Shown here in pieces: positions 1 through 64,000 of a stretch of DNA of 64,000 bases. Source of the DNA: Octopus vulgaris. Taxonomy: Eukaryota. The DNA is taken from positions 930,001-994,000 of the forward strand of contig OX597815.1 of the NCBI GenBank assembly GCA_951406725.2, read 5' to 3'. Each line of letters opens with the position of its first letter. The first letter of the stretch is position 1. The notes under the pieces are model-generated. The model was not told the DNA's origin. It saw only the letters and a program-made list of their open reading frames with translations, and made no database searches. Both the position numbers and the translations under genes were made by a program.

Positions 1-56
1 AAGGTTTTTATTTAAAGTGACCTAGAAATAGGGAGTGTATTGGTATGGTTAAATAC

Positions 57-108
<52 letters not shown>

Positions 109-1522
109 TGATGATGATGATATAGGCAGTACTCCAGCATGGCTGTAGTCAAGACTGAAACAAATAAAAGTATGTCTGTGTGTATGTATGTGTGTATATA
201 TATATATATATTGAGTTAATTTGAGGAAGTCATATCCTTATTCGGGATTATAGAATCCAAGGTATTCCACTGGTTTAATCCCTATGTCTTCTCCATTTTC
301 TTCTTGTTTCCCCCGCCCCCTAGTATATATATATATAGTGACACCTTCACATGTTTATCCCTTTTGCTTTGACCTGGTCCACTCTGGCCCAGCTCTTCTG
401 CCTATTTTACATTTAAACTGGCCAGATCTGGTCTCTCACACCTACCCAACAAAGTCATTCTGAAAATAATGAATCACCAAAATCCTGAAGTTACAAGATA
501 ATGCAGGATTAATTCACAACAATATAAATAAATAATCAATGTTTAAAGGGTTGACGCCAGGTGAGCCCTGAGTCAGGTGAGGCCTTTGACCAGATAGGTT
601 TCAGCCTCCCATTACTCTGCCTTTTTACAGGCCATTGTAGATCTGCAACCAGTTCAGTGGTTTTCAACCGTTTATTTATTTATTTTATTTATTTATTTTA
701 TTTTTTATTTTATCTAGTTTCAGCTCACGAGCTGTGGCCATGCTGGGGCACCGCCATATTTGTTTTGTTTTTGTTTTTCCAGTTTCAGCTCTTGAGCTGT
801 GGCCATGCTGGGGCACCGCCATTGTGGTGAAAGAGTACAGCAGGGATCACCACCACCCCCTGCCTGAGCCTCGTAGAGCTTTTAGGTGTTTTCGCTCAAT
901 AAACACACACAACGCCCGGTCTGAGAATCGAAACCGCGATCCTGCGACCACGAGTCCGCTGCCCTAACCACTAGGCCATTGCGCCTTATTTATTTATTTA
1001 TTTTTTGGTACTCTGATCAGATCCCAAACTGTAACTTTTTAGGGGGCCACAGTAAAAGATAGGTTTTATTAAAGAAAAGTTTATTTATAGGGAGAAGACT
1101 GTCATGGTGGCATGCGGCCCTTGGGACCATTTGGGGTTGAGAACCACTGAGGTTGATTGTCTCAGATATTCATCTCTTTTCAAGACAGTAGGAGATTTAG
1201 TTGCTGTTTCTAGCAGACTGAGTGACTGCCTACAAGTTAATCTTGTTGGGCTGGCTGGCTGGCTGGCTGCATTGCTATTTTTAACTGGAGCAGAAATTAC
1301 CTTGAGGTATTTGGGTAGGAATTTAGAATCAAGTCTGGTGAGAGATTACATAACAGAGTGGAAGGTCTAGTTGCTGGCTTACAGGTGGAATGGTAAATAT
1401 TGGGTGGGAAGGGGGGGGGGAGACAATGGAATGACAGAAATAGTTGAGTGCCAGATTACAGCATGGCTGGGGGAAGGGTTTGTTTTAGGATCGGTGTGTG
1501 TGTAAGTGTGTGAATGTTTCTG

Positions 1523-1554
<32 letters not shown>

Positions 1555-1592
1555 AATATTTGTGTGTATGTGTGTGTGTATATATATATATA

Positions 1593-1929
1593 GGATCTGT
1601 TCACTTTGACCGGCAGATATAAAAAATAATTTCTTTGTAACTAAACACTTATAAACTTCATATTCTGGTAGAATGTGTCAAATAATAAGTCTTTTTCTCT
1701 TGGTGTTCTTGAGAAAATTCTGTATTTTCTAAGCTATTTGTTGTTAAATTTCTCGTATTTCGGCAATTTCAACCAGTCAATGACGTCTGTTGAGGTGAAT
1801 ACAATTACTGCTGTTGTTTGTCAGCAAGAAGTTCTGGTGGTGTACATTTTACCAATATATGAAGTTTAAAAGTGTTTAGTTACAAAAGAATTTTTTTTTA
1901 AAATCTGCCAGTCAAAGTGAAAAGATCCC
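1593..1929. mobile_element. MITE / non-autonomous DNA transposon with ~85-bp imperfect terminal inverted repeats
   Basis: Left ggatctgttcactttgaccggcagat...tttgtaactaaacacttataaacttcata mirrors right tatgaagtttaaaagtgtttagttacaaaa...atctgccagtcaaagtgaaaagatcc. No ORF. Confidence 0.8.
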
Positions 1930-4327
1930 AAAGATCTATCTATGAATATTTGTGTGTGTATTTGTCTCTATATCATCCTCATCCTCAAACCTGCATGTTC
2001 CACGCTGGCCTGGGTTTGACGGTTTGACAGGGACCTATGAGTCCAAGGACTGCACCATGCTCCTATGTCTGTTAGGGTTTCTATGGCTAGAATGCCCTTC
2101 TTGCAAACATCAGCCCCTTTACAGAGGGGGACTGGGAGCCTTTCCTTGTGCCACCAGCACTAATTAGGTCATGTCAATCTGGTAAGCCTACAAAGCCTGC
2201 AGAATGGGTGGGAGATACAACCTCACGTTAAATAGGGGTTGAGGGAAGAGGTAGAGCAGGTTCATGTTGCAGAGGGGCTGCACGGCTACCCCCATGTAGA
2301 AGAGATTGAGAATGAATTAGAAGAATCTTCAAAAAGATAGTGGTAATGAGGGTATCTAGGTGGTACCCCAGGTTGAGAAGACCTGTGGAGTCAAGTGAAA
2401 TCATTGTTGTGGCTGATGCCAGTGCCACCTGACTGGAACCCGTGCTGGTGGCACATAAAAAGCACCATTCAAACGTGGTCGATGTAAGTGCTGCCACTCT
2501 GGCTCCTGTGTTGGTGACACGTAAAAAGCACCATTTGAGTGTGGTGGAACGTAAAAGGCACCTGCTACACTCCTGGAGTGGTTGGCATTAGGAAGGGCAT
2601 CCAGCTGTAGAAGCCTTGCCGAATCAGATTGGAGCCTGGTGCAGCCCCCTGGCTTGCCAATTGTCAGTCAAACTGTCCAACCCATGGAAAGCGGATGTTA
2701 AACGATGATGATGATGAAAGGCAGTGAACTTCCACTGAAATGTGGTAAGAAAAGGGTCAGAGTGGAACCTTGTCCCTGAATGTCTGCAACAATAATTTGA
2801 TGAAAAATTAATTCTCATTGAACCAATCATTTTTATTCAGAAACACAGTTTGTCACTTCAAATGTAACTTAAATTCTGTTAATTTCTTCTGAATGTGCAA
2901 AAATGACCCAAACAAGGTCCTTATTTGTGGTCCCCTCATTTCACTAATTCAAAATTGACTTTAGTTGCCCTTTGTTACAAAGTTAAAGGAATATTCACTG
3001 ATTACTTAGTGCATTCACCCTCTTCTTTTTTACCCTTTTTCTTTCTTTACTTTTTTTCTTCTTTATTCACATCTGCAATGTTTCATAGGAATACAACTGT
3101 TCCCACGTATGTGACTGGTATCCTGTTTTGTTGACCTCTGTTGTATTTGTTCTCATGACTGGGTTGGAAGGTCAACATCCTTCCTTGCCAACCTTATTCA
3201 GGCTCTCCAAGATTGATGGTGGAAAGGGAAGTACTTGTCCTCTTGCCAGAGATTTGGCCCCAAATTCTTGCAATTACGTAAGGACCCAAGAATCAGGTAA
3301 TGGAGGCCATTTTGCACTATTTTTTCTGTCAACTGAATTCCAAATTTGGTTGACCTGAGGCTGTAGTCGAAGGCATTTGCCCCAAAAACCACAAATGGAA
3401 TTGAACCTGAAATCTTGGTAGTTGAACTGTGAATGAAAATGGCTGTAAATACCACTAGGCATTTTGTTTTTTTCATCTTGTCTGCTCCAAAATTGTGACT
3501 CTTTAACAAAATTAGAAATATTTTCAATGGGTTGGCAAGGTGGCACAACCTTTAGAATGCCAGGCAAAACACTTGACAGCATTTCATCTGTCTTCATGTT
3601 TGGAGTCCAGGCTGACTTGGCCTGGCGCTAGGGTCGATGTAATCAACTTATTCGCTTCCCTGAGATTGCTGGCCTTGTGTCAAAATTTGAAACCAACATT
3701 TTGAATCAGTTTGGAGTGGAGTTGTGGGGAGGAGGAGAAACTGATACAAGAGTCTTCCTTCTGAACCCAACCCACAAACTGGATGCTTTTGATCTGAGTT
3801 CAATTTCTGCTGAATTTGACATTTACTTTTAATGATGACATACAAAGGGTTTGGCCAGCTGTAGCAGTCTGCCATCAAACTATGCAGGTATTTCATGTCT
3901 TGTGTCAAACAACACTTCCATTACCTCTTTCAACAGTGGTGTTACCATTCCATACAAGCTCCCCCCCCCCAACTACATTTTTATTCTTCCTTCTACACAA
4001 CCTGACATTGGAAAGGAAACATCTCACATCTTCACATTGTGTCTGCCATGTTTCACTTCCCTTCTCCTTGTTTTATTGTTCTCCCTCTCTTTTCTGCCAA
4101 ATAATTCACTTCCGTTCCCATTGGAATTTTCTTCCTTGGTGAAAATATGGCTTTCTCAACATCCCTTCTTCCATTGCATCCTTTCACTCTTCCATTGTTA
4201 GACCAAATTCCTTGTAGTTTTTAGTTTCAGTCTGTTCTGTTCAGTATTCAAATCCCACGGAGGTCAGTTTTACCTCTTCTTCCAGGGTCCAAGAAATAAG
4301 GGTACCAGTGTTGTACTGCGGTCAGTT

Positions 4328-4558
4328 TTAACACTTTCATTACTGTATTTGTTTTGAGATGCTCTGTGTTTCTTTCAATTAATTTTAAATATAACAAAGA
4401 ATTTAGTAAAATAACTTAGTTATCATTAAGCTAAGTGTTAGGAACCTAAATTGTGACTAAGATTTGGTGGAAGATTTTAATTCAAAACATATGAAAACAA
4501 AACATTTGTACTACAGAGCCAGAGACAGTTTCAGCCGGGTTGGTAATGAAAGGGTTAA
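4328..4558. mobile_element. piggyBac-like MITE with TTAA target-site duplication
   Basis: TTAA-CACTTTCATTAC ... GTAATGAAAGGG-TTAA: 12-bp TIR with one mismatch and TTAA on both sides. Confidence 0.8.
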
Positions 4559-4789
4559 TCAACTGATACTACTGTTGCCTCAGTTTCTTCAAGCAAGATC
4601 CCTGCCAGAGAATTCCAAAGGAATCTTCTAAATGGTACTCACAGTGCAGCATTCCTGTATGATCCCAGTTATAAACTTTAAAAGGGATTATCTCTTAACA
4701 CCTAAGACTCTTCTCTTTGTAATTCAATCCATCATTCGATGTTCTCACAAAGAAACTGTTGCCAAAACTCCTTCGCTCATTTCTTGTAG

Positions 4790-4938
4790 GTCCTTCTGAT
4801 CGTGTGCAGTGTTTCAATTGTGGACTGAAACTTGACCAATGGGAAGCTACTGACAATGCCTGGGATGAACATAAGAAATATAAATGGGATCAGTGTTCCT
4901 TTGTTAAGGAAAGATACAATTGCTATTTGTCTCGTCAG
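4790..4938 (+). CDS. Inhibitor of apoptosis (IAP/BIRC family) exon encoding the C-terminal half of a BIR domain; upstream exons not found in the window
   Basis: ttcttgtAG|GT CCT... translates (G)PSDRVQCFNCGLKLDQWEATDNAWDEHKKYKWDQCSFVKERYNCYLSRQ, matching the BIR zinc signature Cx2Cx6Wx9Hx6-7C. Ends CAG|GTAAG (phase 0). Confidence 0.9.
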
Positions 4939-6049
4939 GTAAGCTTTCTTTCAAGTTCGTTGCCGCCTTCTTGTCTTGAGGTCAATTTCTCTCATGAAAC
5001 CTCGTTAACTTTAAAATGGTGATGGCTTCTATATTTTATCTTTTGTTTCTATCATTAGATTATGGCCATGCTGGGCACAGCCCGGAAGAACTTTCAGCTG
5101 AATTGACCCCAGCACATTTTTTTTAAGCCTGGTACTTAGTCTGATGTTTTTTTTTTTTTTGCTGAATCACTAAATTACAGGCATCTAAATACACCAACGC
5201 TGGTTGGGAAGCAGTGGTGAGGGACGGGGACACACACACACATACACACAAAACCCTATTTGCTTGGAAGATTCTTATGTATTCAATTCTATTGATGTAT
5301 TTATATATTCTGCTTTCTTCACTTTATTCTTTCATGGTATATATTCCAAGATATTTTTTTATCAAATTTAATCCTTTATAAACTTATAATACTACTTTGA
5401 CTTCACATATCACTAATATTATTTATATGAATACTTATGTTTTTATCTATAATTGATTATTTATAACTTTTAGGATGTATTATCTATTTACATCCTACAT
5501 CTTGTATGTAATGCTTATATTTTGTTTTTCTTTTCAAATATTCTCTGATTCACTTTGAAATTCTTATAATGGTCTTAATATTCTCAAAATGCTGCTAATT
5601 TTTTACATCATTCAAACATTTACGAATATATTTATCCTTCATTATTTTCTACTCTTCTGCTTGTGTCTTATAATTTTATACTTTTATAATTATCTTTATT
5701 ATTCCTTTATAATTAAAATTTAGTTATGGCTGTATTTTCATTTAATTGCTTTTTGGTCTTTTAATACTTTTTAATTACATTTTTTTTTCCATCTCTTATA
5801 AGATTTTTTGTATCTTTACTATTTATCCTTTCTTAATATCTTTTATTTTTATTGTGTCTCTCTCTGTTTATCTTGAAAACCACTCAAGTCTTTTTATTTC
5901 TCTTCCGGTTGTCAGTTCTGTTCAGTTATTTGACCAGGCATAGTTAGTCCCACTATATACGCTTCATCCTATATAAATTTCTCTCCTTTATCTACTATTC
6001 ACGTCCCCTCTTTATCTTTTAAGGATTTCTTTGGACTCGAACTGGGTTA

Positions 6050-6452
6050 CTCTTTTACTTGTTTCAGTCATTTGACTGCGGCCATGCTGGAGCACCGCCT
6101 TTAATCGAGCAACTCGACCCCGGGACTTATTCTTTTGTAAGCCCAGTACTTATTCCATTGGTCTCTTTTGCCGAACCGCTAAGTAACGGGGACATAAACA
6201 CACCAGCATCGGTTGTCAAGCAATGCTAGGGGGACAAACACAGACACACAAACACACACACGCATATATATATATATATATATATATGACGGGCTTCTTT
6301 CAGTTTCCGTTTACCAAATTCACTCACAAGGCGTTGGTCGGCTCGAGGCTATAGCAGAAGACACTTGCCCAAGATGCCACGCAGTGGGACTGAACCCAGA
6401 ACCATGTGGTTGGTAAGCAAGCTACTTACCACACAGCCACTCCTGCGCCTAC
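6050..6452 (-). mobile_element. Full-length tRNA-derived SINE with central (TA)/(TG) microsatellite. Related partial copies near 125-170, 720-830, 5035-5250, 9565-9870, 23240-23580, 24060-24358, 47890-48080, 49625-49700
   Basis: Minus strand begins ggcgcaggagtggctgtgtggtaag (A-box-like) ... ggttcagtcc (B-box-like) and ends ggcggtgctccagcatggccgcagtcaaatgactgaaacaagtaaaagag. Recurs many times in the window. Confidence 0.85.
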
Positions 6453-6649
6453 AGCTATTTAAAGAATGAAAAAAATAAAATAAAGTAGCCTTATCTCAGA
6501 AGTGGGAACATGATATCAAGGTCTCACTCCCTATTTTGCATCCCTTCCCCCCCACTTACCTCCGTTAACTTTTTACATCTTTCCTCTCTTAAAGATAATA
6601 AATAAGAGAGCATAACCTTATTTTTTAGAAGTTGAATGAATATTCTTAT

Positions 6650-7266
6650 CCCCTGCACCCTAATCCTTATCCCCTACCCCTAATCCTTATCCCCTACCCA
6701 CTAATCCTTATCCCCTACCCACTAATCCTTATCCCCTACCCACTAATCCTTATCCCCTACCCACTAATCCTTATCCCCTACCCACTAATCCTTATCCCCT
6801 ACCCACTAGTCCTTATCCCCTACCCACTAATCCTTATCCCCTACCCACTAGTCCTTATCCCCTACCCACTAGTCCTTATCCCCTAGCCCCTAATCCTTAT
6901 CCCCTACCCACTAATCCTTACCCCCTAATCCTTATCCCCTACCCACGAATCCTTATCCCCTACCCCCTAATCCTTATCCCCTACCCACTAATCCTTATCC
7001 TCTACCCACTAGTCCTTATCCCCCACCCACTAGTCCTTATCCCCTAGCTCCTAATCCTTATCCCCTACCCACTAATCCTTATCCCCTAGCCCCTAATCCT
7101 TATCCCCTACCCACGAATCCTTATCCCCTACCCACGAATCCTTATCTCCTACCCCCTAGTCCTTATCCCCTACCCCCTAATCCTTATCCCCTACCCACTA
7201 GTCCTTATCCCCTACCCCCTAATCCTTATCCCCTACCCCCTAATCCTTATCCTCTACCCACTAATC
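6650..7266. repeat. 21-bp C-rich/G-rich minisatellite (CACTAATCCTTATCCCCTACC)n
   Basis: About 29 tandem units read directly from the sequence. Confidence 0.95.
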
Positions 7267-7453
7267 TTCCTACTCCTATAAATGATCTTCACCTCCCTCC
7301 CCACTTCTGTCACCAAAATCTCTTTTCCTATATTAACTCCTAACTTGAACGAGAGTGAATTCATTTTTCTTTTTTTTACTTATCAGAGAATCATGAAGTG
7401 CTACAAACTGGTGATTTTTTGGAATGTTTTTTTATGAATGCGTAATTAGTGTA

Positions 7454-7550
7454 TGTTCCCCTGATGAAAACGTTTTTTTCTTTTCATCACGTGATATAAT
7501 AACTCCACTCATCAATAAAAAAAACTTGTTTGAAACAGCTGTAGTGAACG
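7454..7550 (+). ncRNA. Putative Penelope-associated type I hammerhead ribozyme (possibly degenerate)
   Basis: gttccc-CTGATGA-[aaacgttttttt...aaaaaaacttgttt]-GAAAC-AGCT-GTA-gtgaac. Core boxes are intact, stem II pairs, stem III is the palindromic C-AGCT-G type, and stem I has one mismatch. Confidence 0.55.
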
Positions 7551-8839
7551 AGCCATTATCCATCTGTTATTTGTTATTCGCCTTACTTGGAACCTGCTAT
7601 TAATGTAGATCTGGAGTCTGTTAAGTGCAGTACAATTGGTGCAGCGTGTGTTCCCAAATACAGCCTTGAGACTCATAATGTACTCAGTCAGGTGCAGTTA
7701 ATCGTATATACAACTGGAATAATAATCCGTCTGTACTTTGGTATGTATGTATATGTTCCTCTGATTTCATTCTGTACATGATTTCCATTTTTTGACCCGA
7801 CCCAGAGCTTTGCCATTTAAGTACCTAATTCACTTCAATCCTGGACTTTTATAACATGTGTGTGAGTATACACACACACACACACGCACACATAAAGGCT
7901 TCATGGGGTTGGGAAGCAAGTTTCTTACCACACAGCCTTGCCTGTACGTATATATATATATATATATAACATTTATTAATAATATAGAACTATATACAGT
8001 ATAGTGAAATGGTCCTAGCTGTAATATTTTGAGAAACTTGAAAGAGAATGCTATCAGCAGATTGTCAGACACTTGTTTCAACTATATTTGACCCCCTCAG
8101 TGATGAGTACCTCTGGATATTCTGAGCTAAATTGAAAAATATTTGCACAAATCAGTAAATATTTTGTTTGTAGATTTCTGTATCAGCTCAAAGTTGGTCA
8201 GAAAACTGTACAGGCTTGAAACGATCTTAGATTAAAATAATGTGTGTGTGTGTGTGTGTTACATTTATAACACTGAAGTCTCTTTGGAAAGTTTCTATGG
8301 CAAAATATTGGTTAGTGCTGTTCTGTGTTTGTATTTACCCTTTAGCATTTAAACTGGCCATAGAAGTAGTTGATAGCCTCCGTTACCTAGGTAATCAAGT
8401 CAGTAGCGGGGGTGGATGCTCTGAGAGCATAGCTGTAGAAACCTTGCCGAATCGGATCAGAACCTGGTGCAGCCCCCCCAACTTACCAGTTTTCAATCAA
8501 TCAATCCATCCAACCCATGCCAGCATAGAAAGCGGAAGTTAAATGATAATGTCTGGCCCAAATATTCTGTTTTATGTTCAAACTACCCTACAATGTTATT
8601 CTTAAAGTAATCACATCATCAAATCTCAAAGCTACAAGATGATGTATAGTTACTTCACAACAATGGGAATAAATAATTAATCCAAAGAGTTAATCCAATT
8701 CAGTTTCAAATGGGTCTTTTATTGATTAGCTTTAGGTCAAGGTTCTAGTCAGAGGTGACCTGCTTCAACAATGAGAAATGGTTCATAACTTTAAAAAAAA
8801 TTTTTTATTTTGATTTAAAATGATATAAATTTACTATTT

Positions 8840-9148
8840 AGACGAGTGTGATCGTTACCTGAGCATGATTGTTACCAGCGTCGCCTTACTGGCACCTGTG
8901 CTGGTGGCATGTGTAAAAAGATTCGAGTGAGGTCATTGCCAGTACCGCCTGACTGGCCCCGACCTGGTGGCACGTAAAAATCACCCACTACACTCTTGGA
9001 GTGGTTGGCATTAGGAAGGGCATCCAGCTGTAGAAACTCTGCCAAATCAAGATTGGAGCCTGGTGTGGCCATCTTGTTTGCCAGCCCTCAGTCAAAATCG
9101 TCCAACCCATGCTAGCATGGAAAGCGGACGTTAAACGATGATGATGAT
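8840..9148 (+). mobile_element. RTE-LINE 3' tail / RTE-related non-autonomous repeat ending in (GAT)n. Other copies at ~1970-2165(-), 2378-2716, 13450-13865, 14600-15030, 15300-16006, 25268-25400, 28500-28785, 31580-31916, 32535-32722, 49260-49580, 63760-63875
   Basis: Shared core ggagtggttggcattaggaagggcatccagctgtagaaac...gtccaacccatgctagcatggaaagcggacgttaaacgatgatgatg. The same sequence is contiguous with RTE coding remnants at 19330-22070 and 48346-49210. Confidence 0.85.
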
Positions 9149-10331
9149 GTTTGTGTGTGTGTGTGTGTGTGTGTCTGTGTCACATAAAGTAGATTATGGA
9201 AACAGATGCACTTTTACAGAAACTAACCTTGCTGTAGATATTTTGTTTAAATGACAATGCAGGAGGTCACAGGTCGGGTTTAGGACCCCTTAGGACCCCC
9301 AACTCAGACTGGTTGGCCATGTCGATCGATTTTCCTCATTCGGTCCTGCTTATCGTGTTCTCTCCACTCATAATCCAGGGTTCAAGCTGGCCGACCCTTT
9401 GCCTGATGGGGACTGACTGGGATTCTGCTTGACAGGTCACCCAGGAATATACGGACAAAAGGTGGCTGTGGCAATGGGCTGCAATGGCACATGCTCCCCC
9501 CACCCCCCACCTGACTTAGGTATGAATATCTGAAGCTAAATCCATGCAGCTGGGATTGCATTTGTCATCTTTTATTTCAGTTGTTAGGGTCAGAGACTGC
9601 GACCCGAACTGGGGCTTAATGAATTGACTCTACCACCTGCTTTTCTTTAAGCCTGCTTCTTATTCTTTCGGTCTCTTTTGCTGAACTGCTAAGTTACAGG
9701 GACATAAACACATCAGCACTGGTTGTCAAGCAACCCTAAGCACACACACAATGAGTTTGGGTTGGCCCAAGGCTATAGTAGAAGACACTTGCCCAGGTGT
9801 GATGCAGTGGGACTGAACCCAGAACCATGTGGTTGGGAAGCAAGCTTGTTACCCCACAGCCATGCTTGTTTGGGGATGTGCGAAATCTATGTCACATATA
9901 TTTGAAAAAGATGAAACAGAATCATTGTTTTTTGGCAAAGAATTAATGTGGAATTGAAACAGTGTATCACATACAAGAATACGAAGATTAGGGGTGGAGT
10001 GAGAAGTGTCTGTGGAACACTGCAACCGTATCGGTACATTTGGCATTAGTTTGTCATACCATCTGATGGGACTTGGTTACCATTAATCATACTGAACAAA
10101 CTGAACTTCAATACTTTGGATATGGCCCTGTGGCAGCACTCGATTGACTCAGCCAGTTGACCTGTTTGAATGGTAAATTATGAATTTATTCATTTGAAAG
10201 GTAAAGTATTGTTTTAAAATTTAATCTGAGATATATTTGTCTTGTGAAAGATAAAGGCAAAAGAAAATTTGTTAAACATTTTGGTTTTGAATTTAGAAAT
10301 CTAATGTGAATTATTTTTGGCTATTTTCCAG

Positions 10332-10773
10332 TTGTTTACAGAATGTAGTCTGTTAAATCGGGACCCCTTTCATCCTTCAAGACGTCCTGGAGATCGTGAG
10401 TGTAAACTATCTCGTGAAGAGTCTCAGCCATATTCCTTTGACTTGCCGAGCAAAGAAATATTAAAACATTATTCACCCCTTGCAGAATTACAGTCAAGTT
10501 CCTCATCCATCGAATCTTCTAACCAATGTGAATCACTGCAGCAACCGTCTTTGAACCCACCACCAACTTTTATGGTACCTACAACTTCAACACAGGAGAA
10601 TCTGTCTAAATCCACAGAAACTGTAGCGGCAGCAGCAATTGCCAAAGAACTAGTACCTGTGGCGCCTGCCAAATCCCAATTATCATTGGCTCCCACCATT
10701 GGAGCTGCGTATCTTTCTACAATTAGCAGTGGCCAAGAATCAATAAGTTCTTCAAAGTCTGCAACTGCTATGG
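10332..10773 (+). CDS. IAP gene middle exon, Ser/Thr/Pro/Ala-rich linker
   Basis: Acceptor ttttccAG at 10331 (phase 0, matches previous exon), open frame LFTECSLLNRDPFHPSRRPGD...SSKSATAM, donor G|GTAAG at 10774 (phase 1, matches next exon). An alternative acceptor at 10341 is possible. Confidence 0.75.
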
Positions 10774-12520
10774 GTAAGTTGTTTTAATTCAGTCTTAATG
10801 GCAGGAACTAATTTTGACTCTTAGTTTTGACTCCACCAATATCTTTCAGAAAGGTGTGACTCTCATAATTCCTACCTTCAAATATCTAAAAATAAGTTGT
10901 ACTGATTGTTGGCTAATGAACTGTCCAATAATTAACCCTATTAAAGCATTGGATAAATATTTGTCATTATCGACTTAATTACTAATTGAATATTAAAGGG
11001 GGGAGTCAGTTTTATCACCCCTTCCTCTAACCCCTTTGTACTACTTGTATTCCTTTCCCCCCATTGTTCCCTGTGGGTAGGCCCTCTCTCACTCTGACCT
11101 GCCTCTATCTCTCTCCCACCTTCCTTCTTCCTTGTCCTACTGGGCTAGCCAAGTGTCAATCCTCTGTAGTCAGACAGCTATCCCTGTCCCTCTTTCGTAC
11201 ACCAACCTTTCACCTGGCACACAGCTACTTCTCTCGGTTCCTATCCCTCTCTCAGCTGAGAGGTCCTTCGTGATCCCACAGGCACTGGGATCACATTCAG
11301 CACCACTGAAGCTACAGTGAGATGAATTGTTAAAGAAATCTACGTCGTTTTTCTCTGGTCGTATAATCCTCATCCTTTTTGCATCCACTTTCTGGCATTG
11401 AACCGGTTGAAGAGCCAAGTCTTGCTCCAACGTCTCATGCTTGTCATGGTTTCTACTGCTGGATTTCCTTTCTTAACACCGACCACTTAACAGAGTGGAG
11501 TGAGGGCATATTTTCATAGTACCATCACCAGTGAGGTTGACTTGCCATTAGCAAGTCTAACTCCCTCTCTCAAGTACCAAGGTGTCACCAGAGTGTACTG
11601 GGTGCTTATTATGGCACCAGTGATGCTGGAGTGGGGGGAGTGAACTTGTAACTTTGCAAAATGAGACACTCGCTTCCAGCCTACCCCCAACCTGATAGAG
11701 GAATATGGAGAGGTGGTCAGTGTTGGAAGGAAGAAATAACGGAGGAGGAAAGAGGGTTGAGGAGAACAGAAGTAGTCTCAGGGATTAATGTGAATAGAAG
11801 GCAGGAGAAACCCATCACCGGGTCACCCTCCCCGTTACTAGTGTATGTCTGCCATGCTAGCAAGGGTTAGATGGTTTGTTGGGGTCCAAGCCAGGTTTAT
11901 TGTTGCGGGAGGGTGGTAGGGGAGGAAAGTAAGAGAGATGGTGTTAGGGAAGGGGGTAACGGAGTAGAGGGGGGGGGCAGGTTGAGAAGGTGGAGGCGCA
12001 GTGGGGAGAGTGGTGCATGCACGATATGAAGGACCAGGGCATACCTTTAAGGTAACAAATCTTATGATGACAGAAGAGTGAGGGAAGATGGCATAAAGAT
12101 TGCTGCTCTCCCTCACTCTGGTATCATGATTGAGGAGGAGGAGGAGGAAAGAAGTGCCAAAGGATATGAGTGGTGGAGATACGGAGGAGGACTATAAATA
12201 GGAGGGAAGCTGACAACTGAGTCTTGATGGACCCTTAACTTTACACTAGGTTCTTTATTGCTCAACCCATGGATTCTAACCCTTGCTCACTAGTAAAGCC
12301 CTCATAAGCGATATATCTACTCCTAATTTCTTGAAATCAAAGCTCTTCTCTAACTAGATTCCTCTTGAAGTTGTCTCACAAGGAATATGGTATCAAGGAT
12401 GCCTTTTCCTTGGGACCAAGCTAAATTAAATATTATCTCATATGATCCAATCCCTAGGCTATGTTCTTCATTAATTAGTATCTATACCAATAATGTGTAT
12501 ATTTTTTTTTTCTTTCACAG

Positions 12521-12717
12521 AAATTGAAAGTCTCCGTCAACAATTAGCTAAATTGGAAAATGAAGTTTACTGCAAAATTTGTTTTGAAAATCATATTGAA
12601 ATAGTGTTTAAACCTTGCAAACACATGGTGTGTTGCATAGAATGTAGCAAGTCGCAGCAACACTGTCCGATCTGCCGAGCTGAAATCAATGAGAAAGAGC
12701 GAATCTATCGGCCGTGA
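12521..12717 (+). CDS. IAP gene terminal exon with C3HC4 RING finger (E3 ligase)
   Basis: Polypyrimidine tract + cacAG|AA (phase 1). Translates EIESLRQQLAKLENEVYCKICFENHIEIVFKPCKHMVCCIECSKSQQHCPICRAEINEKERIYRP*, a typical IAP-type C-terminal RING preceded by a short helix. Confidence 0.92.
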
Positions 12718-13907
12718 GAGCCCAAACCAGTAATGTTCCTTATAACTTATTCCTTGTGAAAAATTAACCTTCTACATTTCTTCGTTGTTTGGATTTCAAA
12801 AACAATTACACTTTTTCTCCTTCTGCCTGTGTTAACTTAGTAAATGATATCAAATGAAAAATATAACTAATTCTTGTGTTCTTGCCTTGCTTTCCATCAT
12901 TGTACTGTGGCTATGTTGAGGGCGTTGTCATCAGATGGTTTGAGTGGGACATCTTGAACTTGGTAATTATTTCAATCCTCCTCCTCCTCCTCATCATCAT
13001 CATATGTTCATTTAGTACATGGTGGCATGAGTTAGATGGGTTGTCACATTGTGCTCTGTTGTTTGTGGTTACTGCTCTGCTAGATGGCTGCAAACTATGT
13101 CTTGAGTGTACTTTATCATGGCACCAACACTAGTGAGGTGCCTTGTTCCCTGAAAGACTTAAGATTTCTCTCTATCCTATATTGGCTTCATTCATTTAAA
13201 GCAACATGACTATGAGGGTGGAGAGAAAGAAAGATAAGGAAAGTGATAGGGACAAGAGGGTAATAGAGGAGTGAGTAATGGAAGAGAGAGACAGTGATCA
13301 GCAGCTGTATGATGGTTATTGGTAAGGGGATTAAATAGACAGACCTCCTTGAATTCTGTTCCAGTTCAGAAAAAGATGTTGGTTTCAAAAGATTTTATTG
13401 ATATGTTTCAGTGTGTCTGTACGTGGCCTCTACCTGGGATGTAGCCAGTCCACTTATGCATACCTTTCCTTCATGGGACACAAAACTCTACTTGTGAAGA
13501 CCTGTTGAGGCAAGTGAAAATCGAAATTGATCAACATCAATGGAAATTGCAGCTGTGATACCAGTGCCGGTGGTACGTAAGAGAACCATCCAAACGTGGC
13601 CGTTGCCAGCGCCGCCCCGACTGGCCTCCGTGCCGGTGGCACGTAAAAAGCACCATCCGATCGTGGCCGTTTGCCAGCCTCATCTGGCACGTAAAAAGCA
13701 CCCACTACGCTCACGGAGTGGTTGGCGTTAGGAAGGGCATCCAGCCGTAGAAACATTGCCAGATCAGACTGGGCTTGGTGCAGCCTTCTGGCTTCCCAGA
13801 CCCCAGTTGATCCGTCCAACCCATGCTAGCATGGAACGCGGACGTTAAATGATGATGATGATGATTCTGTGTGTGTGTGAGTGCATATAAGTATGTGTGT
13901 GCAGAGG

Positions 13908-13997
13908 AACATGCATGCCCCGCACCCACATGCATGCCCCACACCCACATGCATGCCCAGCACCCACAGGCATGCCCAGCACCCACAGGCATGCCCA
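13908..13997. repeat. Short 20-bp tandem repeat (ACATGCATGCCCAGCACCC-like) x4-5
   Basis: Read directly from the sequence. Confidence 0.85.
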
Positions 13998-16300
13998 TTG
14001 GTTTTTAAAAACGTTAGTCAAAAGTATTATTTAGGAATGTTGTTTTGACAGCAAAGCAGTTCCATGAGTTTGTGATGTTTATAATAATATAACCACAGGA
14101 TCCAGAGAAGTGGAGGAGGGGTGGAAGTTTGAGTTTGCAGCAACTGCTTTCACATGTGTTGTTCACAAAGGTTTTCAAACAGAAGGACAGATGTTAAATG
14201 ATGATGATGATGATGATGATCATCATAAAGAGAAGTGCAATGTTATTACTAGTTCAAATCTGCCAGTGGAAAGTTTGAATTTGTAAACAAGTCATTCACT
14301 GTGTTTTGTGATGGAGAGAATTTCTCGCTGTAGACAAATGGTGTAAATACACGTAGACCAGCTCACAGCACTTCCTCTTCACACTGTGAGATGCAAGCAT
14401 TTCAGAGTGGTTATCTCCTCTTCAGAGGTGCTGCAAGCTGATCAGAGAGACAGTCTCTCTTATGTTATTCCAGTTATTGTACATTGGCTGGTGGTGCAAA
14501 TCAGTGGCTCACTTTTAATTTATTTACAGTCAGTCATTTGTCTACAGTGAGAGATTTTCTTCGTGATTGAGAAGACCCAGCAAATTAAGTGAGATCACAG
14601 CCGTAGCCTATACCAGTGTCGCTTAACCAGCCCACTTAAAAAGTACCTTCTGAATCATCGGTCATCACGCTGTGCTTGAGGAGACCCATTGAGTCAAGTA
14701 AAATAAAAAATTAGATCAAATCACAATCAAAAATAGAAATTGTAGTTGTGGCTGATGCCAGTGCTGCCTGACTGGCTCCCCGTGCCAGTGGCACATAAAA
14801 AGCACCATCTGAACGTGGTCAATGCCAGTGCCACCTGACTGGCTCCCCATGCCAGTAGCACATAAAAAGCACCCACTACACTCTCGGAGTGATTGGCATC
14901 AGGAAGAGCATCCAGCTGTAGAAACATTGCCAGATAAGAGTGGATCCTGGTGCAGCCTCCTGGCTTGCCAGTCCCCAGTTGAACCGTCCAACTTATGCCT
15001 GCCTGGAAAACGGACGTTAAACGATGATGAGCATAAAACACAGTGAATAACTTATTTACTTGCCACTGAACTTGCCCCTGGCATATTCAAGCTGGTAATA
15101 GCATTGTATTTATACTCATCACTGCTTGGTGCTCCCACCTCGTAATAAAGAGAAGTGTTTTCTTCACACTTTCATATTTCAAAAAGTATTCAGGCAGTTT
15201 CTAGAGAAAGCCAGGCTCAGTTTGCTGGCTGGGGACTGGAAATGAGCAACTCTGAGTCCTGGAAATTGGAGCCTTTCAGTTGTATTTTATTTAAGAATAC
15301 TCTGTTTATGACCATCAAACATTGGGCCTCACTGAGGCAGTGACCAGTGACCAAGACCTTTGGAGATATGCTGTGCTTGAGAAGAGCTGACATGCCAAGT
15401 GTGACCATAACCCATGGCCATAACCACTTATGAGTACCCTTCATTCATTCATTGGACTATAAACTTTGCTTACGAAGACCTGTTTAGGCAAGTGACATCA
15501 AAATCAAAATCACTGACATGGCCAATGACAGTAGCGCCTGACTGGCACTTGTGCCAGTGGAATGTTAAAAGCACTATCCGAGTGTGACTGTTGCCAGGGC
15601 CACTGACTGGCTCCCGTGGCGGTGGCCTGTAAAAAGCACCATTCGATCATGATTGTTACCAGCGTTGCCTTACTGGTACATGTGCTGGTGGGACGTGAAA
15701 AGCAACATTCAAGCGTGGTTGTTGCCAGTGCCACCGGACTGGCTCCCATGCAAGTGGCACGTAAAAAGCACCTTTTGAACGTAGTCCTTACCAGTACCGC
15801 CTGACTGGTCCTCGTGCAGGTGGCACATAAAAAGCACCCACTACACTCTCAGAGTGGTTGGTGTTAGGAAGGGCATCCAGCTGTAGAAACTCTGCCTGAT
15901 CAGATTGGAGCCTGGTGCAGCCATCTGGCTCGCCAGTCCTCAGTCAAACCGTCCAACCCATGCCAGCATGGAAAGCAAACGTTAAACGACGACAATGATG
16001 ATGATGAAATTGAAGTGTACAGTATTATATTTCCATTGTGACTGATCTTGGTTTTGCGGTGGGGGGCTTCAACGGAGTGTCAGGTAACAGTCTGATTATG
16101 TAACTCTGTATTCTTCAATTATGGCAGTTATGGAATGAAAGAGAGTGACTGGTCTCTATTGTTGCAGGTGAACAGAAAGAAACCAATCAGGAAGATGAGC
16201 CGTAATGGATATAGAATAACTGTACGCTTCAATTAATTTACCCACTCTACGGTCAAATGAATGAGTGCATTTTTCCTGACTTTTGAATTCTTAGACAGTA

Positions 16301-16332
<32 letters not shown>

Positions 16333-16945
16333 AGAGGTCTGATTAATAAGTATTCGGGCAGTTGCCATAGTAACGAAGCTAAAGCACAGAGAGCAAAGCC
16401 GCTTGGCAAAGACTGACCTGGAATTCTGCCGTGCATTCACACTAAGTTTTAATGTTCTAGCTCACTTCCTCTGTTTACAACAGTGCTTGGAAGGAAGGTG
16501 TGTAGCGTGTGATTGTCCCATTGACCATGACAGAGAAGTCATGGTGATACCTGCTCAGAGGCCGATGCAAAGTTACAGAAAGTGTATGGAGAGGAGTGTA
16601 CGAGTGATTCAGACGTTTCCAAGATGCCTGAAGAAATGTCTTGGAAGACCTGCAACCAGCAGAACGGAGAAAAACACCAAAGGTGTGCATGCAGCTGAGG
16701 GGAAACTGTCGAATTACCATCCGTGGGTTATCAAAGGATGTGTAGAATAGTTATGGTTCAGTTTAGTCCATTATTGCTGGAGATTTGGGTACAAGATGCA
16801 TGTCTGCCGAGTTTGTACCCAAACTGCTTTCAGCTGACCAAAAAGACACTTGGGTTTCAGTTGCACAAAATCTCCTTACTTGTGTCGAGACAATGAAAAC
16901 TTTTTTGAAAACTTTGCGAAGGCCTCTGAACAGGTATCGCCAAAC
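16333..16945 (+). mobile_element. Degenerate mariner-family transposon relic (5' end and HTH region)
   Basis: Follows (TA)n with gaggtctgattaataagtattcgg. Fragmentary translations LQKVYGEEC, GRPATSRTEKN, YGSV*SII..DLG, SAEFVPKLLSADQK resemble the mariner N-terminus and WVPxxL linker. Confidence 0.75.
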
Positions 16946-17383
16946 TTTTGGCAAAATTTGAGCCCCCTCCCCTCTTGAAAGTCTTTAATTTTTGTCTTGC
17001 AAGGTACTTGGTGACCCTGTCAGTGCAGGTGCCACTTAAAAGCACCCAGTCCACACTGTGTTCAGAAAGCCATCCAGCTGTAAAAATCTTGCCAAAACAG
17101 TCTCAGAAGTCTGGTGCAGGTTTTTACCTGGCTGGCTCTTATGAAACCATCCCACCTATGCAAGCATTGAAGGCAGACTTTAAACAATGATTCTCTGGTC
17201 AATGTGACGATCACACCTTCCTTCCAAGCATTGCTGTAAACAGGGGAAGTGAGCTAGAACAATGAAACTTACTGTGCATGCAGAGCAGAGGCCAAGGTCA
17301 ATCTGTGCCAAGCAGCTTTACTCAGCATGCTTTAGCTTTGTTACTATGGCAACATTCTGGATACTTATTGATCAGAACATGTA

Positions 17384-17415
<32 letters not shown>

Positions 17416-17449
17416 ATATAAATATTTATAATAATAACAACAATAATAA

Positions 17450-17621
17450 AATAGTGTATAGTGCCCAGGTGCACTGCAACTCATCAAAGGTGCTTGTGCA
17501 GTACATAGAATTATGTACAAAAGTCAGGAAGGTGAACAGTGTAGGAGTCACGATAGACATGTGTGCATGTGTATGCAGTGGTGGTGGTAGTGGGGTATCA
17601 GGTGTATAAAAGACATATATA

Positions 17622-17663
<42 letters not shown>

Positions 17664-17900
17664 GAAATTGTTGTATACAGTGGTCAGGTGCACTACAAAA
17701 AAAAAAAAAAGGCATTAGGTGTACTGTTGGTGAATTTCAGGAAGCATGGAAATTTTGAAGGATCCAGTGTCCCAACTGCAAACAACTGATTCAGGTAATT
17801 TATTCCATATTTCATCAATTCTGAGTGTGAAAAAATGTTTTTGGAAAGTCTCGGGGTGCTGTGTTGTTTTTTGATTTTGTAAGCATGTCCGTGGCTGTTA
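17450..17900 (-). mobile_element. CR1/L2-group LINE 3' fragments interrupted by (TA)n
   Basis: Reverse-complement similarity to 62640-63135; translation H..YKIKKQHST..RLSKNIFS. Confidence 0.75.
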
Positions 17901-18455
17901 GGCATATGCAATTCAAAAAGGTGTCCAATGTTGTTAACTATTTATATGTATATATACATGCTTATAAAAACACATCTAAGAGTATATATACACATGTTAT
18001 ATATATTTTTATATTATTCAAAAATAATGGCAATGTAAATTTGTGTGGGTGTATTTTTATTAAAATGTTGTCTTTTTATGTCTGGAAAAGATTGTCACAT
18101 CCTTTATCGTCATCATCATCATCGTCTTCAGAATCATCACACAATGATCAAAATATGCTCCATCACAACCACCACCACCACTACTACCATTTCTATTGAT
18201 ATCCTCTCCCATTACCATCACCAGCAAATTATATCTGTCTATGGGTGTGTGTGTGTGTATATATATCGCTATGATAGATCGTTAGCCACTACACATATTT
18301 TTTTTCTCTCCTTGTTTTTTTCTGTGTCCCTTTCTGTAGAAGAGCGTAGACTCGAAACATAAAAGACTTTTTCTATTCCTGAGTGTTATACTAATACATC
18401 TGTTTGTTTTGTACACCACCTGTCTTCGTCTTTTGGTTTTTTCGTAAACTCTCCC

Positions 18456-18489
<34 letters not shown>

Positions 18490-18490
<1 letters not shown>

Positions 18491-18792
18491 GGATGGAAGC
18501 ACTCCGTCGGTTACGATGACAAGGGTTCCGGTTGATCCGAATCAACGGAACAGCCTGCTCGTGAAATTAACGTGTAAGTGGCTGAGCACTCCACAGACAT
18601 GTGTACCCTTAACGTAGTTCTCGGGATATTCAGCGTGACACAGAGAGCGACAAGGCAGCCCATTGAAATACAGGTACAACAGAAACAGGAAGTAAGAGTG
18701 AGAGAAAGTTGTGGTGAAATAGTACAGCAGGGATCGCCACCACCCCCTGCTGGAGCCTCGTGGAGCTTTTTTAGGTGTTTTTGCTCAATAAG
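18490..18792 (-). mobile_element. SINE (second family). Related pieces at 825-990, 24565-24660, 59860-60150
   Basis: Recurrent ccgtcggttacga..gttgatccgatcaacggaacagc..gtggctgagcactccacagac motif; tRNA-like head visible at 905-990 and 59860-59900. Confidence 0.7.
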
Positions 18793-19329
18793 TACCTTGC
18801 AAGACAAAAGAAAAATGTTTTGAGAGGGGAAGGGGCATTGGAAGAGGTGAGCTTGTGTCAGATGATGAAAGGTTAGGGTGAGACGGAAAAAGGTGTTGCT
18901 GTAGAGCAGGTACAAAGTTATCTGGCCAGGATGATATATATATATATATATATATATATGCATGCATGGATGCACAATGGCCCAGTGGTTAGGGCAGCGG
19001 TCACATTGATAACGTAATATATATATACATACATATATATATATATATATGCATGCTTTTGTCACTTGCGAAAAATCAAAACAGATAGTGTGTATGAAGG
19101 GGAAAGGTGTGAGGCTACTAAGCAGTATAGTTACATGGCAGCAGTAGTTATAGTGTCCCTGTTCCTACCAGAGTCGTTGGCTGACCCAGTTTGTAAGCAT
19201 TGAAAAAAAAAGTGGTTTCAGGTCAGACAAATATTTCAGCTACAAATATCATTCTGCGTAATTTAATATTACCTCATTGACACACACACACACACTCTCT
19301 CTCTCTCTCTCTCACACACACACGTATAT

Positions 19330-22070
19330 ATCATCATCATCATCATCATCATTTAACATTCGCTTTCCATGCTAGCATGGGTTGGATGATTTGACTGAGG
19401 ACTGGCGAACCAGATGGCTGCACCAGGCCCAGTCTAATCTGGCAGAGTTTCTACAGCTTGATGCCCTTCCTAATGCCAACCACTCCGAGAGTGTAGTGGG
19501 TGCTTTTATGTGCCAGTCAGGCGGGACTGGCAATGGCCATGCTCAAATGATGTTTTTTACGTGCCACTGGCACAGGAGCCAGTCCAGTGGTACTGACAAC
19601 GACCTCGCTCAAATGTCTTTTCATGTGCCACCGGCATGGAAGCCAGTCAGCTGCTCTGACAACGATCACACTCAGATGGTGCTCTTAGCGCTCTACTGGC
19701 ATTGGTGCCAGTCATTGAATCTGATTCAATTTCAATTTCACTTGCTTCAACAGGTCTCCGCAAGCAGAGTTTAGTGTCCAATGAAGTAAAGATATGCATA
19801 AGTGGGCTGGTTACACCCCTAGTATAGGCCATGAAGTTATGGTCTCACTTGGCTTGCCGGGTCTTCTTAAGCACAGCATATTTTCAATGGTCTCGGTCAC
19901 TAGTCATTGCCTCAGTAAGGCCTAATGTTCGAAGGTTGTGCTTCACCACTTCATCCCAGGTCTTCCTGGGTCTACCTCAACTGCTAGGCTGTGACACTTT
20001 TCCACACAGCTGTCCTCAGCCATTCTTGCCACATGACCATACCAGCGCAGTCGTCTCTCTTGCACACCACATCTGATGCTTCTTAGGTCCAACTTTTCTC
20101 TCAAGGTACTTACACTCTGTCAATTATGAACACTGACATTACACATCCATCGGAGCATACTAGCTTCATTCCTTGTGAGCTTACGCATGTCCTCAGCTAC
20201 CACGGCCCATGTTTCACTGCCATGTAGCATGGCTGTTCATACACATGCGTCATACAGTCTACCTTTTACTCTGAGTGAGAGGCCCTTCGTCACCAGTAGA
20301 GGTAAGAGCTCTCTGAACTTTGCCCAGGCTATTCTTATTCTAGCAGCTACACTTCCATCGCACCCTCCCCCACTACTGACTTGGTCACCTAGGTAACAGA
20401 AGCTATCAAGTTTTTCTCCTTGAAATGTGGCAGAAGTTGTTCTCTGCACATTTTCAGTGTTTATTGCTCCTGAGCATCTGCCACATACAAAAACTATTTT
20501 CCTAGTTAGCCTTCCTTTGACATTGCTGCACCTCTTATGTGTCCATAGCTTACACTGGGTACATCTTATAGAGTTTCTACCTACGCCTTTTCTACAGATC
20601 GATCAGGGCCATCTACCTGAAGGGATTTGTGGTTTGTCTGCCTTCCTACTTATTAGGACTTTGGCTTTAGCTAGGTTGACTCTAAGGCCCTTCGATTCTA
20701 ACCCTTGCTTCCACACCTGAAACTTCTCCTCTAGTTCTGATAGTGACTCAGCAATTAGAGCAAGGTCATCAGCATAGAGGAGCTCCCAGGGGCATCCTGT
20801 CTTGAATTCCTCTGTTATTACCTGGAGAACTATGATAAATAGGAGGGGGCTGAGGATTGAACCTTGGTTGACCCCTACCTACGGAATTCTTCACTGTACT
20901 TGTTGCCAACCCTCACCTTACAGACAACGTCCCTGTACATGGCTTGCACAGCTCTCACTAACCATTCATCTATCCCTAGTTTCTTTATTGACCACCAGAT
21001 AAGGGATCAGGGGACCCTATCAAAGGCTTTCTCCATGTCAACAAAAGCCAGGTACAGAGGTTTATCTTTGGCTAGGTATTTCTCCTGCAGCTGTCTTACC
21101 AAAAATATAGCATCAACAGTGCTTTTCCTTGGCATGAACCCAAACTACTTCTCATCTAAAGTGACTCTCTCCCTAATTAGTTGGGCTATGACCCTCTCCG
21201 TGACCTTCATTACCTCATCCAGCAACTTGATACCTCTGTAATTATTTGTATCTAAAGCATCACCTTTACCTTTGTAGCAGTTGACTATGGTGCTGCTACA
21301 CCAGTCATTGGGTATGACTCCTTCATGTATCACCTGGTTAACTATATGGGTGACTAGGTTATAGCCGACACTGCCAGATATTTTGAGCATCTCTGCGGTG
21401 ATTCCTGATGGACCGGGAGCTTTCCCTGTCTTCATACTCTTAATTGCTTTATCTACCAAAGTACTGTCAACTCGGGTAGCAGGTCCCGCTGTTGGATTGA
21501 CATTCAGCAGACTCTCTTTCTCTCATTCATTTTCTTTGTTGAGCAACCTTTCATAGTGGCGTCTCCAAACCTCTCGTTTAGTGCAAGTGAGCCATCATCC
21601 ATGCGGACACATTTCTCTCCTACGACATCACGATTCTCTCTCACACACTGTCCTGCAACACGAAATACCTCAAATCTTTGTTTCTCACAATGCAGAACAT
21701 TGGCAAATTTTTTCTTATCTGCTTCCCCTCTGGCTAAATACACCTGCCTCCTAGCTTCCCTTCTGGCAGTCTGATACAATTCCCTGCTACCACTGTTCTT
21801 CCAGTACTTCCAAGCCTGTTTCTTTTCTCTAATAGCCCTGTCAACAACATTGTTCCACCACCATGTTATTTTGGGTCAAGAGGGGACTTTGCACCATCCA
21901 CAGATCTGGTCAGTGGCCCTCAGCAGGTTGTCCTGTAGAAACCGCCAGTTGTCTTCCACATCTTGTGAAGCTATATCCCCGTCTATTTTGTCAAAGGCTT
22001 CGAGTAATATGTCTCTAAATCTCTGTCCAATTCACAGGATCTTTAAGCTACCAGACCCTTCTCCTCCATG
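19330..22070 (-). mobile_element. 5'-truncated, degenerate RTE-clade LINE (RT pseudogene + 3' tail)
   Basis: KAIKSMKTGKAPGPSGITAEMLK, YKGKGDALDTNNYRGIKLL, FVDMEKAFD, QGSILSPLLFIIV, LLYADDLAL, FCYLGD, RIRIAWAKFRELLPLL. Has stops and frameshifts; ends in the (GAT)n tail at ~19330. Confidence 0.92.
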
Positions 22071-22076
22071 CTGATA

Positions 22077-22867
22077 TCTCTCTATATATAAACGGCAGTT
22101 TGTCTGTCTGTGTGTCTGTCAGGTTGTACCCTCACCCTGACCACGGCTTTCAACCGATTCTGATGAAACTTGACACACACATAGCCCAATGTCATAATTC
22201 AAAACTAACGAAGCGAAAATTTTGAAAAGTTCCCCCAGTTCTGAAAAAAAATCGATAAATTCAACATGGGTCGAGAATCTAAGCTTTTTATATGCAACAC
22301 ATTTTCTACAGGGGACGCAACTCGATCTTTTTAACTCTCGGAACACGTGGGGTAAGTATCCCAAAATTTATAAAAATGTACAAGAACGGCAAAAAAGCGG
22401 GCAGCAATGTGAGTGACAACAACGAAAAAGTCAAAAGTGACCAAACTGAACAAACGAATGGAAAAGGTTTTTTGATGCACACGACAAAAGCGGTTTATAA
22501 TAAACCAAGAGTTTGCAAGTAGTCTCCGAGGACCCTTAGGGTACGTCAAAAATTTAAGGTAAAACGTTTGGGGTGGTAGTTATAAAGAAAGTGTAAACAA
22601 AAAAAGTGTTCGAATAACTTGAGGCTGCAGCAGCTATTAGCAGAAGTGGCGGTGTTGGGGGTAAAGTCTCGAATATAATTTCTTCCTGGTAGGAATTGGT
22701 TGGGTTGAATTATCGATAGCTGTTTGATAGCTATTTGGGAGTGAAGAGAAGACATTGCAACCTACACATGCGCCTTCGTTCCCTAGAGGGAAAGGACTAG
22801 ATTGGGATTAGTCGTTGCCTACTAGGGGCTTTTACATACCCGGGCAACGCTGGGCTATATATGCTAG
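22077..22867 (+). mobile_element. Non-autonomous Helitron
   Basis: A|TC 5' end (tctctctatatata) followed by (GTCT)n; 3' hairpin cccgggcaacgctggg at 22839-22854; terminal CTAG|T; no TSD. Confidence 0.8.
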
Positions 22868-25416
22868 TATATATATATATATATATATATAATTTTAATC
22901 CAAACGGGAAACAAAAAAACAACAACAATGGAACAATTACAGTATTATTATTAATAGGCGCTCAGGAAATGGAAGCAGGACACACTCACATACATATATA
23001 TAGGAGTGGTGAGTACGTGTCTACATGCTTGTGTTTTTAATTAACTTCTAAGCACAATACAGCCTCTATTAGAAAACTTGACCTATTTCTAAAATTGTTA
23101 CACTCTGGTGTTCGGTGTCCCACTGTAAAGTTTTTAAACAGGTCTCACAGCATATTGCGACACTCTTTGTACGCAGAAGAATAAAAGTACAACAGCAAAA
23201 GGTTTTGAAACTGCTCTTTAACCTCATCTTTATTTTTTTTATATCTTGTTTCACTTACCTGACTGTGGCCATGCTGGGGCACTGCCTTCAAGGGTTTCAC
23301 TTAAACAAATCAATATCGAGGCTATTTTTTATTGACCTCTTTTGCCAAACCACTAAGTTAAAAGGCTGTATGTACACTAAGACTGGTTGTTGAGTGGTGG
23401 TGGACAAACACCGATGCAAAGACACACACATGGCAGGATTCATTCAGTTTCCATCTAATAAATCCACTCACAAGCTTTGAATTGGCCTGGGGCTACAGTA
23501 GAAGACACTTGCCCAGCTTGTCATGCAGTGGGACTGAACCTGGAACCATCTAGTTGGGAAGCAAACTTCTTACCACACATAGTATGTAGATTATTCTAGT
23601 TGTTGTAGCCAAATTGTACCTCGGTCAAACAAACAACTTGACCTTGATGGTCAACAGACAGTGGAATATATCAGGACAGTCTCCTGATATAGTGTACTAA
23701 GGGAATAGTTTAGAGTTTCACAGCAAAAGAAAATCCCTTAAAAACTCTAGTTTAACTTCTTTGTACGTTCTTTAGTTTATTTGGTGTTAAGAGACAAGAT
23801 TGGTCTGGTTCCAGTGAAGGAGACTCTCGAGATCTCTGTTCATGGAATTGGGGTAGAATTTGTGTGCAGTGTCAGGGTGGCATAAGGTTAATGCATGGTT
23901 GAAGAAGAGGAGTGAGGAATGAAGTTGCTATTCATTTGCACAGGGGTGGGCATTGTTGGATCTGGTGGGAAGTAGAGTCTATAATCCCTGTAATGTCAGC
24001 CGAGTAATTTTCAAGCTTTAAATATGAAAACACTGAAGAAAACATATTTATCAAAGAGTGAAACCTTGAGCAAGTGTCTTCTTCTATAGCCCCAGGCTGA
24101 CTAAAGCCTTGTCAGTGGATTTGCTAGATGGAAACTGAAAGAAGCCTCTCTCTCACGTGTCTGTGTTTCTCCACCACTGCATAACAACTGATGTTGGTGT
24201 GTTTGCATCCCTGTAACTTAGCAGTTCAGCAAAAGAGACTGATAAAGTATCAGGCTTTAAAAAAATAAGTATTGGGGGTGATTCATTTGGTTAAAAACTT
24301 CTTCAAGGTGGTGCCCCAGCATGGCCACATTCTTGATGATTGAAACAAGTAAAAGATGCATCGTTGTTTTGATGTGCATTTTTTCCTGTTTGCACGAGTC
24401 GGGTGGAGTTTATTCGAGGCAGATTTGTCCCTGGCTGGATGTCCTTGCTTTCTCCAACATCCTCATTCTGCTCCATGGCCAGACACAGTCTCGGATATTA
24501 TTGGAGATGAATGATGCAGCTTTCAGGACTGTGACGCTCGGTTTACTATCGTCACATGTTGACTGGCGCTCCGTCGGTTATGACAATGAAGTTTCCAGTT
24601 GATCGGATCAACAGAATAGCTGTGACGTTAGCATGCAAGTGGCTGAGTACTCCATAGACATGGCTATGATAACGATTTCACGGGTGCCACTTACATGATA
24701 CCAGCAATGGTAATGACTACCATTTCACTTGGCTTGATGAGTCTTCTCAAGTACAGTAAATTGCCAAAGGGCTTGGTCATTAGTCATTGCTTCTGTGAGC
24801 CCCAACATTTGAAGATCATGCTTCACATATATGTGTATATATGTATGTATATGTATGAATATATTATGTGGTTGAAATTTACAGAAAAACAAAAGACGAA
24901 GACAGATGTCAGAAAAGTTCAAAAGTCCTGGTGTATGGGAGCGATTTTTTTCATCAACAGAAGATGTGTATATGTATGTGTATATATCATCATCATTTAA
25001 CATCTGTTGTCCATACCTTCGAAACATGGAGTAGTCGAAGCCGGGGCAGCTGAAGAAGGGGAATGTTCCTTGTGTTGTATGTCCTGTACTCTGTTTTTTC
25101 ATTGTTTGAAAAAGTCCATTTCCATGGTTTTCTTTATATGTTTTCGTTTCTCATTGTGTTCAACGTTTGTTTTTGGTGTTCTGTACCTATATACGCATGT
25201 ATATATACATATAGATGTATGTATGTATGCATATGTTTTATTTATTTATTTGTTATATATGTGTATGTAGGAGGGCATCCAGCTCTAGAAACCTCACCAA
25301 AATAGACAGGGATCTTGAACAGCCCTTCAGCTGGTCAGCTCATGTTGAACCATCCAACCCATGCCAGCATGGAAAACGGATGTCAAATGATGATGATGTG
25401 GTGTCTCCCAAAAATG

Positions 25417-26020
25417 TACAGACTTATTAAATGATTCTTTTATTAATTTACATTTCCTTTCCAAAATTTAATAGAATCTACAGAAAGAGTTTCATTTTTG
25501 CATGAATGTTGTTTCCAAAGTAATGACTGTTCTGGCCCAGGAACTGCTGATAATACGAAGCAATGGAATCCCCAATGTTGAAAGGTATTTTATCCTGTAT
25601 TTGTGTGCATTCACATTCAGTGCTTGACATCAATTCCTCAAATGTTGCCTGCTTTGTACTGTAAACACCATCTTTTAAGTATTCCCATAAAAAAATTTTT
25701 TAAAAATCTCGTGGGGTGAAGAAGACAAATGAATATGGAAGGTTTTATACTGAACGTCTTCTGTCTGGCAAAATCTCTTCAAGGCCAGCCCTTACATGAT
25801 TATAGTTGTGTGGTGGTGCCCCATCTTGCAAATAAAACTCCACGTCTTCAAATTCCTCTTGGATGCTTGTCAAAACAATTTTAAATGGAACCAGTTGCAG
25901 TCAACAAAGAATGCTCTTGTCAGTCCTTTTGATGGCAAGCTGCACCATACTGCAACTCCTGACAAATTAACATGATAATCCTTTTTATAATACACAGATT
26001 TCCAGGCTCCCACTGGATGC
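25417..26020 (-). pseudogene. Tc1/mariner superfamily transposase relic, C-terminal part
   Basis: Minus-strand fragments GVAVWCSLPSKGL, FYLQDGAPPH, LWEYLKDGVYSTKQATFEEL. Confidence 0.75.
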
Positions 26021-26039
26021 AATTCATCAATCAAGCAGC

Positions 26040-28085
26040 ATTATCAACATTTAACATCTGTTTTCCATGTGGGCATGGCTGGACAGCTTGAGCTTTGGTG
26101 GACACCTACCTGTACTAAATTCATCACTGTACCCCAGGCCAACTCTTTATCTTACTAACAGCACACCTGTACATGGCCTGTACCACTTTCACAAGCCATT
26201 CATCTACCCCTAGCTTCCTCAGAGACCACAATGTATTACAGAGTGGGGTCCTCTGTCAAAGGCTTTCTCTAGATCAACGCCAAGTACAACAGCTTGTTCT
26301 GAGCTAAATATTTCTCTTGCAGTTGCCTAATTATGGAAATGGTATCCATGGTGCTTCAGCCTGGCACAAAGCCAAACTGCATTTCATCTAGTCTTAATTC
26401 TGTTCCCAATTAATTGCACTATAACTCTCTCTGCAACTTTCATCATTTGGTCCAGTAATTCGATGCCTCTGTCATTACTTTTATCTAAGGTATCTCCCTT
26501 GCCCTTGCAGCAGTTGACTATGTTGTTGCTGCATCAGTCACTGGGGATTCCACCTTCCTGAATAACCTGAATAACTATACAGGTGACTGGATTGTATCCA
26601 ACTCTATCAGATGTCTTGAGCATCTTGGCACAGACTCCTGACAGGCTTCTTTGTCTTCACATCTTTAATTGCCTTCTCTATCATTTTACTATCAACCAGG
26701 ATAGCTGGTCCCTCTGTTGGATTCACATGAGGAAGACTCCCTCCCCCCCCCCCCCCCACCATTCATGTTCCCTATTTCATAGTCTTTCACAGGAGCTCTT
26801 CCATGCCTCTCTCTTTTCAGGATCACTAAGAGCAAGCATACCATCATCTGTCTGTACACACTTCTCTCCCCAACATCTCGACTCTTTCTCTCTGGCAATC
26901 CAGAACCCTGTCAGTCTCTGACCTTCATGCTGTAAGACATTGGCAAACCTCTTCCTTTCTGATTCTCTCCAAACTACATATACCTGACACCTAGTTTCTC
27001 TTTTGGCTATCTGATATGGCTCTTTGCTACTCCTACTCTTCCCAGGCCCATTTCTTTTCTTTTATAGCCCTGTCTACTTCACTGTTCCACCACCATGTCA
27101 CCCTTGGTCTGCTAGAAGCTTTGCTTCAACCACAGATTTGGTCTGTCACCCTCAGTAGATTGTTCATATGTCACCATCTCTACCTCCTTCTCATCAAAGG
27201 CTTCGTCAAGGACATCTTTAAATCTCTGCCTATTTGAAGGATCCTTGAGCTTCTAGAGCCTCCTTTTTCATATCGGTGTCTCAGGATCCTTTGAGCCTGA
27301 AGTCCAAAGTCGCTCACTCCTAATCTATGTTGAGTTGTACACCCTGCACTTGGGAGAAACTTTAAATTCCTGAGCATACACCTGTCCCTGTTTCCAGTGA
27401 GGATGGAGTCAACGTGGCCTGTGTGCCTACCTGATTGATAGTTTTGATCAGGTGGCTTGCAGGTTTCCTGAAGTTGATGTTGTAAACCATTAAGTCATTT
27501 GCATCACAGAACTCCAGCATCCCTAAGGCAGCAAGCTGGCAGAGACGTTAGCACACCAGGTGAAATGCTTAGCGGTATTTCGCCTGCTGCTACGTTCTGA
27601 GTTCAAATTCCACCAAGGTCAACTTTGTCTTTCATCCTTTCGGGGTCGATTAAATAAGTACCAGTTACACACTGGGGTCGATGTAATTGACTTAATCCGT
27701 TTGTCTGTCCTTGTTTGTCCTCTCTGTGTTTAGCCCCTTGTGGGTAGTAAAGAAATAGGTATTTCGTCTGTCTTTACATTCTGAGTTCAAATTCTGCTGA
27801 GGTCGACTTTGCCTTTCATCTTTTCGGGATCGATAAATTAAATACCAGTTGTGTACTGGAGTCGATCTAATTGACTGGCCCCCTCCCCCAAAATTTTGGG
27901 CCTTGTGCCTAGAGTAGAAAAGAACTCCAGTAGTCCTGTTCCCTCCTCACTTCTATAGCCTCCATGCATGCTGTGAAAACCATCGGAGTGTTTTCCAACA
28001 TAGTCATTGAAGTCCTGCCATGATGAAAATGTCCTTGTTTGTCATCTGCAGAAGGGATTCCTAGAAACGATCTTCCTGAATATCT
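26040..28085 (-). mobile_element. Degenerate RTE-clade LINE (APE end to RT start, plus tail remnant) inserted in the Tc1/mariner relic
   Basis: Similarity to 19330-22070 (VDLEKAFD, CKGKGD, WWN motifs; DFN..VG endonuclease motif near 28000). Interrupted by a SINE. Confidence 0.8.
27523..27920 (+). mobile_element. Third SINE family with an internal duplication. Other copies at ~3530-3700, 4230-4330, 48090-48290, 54030-54215(-), 60360-60545
   Basis: taaggcagcaagctggcagag...gttctgagttcaaattcc...ggggtcgat. Flanked by an imperfect TSD agaactccagcatccct / agaactccagtagtcct. Confidence 0.8.
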
Positions 28086-28089
28086 GTGG

Positions 28090-28490
28090 GTCTAATAATT
28101 GTGGCAGCTAATTGAACCTTTTTAATTTGAATATGGCTTCATCACTCCAAACATTTTTTTCATGAGAAAGTGTGCATCTACACATCTTGTCAAGTATATA
28201 TACATACATATATATATACATACATATATATATCAGATCATCTTCATTGAGAGTCTGGACTATTCTTGGAATGTCATTTTTCTAATGATAATTCTTCAAA
28301 GTGTGATGGATGTTTCAATTTGAAATTCCTTTTTTGCAATTCACTTCTCACTCATTTCCTTCAACTCTGGCAACATGTTTCTTGAACCATTTTCTTGCTT
28401 TGTGGGACTTGTCCATGTTTGCAATCTTCCACAATGTTGTGATTTCTTTCGTTAACTAATTAAACCTCTTTGATTTACTAAGATTATCTT
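28090..28490 (-). pseudogene. Tc1/mariner transposase relic, N-terminal/first catalytic part (same element as 25417-26020)
   Basis: WSDEAIFKLKGSISCHNY matches the FSDEAxFxLxGxxNxxNxxxW first-Asp motif. Confidence 0.7.
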
Positions 28491-28869
28491 TCAGCTCACC
28501 GAAAGAGTAGTGCCGTCTGACTGGCTCCCCATGCCAGTGGCACGTAAAAAGCACCATCTGAACAAGGTCCATGCCAGCCCCCTTGTCCCGTCGGGCTCCT
28601 GTGCTGGTGACATGTAAAAAGCACCCACTACACTTTTGGAGCAGTTGGTGTTAGGAAGGGCATCCGGCTGTAGAAACACTGTCAGATCAGATTGGAGCCT
28701 GGTGTGGCCTCCTGGCATGCCAGAGCCCAGTCAACCCGTCCAACCCATGCCAGCATGGAAAGCAGATGTTGAACGATGATGATGACACCCACCCATATAG
28801 TTGCACAGGTGTGTATTTGTTTTCTAGAGATCTTTTGAACCTGAAAAAGTTTATCCCAAATAACTGAAA

Positions 28870-29360
28870 TGTGTTTTCCTATCCTTCATTGCCTCATCTA
28901 TCATGCTGCTGTCGACATGAATAGCTGCTCCTTATGTTGGGTCCACATTAGGAAGAATCCCTTTTTCCTAATCATTGGCTACATCCAGCTGCCTTTCGTA
29001 GTGGCCCTTCCATACTGCTTTCTTTTCGGAATCACCCGAGTGCAAGTGTACCACTGTCCATCCGTAAACACTTCTCTCCTACAACAACTTGTTCCTCTCT
29101 GATACACTGCCTTACAATCTAAAACACCTCGAGTCTCTAGTCTTCACACCATAGATCACTGGCAAACCTCTGCCCTCGCTGTCTAGCTTTTCTTCTGGCC
29201 TCCTCTGCTATATTTCTCTGCCTCTCCCCATTCTTGCAGGCGTCTTTTTGCTTTTATGATATTTCCCATTTCACTGTTCCATCATGTCACCCTCACTTTG
29301 ACTGGAACTTGGCACCAGCCATAGATTTGATCTGTAGTCCTCAATAGGTTGTCCAATGTG
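28870..29360 (-). mobile_element. Old RTE-clade LINE fragment
   Basis: Diverged similarity to 21480-21960 and 26660-27170. Confidence 0.6.
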
Positions 29361-30324
29361 ACAGTTGTGTGTGTATATGATGTCCCAGTTTAACATAATA
29401 ATATACATGTCTCTTCTGAGGTATATTCATCCATTAGAGGTGTGTGGAGATACATATATACACAACTGTGTACATTCATACATACATGCTTAAGCTCTGC
29501 CAAAGACTTAATAATCCTTACATGTAAGGATTATTATTATTAAAGTGAGAGAAATGGAAGAAATGAAAGCAAACCAAAACTTGACAGCAAACCAAATATT
29601 TTATCTTTGAAAATGTTACAAATTGAAATATAAAAATTAAATAATTATTTTTGAAAATTTAACGATAAATTAAGGGAGAATAAATTATTTGTCATTTCTT
29701 AAATATTTTCAGAGTTGAGCATTTATTATTAGTATTTTAGTTTGGTTCGCCCTGACTTCACTCACGGACGAGATGGTCTTGGGAAATTTGGGACATTTGC
29801 ATATTGCTGGATGTTTTCTTCCTCAATGGGGAACCTGTTTGTCAGCCAGGCAGAACTGAGCAAATAAATATTTGTACTTCAACCTGTTGATGGCCAGGTA
29901 AACAAAGGGAAGCAGAGGCATGTATCTTGTCCCAGGGATATAACACGCTGATTGTAGTTGTTGAAGTTTGAACTCGTAACAATTTGGCAGTACAACATCT
30001 TTAAACCCCAAAGACATGATTCAGTAAAATGGTTAAAACAAAAACAAGGGAATATCGGATAAATTTGGTTTTGCTAAGACAAAACCAATAACAACAGCTT
30101 ACACACAATTTTGCTTCAATCACAAAAAAATGTCATAAAACGTTCGTGGAAAAAATGTTAAAATTTCACTGAAAGAATCAACAAATATTGATTTAAAAAA
30201 AAAAATTAATCTTTGTTGGTTTGTTTGAAAGAAAAGATGATTTCTTGAAAATGAATCAAAAGTTTTTCCTCTTCCTCAAGTTAAATGGAAGTCGTGATTG
30301 GTTTGTGTTGAATTCCAGTTATTT

Positions 30325-30579
30325 TCATGATGTTCCGGCCGAAATTGATGGCGTTTGTCTATGTCGAAGTTGTGGACTGAAAGATTCTTGGAATGTGGAA
30401 GGTCTGGTGATGTATGCTGTGTCTCCAAGAGGCATTGTGTCTGCCGAAGTAGAAACGGAAGAATGTGGAGGTTGGTGAGGAGTCTGGTTTGATGTTGGTG
30501 GTAATGACTGCGAACGAACTGGATTCTCTGGCTTTGACGTATGAAGAACATTATTATGAGGTTGGTGAGAGTCAAGTTT
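30325..30579 (-). CDS. ANO8: Probable terminal exon of the anoctamin-8-like gene (low-complexity C-terminal tail)
   Basis: gaattttAG|AAA CTT GAC..., phase 0, KLDSHQPHNNVLHTSKPENPVRSQSLPP...TPSISAGTS*, TGA at 30325-30327. A candidate AATAAA lies on the - strand near 29722. Confidence 0.7.
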   Translation of the reverse strand, partial: KLDSHQPHNNVLHTSKPENPVRSQSLPPTSNQTPHQPPHSSVSTSADTMPLGDTAYITRPSTFQESFSPQLRHRQTPSISAGTS

Positions 30580-32299
30580 CTAAAATTCAGAAAAGACAGA
30601 ATTTAATTATTTTGATAACTAATTCTATTAATTATAAAATACCACGTCATGTGACTTAAATTTGTGATTCACATTGCTTTTAATTAATCAAGCATTATCT
30701 CATAGTTTTGAGATTTCAATGATGTGATTGTTTATTATTAGAATGACATTGTAGGGTAGGTGTAAGAGGATGGATCTGGCTAGTTTGAACAGATAGAATA
30801 TTTTGGCCAAATATGGCCAGTTTGAATGCTAAAGGGTCAATGTTTGTTGTCTTTACAGGGATTCTGAGGTGAGATTAATGTAATTCCAGTGTGACCATTT
30901 CTAAAAAGACATGGTGATAACAGCGGTGGGATGATGTTGAGGGGGAGAAAGGACTGGATCTAGTGTGGTGCCTGAGGATAAAGAAAACACTATGGTTAGA
31001 GAGGGAGAAACAGCCATGTGATGTAGGGTTGGGGTAGTTGATTAGCAGCTAATTAGAGAGGGGTGGGGGTTGGGGTAGATTCTCCTTGGGTTTTGGAAGC
31101 TGAGTGGCTTGAACTGCTGACTCGTTGAATTAACCTTTAAGTGGCTGAATATTCCATAGGCATGTGTCTTTAATGTCTCAATATGCACGACACTGAATGT
31201 GACAAGCTGCTGCCCCTTTTGAATTGGAATGTATCGAAAACTGGGCTTCTCCACAGTTTTCATCAACTTCATTTCACTCACAAGGCTTGGGTCAACCTGA
31301 GCCAAAGTCAAAAGACCGAGGGTCAATGATACACCACCACCAGTCTGAACTCAGGATTGGGGAGTGAACATCTTCACCACTGCATCCACAAGTGGTCAAT
31401 GTGGTGGGGAGGGGGGTGAAAGACAAAACATCAAACGACATGATAGCTTCACTGTGTGTAGGGGGGGAGGTGTTAAACTGTCACGTGAGATGTTTACTGC
31501 TGGTGACTGAAAATGTATTTCTAGGGCAACACTTGTGGACATCAGCAGAGAATTTATTTACTGCACATGGTGTTTTCTAGCCGATGCCAGTGCCACCTGA
31601 CTAGCTCTCATGCTGGTGGCATGCAATAAGCACCATTCATGCATGGTGCTGTCAGACCGGCTCCCCATGCCAGTGGCACGTAAAAAGCACCATCCAAATG
31701 TGGTTGATGCCAGTGCCACCTGACTGGCTCTCCCGTGCCAGTGGCATGTAAAAAAGCACCCATTACCCTCTCAGAGTGGTTGGTGTTAGGAAGGGCATCC
31801 AGTTGTAGAAACATTGCCAGATCAGATTGGAGCCTGGTGCAGCCTCATGGCTTGCCAATCCCCAGTCAAACTTTCCAGCCCATGCCGGCATGGAAAACGG
31901 ACATTAAACGATGATGTGACACTTACACATAGAGACATACTACTGGGATCTACGACAATTTAACTGATATAGCAATCTGTGGTTGGCCCATCACAACTGG
32001 GAAATAATCACGCTATATTCATGGCAACAAAATCTGTGTCTTCTGTCTGCCAATGGCTGGTGGTGGATGAGAATGGAGACATTGAGTGGCTGTCTCAACA
32101 TTTCTGGGATTACCACCAAAACCCACCTTTATACAGGGTTTAATGAGAAAGTTCTAGAAAGTCAAATCACATGATGGCTTGATACTGATTGGTTGCTTAA
32201 TCAGCTGATCATGTGAAATGACACAGACACACGAGAGAGATGGGGGGAGGTGAGGAATGCTAATTAAAACCAATTAGTTTTCATAAATAATTACATTAC

Positions 32300-32410
32300 C
32301 TTGAAAGCTTCTCGTCGTAGAAAATCAAGACGTGACATTTCTGTAGCGACCCATTGAGGAATGTCAGGTATGGCATAAGCAATCCACATCTTTACTCCAA
32401 GAATGATGTG
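32300..32410 (-). CDS. ANO8: Anoctamin-8-like exon (last TM segment, IPDxP motif)
   Basis: ttacAG|, HIILGVKMWIAYAIPDIPQWVATEMSRLDFLRREAFK, |GTAATG. Confidence 0.93.
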
Positions 32411-32736
32411 CTGTAAAGCGGAATAAAAATAGAAATTACGAGCAGTCCCAGGGTAGAAATTACTCCAAGAATTTACCAAATAATAGGATTACAAATTGAA
32501 AAAACCACATAATTTCCCCTCCAATTTTTTTTAAAGTGGTTGGCACTTGGAAGGGCATCCAGCTGTAAACACCACGTAAAAAGTTGGTGTTAGAAAGGCA
32601 TTCAACCATAATATTCCTGCCAAAACAGGCACATTAGCCTTGGGTAGTTTTTCTACATGACTGGCTTCTGTCAACCACACTACCTATGCCAACATGGAAG
32701 ATGGACATTAAAAGATGATGATGAGATATATATATA

Positions 32737-33735
32737 TATCATTTAATGTCCGCTTTCCATGCTGGCATGGGTTGGACGGTTTGACTGAGGACTGGTAAGC
32801 TAGGAGGCTGCACCAGGTTCCAAATCTGGCAAGGTTTCTACAGCTTGATGCCCTTCCTAATGCCAACCACTCCAAAAGTGTAGTGTGTGTTCTTTACATG
32901 CCACTGGTATGGGTGCCATTGACCTGGCATTGGCCACAAGCACAGTATATCACCAAGGGTCTTGGTCACCTGTCACTGCCTCCATGAGGCCTAATGCTTG
33001 AATGGTGCTTTTTACATGACACCAGCACGGGTGCCAGTTGGATGGCATTGGCATTGGTCAGGACTACAATTCCACTCTGTTCAACAAGTCTTCAGAAGCA
33101 CAGCAGATCACCCAACGATTGAAGGGAGCTTTTAACCGGCCAGTTATGCAACACTGGCATCAGCCATGGATAGGATCTCACCTGGCTTGCTGGGCATATC
33201 ACCAAGGGTCTGGGTTGCTTGTCATTGCCTCTGTTTGGCCCAACATTCAAAGATTGTGCTTCACCACCTCATCCCATGTCTTCCTGGGTCTATGTCTTCT
33301 ACAGGTTCCTGCCACCATTCAAGTGTAACCCTTCTTCATACAGCTGTCCTCATGTATACGCATTACATCACCACCATACCAGTGCAGCCGTCTCTCTTGT
33401 ACACCATGCGGTGCAGCGGTAGCAAAGGAAGGTTAATGGAGAATATAGTCTTTGTGTGTGGCACATGTGCAGACAAGAGACTCTCTCAACTGCTCAGGTG
33501 GCTTATTAGAAGCAGTAGACAGCTTCTGTTTCCTAGGGGACCAAGTTGGCAATGGCGAGGAATTCTGAAAGTGTAATTGCTGGGCAAAGTTCAGTGAGCT
33601 TCTGCCTCTGTTGGTAACTAAGGGCTTCTCTCCTCCAGAGTGAATGACAGATTGTATGATGCCTGTCTACGTACAGCTATGTTGCATGGCAGTAAAACAT
33701 GGGCTTTGGCTACAGAGGACTTGTGAAGGCTTTAA
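32737..33735 (-). mobile_element. RTE LINE 3' copy with an inverted 5' segment
   Basis: 32737-33408 is the tail and ORF end on the - strand; 33409-33735 is the adjacent upstream coding part on the + strand (WAKFSELLPLLVTKG...RLYDACLRTAMLHGS). Confidence 0.75.
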
Positions 33736-34191
33736 ACACACACGTCTTTAAATAGATGACTGTTTTCAAGTTTCGTCCTTTTTATTTTAGAATGGTGATG
33801 TTTGAGGCTTCATAACATACATACATATATATACATATATATATATACATACATATATATATATATACATACATACATATATACATACATATATATATAC
33901 ATACATACATATATATATATATATACATACATACATATATATACATACATACATATACATACATACATTCAACCAATATATAAGAAACAACACAGATGCC
34001 AAATCTATTCAGTTCTTGAAAATGCAACTGGAAAGATGTGGAAATGTTGACTGAATTTAGGTATTAATAAAGAAATATGAAAAATTGGAACAGAAATATT
34101 AAATAAAAATAAAGTTGGACAGACGTGTTTAATGGAACCTGTATTGAAGAAAACCTTCTCTTCATAATTGGAAAATGTTTGCTTTACGAAC

Positions 34192-34323
34192 CTCAAGAAC
34201 AATTATCAGAAAAAGATATGATGTACTGTCCAGCCCAGGAACAATCCGTGTCATGTGACCAAACACACCAATCAGAGCACAGTTAACTATCACAGCCAGA
34301 ATGCCCATTAACATCAATGCGTC
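34192..34323 (-). CDS. ANO8: Anoctamin-8-like exon
   Basis: atttcAG|, DALMLMGILAVIVNCALIGVFGHMTRIVPGLDSTSYLFLIIVLE, |GTTCGT. 132 nt, phase 0/0. Found by manual translation; not in the ORF track. Confidence 0.9.
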
Positions 34324-34744
34324 CTGAAATTAGAAAATTTCCTCTGTTAGTAATAAACATTTTACACACACACACACAGACATGCACTTTATATATACAC
34401 GTTGAAGAGAAGATTGGAGCTGTGTATATTTTGTGAAGGGAAAAACCAAACCAATATTTGATGGGATGAGGCTCAGAAGCACGAAGTGTTGCAGATTGTA
34501 GCAGAGAAAATCATGAAGCTGTGGGTGAGAAGGGTGTGAAGGGTGATTCTGAAAACAAAGAAACTCTGAGGTGTCTCTATGGAAGGTCATATGTGGAGGT
34601 TGCGTAGGAGAAAACCATTCTTCCCAGTGTGAATCCTAATGTGGAGGGATCTGCCTATGGCTCTGATAATAGAGAAAATGCTAAAAGTGGCAGCCAAATA
34701 ACTCAAATTCTAAGAGGTATCCCCCAGTGAACTGTCTGTGTGAA

Positions 34745-35142
34745 TATATGTATGTATATATATATGTATATATGTATGTGTATATACATATATATACGTA
34801 TATATACATATATATATACGTACACATATATATATACACACATATATATATATATATATATACACATATATATATACACACATATATATATATACATACA
34901 CATATATATACATATATACGTACACATATGTACACACACATATATATATACATATATATATATACATACATATATATATACATATATACGTACACATATG
35001 TACACACACACATATATATATACATATATATATATACATACATATATATATACATATATACATATACATACATATATATATACATATATACATACATATA
35101 TACATATATATATACATATATACATACATATATACATATATA

Positions 35143-35174
<32 letters not shown>

Positions 35175-35372
35175 CATACATATATACATATATATATATA
35201 CATACATACATATATATATATATACATACATATATATATATATACATACATATATATATATATACATACATATATATATATATACATACATATATATATA
35301 TATACATACATATATATATATATATACATACATATATATATATACATACATATATATATATATATACATACA

Positions 35373-35414
<42 letters not shown>

Positions 35415-35486
35415 CATACATATATATATATATATACATACATATATATATATATATACATACATATATATATATATACATACATA

Positions 35487-35542
<56 letters not shown>

Positions 35543-35553
35543 CATACATATAT
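34745..35553. repeat. (TA)n/(TACA)n compound microsatellite
   Basis: Read directly from the sequence. A smaller tract lies at 33814-33967. Confidence 0.97.
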
Positions 35554-38500
35554 ACTTTGATACTTTGATACTTTGATAGGTTTCGGCCATTATTGGCCCA
35601 GGCCATGTCTAACTTAATAGCACCACCTGGTGAAGTCTTTCAAGTCAGAATTTGGGCACTATGGCCCACTCAAGTAGAGAGTTATTGTTTACAGAGACAT
35701 ATCCGGGTGTAGGGGGTTTATCCGGGATTTCTTGAAGGAATCTGTCCAAAGACTTCTTGAACCCTATAGGGTCAGTTTCTGTTTTAATGTGTTTTGGTGT
35801 AATGTTAAAGAGAGCGGGGCCAATTGAGGTGAAATAATTGTGCCGTATTGTTGTTATGAGATGAGAGTGCGATTTTTGTTTTGGGCGGATGGCACGGGGC
35901 CCAAGCCTTGGATGTACCTTAAAGGTGATGCCAACATCATTTGGGCAATGCTGATGGAATATTTTCCACATCATGCAGATGATGTAGCGCTCACGACGAC
36001 GTTGGAGAGAATAGAGTTTTAGCTTTTCTAGCCGACCCCAATAGTCGAGGCCTGTCATGCCATCTATCTTTTTTGTGATTGCCCTTTGAGGTGCTTCAAC
36101 TTTTATGATACCTTGTATTGTGTGGGGAGACCACAGTGGACAAAGTATTCAAGGTGGGGTCGGGCAAAAGTGGAGAAGAGAAGGATAATGGTGTGGATAT
36201 CTCTCGACTGGAAAGTTCTGAGAATCCAGGAACACATTCTGTGGGCCATGTCAACTTTGGTGTTTATATGAGTGGCCCAGCTTACGTTGTTGTCCACAAT
36301 TACTCCCAAGTCTCTGATGTTGTTGGACGCCGCGAGAGTTTCACCTGAAGGAAGGGAGTATGGGAGTTTCAGGGCATCCTCTTTACCAAAGTGGATTAGC
36401 TCAAATTTATCCTCGTTCAGCAGCATATTGTTTTTTTCTGCCCATTGGATAACAGCCAGTAGATCTGACTGAAGGCATGTCCGGTCACTCGCCTCATTTA
36501 TGACCTTCTGTAGCTTGGAGTCATCTGCAAAGATTTTTATGTTGCTGTGCTTGATGATGTCATTAATGTCATTAATGTAAATGATGAAAAGAAGTGGGCC
36601 CAGCACAGTGCCTTGCGGAACGCCACTACTGACTTTGGCTGGGCTTGATTTTACCCCTTCAACTACAACATGTTGAGATCTGTCTGTCAGGAAACACTTA
36701 ATCCATTTCAGTAACTTTCCAGAGACACCAATGTTGGATAGTTTTTACAATAGGATCTTGTGATCGACCCTGTCGAAGGCCTTACTGAAATCAAGGTAGA
36801 TGACATCGGTGTTGGAGCCCTCTCCCAAAGCTCTCAAAATGTCCTCAAAGTGATGCAGGAGCTGCGTTAGGCAGTCCCTTCCATTACGGAACCCATGTTG
36901 GTTGGAGATCAGCCGTCTGTTGCTTTCCAGGAATTGGGTTATTCGAGATCTCACCACCCTCTCAAATACCTTGATGATATGAGAGGTGAGTGAGATCGGA
37001 CGGTAATTCACTGCAAGGGACTTGTTTCCCTTTTTGAAAACTGGGACAACAGACTGGGACAGAAGGTTTTTGGAATATAGCCAGCATCCAGTGAGTTTCT
37101 CCACAGATTAGCAAGGGGAGATGCAAGTTGGTGTCGACACACCTTCAGGACACAAGCAGGGAACCTATCGGGGCCTACTGCTGAATTGTGTTTTATTTCG
37201 TTTATCGCCGCTAAGACATCAGGGGCACTAAACGTTATGTCCGATATAGTGTGTTGGGGGTTGACATCACTGATACAGCCCAGATCGGCCATATCAGGAT
37301 TGCTGAAAACAGAGCAGTATTGTTTCTGCAGTATCTCGGCCATGGATTTGGCATTATCTTGGAGAGTGCCAGTTTCGTCAATTAGAGGGCCTACAGTGGA
37401 GACAGTGACCCTGCGTTTCCTCGCAAATGAAAAGAACACTTTGGGGTTGAGTTTGATTTTTTCAATGGCCCACTTCTCCTCAGCTGATCTTTGGTTATTG
37501 ATGAGGGTCTTCATGCATTGTTGGAGGTTATATTTTTTGGATTCAAGCAGTGCGATAGCCGTCGAATGTGTGTGTTGCTGTTGGCAGTACTTTAGTTTGT
37601 TAATTTTTTTGTTTGTTCTTTTTATTTTTCTGATAATGGTTTTTCTGTTTTGGGGGATTCTGCACTTTTTGTTCACAGGTCTTGGTGGGGAGTGTTTTGC
37701 ACATATGTCTGTGACGGTGTCTACAAAGATCTGCCAAGATGTTTTATGGTTGGTGGAGATGTGTGTATGTGTAAAGGACCAGTCAACATGTGATAGCTCG
37801 TTTCTGATTGCATCCCAGTTGGCTTTATGGAGATCCATGTTGTCAAATGGGTGGGCTGGAGGAAGGTCACTAGGATTAGCTTTCGGCTGGTGGAATTTCA
37901 TGTTACAGAGAACCATGTCATGGTCTGAAAGAAGGGTTTTTTCCACTGTAACGTTATGTATAGTGTTAGTGTGGTTACTAAACACTAGGTCCAAAATGTT
38001 CTGATGTCTTGTTGGTGCAAGGACAAGTTGGGACAAGAAAAACTCATTCGTAAAGTCGAAAAGTGACTCTGCTGCTTCTTTGTCAGCGGTTGAGGCGGGA
38101 GTGCTTGGTTTCAAACAGTTTGTAGTCCAGTCAACACAGGGTAGATTGAAGTCTCCCATCATGAGTATGTTGCTAGAATGGCACTGTTGAATAAAGCACT
38201 TAATGCTGTTGAGGCATTCTTTAAAGCACAGTATGGGTGTTTGGGGCGGCCTATAGAGCCCAATTACTGTCAGGTCATTGGCTTTGTTGTGCACGGTGAC
38301 TGATTCACAGTAGCCATTGGAGAATATACTATTTCCATCTGCCGTAAATGAATCATGCAGGAAAATGGCAGTTCCACCCTTCCTCCTGCCGATACGATCC
38401 GCGCGGATGGTTGTGAAATTCTTCACTCTCACTTCGGCTTCCAAGTGGGAGTTGTCAAGGTGGGTCTCAGTGAGAATGAAGAAAGGGATGTGGTGTGAAT

Positions 38501-39636
38501 GGTTACCAACCCAGTCTTCAATGAATTGGACCTTCCATTTTTGTGTATTGATGGAAGGGCTGACACCTTGTGCATTGAGTAGGAATGTGGAGGTTAGTGT
38601 AGTGGCTGGTTTTGACTGTTGCAGGGGGCTTGGATTTTTTGTGTGTGTTAGTGGCAGCAATGTGGGGAATTGATGCACTGGGTTAATAGCATAGGATGGT
38701 GTTGAGTGATGGCTAGAATGTTTTTGTGTATCTCTTTTGCCATGTTCAACATGGCTAAAAGAATTTTCCTGCTTAGGGAGCAGTTTTTGGCTGGAGGTGT
38801 GGTTGCACTGTTGGATAGGGTTGTAGTTTCCACTTTTGTTGTTGTTGTTTTTGTGTCTTCCTGAAAAGACTGGACCAGCATTACTGCAGCATGGTGTGTT
38901 TCTATTTTTATTGTTATTCAGGTTTGTGTGTTGGCTTGAGGCCCCGTTTCTGTTTGTGCGTCGGGTCCCTGGAAGATGAGTGAAGGGACAGTCACTCAGT
39001 AGACATGTTCTCTCACGTTGGGAATACCGGCAGATTTTGGGACTCCGAGTTGTGTGTGTTTTGAATTTCGATTTACTATTTGGTGGTGTTGATGTTATTG
39101 TGGGATGCGTGCTTTGGCCTTGGCTGGTAGTGCGTCTAGTGCCGGGTAGATGCGTGAAGATGCAGTCACTATTTGTGCAGAGTCTCTGGCGCAGTGAATA
39201 GCGGCATATTTGGGGATTTCTTGTTTGTGCCGTGGGGGGCGCATTCTGCTTCCTATGTTTCTTTAAGTTTTTGTTACTGCAGTAGTATTGAGGTGGTGAT
39301 GTGGGGGAAGAGGGCAGTGGTTTCTTATTTGGTTTTCTGTTGGTATTTTTGGTGATAGAAGACGATGGTGGCAGCGGTGGTGATGATGATGATGATAATT
39401 GTGGTGGTTGCTGTGAGAGCAGTGAAAAGATACTGGCATTTAGTGAATCATCTAGTAAGCTAGAGTTGAGGAGTGGCTGTTGTTGTTCTTGTTGCTGTGG
39501 CTGTTGTTGTTGTTGTTGTGCCTGACCAATGTCAGGGATATATATACATACATACATACATATATATATATATACATACATACATATATATACATATATA
39601 CATATACATACATACATATATATATATACATACATA

Positions 39637-39668
<32 letters not shown>

Positions 39669-40342
39669 CATATATATACATACATATCAGCCATTGTGCT
39701 GGGAACCAGGAGTGGCTCATTCTGTTGTTGTTGTTGTTGTGGCTGCTGATTTTCTAGCTGTTGTTGTTCTTGAACTGTGAAAATATGAAGAAGCTTTTCA
39801 AAATGGCCTCTTATCAGTTTGAAAGATACTTCGATATGTTTCAACTTGCTACGAATCTGTTTGACGGATCGTGTGTTGACCACTTGTGATGTTTTTTCGG
39901 CAATCTCATTCAAACACAAGACATTTAGATTTTCTGTTTGGGAAAGAGAGAGCCATGTGTTTATTAAAACATCAATTTCGTTATCAGACCAATTTCGTCT
40001 GTTGCAGGCCTGCAAGTTAGTCATGTTTGTTTTTCTTTTGTTTGTTTTCCTTTTGATTTTTGAAAATATATATATTCTTTCTTGGGAGTTAAAGAAGTGT
40101 ATATATATATAAATGTTCTCTCTTAAGGGTGTGAGTTTTTGATTATTTGGTTGTTTGAGGATATTAAAAGAAAAACAGGTGTATATAACAATTTGTAGTT
40201 AAATGAAAACGTACTTACAGGTTTGTAGGCAAACACGTGGTTACAAATATATATATATTTAAGGTCAGTTAGTTTTAAAGATGTGTAGCTTGCTACTGAC
40301 TTGGGAGAGAAACAAATAGACGTCCATCCACTTCAACAGTTA
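35553..40342 (-). mobile_element. Near full-length CR1/L2-group non-LTR retrotransposon in an ANO8 intron
   Basis: 5' UTR 40025-40342, coding 40024-35645, short 3' UTR with hairpin, and (TATCAAAG)3 tandem tail at 35553-35578. Confidence 0.92.
35645..40024 (-). pseudogene. LINE polyprotein: Myb/SANT-like N-terminus, polyQ, 2x CCCH zinc fingers, APE endonuclease, reverse transcriptase; broken by a microsatellite and ~3-4 frameshifts
   Basis: RRNWSDNEIDVLINTW...RSVKQIRSKLKHI; ICRYSLRQRLCTNSDCIFTHLPGTRR and a second copy; APE motifs LNAQG, LTETHL, LYRPP, GDFNLP, LDLVF, SDH; RT motifs NYRPISLTS, QHGFR, YLDFSKAFDRV, GVPQGTVLGPLLF, FADDSK; C-terminal LYSLQRRRERY. Confidence 0.9.
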
Positions 40343-44056
<3,714 letters not shown>

Positions 44057-44058
<2 letters not shown>

Positions 44059-44482
44059 TTTAGGAAAACGAATATGGAAGAAAAAAAAAATGTGCGGAAA
44101 TCAAGAGGGTGGAGAGAGGAGTTGAGAAAGTTCACAAGATCCCAGTTTTAGAGAGTGGGGAATAAATCCAAATTTTAAATACTCCTCTGAGTATTGAACC
44201 TGCATCACTCATTTTATATATTTTCACCAATAAATAAATATGGAGGAATTAAAAAAAAAAAATTTTAAATATCCTTTACACCCCTCCTGCACAAATTTAT
44301 CCAAGTTTTGACACTTTAGAGACATCAAATCTTCTGAATCTGACTACCAAGACTCATAAGATCTGATGTCTCTAAAGTGTCAAAACTTGGATAAATTTGT
44401 GCAGGAGGGGTGTATAGGATATTTTTAATTTTTTTTGTTTTTTAATAATTCCTTCTTGAATTTCCCCCTTTCTCTTATTGAT
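44057..44482. repeat. ~425-bp segment containing a long palindrome; copy 1 of 2 (copy 2 at 47429-47859)
   Basis: Near-identical to 47429-47859. Internal inverted repeat ...cacccctcctgcacaaatttatccaagttttgacactttagagacatca / tgatgtctctaaagtgtcaaaacttggataaatttgtgcaggaggggtg. Confidence 0.95.
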
Positions 44483-44564
44483 ACATACATATATACATAC
44501 ATTGATACATATATATATACATACATATATATATACATACCATACATACATACCATACATACGT

Positions 44565-44664
44565 NNNNNNNNNNNNNNNNNNNNNNNNNNNNNNNNNNNN
44601 NNNNNNNNNNNNNNNNNNNNNNNNNNNNNNNNNNNNNNNNNNNNNNNNNNNNNNNNNNNNNNNN
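44565..44664. other. Assembly gap (100 N) inside a microsatellite (44482-45500)
   Basis: Run of 100 n. Confidence 1.
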
Positions 44665-45298
44665 TACATACATATATATATATATATACATACATACATA
44701 TATATATATACATATATATATATACATACATATATATATACATACATATATATATATACATACATATATATATATATATACATACATATATATATATATA
44801 TACATACATATATATATATATATACATACATATATATATATATATACATACATACATATATATATATATACATACATACATATATATATATATACATACA
44901 TACATATATATATATACATACATACATATATATATATACATACATATATATATATATATACATACATACATATATATATATATACATACATATATATATA
45001 TATACATACATATATATATATATATACATACATATATATATATATACATACATATATATATACATACATATATATATATACATACATATATATATATATA
45101 TACATACATATATATATACATACATATATATATATATATACATACATATATATATATATATACATACATATATATATATATACATACATATATATATATA
45201 CATACATATATATATATATACATACATATATATATATACATACATATATATATACATACATATATATATATATATACATACATATATATATACATACA

Positions 45299-45336
<38 letters not shown>

Positions 45337-45499
45337 CATACATATATATATATATACATACATATATATATATATATACATACATATATATATATATATA
45401 CATACATATATATATATATATACATACATATATATATATACATACATATATATATATATATATACATACATATATATATATATACATACATACATATAT

Positions 45500-46786
45500 A
45501 TAAAATCCTTAAAAAATCCTTAAAAATGTTTTAGCCCGAAGGCCGCGGCCATGCTGGGGCACCACCGCTGAATGAGCTACACTAGTTTGTGAATCCACCT
45601 CTGATACGTGGCACTTGATCAACAAGGAGTTCGATGCTGCTGCCCGCATCCGTGTCTCCTGTCGTGAGGTAGGTTCATCTGGGACTCCCAACAAGAAGAG
45701 ATCCAGTTTAGTTTTAAAGAAACCCACATCCACACCATGTAAGTCTCTCAGGCATTTAGGGAGGATGTTGAAAAGCTGTGGTCCTCTGAAACCCAAGCTG
45801 TTGCAGTATCTGGACCTGTATTTTGATGGTGATGTTGGAATCCTTGGCACCACGCAGCGGCGCCCCGTTCTGCGGTTGGAGTAACTTTGAATGCCAAAGT
45901 TTGGGACAAGACCCTCCAGGATTTTCCAGATGTATATTACTGCATATCTCTCCCGCCTCCGCTCCAGGGAGAAGAGGTTTAATACCTTCAGTCTTTCCCA
46001 GTAGCTGACATTTTGCATTGAGACGATTTTCTTTGTGTAGCTTCTCTGAGTTGCTTCGAGTTCTGCTGTTTGTTTTATATTGTGTGGTGACCAAAGTTGG
46101 GAGCAGTAGTCCAAGCGGCTGAGGACAAATGTTTTCCATAGGACCATCAGTGTCTCCTTCTCTCTTGTTCTGAAAGTTCGGAGAATCCATCCAGCTAGCC
46201 GTCTGCATTTTATCACCAGATTAGCAATATGCATTTGGAAAGATGCATCATTGCTCATGTCAATGCCCAGGTCACGCACTGATTTTGACTCAGGGATTGC
46301 AATTCTTCCTGGGCCAGTGTATCCAGTCTTCACGTCATTTACCTTTGTGTGCCAGTAGCGCAGGGCCTGGAACTTACCTGCATTAAACTGCATGTTGTTG
46401 TCCTCAGCCCACCTGTATATTGTGTCCAGCTCATGTTGCAGATGCGCAATATTTTCAGGGTTCTGTATTGCGTGGGAGACCTTTGTGTCATCTGCATAGC
46501 TAGCAAGGGTGGTCATCGTAGCAACTGAAGGCATGTCTGAAAGGGCCACTATGAACATCAGTGGCCCCAAGACAGTGCCCTGTGGGACACCGCTTGTTAT
46601 TTGCGTTTCCCTGGAGGTGGCTCCATTGCTCACAACTGCCTGTTTTCTGTCTTTTAGGAAGTTGTGCAGCCACTCTCCAAGTTTCCCGCCTATGCCGAGA
46701 CCACGCAGTTTGTGACAGATCATACCATGGTCGACTTTATCAAAGGCTTTTGCAAAGTCAAGATATATTACATCCACATTTGAGCC
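45500..46786 (-). mobile_element. 5'-truncated CR1/L2-group LINE with an uninterrupted RT/C-terminal ORF (45509-46777, 422 aa)
   Basis: [69 protein letters not shown]. No internal stops. 3' end ggtggtgccccagcatggccgcggccttcgggctaaaac followed by a short (AGGATTTTTTA) tandem tail. Confidence 0.93.
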
Positions 46787-46798
46787 ATAAAGCTACGT

Positions 46799-46883
46799 TT
46801 CCCAAGCATAGGGCCGGAAATCGAATCCAGGCCGCCGCGGTCGAAATCCATGCTGGGAATCCTAACCACTAGACCACTTGGGA
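46799..46883 (-). other. tRNA-Glu-derived sequence (Pol III-type head) fused to the LINE; not a canonical tRNA
   Basis: TCCCAAG TGGTCTAGTGGTTAGGATTC...CCGCGGCGGCCTGGATTCGATTTCCGG...CTTGGGAA parallels metazoan tRNA-Glu (TCCCTGGTGGTCTAGTGGTTAGGATTC...GGGTTCGATTCCCGGTCAGGGAA), with extra bases in the anticodon arm and before the acceptor 3' strand. Confidence 0.75.
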
Positions 46884-46885
46884 CA

Positions 46886-47428
<543 letters not shown>

Positions 47429-47430
<2 letters not shown>

Positions 47431-47859
47431 TTTTAGGAAAACGAATATGGAAGAAAAAAAAATGTGCGGAAATCAAGAGGGTGGAGAGAGGAGTTGAGAA
47501 AGTTCACAAGATCCCAGTTTTAGAGAGTGGGGAATAAATCCAAATTTTAAATATTCCTCTGAGTATTGAACCTGCATCACTCATTTTATATATTTTCACC
47601 AATAAATAAATATGGAGGAATTAAAAAACAAAAAAAATTAAAAATATCCTTTACACCCCTCCTGCACAAATTTATCCAAGTTTTGACACTTTAGAGACAT
47701 CAAATCTTCTGAATCTGACTACCAAGACTCATAAGATCTGATGTCTCTAAAGTGTCAAAACTTGGATAAATTTGTGCAGGAGGGGTGTATAGGATATTTT
47801 TAATTTTTTTTGTTTTTTAATAATTCCTTCTTGAATTTCCCCCTTTCTCTTATTGATAT
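47429..47859. repeat. Copy 2 of the palindrome-containing ~430-bp segment
   Basis: Differs from 44057-44482 by a few substitutions and homopolymer lengths. Confidence 0.95.
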
Positions 47860-48345
47860 ACACTGGGCAGAGACATTTGCAGTTTCAGGTCTTCTTTTAT
47901 TTCTTTCAGCCAATTAACCAAGGCCATGCTGGGGCAGTGCTTTCAAGGGTTTAGTCGAAGAAATTGACCCCAGGACTTTTTTCTTTAAAGTTAGATAATT
48001 ACCCTATTAGCCTCTTGCTGAACTGTTACGTTACAGGGATGTGAACAAACCAACACCAATTGTCAAGCTATACCAGGGACAAACTGATATTGTGGCAAGC
48101 TGGCAGGATGGTCAACACGCTGGGCAGTGTTTCATGTCTTAACTTTCTGAGTTCAAATTCCGTTGAAGTCGAGCTTGCGTTTCATAATTTCAGGGTCGAT
48201 AAATTAAGTACCAGTTGCATACTAGGGTCGATCTAATCAACTGGGCCCCTCTCCCAAAATTTCAGGCCCTGTGCCAAGTGTAGAAAAGAATCTGTGTGTG
48301 TAAATGTGTATGGGTGTATATGTATATATATATGTATGTATATAT

Positions 48346-49209
48346 ACATGGGCCGTGACTGCTGAGGATATGCGTAAGCTTGCAAGAAATGAAGCCAGTA
48401 TGCTCCGTTGGATGTGTAATGTCAGTGTTCATACCTGACAGAGTGTAAGTGCCTTGAGAGAAAAGTTGGACCTAAGAAGCATCAGATGTGGTGTGCAAGA
48501 GAGGCGTCTACGCTGGTATGGACACGTAGTAAGAATGGATGAAGATAGTTGTGTGAAAAAGTGCCACACCCTAGCGGTTGAGGGAACCTGTGGAAAAAGT
48601 AGACCTAGGAAAACCTGGGACGAGGTGGTGAAGAACGACCTTCGCGCTTTAGGTCTCACCGAGGAAATGAACAGAGACCGAGACGTTTTGAAGTATGCTG
48701 TGCGCGAGAAGACCCGGCGGGACACGTGAGGCCATAACCCATGGCCCCTACCTGAGACATAGTCAGTCCACCTGTGCATACCTTCCTTCTTGGGACACAT
48801 AACTCTACTTGTGAAAACCTGTTGAGGCAAGTGAAAATCAAATCAAATCAAAATCGATGAACATCAATGGAATTTGCATTTTTGTGGTACTAGTGCCGGT
48901 GGCACATAAGAAAGCCATCCGAACGTGGCTGTAACCAGTAACGCATCAACTGGCCTCCGTGCTGTGGGCACGTAACAAACACCATCCGATCATGGCCGTT
49001 CGCCAGCCTCGTCTGGCACCTGTGTCGGTGGCACATAAAAAGCACCCACTACACTCACGGAGTGGTTGGCGTTAGGAAGGGCATCCAGCTGTAGAAACTC
49101 TGCCAAATCAAGATTGGAGCCTGGTGCAGCCATCTGGTTCGCCAGTCCTCAGTCAAATCATCCAACCCATGCTAGCATTGAAAGCGGATGTTAAACAACG
49201 ATGATGATG

Positions 49210-49210
<1 letters not shown>
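48346..49210 (+). mobile_element. RTE LINE 3' end (ORF C-terminus + tail)
   Basis: LREKLDLRSIRCGVQERRLRWYGHVVRMDEDSCVKKCHTLAVEGTCGKSRPRKTWDEVV followed by the (GAT)n tail. Confidence 0.9.
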
Positions 49211-49261
<51 letters not shown>

Positions 49262-49893
49262 CGCTTGTAAAGACCTGTTGAGGCAAGTAAAATCGTTGTG
49301 CCGAATGACAGTGCCGCCTGACTGGCACCTGTACTGGTGGCACGTAAAAAGCACCATTCAAGCATAGATGATGCCAGTACTGCCTGACTGGCTCCTGTGC
49401 CGGTGGCACGTAAAAAGCACCCACTACACTCAGAGTGGTTGGCATAAGGAAGGGCATCCAGCTGTAGAAACTCTGCCAGATCTGACTGGAGCCTGGTGCA
49501 GCCATCTGGTTCGCCAGCCCTCAGTCAAATCGTCCAACCCATGCCAGCATGGAAAGCAGACGTTAAACGATGATGATGACACATACATCCAAATACATGT
49601 ATATATAAATATACATACACATAAGGCTGAAGGTTCCACGCAGTGGGACTGAACCTGAACCCACATGGTTTGGCTTCTCAACCACAATACCACCACATTG
49701 TTGTGGTAGAACAGTAGGGAAGAATTGTATTAAAAGTCTGTTGTAGAGAAATATCTGAGGTCAATATAGAAACGGTTTGAAGGATGAGAGGGAAACAACA
49801 GGCTTAGAAGAATCAGAGGCAAAGAGGAAGTTTGGGAATTCTGTTGAAGACAAAAACTGAAAAGAAGTAATCACAGAGTTTGGCAATACTTAC

Positions 49894-50091
49894 AGCCCAG
49901 GTTCCAATATTCTCAACTTGTTGGCCGAAAGGACGCCGACAAGTCATGCAAAGTTTAAATGCATCCGAACGAATTTCTATGACATTGTTGAGTAGAGCGC
50001 AGAGGGCAGCGAGGGGGAAAGCGGAAGAGAATAGAGTCACGTAGCCAAACTGGATGAACATTTCCAAATAATCTTCAAACGTGTCTTCATA
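49894..50091 (-). CDS. ANO8: Anoctamin-8-like exon (Ca2+-binding region)
   Basis: YEDTFEDYLEMFIQFGYVTLFSSAFPLAALCALLNNVIEIRSDAFKLCMTCRRPFGQQVENIGTWA with canonical AG/GTAAGT. Closely resembles the ANO8 subfamily sequence as I recall it. Confidence 0.95.
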
Positions 50092-51400
50092 CTGCAAGAA
50101 AAGGAAAACTAGGAATGAAAGAACAAATCAATCACTGAGCTTCTATGTTGTCCATTAGTGGTGGTGGTGGCGGTGGAGGAGAAGCGTCTCAAAGAGGTTT
50201 ACAATATTGACTTAGAAAATGTTAGAAATTTTTGGTTGGTTCCAAGTGAGACATACATAACCATGTCTCCTATCAGACCACATCACTGCAGCATATGTGA
50301 CGATGGAGTTCTTTCTTTTCATGGTTAAAATTTTCTAAACTCGAAACATCTTTATTATTAATTTCTATGAAAAATGGATTTTTGTCATTTGTAGAAAAGT
50401 TTAGGAAAATCTAAAGGTGGGAACAAAACCATGAAGATGTATATTGCAATGGTTGATCTGCTAGCAATAGCAGCCAAATACCCTTTCAATTATGTTCTGC
50501 TGTCCTATTGGCAGGAAAAACCTCCCAAACTTTACATGACCGTTAGTGTGGTGCTAGGAAAGTTAGGCAGATGATGGTAATGGCATCTTTACCAAGCTAA
50601 TGTTTTACCATTTCTTTCCAGTTACCATTCTGGTTTGGACTGGGGCATTGCACAATGGTGTTTGCTGCTGAAGTGTTTATCATGAATGATGTATGTGAGA
50701 TTTTTTTGGCTGCAGAACATAATAATTATAATCTGAAAGGGTGAGATGGTCACAGCTGGAATGTCTTTGATCATAGGTCTGCTGAATAAGGGTTAGCCAG
50801 GGGTTAAACAACAACAAAAACCAGGAAGGATTTTGATGAAGTTTGATGATTTAGGGACAGAGGGGAAAATTTATAGTTATAGGGTCCAGAATTCCTTCTA
50901 GAGTAAAAAAAACCTTGATAGAGTTGAAGTAAAGTTAGGGGTCTTTATAAATTTGAAGGGTGTTGGATTAGTAATTGCATGGAAATATATGAAGGAATTG
51001 GAATGGTGTACATACAGAGGGGATTGTATTTAAGGGGTTAATTGTAAGGGAAAATGTAGCGAGAGGTTAGGGGACAAAAGTGGACATTGAGAGGCCAAAA
51101 ACGAATAAGAAAATACTAAGGATTGATGACATGATAGGGGTCAGCAACACTCAGAAAGAAGACAAATATTGATATTTGGAAGAAGGAAGATGAGGGGGAG
51201 AGAGAGAGAGAGAAGATGAGAAAGAGAGAGAGAAGATGAGGGGGAGAGAGAGAGAAGAATGTATGTAGTCAGAAAATGGAGATTGGGGTGTTTGGTGAAT
51301 ATTATGGTTCGTCACAGAAGGATTGGTATTTTGAAGTATGTGAAGAAGAAATGGTGGTGGTGGTGGTGGTGGTAGTGGTGAATGTATATCTAGTTCTTAC

Positions 51401-51817
51401 CTCACTCATCGTACTTTCAACTTCAGCTTGACTCGGTGAGTTCCCAGCTGAAGCTTTGCGAGGGGGCAGTTCCATACGGTCCCTATTGTCAGACAAATCC
51501 CCAATCAAAGATTTTTCATCTTCATTTTCAGGATTGTTCCCTGCAGTTTTTTCTTCACTGCTTTCTTGCTGATCAGCCGTTTCATTTGTGTTGGTCATCT
51601 CTGGAGTGAGATGTTCCTCTTCTTCCGCCGATGCTTCAGAGTTGCAGGGTTTTTTATTCTCTGTATTTAATGGAAGTTCACCACATTCCTTCTCTGGTGA
51701 TTCCACTGTTGTGATCAGTCCGGCTTTTATCATACGAAAGTGCCACATCAGATATGGTAACAAAGCTTCTTTCACATTTCCGATAATTTGGCGCATTATT
51801 AGAAGAGCCATCAGTTG
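51401..51817 (-). CDS. ANO8: Anoctamin-8-like exon with acidic cytoplasmic loop
   Basis: tttcAG|, QLMALLIMRQIIGNVKEALLPYL...EEEEH...SQAEVESTMSE, |GTAAGA. 417 nt, phase 0/0. Confidence 0.9.
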
Positions 51818-52417
51818 CTGAAATGATAAAAGGAAATGATGAATGCCATCACAAGTCACTGAAGAATTTGAAAGATCTAAAGGTTAGCCTTAAATCTAAA
51901 CACAGCAATAGAGGTGAATCCACATATCTATATCTATCTATATATATATACACAGAGACACACACACACACCTCCACAAAACGATCATAGAAAGTGTGAC
52001 CCCAAATGACATTTGTCCGGCCAGCCTACGCACAACACACACTCAGTGACACGAGACTGGACAGAGAGTAGAGCCAAAATTCTTAGAAAACCACAGGAGG
52101 TCCAGTAGGCCAACGGAAATAATACTTCTTCTTCCCTCTCAGATACAAACACACACACACACATACACATACACACATGTTTTCTCTGTCTCACTTCCTC
52201 CTCACCCTTTTATACTGTCTTATTCCTCCCCACTACTACGAAACTATAAAATGTTCAAATTCCCCACAAAGGAATTGATTTGATTTGAAAACCCCACTGG
52301 ATTGGGAGAAAGCGCTAATCCGAATGATATGATCTGAATGATATGATATATATGTAAAAAATGTAATATATAAATAAATATCTATAAATATGAACCATCC
52401 GATCTGATTACCTCATT

Positions 52418-52467
<50 letters not shown>

Positions 52468-52469
<2 letters not shown>

Positions 52470-53703
52470 GGGATTGGACAGAATAATGGAAACACCTTAA
52501 AATTTCAAACAAATTTATTTTAATATGGAGTGGGACCGCATTTGGCAGTAATTACAGCTTGAATTCTATGAGGTATGGGCTCGTACAAAGTTTGAATTGT
52601 TTCCAAAGGAATTATTGTCCATTCTTCAGCTAAAACAGTCTCCAGTTCTTGTTGTGATGATGGTGGAGGATATCGACTCCTTACTTGCTTTTCTAAAATA
52701 CACCATGTTCAATAATATTGAGACCTGGAGACTGTGGTGGCCGGATAAGATATTCAACTTCACCAGAATGTTTCTCATGTCATTCAGTAACAACTTTAGC
52801 TGTGTGAATTGGTGCATTACCATCCCGAAAGATGTTTCCCACCAGAAACAGTTCCACAACCATAGGATGAATTTGATCAGATAAAATGCGTAAATAGTCT
52901 TGACTCTTAATTCTGCAATGAAGGGAAACCATTGGGCCAGCAGATTCCCAAGATATAGCCCTCCTGCCACCAGATCATCACAGATCCTCCTCCATGTTTA
53001 ACAGTTGGAAGAAGGCAGTCTGGATCAAATGCTTCTATTGGTTGTATCCACACTTATACTCGGTTGGTTGTCCAGGAAAATAACATTCTTCCACTGCTCT
53101 AGGGACCAATTCTGTAGGTTTTTGCTCCACTCTAAATGCTTTGCAATGTTTATTTTTGAAAGTAGTGCTTTTCTGATTGCAGCCCTCCTGTGAAACCCAG
53201 CTCCCAACGAACAGTTTTTGCAGAAACTGGTTTCTCAAGGTGATCATTAAGGTCTGCAATAATTTTGGAAGCTGTACTTTTGTGATCCTTTCTAACAATT
53301 TGCATAAGAGTGTGATGGTCCCTATCTGAAAGTTTTGGTTTCCTTCCGGAGTTTTCTTCCGACGAGGAGGTTTTTCCCTCTTCCTCAAAGGCTGTCATTA
53401 CTTTCGAGACAGTACTTCTTGATACACCAAACATTTCGGCTGTTTCCGTTACGCTAGCGCCTGCCATACGAGCACCAACAATTTGACCTCTTTGAAAGTC
53501 TAATAGATCTGTCATTTTAATGAATTTTAATTACCTTTTTCTGATGATACCTGAAAAGAAACAGCAATTTTAGCCAAACATTAAGCAACACTAATAATAA
53601 ATCAAAAAAATTTTAACATAAACAAGCTTTTGATGGTTTTACAGATATTTCAAAATTATGATTCTATGATGCTAGGTGTTTCCATCATTTTGTCCAACCC
53701 CTG
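52468..53703 (-). mobile_element. Tc1-family transposon with both 30-bp TIRs and a frameshifted, internally deleted transposase
   Basis: TIRs CAGGGATTGGACAGAATAATGGAAACACCT / AGGTGTTTCCATCATTTTGTCCAACCCCTG followed by TA. ORF MTDLLDFQRGQIVGARMAGASVTETAEMFGVSRSTVSKV...SGRKPKLSDRD (paired-like HTH), WSLEQWKNVIF.D. Confidence 0.9.
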
Positions 53704-53839
53704 TATATCAGACAATGCTTCTTGAAAACTCTAAGGTAAAGTGTAAACAGTTATTCTGTTTTCACTCCTATATTCCGGTTTGCATTGCATTGGCTTTTAA
53801 ACAACTTTTATCTTAACTTTTACAGAAACTGGCACTCAC

Positions 53840-53914
53840 CTCTCTCAAGAGTTCCATGTCTTGCAGATAGAATGCGATGTAAAACAGAGACAGGAATGAA
53901 TTCACAAACTGAAA
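53840..53914 (-). CDS. ANO8: Anoctamin-8-like exon
   Basis: cttttcAG|, FQFVNSFLSLFYIAFYLQDMELLRE, |GTGAGT. Hallmark FQFVNS...FYIAF motif. Not in the ORF track because it is only 75 nt. Confidence 0.92.
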
Positions 53915-54374
53915 CTGAAAAGAAATGTTCAAATATTGTAATAAACATTTAATGCTACTACTACTACTATTACTACTACTACTACTACTACGAATAATAA
54001 TAATAAATAATAATACTTCTTTCTATAACAGGAACAAGAGCTGAAATTTTGGGGGAGGTTGGTTAGTTGATACCAGAACACAACTGGTACTTTCTCTGGT
54101 GTGAAAGGATGAAAAGCAGAGTTGACCTCAATGGAGTTGGAATTCAGAATGTAAAGACAGACAAAATACCGCAAAGCATTTTGCTCAGGAAGGTAACAAT
54201 TCTGCCAACTCACCAGAATAATAATAATAATAATAATAATAATACACAAATAAATAGAAGAGTACCATATCATGTGAAATTTGTTGAACAGTATTTCGGC
54301 ATCTAGTCTGCCTTCCACAGGTTCAAAAATTACATGTCAGTCAACTTCATACACAAATACACATGGAAACACTT

Positions 54375-57300
54375 CAAACAATTCACCAATACGTCAAACA
54401 ATTCACCAACACATCAAACAATTTCCCAATACATCAAACAATTTCCCAATACATCAATTCACCAACACGCCAAACAATTCACCAACACGCCAAACAATTC
54501 ACCAACATGCCAAACAATTCACCAACATGCCAAACAATTCACCAACATGCCAAACAATTCACCAACACGCCAAACAATTCACCAACATGCCAAACACTGC
54601 ACCAACACGTTAAACACTTCAACACGTCAAACATTTCACCAACACATCAAACATTTCACCAATACATCAATTTACCAACACATCAAATAATTCACCAACA
54701 CGTTAAACACTTCACCAAAACGTCAAACGATTCACCAATATACCAACACGTCAAACAATTCTCCAACACGTTAAACAATTCAACAACACATCAAACAATT
54801 CAGCAATACATCAATTCACCAACACGTTAAACAATTTGCCAACACATCAAACAATTCACCAATACATCAATTCACCAACACGTTAAACAATTCAACACAT
54901 CAAACAATTCACTAATACATCAATTCACCAACACGTCAAACAATTCTCCAAAACGTTAAACAATTCACCAACACGTCAAACAATTCACCAACACGTTAAA
55001 CAATTTGCCAACACATCAAACAATTCACCAACACGTTAAACAATTCACCAACATGTTAAACAATTCACCAACACATCAAACAATTCACCAACACATCAAA
55101 CAATTCACCAACATGTCAAACAATTCTCCAACACGTTAAACAATTCACCAATACATCAATTCACCAACACGTTAAAAAATTCACCAACACATCAAACAAT
55201 TCATCAATATGCCAAACAATTCTCCAACACATCAAACAATTCACCAACATGCCAAACAATTCAACAACACGTTAAACAATTTGCCAACACGTAAAACAAT
55301 TCACCAACACGTTAAACAATTCACCAACACATCAAACAATTCACCAACACACCAAACAATTCACCAACACGTCAAACAATTCACCAACACGTTAAACAAT
55401 TCACCAACACATCAAACAATTCAGCAACACGCCAAACAATTCAACCAACACGTTAAACAATTCACCAACATGTCAAACAATTCTCCAACACATTAAACAA
55501 TTCACCAATACATCAATTCACCAAAACGTTAAACAATTCGCCAACATGTTATACAATTCACCAACACGTCAAACAATTCACCAACACGCCAAACAATTCA
55601 CCAACATCATCATCATCATCATCATCGTCGGTTAAACAATTCACCAACACGTCAAACAATTCCCCAGTGCATTAAACAGTTTGCCAACACATCAAACAAT
55701 TCACCAACACTTTAAACAATTCACCAATATGCCAAACAATTCACCAACACGCCACACAATTCACCAACACGTTAAACAATTCAAAACGTTAAACAATTCA
55801 CCAGCACGTTAAACAATTCACCAACACGCCAAACAATTCACCAACACACCAAACAATTCACCAACACGTTAAACAATTCACCAATACTTTAAACAATTTA
55901 TCAACACATCAAACAATTCACCAACACGTCAAACAATTCACCAACACGCCAAACAGTTTACCAACACATCAAACAATTCACCAATACATCAATTCACCAA
56001 CATGTCAAACAATTCAACATGAACAATTCACCAACACGTTAAACAATTCACTAACACATCAAACAATTCACCAACACGTCAAACAATTCAACATGAACAA
56101 TTCACCAACACATCAAACAATTCACCAATACATCAATTCACCAACACGTCAAACAATTCACCAACACGTTACACAATTCACCAACACATCAAATAATTCA
56201 CCAACTCGCCAAACAATTCACCAACACGTCACACAATTCACCAACACATCAAACAATTCACCAATACATCAATTCACCAACACGTCAAACAATTCACCAA
56301 CACAAACAAGTTGCCAACACATCAAACAATTCACCAATACATCAATTCACCAACACGTTAAACAATTCACCAATACATCAATTCACCAACACGTTAAACA
56401 ATTCACCAATACATCAATTCACCAACACGCCAAACAATTCACCAACACGTTAAACAATTTGCCAACACATCAAAGAATTCGCCCATACATCAATTCATCA
56501 ACACGTTAAACAATTCACCAATACATCAATTCACCAACACGTCAAACAATTCACCAACACAAACAAGTTGCCAACACATCAAACAATTCACCAATACATC
56601 AATTCACCAACACGTTAAACAATTCACCAATACATCAATTCACCAACACGTTAAACAATTCACCAATACATCAATTCACCAACACGCCAAACAATTCACC
56701 AACACGTTAAACAATTTGCCAACACATCAAAGAATTCGCCCATACATCAATTCATCAACACGTTAAACAATTCACCAATACATCAATTCACCAACACGCC
56801 AAACAATTCACCAACACGTTAAACAATTCACCAACACATGAAACAATTCAACAACACGTTAAACAGTTCACCAACACATCAAACAATTCACCAACACATC
56901 AAACAATTCTCCAACACGTTAAACAATTCACCAACACATCAAACAATTCACCAATACATCAATTCACCAACACGCCAAACAATTCACCAACACGTTAAAC
57001 AATTCACCAACACATGAAACAATTCACCAACACATCAAACAATTCACCAACACATCAAACAATTCTCCAACATGTTAAACAATTTACCAATACATCAATT
57101 TACCAACACAAGAACCACTTCAAGAATATGTCAAACAATTCACCAACACAAAGAATTCACCAACACGTCAAACAATTCAACAATGTGTGAAACAATTCAC
57201 CAATATGGTCTCAAAAATTTGTCCTACAAAGAGAGGCTGAGGACGCTCGACCTTTATTCTCTTGAAAAACGCCGCCGCCATGGTGATCTCATTCTCGCCC

Positions 57301-59600
57301 ACAACATCATAAGCGAGAAGTGTAACCTCTTGAAAGAGCTGTTCTTCACTCCTGCTTCGGAGCGTCGGCTGCGGGGTCATTCCGAAAAGCTCTACCTGCG
57401 ACGATTTCATCTCAATCGAAGGAGAGGAGCTTTCTCCGTCCGGGTTGCGGATCCGTGGAACAAGCTGCCAGACGAGATGGTGAAGATGCCGACGACCGCT
57501 TTGTTCAAACAATTCACCAATACATCAATTAACCAACACGTCAAACAATTCACCAATACATCAATTCACCAACACAAACAATTTGCCAACACATCAAACA
57601 ATTCACCAATACATCAATTCACCAACATGCCAAACAATTCACCAACACGTTAAAAAATTCACCAACACATGAAACAATTCACCAACAGGTTAAATAATTC
57701 ACCAACACGTTTGACAATTCACCAACACGTTAAAAAATTCACCAATACATCAATTCACCAATATGCCAAACAATTCACCAACACGTTAAACTATTCATCA
57801 ACATGCCAAACAATTCACCAACACGTTAAACAATTCACCAACACGTTAAACAATTCACCAACACATCATACAATTCACCAACACGTCAAACAATTCACCA
57901 ATACATCAATTCACCAACACGCGAAACAAATCACCAACACGTTAAACAATTTACCAACACAAGAAGCACTTCAAGAATACGTCAAACAATTTACCAACAC
58001 ATCAAACAATTCACCAACACATCAAAGAATTCAACACGTCAAACAATTCAACAATACGTGAAACAATTCACCAACACATCAAACAATTCACCAATACATC
58101 AATTCACCAACACACCAAACAATTCACCAACATGTCAAACAATTCAACACGAACAATTCACCAATACATCAATTCACCAACACGTTAAACAATTTGCCAA
58201 CACATCAAACAATTCACCAAGACGCCAAACAATTCACCAATACATCAATTCACCAACACGTCAAACAATTCACCAACACGTTAAACAATTTGCCAACACA
58301 TCGAACAATTCACCAATACATCAATTCACCAACACGTCAAACCATTCACCAATACATCAATTCACCAACACAAACAATTTGCCAACACATCAAACAATTC
58401 ACCAACACGTTAAACAAGTTGCCAACACATCGAACAATTCACCAATACATCAATTCACCAACACGTTAAACAATTTGCCAACACATCAAACAATTCAACC
58501 ATACATCAATTCACCAACATGTTAAACAATTTTCCAACACATCAAACAATTCACCAATACATCAATTCACCAACACATTAAACAATTCACCAACATATCA
58601 AATAATTCACCAACACGTCAAACAATTCACCAACAGGTTAAATAATTCACCAACACATCAAACAATTCACCAACACGTTTGACAATTCACCAACACGCCA
58701 AACAATTCAGCAACACGTTAAACAATTCACCAATACATCAATTCACCAATATACCAAACAATTCACCAACACATTAATCTATTCATCAACATGCCAAACA
58801 ATTCAGCAACACGTCAACACATTAAACAATTCACCAACACATCAAATAATTCACCAACACACTAAAGAATTCACCAACACGTTAAACGATTCACCAACAC
58901 CTTTGACAATTCACCAACACGCCAAACAATTCACCAACACGTTAAACAATTCACCAATGCATCAATTCATCAACACTCTAAACAATTCACCAATACATTA
59001 AACAATTCACAAACACATCAAACAATTCACCAACACGTCAAACAATTCACCAACACGTCAAACAATTCACCAACACGTCAAACAATTCACCAACACGTCA
59101 AACAATTCAACAACACGTCAAACAATTCAACAACACGTCAAACAATTCACCAACACATCAAACAATTCACCAACACGTCAAACAATTCACCAACACGTCA
59201 AACAATTCACCAACACGTCAAACAATTCACCAACACATCAAACAATTCAACAACACATCAAACAATTCACCAACACGTCAAACAATTCACCAACACGTCA
59301 AACAATTCACCAACACGTCAAACAATTCACCAACACGTCAAACAATTCACCAACACGTCAAACAATTCACCAACACGTCAAACAATTCACCAACATGTCA
59401 AACAATTCACCAATACATCAATTCTCCAACATGCCAAACAATTCACCAACACGTCAAACAATTCACCAACACGTCAAACAATTCACCAACACGTCAAACA
59501 ATTCACCAACACGTCAAACAATTCACCAACACGTCAAACAATTCACCAACACATCAAACAATTCACCAACACGTCAAACAATTCACCAACACGTCAAACA
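54375..59600. repeat. ~5.2-kb satellite, 20-bp unit (CAAACAATTCACCAACACGT) with 16-bp variants
   Basis: Hundreds of tandem units read directly; interrupted at 57207-57505 and 55606-55632. Confidence 0.97.
57207..57505 (+). mobile_element. CR1-type LINE C-terminal coding fragment embedded in the satellite
   Basis: GLKNLSYKERLRTLDLYSLEKRRRHGDLILAHNII...LRGHSEKL...FSVRVADPWNKLP. Confidence 0.88.
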
Positions 59601-59630
59601 AAACATTTGCTAAACCATCAAACCACTCAC

Positions 59631-59686
59631 CAGAACAAGTTTAATGATGAGATGGTTTTCGTATGCCTCTTGCATCCTGTGATTCT
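59631..59686 (-). CDS. ANO8: Anoctamin-8-like exon
   Basis: ttcttgcAG|AG AAT..., (E)NHRMQEAYENHLIIKLVL, donor |GTGAGT. Conserved anoctamin ENxRxxxxYENxLIxK motif; phase 1 to 0. Confidence 0.9.
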
Positions 59687-60999
59687 CTGCAAGAAAGAAA
59701 AGAAAAGAAACAGAAGTTAATGTTTCAGTTGAGTGGTTTGTAAGAGGGGGGGGGGGGCCCATTTGTAGAAACAAACAAAGATGATAGAAGTGGAGTGAGG
59801 AGGTGCGTGGTTGGATGGGTACAACTACTGCATTCGTGGTGAACGTGCAAGGGTGCATGGCTCCTCATAATTGTACGGTCAAGAGTTCAATTCCTGGTGA
59901 CACACTGTGTTCTTGAGCAAGACACTTCATTTCACATTGCTCCAGTCTCCCCTCAGCTGGCAAAGAATGAGTTGTACCAGTAATTTAAAAGGGGCCAACC
60001 TTGTCAACTTCTGTGTAATGCTAAATCTTCCTGACAACTACTTTAAGAGTATGCTTGTCAGTGGTATACTCAGCCACTTGTATGTTAATTTCAGGAGCAA
60101 GATGTTCTGTTGATTCGATCAACCAGAACAATCATTGTCACAAACAATAGAGTGACAGTTTTCTTTCTTCTTTTTTTAATTAAGAATATATTTAAACATT
60201 ATAATTACGTTCTGGGAGAATTAATAATTCTAAGTCGAATTTGTGAAATCATTGACCATGTGGTTGTGGGTTCAAGTCTTGTTAGAGGCAACACATTGTA
60301 CAATACTTGCCATTTCAGTCTGCCTGGCTGACAACTGGCTTTATTTTAAGACAAGGTTTGAGCATGCTGGGCAAAATGCTTTTAGTGGTATTTTGCCTGT
60401 CGCTATGTTCTGAGTTCAAATTCTGCCAAGGTCAGCTTTACCTTTCATCCTTTCAGGGTCAATAAAATAAGTACCAGTTATACACTGGGGTCAATGTAAT
60501 CGACTCATCCCTTCCCCCAAAATTGCTGCAAACTTTGAAACCATTATTTCAAGATGAGCATTGACCGACAAGTGGTCACTTATAGGGTGGTCATCCAGCT
60601 GTAAAAATTGCTACAACAAAACAACAAAGACACCCCTACAAGAAATAGCAGTCAAATCCAACCTTCCTCCCACCGTCAACCTTTCTTTTTTTTTTGTCAG
60701 ATAGGTATGGGAGGCTGGGTTTGGCCAGTTGGATTATAGAACCAGTAGAATAGCTTGACCGGATGTGGCCAGTTTAAATGCTAAAGAGTCAAAAGATTAA
60801 AGCTGGATTGGTCTCAGGTTGGTTGGAATGCAGAGAGGTGAGAGTTGAAGGTAGGAAAGACAATATGGGTGTGGAGTGTCTGTGAAGATAAGAGATGGAA
60901 TGGCGATGGCTTGAAGAACCTTAAAAATCTGAGATTTGTACAATGAAGGCTGATTTGGGATTAGGAAACACTGCAGCACCGGCTGAGAGCAGGAGGGTG

Positions 61000-61690
61000 A
61001 AGGTTAAAAAGATATCAGATGCTGAATTTGTTGATGACATAGTTCTGGTGACAAACACAGTGAGGGGTTGATGCAGGAGGTGGAGACTGTGCCGATGGGT
61101 GTGGGGTTGAAATTGAATGAGATTAAGACAAAGTATCTGGTAGAGAATATTAAGGAGCCAGAGAAGATTACGAATGTAGGCGGGAAGCCACTAGAGTTGG
61201 TTGAGGACTTCCTGTATCTGGGAGCAAAGACTGGGAACACACAGGGCGATATAGTTGTGAGGAAGAGCAAAGCCTGAGCGGCATGCCATAGTTTGAGATC
61301 TGTATGGAAGTTGGACGTTTGAATACCTGTCTATTCATTGCCGCAGGGGGGTCTGTGCTGTTGTATGGGACTAAGAATTGGACACTGACCTAGAAACTCA
61401 CTCAGATGGTGGATGAGGATGCTGAGGATGAAGAACTCAGAGCTGTGCGAGAGCCTCCCAAAAGTTAGCTCGAAAATAACACAGAGGAGACTGAGGTTAG
61501 CTGGACATTCAGAGTTGATACTGCTCCCAGGGGAACCCCTACACAGACACACTAGAGAGGGAGACCGAGGATGACGTGTTGATGCCCTAAGGACAGACAC
61601 TGGCCTCTGGGAAACACACAGGACATGGCAGCGATGACGAGGGACAAAGAATGTTGGAGAGAACTCGTTCATGGATCTCGGGAATTTTAC
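61000..61690 (+). mobile_element. Decayed RTE/RTEX-like LINE RT fragment
   Basis: FVDDIVL, VGLKLNEIKTKYL, LELVEDFLYLGA, RKSKA*AACHSLRSVWK, RRLRLAGH. Confidence 0.7.
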
Positions 61691-61744
61691 TTGCCCTAGA
61701 TAGACATACGTTTGTGTGTGTGTGAGAGAGAGAGAGAGAGATGG

Positions 61745-62062
61745 TACATGACTCAGTGGTTAGAGCATTGGATAGTGAGTTCAATTCCTGGTCTGGGCTG
61801 GGCTGTGTGTTGTGTTCTTGAGCAAGACATTTTATTTCACGTTGCTCCAGTTCACTCAGCTGTAGAAATGAGTTGCAATGTCACAGGTGCCAAGCTGTAT
61901 CGGCCCCTTTGCCTTTCCCTTGGATAATATTGGTGGCATGGGGAGGGGAGGCTGATGCAGGGGCAACTGATGGTCTTCCATAAACAACCTTGCCCGGACT
62001 TGTGCCTCGGAGAGTAACTTTCTAGGTGCAATCCCATGGTCATTCATGACCGAAGGGGGTCT
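61745..62062 (+). mobile_element. tRNA-derived SINE
   Basis: A-box-like tgactcagtggttagagc, B-box-like gagttcaattcc, then a ttcttgagcaagac core shared with 59860-59960. Confidence 0.7.
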
Positions 62063-62063
62063 C

Positions 62064-62095
<32 letters not shown>

Positions 62096-62163
62096 ATGTG
62101 TTACTAGTTATACAACATTCTAGATATCACACATACATACAATTTACTTTGATATGTGCGTGC

Positions 62164-62214
<51 letters not shown>

Positions 62215-62639
62215 CATACACAAACACACACACGTACACACAACTGATATTACATCTGCCTCCGTTCCATGACAGCATTTTGTGTAGGATGCTCATATTT
62301 GGTGCCAATTTTGGAACATTTGTGGTTTTAAAACTGTGTAACTTTCCGTGCATGTCAGCCAGTTATAAATTACAGTCGGTGGAGCAATTAACTGTGAGAA
62401 AGAGATCATGATTATTGGGTGGTATTACAACAATGACATCCTGTGGGAAAGTGACAGAAATTATCACAGATATTACTCTCCATAATTGCAAGTGATTTGT
62501 TTAAACAGGTCAAACATGACTGACGGCGCTAAGACATGTAATGGTTGTTGTTTTTGTAGTTTGAATATTTTGTTGAATCAATAATTCTGTGTTTGTTGAT
62601 TGAGATGAATAAAACCTCTATCTTGCCCAGGATATTAAT

Positions 62640-63145
62640 TGTCTGGAAGCCGTTGAGCGATGTGCAACCAAGAGAATACACTCCATCTGAATGCCTTACT
62701 TCCCTGGGCATGGACACATTGAAACTCCAACGTCTGGCAGCTGACTTGGCAGACACCCATAAAATTATTAACCATCTTACCAACAATAACTCTGAGCACC
62801 TTTTCAAATTCCACCCTTCTAACACCCGTGGACATATTTACAAAGTCAGAAAACAGCACAGCTCCCATGACTTTCGGAAACATTTTTTCACGGTAAGAGT
62901 TGCTGAAGCATGGAACAAACTGCCAGCATCAGTTGTTAGTTGTCGGAGCACTGCATCCTTCAAAACTTCCATGCTTCCTGAGATTCGCCAACACTACACC
63001 TGGTTTTCTCCCCTCCATACACACACAAGCATGTATCTGACTCATACATTGTTCACTTCCCAGACATTTGTACATTACTGCATATGCTTTATATGCACTT
63101 TCTGACAAGTTGTGGTGCACCTGAGCACTGTATACAATAATTTTA
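62640..63145 (+). mobile_element. CR1-type LINE 3' end, close to an ANO8 donor site
   Basis: LTSLGMDTLKLQRLAADL...TRGHIYKVRKQHSSHDFRKHFFTVRVAEAWNKLPASVV...SFK followed by 3' UTR and (ATT)n. Confidence 0.85.
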
Positions 63146-63203
63146 TTATTATTATTATAAAATTCTAAAATTGAGAAAATTGGCACAGGACTGCCAGACT
63201 TAC

Positions 63204-63492
63204 CCATGTCATTCAGCCAGTATGCAACTCTGGTGTACATTCGATCGAGTGTGAAGATGGAAACAGCATGGCAAACTTTAGGCAAAACTTTAGCAATGAA
63301 AGCATATTCACCGGTGTTGACTAATTTCGTGATGAGTTCCTCAATGTAAAAGTTGGCCAGCATCACAGCAAATACAATGCAAAGACTTAAGATGACAACA
63401 GGAAGGGTTACAAAGTAGCGGAACAAATTCCTTTTCCATATTGGATAGAATGGTTCCAGCCTTCCAGTGACACTACTTACTTCAAGTTCTCC
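63204..63492 (-). CDS. ANO8: Anoctamin-8 (TMEM16H)-like exon; first exon visible in the window
   Basis: ttgcAG|GGA; GELEVSSVTGRLEPFYPIWKRNLFRYFVTLPVV...YTRVAYWLNDM; donor G|GTAAGT (phase 1). Contains anoctamin transmembrane segments. Confidence 0.9.
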
Positions 63493-64000
63493 CTGCAAAG
63501 AGAAACCGGTCAAGAGAAATTTAAAGAACAAAATTAAGTGGAGGGAGCCTCTCACATTGAAGGGGAAATAAGGAGGAAAAAAGGAATATTAATCCTCATT
63601 TAAAAGCAAAAGTTGTGTTAGAACACAAAATACTGCATTATTTAACTCGAGAGAACCTTTCATATGGACTTGTGATGCATATAAGCACTCTTGTTTATAT
63701 CACTAGCAAGAGATAATCATCTCCTGATACTGCGAGACTTCCAGATCATGTGATTTCAGCCTTCCTTGGCCTTGTTAATAGAAACCTGGCACAGCCTCCT
63801 GGCTTCCCAGACCCCAGTCAAATCGTCCAACCCATGCCACCTTGGAATGCAGACGTTAAACGATGAGGATAATGATGAATATTTTGAGTGAAAACTCTCT
63901 CTCATCAAACTGAAATGAATATTTATACTAGAGTGGAAGACATTCAAAACCATCATCACAACAGTTGTGCAATATCAGACAAAGTTTATTGTTGTCTGGC

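Follow-up and report, generated by a model that had tools for sequence, protein, structure and literature searches.

Introduction

How ORF2 of LINEs is translated is treated as an open question in reviews (PMC3894237, PMC2881922, PMC5009743), and for L1 and SART1 their available sections describe reinitiation. Among described LINEs, the CR1 group (CR1, L2, Daphne, Crack, Kiri, Zenon) resembles the octopus family analyzed here, family A, in its APE-RT ORF2 without RNase H and its short tandem-repeat tail, and, more weakly, in the PHD-like finger found in ORF1 of relatives. Table 1 of PMC4120745 gives RRM+CCHC, Tnp22, PHD and esterase as the ORF1 types of this group, whereas ORF1 of family A encodes Myb and CCCH domains. 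Zenon elements lack an ORF1 and end in poly-A (PMC13343379), unlike family A with its ORF1 and tandem-repeat tail. RTE-2_OV, a LINE of the octopus brain, is described in the available text of PMC9115989 as an RTE-clade element with a C2H2 finger in a single 1109-aa ORF, an architecture that sets family A apart from it.

Two further systems are relevant for their mode of translation. The Dictyostelium elements TRE5-A and TRE3-A are likewise of the APE type, with two ORFs, APE-RT in ORF2 and target-selective insertion, and according to a legend in one review their ORF2 requires a -1 frameshift (PMC5911963). Their targets are tRNA genes, their tail is oligo(A), and they have a zinc finger at the C-terminus and an ORF1 without assigned function; in the octopus family and its relatives ORF1 instead encodes Myb or Tudor/PHD, plus CCCH, and family A has an 8-bp repeat tail and a (TA)n target. 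The gag-pol junctions of retroviruses and LTR retrotransposons, as covered in the available part of PMC5009743, offer identical heptamers in the correct phase and the overlap of a structural ORF with an AUG-less enzyme ORF; HIV shifts at U_UUU_UUA, and pea enation mosaic umbravirus at G_GAU_UUU. In contrast, the family A group is non-LTR, without protease, integrase or LTRs, and pseudoknot-free folding revealed no conserved stem-loop at the canonical spacing.

Results and Discussion

A damaged copy of a young LINE family

The window, a 64,000-nucleotide stretch of Octopus vulgaris contig OX597815.1, holds a damaged copy of family A, a young two-ORF LINE family. Its extent was established from family matches and end mapping:

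34744..35554, no strand: 3'-flanking target array of the window copy, (TA)n/(TATG)n
35555..40344, minus: full-length copy of family A, a young APE-RT LINE, inactivated here
35555..35647, minus: ORF2 stop (35645-35647), 3' UTR and (TATCAAAG)3 tail
36298..37029, minus: reverse transcriptase (PF00078), broken in this copy, FADD at 36520-36531
37917..38585, minus: APE endonuclease with motifs FLLN, LTETH, YRPP, GDFN, LDL and SDHD (PF14529, E 2.6e-15; PF03372, E 3.8e-7)
38976..39032, minus: CCCH finger 2, C-x8-C-x4-C-x3-H, retained in family B
39150..39206, minus: CCCH finger 1, C-x8-C-x4-C-x3-H, retained in family B
39538..39686, no strand: (TA/TACA)n insertion of 149 bp, private to this copy, without target duplication
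39809..40000, minus: Myb/SANT-like domain at the ORF1 N-terminus (PF13837, first 72 aa, 27.8 bits, E 3.5e-6)
40022-40024, minus: ORF1 start ATG of the window copy
40025..40344, minus: 5' UTR of about 320 nt (upstream ATG absent in copy L049)
40345..44055, no strand: 5'-flanking target array of the window copy, (TA)n/(TATG)n

A first look at the genome returned 924 candidates for an internal 901-bp piece, the best 40 of which were 97-100% identical, and 321 candidates for the 5' end. The 5' end was truncated at scattered places in 37 of 70 copies, and the copies share a (TATCAAAG)n tail and a fixed 3' end, without LTRs. PF14529/PF03372 and PF00078 fall within one 1043-aa frame, as in a LINE.

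The initial annotation had described a LINE with Myb/SANT-like, polyQ, two CCCH, APE and RT segments, and all of these were recovered on the minus strand. Its proposal that the Myb part becomes continuous with the same frame once a microsatellite is removed also proved correct, with the insertion measured at 149 bp instead of 146 bp. This insertion was missing in all 37 other copies scored at its site and has a 90-nt exact stretch, on the same strand, in common with the window copy's own 5' flank. In the window copy the reading frame of the fingers does continue into APE, though not onward through RT as had been supposed: ORF2 is interrupted by a stop at 36745-36747 and by two -1 indels, one near 37066 and one near 36143.

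Domain content and placement

The Myb assignment is close to threshold, PF13837 (Myb_DNA-bind_4) having a cut-off of 27 bits: family A, family B (27.4 bits) and P0098 lie just above it, and family F scores 19.7 bits. An AlphaFold model of the Myb part from a single sequence was weak (pLDDT 64), and with this model Foldseek, like a PDB sequence search, gave zero matches. An Atlas search returned Myb/SANT clusters at 0.85 or less, which we treat as a lead only. Pfam CCCH profiles scored 15.7-20.9 bits on both fingers, below the cut-off. Across families, ORF1 combines Myb with CCCH in A, B and F, and Tudor-knot/MBT-like and PHD-like domains with CCCH in the marine relatives; the PHD-like finger of these relatives is a weak match.

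A profile search of a protein library with ORF1 gave 42 matches, all stand-alone proteins of up to about 500 aa and none fused to APE/RT. A word-index protein search found no ORF1 relatives among 2162 candidates, and scans of GTDB and IMG/VR found none either.

No RNase H match to Pfam was present in ORF2, and the tails consist of an 8-bp tandem repeat in family A and a 4-bp one in F. We take the RT motifs of family A to resemble those of CR1. In a tree built without named references, the elements grouped in a clade to themselves (100/97), with three further CR1-like rows outside it. A motif search for a clade name returned nothing in the supplements of PMC4120745 and PMC13343379 or in 12 of the 33 files of PMC10294476. 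The combination of Myb and CCCH is absent from the Jockey, CR1 and L2 ORF1 types in the available part of PMC4120745, which fits the suggested LINE lineage with an unusual module, though not in the form of a fused single-ORF architecture. A search of published papers found no description of such an ORF1, nor of CR1-group LINEs that use -1 frameshifting; the families may already be catalogued in Repbase or Dfam.

The ORF1/ORF2 junction in family A

The continuity from the fingers into APE in the window copy exists because its T-run has four T's (T4) and not six (T6). The features at this junction are as follows:

38756..38760, minus: ORF1/ORF2 junction; T4 here gives an in-frame fusion, and the T6 of the family forms an in-phase U_UUU_UUA, a predicted -1 shift site
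38739..38755, minus: 7-bp hairpin right behind the heptamer (spacer 0), extendable to pair with the T-run (-10.0 kcal/mol, z -2.8)
38648..38755, minus: C-terminal tail of ORF1, an F-L-A-M helix, as read in the family form, dual-coding with the head of ORF2; stop at 38648-38650, from L049

Among 345 genomic copies matching an exact pattern, T6 occurred in 204 and T4 in 18. On contigs C1 and C2, 70 of the 71 listed copies divided into 45 T6, 12 T5, 7 T4, 5 T3 and 1 T7, and the 16 otherwise intact full-length copies there included 10 T6 and 1 T4. Contigs from eight independent studies all had T6 (AA inserted behind 38756), data in which, being contigs, rare T-run alleles and expression are invisible. 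In the T6 copy L049, ORF1 has 409 aa and the ORF2 frame 1043 aa, opening 12 nt ahead of the heptamer, its first Met lying 142 codons inside APE.

On a tree built from 89 of the 100 copies, T4 was unclustered (16 changes vs 16.7+-1.1 when shuffled), a comparison of low power given the star-like topology. The sub-branch of the window copy (n=23; 29 of 32 carriers examined) contained 4 T4, 8 T5, 10 six-letter runs and 1 T7; it is richer in short runs, so a brief T4 or T5 source copy may have existed. A sub-lineage of T4 copies close to this one is unsupported but may exist. The run is unusually unstable in family A, with a length other than six T's in 25 of 70 copies; twelve further runs of six or seven letters varied in no more than 9 of 67. 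The in-frame T4 of the window copy is a recurrent contraction of the T-run, and the short runs are either assembly errors or real slips of reverse transcription.

One ORF spanning all domains had been proposed as the architecture of the family. A single Myb-CCCH-APE-RT protein can indeed be read, as an intact 1410-aa ORF in 3 of 39 copies picked by similarity, but the majority form of the family is frameshifted between CCCH and APE.

A predicted -1 frameshift site common to seven families

The same arrangement was found in all seven families with a readable junction: ORF2 occupies the -1 frame, with a slippery heptamer at the F-L helix of ORF1. The heptamer is U_UUU_UUA in A, B and G, U_UUU_UUG in F and G_GAU_UUU in C, D and E, among families whose APE identity is 32-71%. 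The strict XXXYYYZ pattern is present in A, B and G only, U_UUU_UUG of F falling short of it; the definition was widened to GGA-type sites and Z=G after the data had been seen, which gives a background of 5 in 1512 codons. The junction of G comes from one 5'-truncated copy of 20, and those of C, D and E from four metagenome contigs.

From the heptamer to the ORF1 stop, the -1 frame contained no stops over 33-91 codons in 7/7 families, against 103 stops in 1512 upstream codons, and in six families the nearest upstream stop of that frame lies 2-16 codons ahead of the heptamer. Under a synonymous-codon null, the chance per family was 0.07-0.47 for the open frame and 0.03-0.19 for a slippery heptamer given the amino acids; the products, 1.5e-6 and 8.5e-9, ignore the kinship of the families and hence overstate the case. 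ORF1 past the junction is conserved as protein, and in the overlap A and B are identical at 18 of 24 positions in frame 0 and at 12 of 25 in frame -1.

Given overlapping ORFs one base out of step and a slippery site common to seven families, we consider it probable that ORF2 is made as an ORF1-ORF2 fusion through programmed -1 ribosomal frameshifting at U_UUU_UUA, in a two-ORF LINE residing in (TA)n. In the majority form of family A, ORF1 (Myb, polyQ, two CCCH fingers, C-terminal helix) overlaps ORF2 (APE-RT) one base back; ribosomes slipping back one base at the heptamer would yield the copying enzyme as a minor fusion. The Myb-CCCH-APE-RT fusion likely exists only as this frameshift product.

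Stimulatory elements would be expected near such a site, the usual spacer between slippery site and stimulator being 5-9 nt. No conserved 3' structure was found across families: the hairpin of A has a spacer of 0, that of B is weaker (z -2.2), and C, D and E gave z -0.6 to +0.6. For long-range pairing to the 3' UTR, the shift site of A ranked 1 of 55, that of B 3-7 and those of F, G and E 6-37, and Rfam at E 1 produced microsatellite-driven miRNA matches only.

This lack of a conserved stimulator is compatible with termination-reinitiation of ORF2, the mechanism described for L1 and SART1 in the available text of PMC2881922 and PMC5009743, either AUG-independent as in L1 or, as in SART1, from an AUG/CUG close to the ORF1 stop. 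The heptamer would then be a by-product of the conserved S/D-F-L helix. An in-frame AUG precedes APE in three of seven families (B, F and G), and where B has its AUG, 7 nt ahead of the ORF1 stop, A has a CUG. Still, C, D and E have no AUG before APE or near the ORF1 stop, and in F and G this stop sits within the first APE motif, which makes reinitiation awkward. It also leaves unexplained why the -1 frame is open back to the heptamer and closed just before it, and why families 33-45% identical share slippery codon choices. We therefore regard reinitiation as unlikely, while it is the strongest competitor of ribosomal frameshifting.

The instability of the T-run in family A would suit transcriptional slippage, with Pol II dropping or adding U's so that the fusion arises at the RNA level and not on the ribosome; sequencing or reverse-transcription error at the hairpin accounts for it equally well. 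Slippage is very improbable: G_GAU_UUU of C, D and E has only four U's, run length is constant in B (9 copies) and F (10 copies), and an in-frame product requires -2 or +1, while the commonest change is -1. Least credible is one constitutive ORF in the active element, as first annotated, which the 1410-aa copies, the T4 members of the window copy's sub-branch and the one-ORF CR1/L2 elements with an N-terminal PHD (available part of PMC4120745) would favor, but which is ruled out as the family form by the T6 majority (also among otherwise intact copies), the 8/8 T6 contigs and the scattered T4 on the tree, and opposed by the two ORFs of all six other families and the conserved ORF1 tail.

Insertion into (TA)n

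Family A inserts into (TA)n microsatellites. TA repeats flanked 58 of 60 3' ends, 29 of 33 full 5' ends and 29 of 37 truncated 5' ends, with a background of 174 in 1599 window bins. Insertion inside simple repeats, with target duplication undiscernible, is likewise described for Naiad/Neptune PLEs in (TA)n, Togen in (TG)n and some HERO elements in the available sections of PMC8557442 and PMC4640811. Their endonucleases are GIY-YIG or restriction-like, whereas that of family A is APE, and the only target-specific APE clades named in the available text of PMC4640811 are Tx1 and R1. As unrelated elements also insert in (TA)n, a role of Myb in targeting is unproven.

A wider scheme is conceivable, if doubtful: an animal-wide LINE clade (octopus, marine invertebrate-type contigs, gadid fish relatives) in which a -1 frameshift would weld a swappable reader domain (Myb or Tudor/PHD) and CCCH to the endonuclease-RT, rationing the enzyme and tethering the targeting domain to it, with Myb steering to (TA)n.

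Together, these results describe an animal LINE family that is young, has intact copies nearly identical to one another and carries a defined, predicted shift site kept in seven families. Its ORF1 type, a reader domain followed by CCCH and a helix, is absent from the ORF1 catalogue in the available part of PMC4120745, and an APE LINE clade is piling into the (TA)n arrays of the Octopus vulgaris genome. If the frameshift is real, annotations of a "single ORF" or "broken ORF" at the junction T-run would be wrong; the ORF1 domains would be covalently joined to APE-RT, which would change how the reader domains (Myb, Tudor, PHD) are to be interpreted.

Domains of the window copy

Pfam matched both APE and RT in the full-length LINE of the window, a copy of the young family A. 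The Myb-like N-terminus proposed in the initial annotation was borne out narrowly, Myb_DNA-bind_4 matching residues 9–72 at 27.8 bits (cut-off 27). The two proposed CCCH fingers scored below threshold in Pfam; their C-x8-C-x4-C-x3-H motifs are nonetheless evident.

35555-40344, minus strand: full-length LINE, family A
39538-39686: 149-bp microsatellite insertion, limits set by other copies

Excision of the microsatellite joins Myb to the remainder in frame, as claimed, with its size corrected to 149 bp by comparison with other copies. The inserted sequence has 90 nt exactly in common with the copy's own 5' flank and may therefore stem from a template jump or from chimeric assembly. The frame does not run on through RT, as had been supposed: two −1 indels and one stop, none present in contigs from public runs, interrupt it.

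Two-ORF form of family A

Family A comprises hundreds of copies at 97–100% identity in the 2.8-Gb octopus genome. ORF1 (Myb and CCCH) meets ORF2 (APE-RT) at a T-run (38756-38760), where four T's, as in the window copy, give an in-frame fusion. Among the 39 copies closest to the window copy, an intact single ORF of 1410 aa was found in three, and 19 showed a length change at this single run between fingers and APE. Exact-pattern matching across the genome recovered 345 copies, with six T's in 204 and four in 18, and contigs from 8/8 runs (8 studies) restore two bases at 38756, a result that reports the majority form only, as run contigs lose rare variants. The six-T majority puts ORF2 one base back, so the single polyprotein initially annotated is rejected as the family form; there is little doubt that the family carries two ORFs.

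T-run lengths at the junction (number of copies)
70 of 71 copies listed on two genome contigs: T6 45, T5 12, T4 7, T3 5, T7 1
Copies without any other break, 16 of 36 spanning both ORFs on these contigs: T6 10, T5 3, T3 2, T4 1
Window sub-branch (defined by one SNP shared by 32 copies, of which 29 were examined and 23 extend to the junction): T4 4, T5 8, six-letter 10, T7 1

The sub-branch is thus mixed, yet holds more short runs than the family overall. Four-T copies are dispersed on the tree (16 changes versus 16.7±1.1 when shuffled, 89 of 100 copies), which is a weak test on a star-like tree. The junction run differs from six T's in 25/70 copies, against at most 9/67 at twelve other element runs of six or seven, perhaps by reason of an adjoining hairpin. 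Assembly error and a reverse-transcription slip both fit the short runs and are indistinguishable on these data. One duplicated copy (L084 and L085, 28 kb apart) has an identical 5' flank and truncation point but six versus five T's, a difference more in keeping with an error, or with a change that followed insertion.

Expression of ORF2

In L049, a six-T copy, ORF1 (409 aa) overlaps by 127 nt the ORF2 frame (1043 aa), which lies one base back. The latter begins 12 nt upstream of T_TTT_TTA, the sole strict in-phase heptamer in ORF1, and its first Met lies 142 codons inside APE. The heptamer is identical to the HIV −1 frameshift site U_UUU_UUA as quoted in PMC5009743. We predict that a −1 frameshift probably joins ORF1 to ORF2.

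Related families (APE identity to A)
B, same genome: 71%; ORF1 with Myb and two CCCH, as in A
G: 58%; T_TTT_TTA, from 1 truncated copy of 20
C, D, E, metagenome contigs: 44–46%; three families from the four of five loci reaching the junction
F: 33%; Myb-like and one CCCH; T_TTT_TTG in 8/10 copies

The overlap and heptamer of A recur in 8/9 copies of B. Families C, D and E each have a −1 overlap of 280–301 nt, no AUG ahead of APE, and G_GAT_TTT at a homologous D-F-L helix, the heptamer given for the umbravirus shift site (G_GAU_UUU) in PMC5009743. From heptamer to ORF1 stop, the −1 frame holds no stop over 33–91 codons in 7/7 families, against 103 stops in 1512 codons upstream. Synonymous shuffles gave per-family chances of 0.07–0.47 for the open frame and 0.03–0.19 for the heptamer; these are indications, not p-values, given that the families share ancestry and that the heptamer definition was broadened post hoc.

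Reinitiation, described for ORF2 of L1 and SART1 (PMC2881922), would also suit, since in-frame AUGs precede APE in B, F and G, and that of B lines up with a CUG of A, 7 nt upstream of the ORF1 stop. Against frameshifting, no stimulatory structure common to A, B, C, D and E was found: the hairpin behind the heptamer (7 bp, spacer 0, z −2.8 in A) is weaker in B and absent in C, D and E, and junction pairing with the 3' UTR ranks first in A only. Frameshifting, our main proposal, has been invoked for other retroelements: TRE5-A and TRE3-A are said to require a −1 shift (PMC5911963), HeT-A gag is listed with frameshifts (PMC5009743), and +1 shifting was suggested for Paramecium LINEs (PMC5405496).

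Relatives and classification

On the tree, the ORF2 proteins group together in a single clade (100/97), separate from three further CR1-like rows. We assign them to the CR1 group because their motifs resemble those of that group and RNase H is lacking. One cluster of ORF2 relatives (P0005, 56% identical in RT) includes Gadus morhua and Boreogadus saida proteins; these cluster at 90% with marine metagenome proteins, which may reflect horizontal transfer or fish DNA within the samples.

A profile search yielded 42 ORF1 relatives. The finger-bearing ones stand alone, reaching about 500 aa at most, and none is fused to APE or RT. Several have Tudor-knot/MBT-like and PHD-like N-termini (weak scores) where A has Myb. 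In P0106, P0118 and P0135 three CCCH-type fingers follow, making them candidates, on weak Pfam scores, for an exchange of reader domains for Myb. An ORF1 of reader, CCCH and helix is absent from the types in Table 1 of PMC4120745.

Family F (L125–L144) is very young, its best 40 copies being about 100% identical across 770 nt, with an (ATCA)n tail. The ORF2 frame is intact (1039–1040 aa) in 7/20 copies, and L135 has an A+T-rich tandem array upstream of ORF1.

Insertion target

TA runs follow the 3' end in 58/60 scorable family A copies and precede the 5' end in 29/33 full and 29/37 truncated copies (window background 174/1599 bins). As truncated 5' ends also have it, the TA repeat is shown to be target, not transcript. 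By eye, 19/20 family F 3' ends are TA-flanked. Myb may steer insertion into (TA)n, but Penelope-like elements likewise favour (TA)n (PMC8557442). In five copies (L003, L004, L005, L022, L071) the 5' junction carries one or two extra copies of the first 10–15 element bases, as if second-strand joining had been retried.

Other features of the window

673-829: short repeat
45512-46858, minus strand: 5'-truncated LINE of the same clade
51305-51883 and 62932-63588, minus strand: Anoctamin (PF04547) coding pieces
54368-59601: 5.2-kb array of a 20-bp unit

The truncated LINE, between two TA arrays, is 77% identical to family F over 1161 nt; a short piece at its 5' junction, which we took by eye to resemble a tRNA, yielded none in ARAGORN. 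The short repeat has about 100 nt in common with the family F 3' end (79–92%) and is a candidate for a SINE, or a truncated copy, that exploits the LINE clade. A short CR1-like C-terminal fragment lies near 57600, inside the array.

Within the papers searched, neither such an ORF1 nor a −1 shift in CR1-group LINEs was described. With its domains confirmed and the single polyprotein rejected as the family form, the family is a two-ORF LINE with a likely −1 frameshift.

What the first reader, a model, noticed from the sequence alone, without database searches (positions are those of the whole stretch)
45500..46883. tRNA-Glu-derived head fused directly to a young, stop-free LINE RT fragment
Seen in sequence: on the - strand a tRNA-Glu-like 85-mer with A/B-box-like motifs and a paired acceptor stem (TCCCAAG/CTTGGGA) is followed after ~12 nt by LINE sequence that begins mid-RT ([11 protein letters not shown]). 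The LINE runs uninterrupted to its 3' tail, and the whole unit is bounded by TA microsatellite. The head carries an extra CCCAGCATGG, which also occurs in the LINE's own 3' tail and can pair with CTATGCTTGGGAA in an alternative stem. Established: RT template switching creates small-RNA/LINE chimeras (e.g. U6-L1), and this is a proposed route to new SINEs. Inference: either a one-off chimera or a multicopy Pol III-driven non-autonomous retroelement (a nascent SINE).
Basis: partly seen in the sequence, partly recalled or inferred. Interest (0 to 1): 0.7.

Follow-up and report, generated by a model that had tools for sequence, protein, structure and literature searches.

The report
Pre-tRNA fused mid-gene to young LINE
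A single copy of an unprocessed glutamate tRNA is fused to the front of a truncated young jumping gene (LINE), likely because the copying enzyme hopped onto the tRNA precursor; it is not a new SINE family, and bits of LINE sequence woven into the tRNA either record repeated hops or are an assembly error.

Summary
Real, but a one-off, not a nascent SINE. The head is a pre-tRNA-Glu(CTC) with 4-nt leader and 10-nt trailer, best matching one gene on contig C7. It is joined at its Pol III U-run to the last 1.27 kb of a young, TA-targeting LINE (1,206 exact 3'-UTR hits). Both junction motifs occur once outside the tRNA genes. Such fusions are common in this genome: 24 of 33 dispersed tRNA-Glu copies, and 10 of 130 U6 ends fused to this same LINE's last ~50 nt. 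The scan noted this class before on other DNA. Unusual here: the join lies inside ORF2, and the tRNA is interrupted by LINE sequence from just upstream of the join. No other junction of 102 shows this in-register similarity (z 7.6, next 2.0). Repeated template switching (~55%) versus consensus artefact (~45%) is unresolved: no raw reads were available.

The parts
46888..47431 (.). TA/ATAC microsatellite, 5' flank (target); a target-site duplication cannot be read in it
46884..46887 (-). 4-nt 5' leader shared with source gene L032 (first 2 nt could equally be target)
46856..46883 (-). tRNA-Glu(CTC) nt 1-28 (5' acceptor strand, D arm, A box), identical to the gene
46839..46857 (-). Exact 19-nt patch of LINE ORF2 (ref 3354-3372, QHGFR codons) replacing the anticodon loop; 2-nt and 3-nt microhomologies at its ends
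46808..46838 (-). Variable loop and T arm of the tRNA with the G53A variant of L032, one further substitution, and an 11-nt scrambled stretch (46818-46808) ending in CTAT(G), as in LINE ref 3403-3407
46789..46807 (-). 3' acceptor strand (46807-46799) plus 10-nt 3' trailer ending in TTT (46798-46789), identical to three C7 genes
45503..46788 (-). 5'-truncated young LINE: ORF2 from the RT domain onward, 3' UTR, (TTAAGGAT)-type tail repeats at 45503-45526; 97.6-99.3% identical to most fetched copies; private 1-nt deletion at 45628
45545..45568 (-). Predicted 3'-UTR stem-loop; U6 chimeras of this family join just 5' of it (ref 4652-4654)
44665..45502 (.). TA/ATAC microsatellite, 3' flank, ending at a 100-N assembly gap (44565-44664)

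Best explanation
This is a single, very recent chimeric retrocopy: the full precursor of one tRNA-Glu(CTC) gene is joined at its Pol III U-run to a 5'-truncated LINE, likely because the LINE reverse transcriptase, priming in a TA microsatellite, jumped from its own RNA onto the U-ended pre-tRNA. Shown: the parts, the best-matching source gene, single copy, youth, and many parallel U6 and pre-tRNA fusions by this and sister LINEs. Inferred: target-primed reverse transcription copied 1.27 kb of LINE RNA, switched at ORF2 position 3435 to the 3' end of the pre-tRNA, and read it through to the leader. The LINE patches inside the tRNA are most likely (about 55%) further switches back to the unread LINE RNA, which would stay tethered beside the enzyme because no RNase H domain was found in ORF2; otherwise (about 45%) they are a consensus error laid over a clean junction. 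The product is probably a dead pseudogene.
For: Source: L032 (G000:C7:54.085 Mb) is the only one of the 3 trailer-bearing genes with the ATTG leader, an intact A box and the G53A variant. Only 4 nt of its upstream flank are present, so an RNA was copied. Single copy. Youth: against 36 young copies the LINE part has 5 substitutions, each shared with 4 other copies, and 1 private indel. Family: 1,206 exact 3'-UTR hits; microsatellite directly after the tail in 26 of 27 other copies with a readable tail (by eye). Recurrent process: 10 of 130 U6 3' ends are fused to this LINE at ref 4652-4654 and 31 to sister tails; 24 of 33 tRNA-Glu copies outside the gene clusters carry a LINE tail (8) or SINE-like sequence (16) directly behind them, nearly all after a trailer and T-run. 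For a real mosaic: no in-register leak at 101 other junctions, 27 of them with complex flanks (z -1.3 to 1.2); a second displaced 19-nt upstream patch at L065, 2 of 106 junctions, with no N in that 3-kb locus; microhomologies at the patch ends; the two patches are the two arms of a predicted 14-bp LINE RNA stem (pairing probability 0.98-1.0).
Against: No read or contig evidence for the junction was obtained. No target-site duplication can be read in TA. The mechanism is inferred from structure only; RNA ligation before reverse transcription gives the same simple junction. Against a real mosaic: the T-arm stretch needs several 1-5-nt patches and unexplained bases. Its shift toward in-register LINE is strong under collinear alignment (gain 19, null maximum 17 in 1,306 overlapping windows), which is what a column-wise consensus would give, but it is not significant under a free-jump model (21 of 116 random windows as good). 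The element lies 840 nt from an assembly gap. The pre-tRNA has no special homology or pairing to the junction region (cofold rank 11%). That the patches coincide with the stem arms was noticed post hoc; my rough chance estimate is about 0.1.
Confidence: 0.7

Rival explanations
1. The chimera is real but clean; the LINE patches inside the tRNA are a consensus or polishing artefact that mixed the true junction with reads of longer LINE copies.
For: Collinear, roughly in-register patches, including single bases that match the LINE. The head is 13 nt longer than the precursor. A gap lies 840 nt away and the flank recurs across it at 98%. A private homopolymer deletion suggests residual read error. 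None of the other U6 chimeras fused to LINE tails (41) has an indel of 4 nt or more, nor do the 24 fused tRNA-Glu copies.
Against: No such leak at 101 other junctions of the family. The 19 nt next to the junction are pure tRNA while the largest patch is 50-69 nt away. L065 shows an out-of-register patch of the same size. The short-tail chimeras are a weak comparison because none has a long LINE part.
Confidence: 0.4
2. A pre-tRNA was ligated to a cleaved LINE RNA (RtcB-type, as shown for U6/L1) and the fused RNA was reverse transcribed.
For: The junction is at the U-run with a variably truncated LINE, as for ligated U6/L1 RNAs (PMC6789731, passages).
Against: That ligation needs a 2',3'-cyclic phosphate; nascent Pol III ends carry a 3'-OH (own knowledge). 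Ligation does not explain LINE sequence from upstream of the join inside the tRNA.
Confidence: 0.12
3. A nascent Pol III-driven SINE family with a tRNA-Glu head and a long LINE body.
For: A box intact; the LINE 3' stem-loop and tail are present; the tRNA-head-plus-LINE-end layout is the proposed route to SINEs (PMC4476161, PMC5786205).
Against: One copy; B box altered at G53 and C61; T4 run before the tail.
Confidence: 0.03
4. Two separate events: a tRNA gene or retrocopy was there first and the LINE inserted at its T-run, or the assembler joined two loci.
For: No target-site duplication is readable; the AT at the junction resembles the family's target; the locus is near a gap.
Against: Only 4 nt of gene flank, TA on both outer sides, a junction exactly at the terminator, and dozens of parallel U-run fusions.
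Confidence: 0.08

Closest known systems
U6/LINE and U6/SINE template-switch chimeras with stringent LINEs: platypus U6-L2 and U6-Mon1, anole U6-L2/RTE/AnolisSINE2 (Doucet et al. 2015, PMC4476161; passages seen)
   Same: Pol III RNA in sense orientation joined at its U-run to a LINE 3' part; short or unreadable target duplications; LINE with a simple-repeat tail
   Different: The head is a precursor tRNA with leader and trailer; the host is an invertebrate (closest named ORF2 relative Argonauta hians, 61%); the join is 1.27 kb into ORF2; LINE patches lie inside the head
tRNA/LINE-1 chimeras of mammals, 21 loci (bioRxiv 10.1101/2025.02.02.635956; passages seen, supplements not)
   Same: tRNA fused 5' of a truncated LINE in one insertion
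   Different: Those are mostly half-length and antisense (twin priming proposed); this one is full-length, sense and unprocessed
U6/L1 chimeras formed by RtcB ligation (Moldovan et al. 2019, PMC6789731; passages seen)
   Same: U-run joined to a variably 5'-truncated LINE
   Different: Requires a cyclic-phosphate end, typical of mature U6; no internal mosaic described in the passages seen
Extra nucleotides at LINE 5' junctions, e.g. zebrafish ZfL2-2 (PMC4245944; passages seen)
   Same: Additional sequence between target and truncated LINE
   Different: Several nucleotides there; here a whole pre-tRNA interleaved with upstream LINE sequence

Membership tests
Small-RNA/LINE chimeric retrocopy | Small RNA copy directly 5' of a 5'-truncated LINE, same orientation | tested here: met
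Small-RNA/LINE chimeric retrocopy | Join at the Pol III U-run, source-gene flanks absent | tested here: met
   trailer ends in TTT at 46789; 4 nt of leader only
Small-RNA/LINE chimeric retrocopy | One target-site duplication around the whole unit | tested here: inconclusive
   TA microsatellite on both sides; U6 chimeras of this family show short, repeat-like or no duplications
Small-RNA/LINE chimeric retrocopy | Junction supported by raw reads or an empty allele | tested here: inconclusive
   only contigs of other runs could be laid, none on the junction; the tool says a hole proves nothing
SINE family | Multiple dispersed copies sharing head and junction | tested here: not met
   1 copy
SINE family | Intact A and B boxes and no terminator before the tail | tested here: not met
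   B box G53A and C61T; T4 at 45774-45771
SINE family | Pol III transcription | not testable with these tools
   no raw RNA reads
APE-type LINE (CR1-group-like) | ORF2 with AP endonuclease and RT, ORF1 upstream, short tandem-repeat tail | tested here: met
   L117: 1,039-aa frame with Exo_endo_phos and RVT_1 and no RNase H hit; upstream 302-aa frame with only sub-cutoff CCCH and Myb hits; tail
APE-type LINE (CR1-group-like) | Clade by RT phylogeny with named references | not tested
   no named clade references came from the tools; the CR1-group label is recalled

The most novel reading that the evidence does not exclude
The mosaic is genuine: a LINE reverse transcriptase shuttled at least five times between a pre-tRNA and its own tethered, hairpin-forming RNA, staying roughly in register, and left a DNA record of copy-choice between two unrelated RNAs.
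Probability: 0.35. Interest if true: 0.65.

Novelty: new variant of a known kind. Interest (0 to 1): 0.4.

Why it matters
The genome-wide pattern shows the step long proposed for SINE birth, a tRNA head gaining a LINE 3' end, happening repeatedly in an invertebrate with precursor tRNAs traceable to single genes. This copy is the rare case with a long LINE part (no ORF2-internal join among 10 U6 fusions of this family; 2 of 130 U6 ends, both other families). If the mosaic is real it would show back-and-forth template use by a non-LTR reverse transcriptase. If not, it shows how an assembly consensus can weave repeats together. The element itself is probably inert.

Tried and rejected
Reads: the run search listed 20 holders at up to 0.69 of the words, about the LINE-only share, and no RNA holder on record. 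Contigs of 6 runs were laid; none bridged the junction, and the one contig on the head's 5' end belongs to another locus. This is no evidence either way. Origin of the extra motif in the 3' tail: rejected (10 versus 19 nt). A second tRNA (Gly-GCC or Glu-TTC) as donor of the T-arm stretch: 30 of 35 columns match Gly, but adding either did not lower the mosaic cost. Homology-guided first switch: the precursor's 3' 30 nt score no better at the junction than at 32% of LINE positions. Empty allele: the block 47432-47858 recurs at 44059-44483 (98%) across the gap with ~130 nt of matching microsatellite pattern, which suggested the other haplotype without the insertion; but that block is itself a dispersed repeat (next copies 96% and 93%), so this is open. 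The pattern was mis-spaced and missed the window locus. Rfam and ARAGORN found no tRNA in the head. Literature searches (listings only, 6 papers opened in part) listed no paper on pre-tRNA/LINE chimeras in cephalopods or on interleaved junctions; the library is incomplete and supplements were not seen. A word look-up in earlier scan notes for such mosaics gave 0.

Full report
Setting. The window is G000:C2:930001-994000 of a 2.8-Gb genome in 227 contigs. The only informatively named ORF2 relative among the 120 listed is from Argonauta hians at 61%, so the host is likely an octopod (inference).

The LINE. 46788-45503 (-) is the last 1.27 kb of a young LINE. Of 29 other loci fetched, 27 align over more than 1.1 kb at 97.6-99.3%. 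A 25-mer of its 3' UTR has 1,206 exact hits. Copies end in short tandem repeats followed by TA microsatellite, and 72.5% of 102 5' flanks are microsatellite-rich. A long copy (L117) has a 1,039-aa frame with AP endonuclease and RT and no RNase H hit. Against 36 young copies the window copy has 5 shared substitutions and one private 1-nt deletion at 45628 that shifts the last ~13 codons. It is stop-free but not intact, and too young for decay to explain changes in the head.

The head. A genome search with the head returned itself and 39 places at 78-84% (40 scored of 140 candidates); the 29 other loci fetched all hold tRNA-Glu genes or copies. The head continues past the tRNA 3' end with a 10-nt trailer found in exactly three genes of a cluster on C7. 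Only L032 has, together, the ATTG leader, an intact A box and the G53A variant. So the head is a precursor tRNA-Glu(CTC), joined to the LINE at the T-run where Pol III stops. Of 127 exact tRNA-Glu motif hits 100 were listed; the 27 unlisted were not viewed, but the trailer search was genome-wide.

Copy number. One. With a damaged B box and a T4 run before the tail, it is not a SINE family and is an unlikely founder.

A recurrent process. Among 130 distinct U6 3' ends examined (from 48 Rfam hits and the first 100 of 259 motif hits), 10 are fused to this LINE, all at reference positions 4652-4654 just before a predicted stem-loop; 31 are fused to sister tails, 51 to SINE-like sequence, and 38 are other (genes and unclassified). 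Among 33 tRNA-Glu copies in 30 loci outside the three clusters, 8 carry a LINE tail and 16 SINE-like sequence, nearly all after a trailer and T-run. Tails were tied to LINEs by tblastn; the SINE label rests on my motifs and recall, not on a library. I found this pattern before the look-up; earlier scan notes report the same class elsewhere in this genome. ORF2-internal joins are rare: 2 of 130 U6 ends, both other families (L303 by tblastn, L321 by eye).

The mosaic. The anticodon loop is replaced by an exact 19-mer from ORF2 positions 3354-3372, 62 nt upstream of the join at 3435 and 50 nt upstream in the head, with 2- and 3-nt microhomologies. An 11-nt scramble at the T stem ends in a 5-mer found at 3403-3407. 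In-register similarity scores z 7.6, the next junction 2.0, of 102 (14 of 116 copies were left out for gaps, short flanks or near-full length). One other junction of 106, L065, has a displaced 19-nt upstream patch. After removing the 19-mer, the remaining changes favour in-register LINE under collinear alignment but not under a free-jump model. In the LINE RNA the two patches are the arms of a predicted 14-bp stem (the 95-nt window ranks in the top 7% of LINE windows for stability, and the link was noticed post hoc).

Mechanism. Inferred: target-primed reverse transcription in a TA run, then a switch from LINE RNA to the U-ended precursor, as described for U6 with L2, RTE and their SINEs (PMC4476161, passages). 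Without RNase H the LINE RNA would stay paired to the cDNA and its unread part would hang beside the enzyme, giving a reason for returns to nearby upstream LINE sequence (inference). The rival is a consensus artefact: the locus lies 840 nt from a 100-N gap and its flank recurs across the gap, though that flank is a dispersed repeat. I weigh these about 55 to 45. Read tools could not decide.

Comparison. It works like the U6/LINE chimeras and meets their structural definition except for the unreadable target duplication. Mammalian tRNA/L1 chimeras are mostly antisense halves (bioRxiv 10.1101/2025.02.02.635956, passages; its supplementary table of 21 loci was not seen and may hold full-length sense cases). 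Papers seen: passages of PMC4476161, PMC6789731, PMC4245944, PMC5786205 and that preprint, and the first third of PMC13282606, which lists recently active CR1 and U-L1 families in an octopus genome (context only).

Verdict. A genuine one-off precursor-tRNA/LINE chimera, a variant of a known kind, with an unresolved mosaic that one look at raw reads would settle. Interest 0.4.

Noticed in passing
L183, L232, L235, L236, L238, L241, L254, L283, L293, L297: U6 fused to the last ~50 nt of this same LINE family, always at reference positions 4652-4654, 5' of the predicted 3'-UTR stem-loop: a preferred stop or cut site.
   Followed up: partly
L034, L040, L041, L058, L060, L095, L097, L209-L212, L214, L215, L217-L221, L223-L227: Dispersed tRNA-Glu copies, mostly with trailer and T-run, fused to LINE tails or SINE-like sequence; the L040 trailer matches gene L038.
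   Followed up: partly
L065:790-845: Another copy of the LINE with an exact 19-nt patch from 103 nt upstream of its truncation point, set in an AAT microsatellite; L080 and L015 show short iterated duplications at their 5' junctions.
   Followed up: partly
window 44059-44483 and 47432-47858: A 427-nt, partly palindromic dispersed repeat with sharp ends, present twice (98%) across the N gap; other haplotype or local duplication, undecided.
   Followed up: partly
window 35708-38585 (-): A second, different LINE family (32-44% ORF2 identity) with its own tail, also ending in TA; its tail heads chimeras L060 and L226.
   Followed up: partly
window 690-822: Two tandem copies of a sister LINE's ~65-nt 3' tail behind SINE-like sequence.
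   Followed up: no
L096; L243; L278; L303; L321; L333; L338: Further fusions: tRNA-Glu followed by a second tRNA-like sequence (L096), U6-U6 dimers (L243, L278), U6 joined inside other LINEs' ORF2 (L303, L321), tRNA-Gly precursors followed by SINE-like or LINE-tail sequence (L333, L338).
   Followed up: no
window 54368-59601 and 6645-7266: A 5.2-kb array of a 20-nt unit (269 copies) and a 21-nt minisatellite (30 copies).
   Followed up: no
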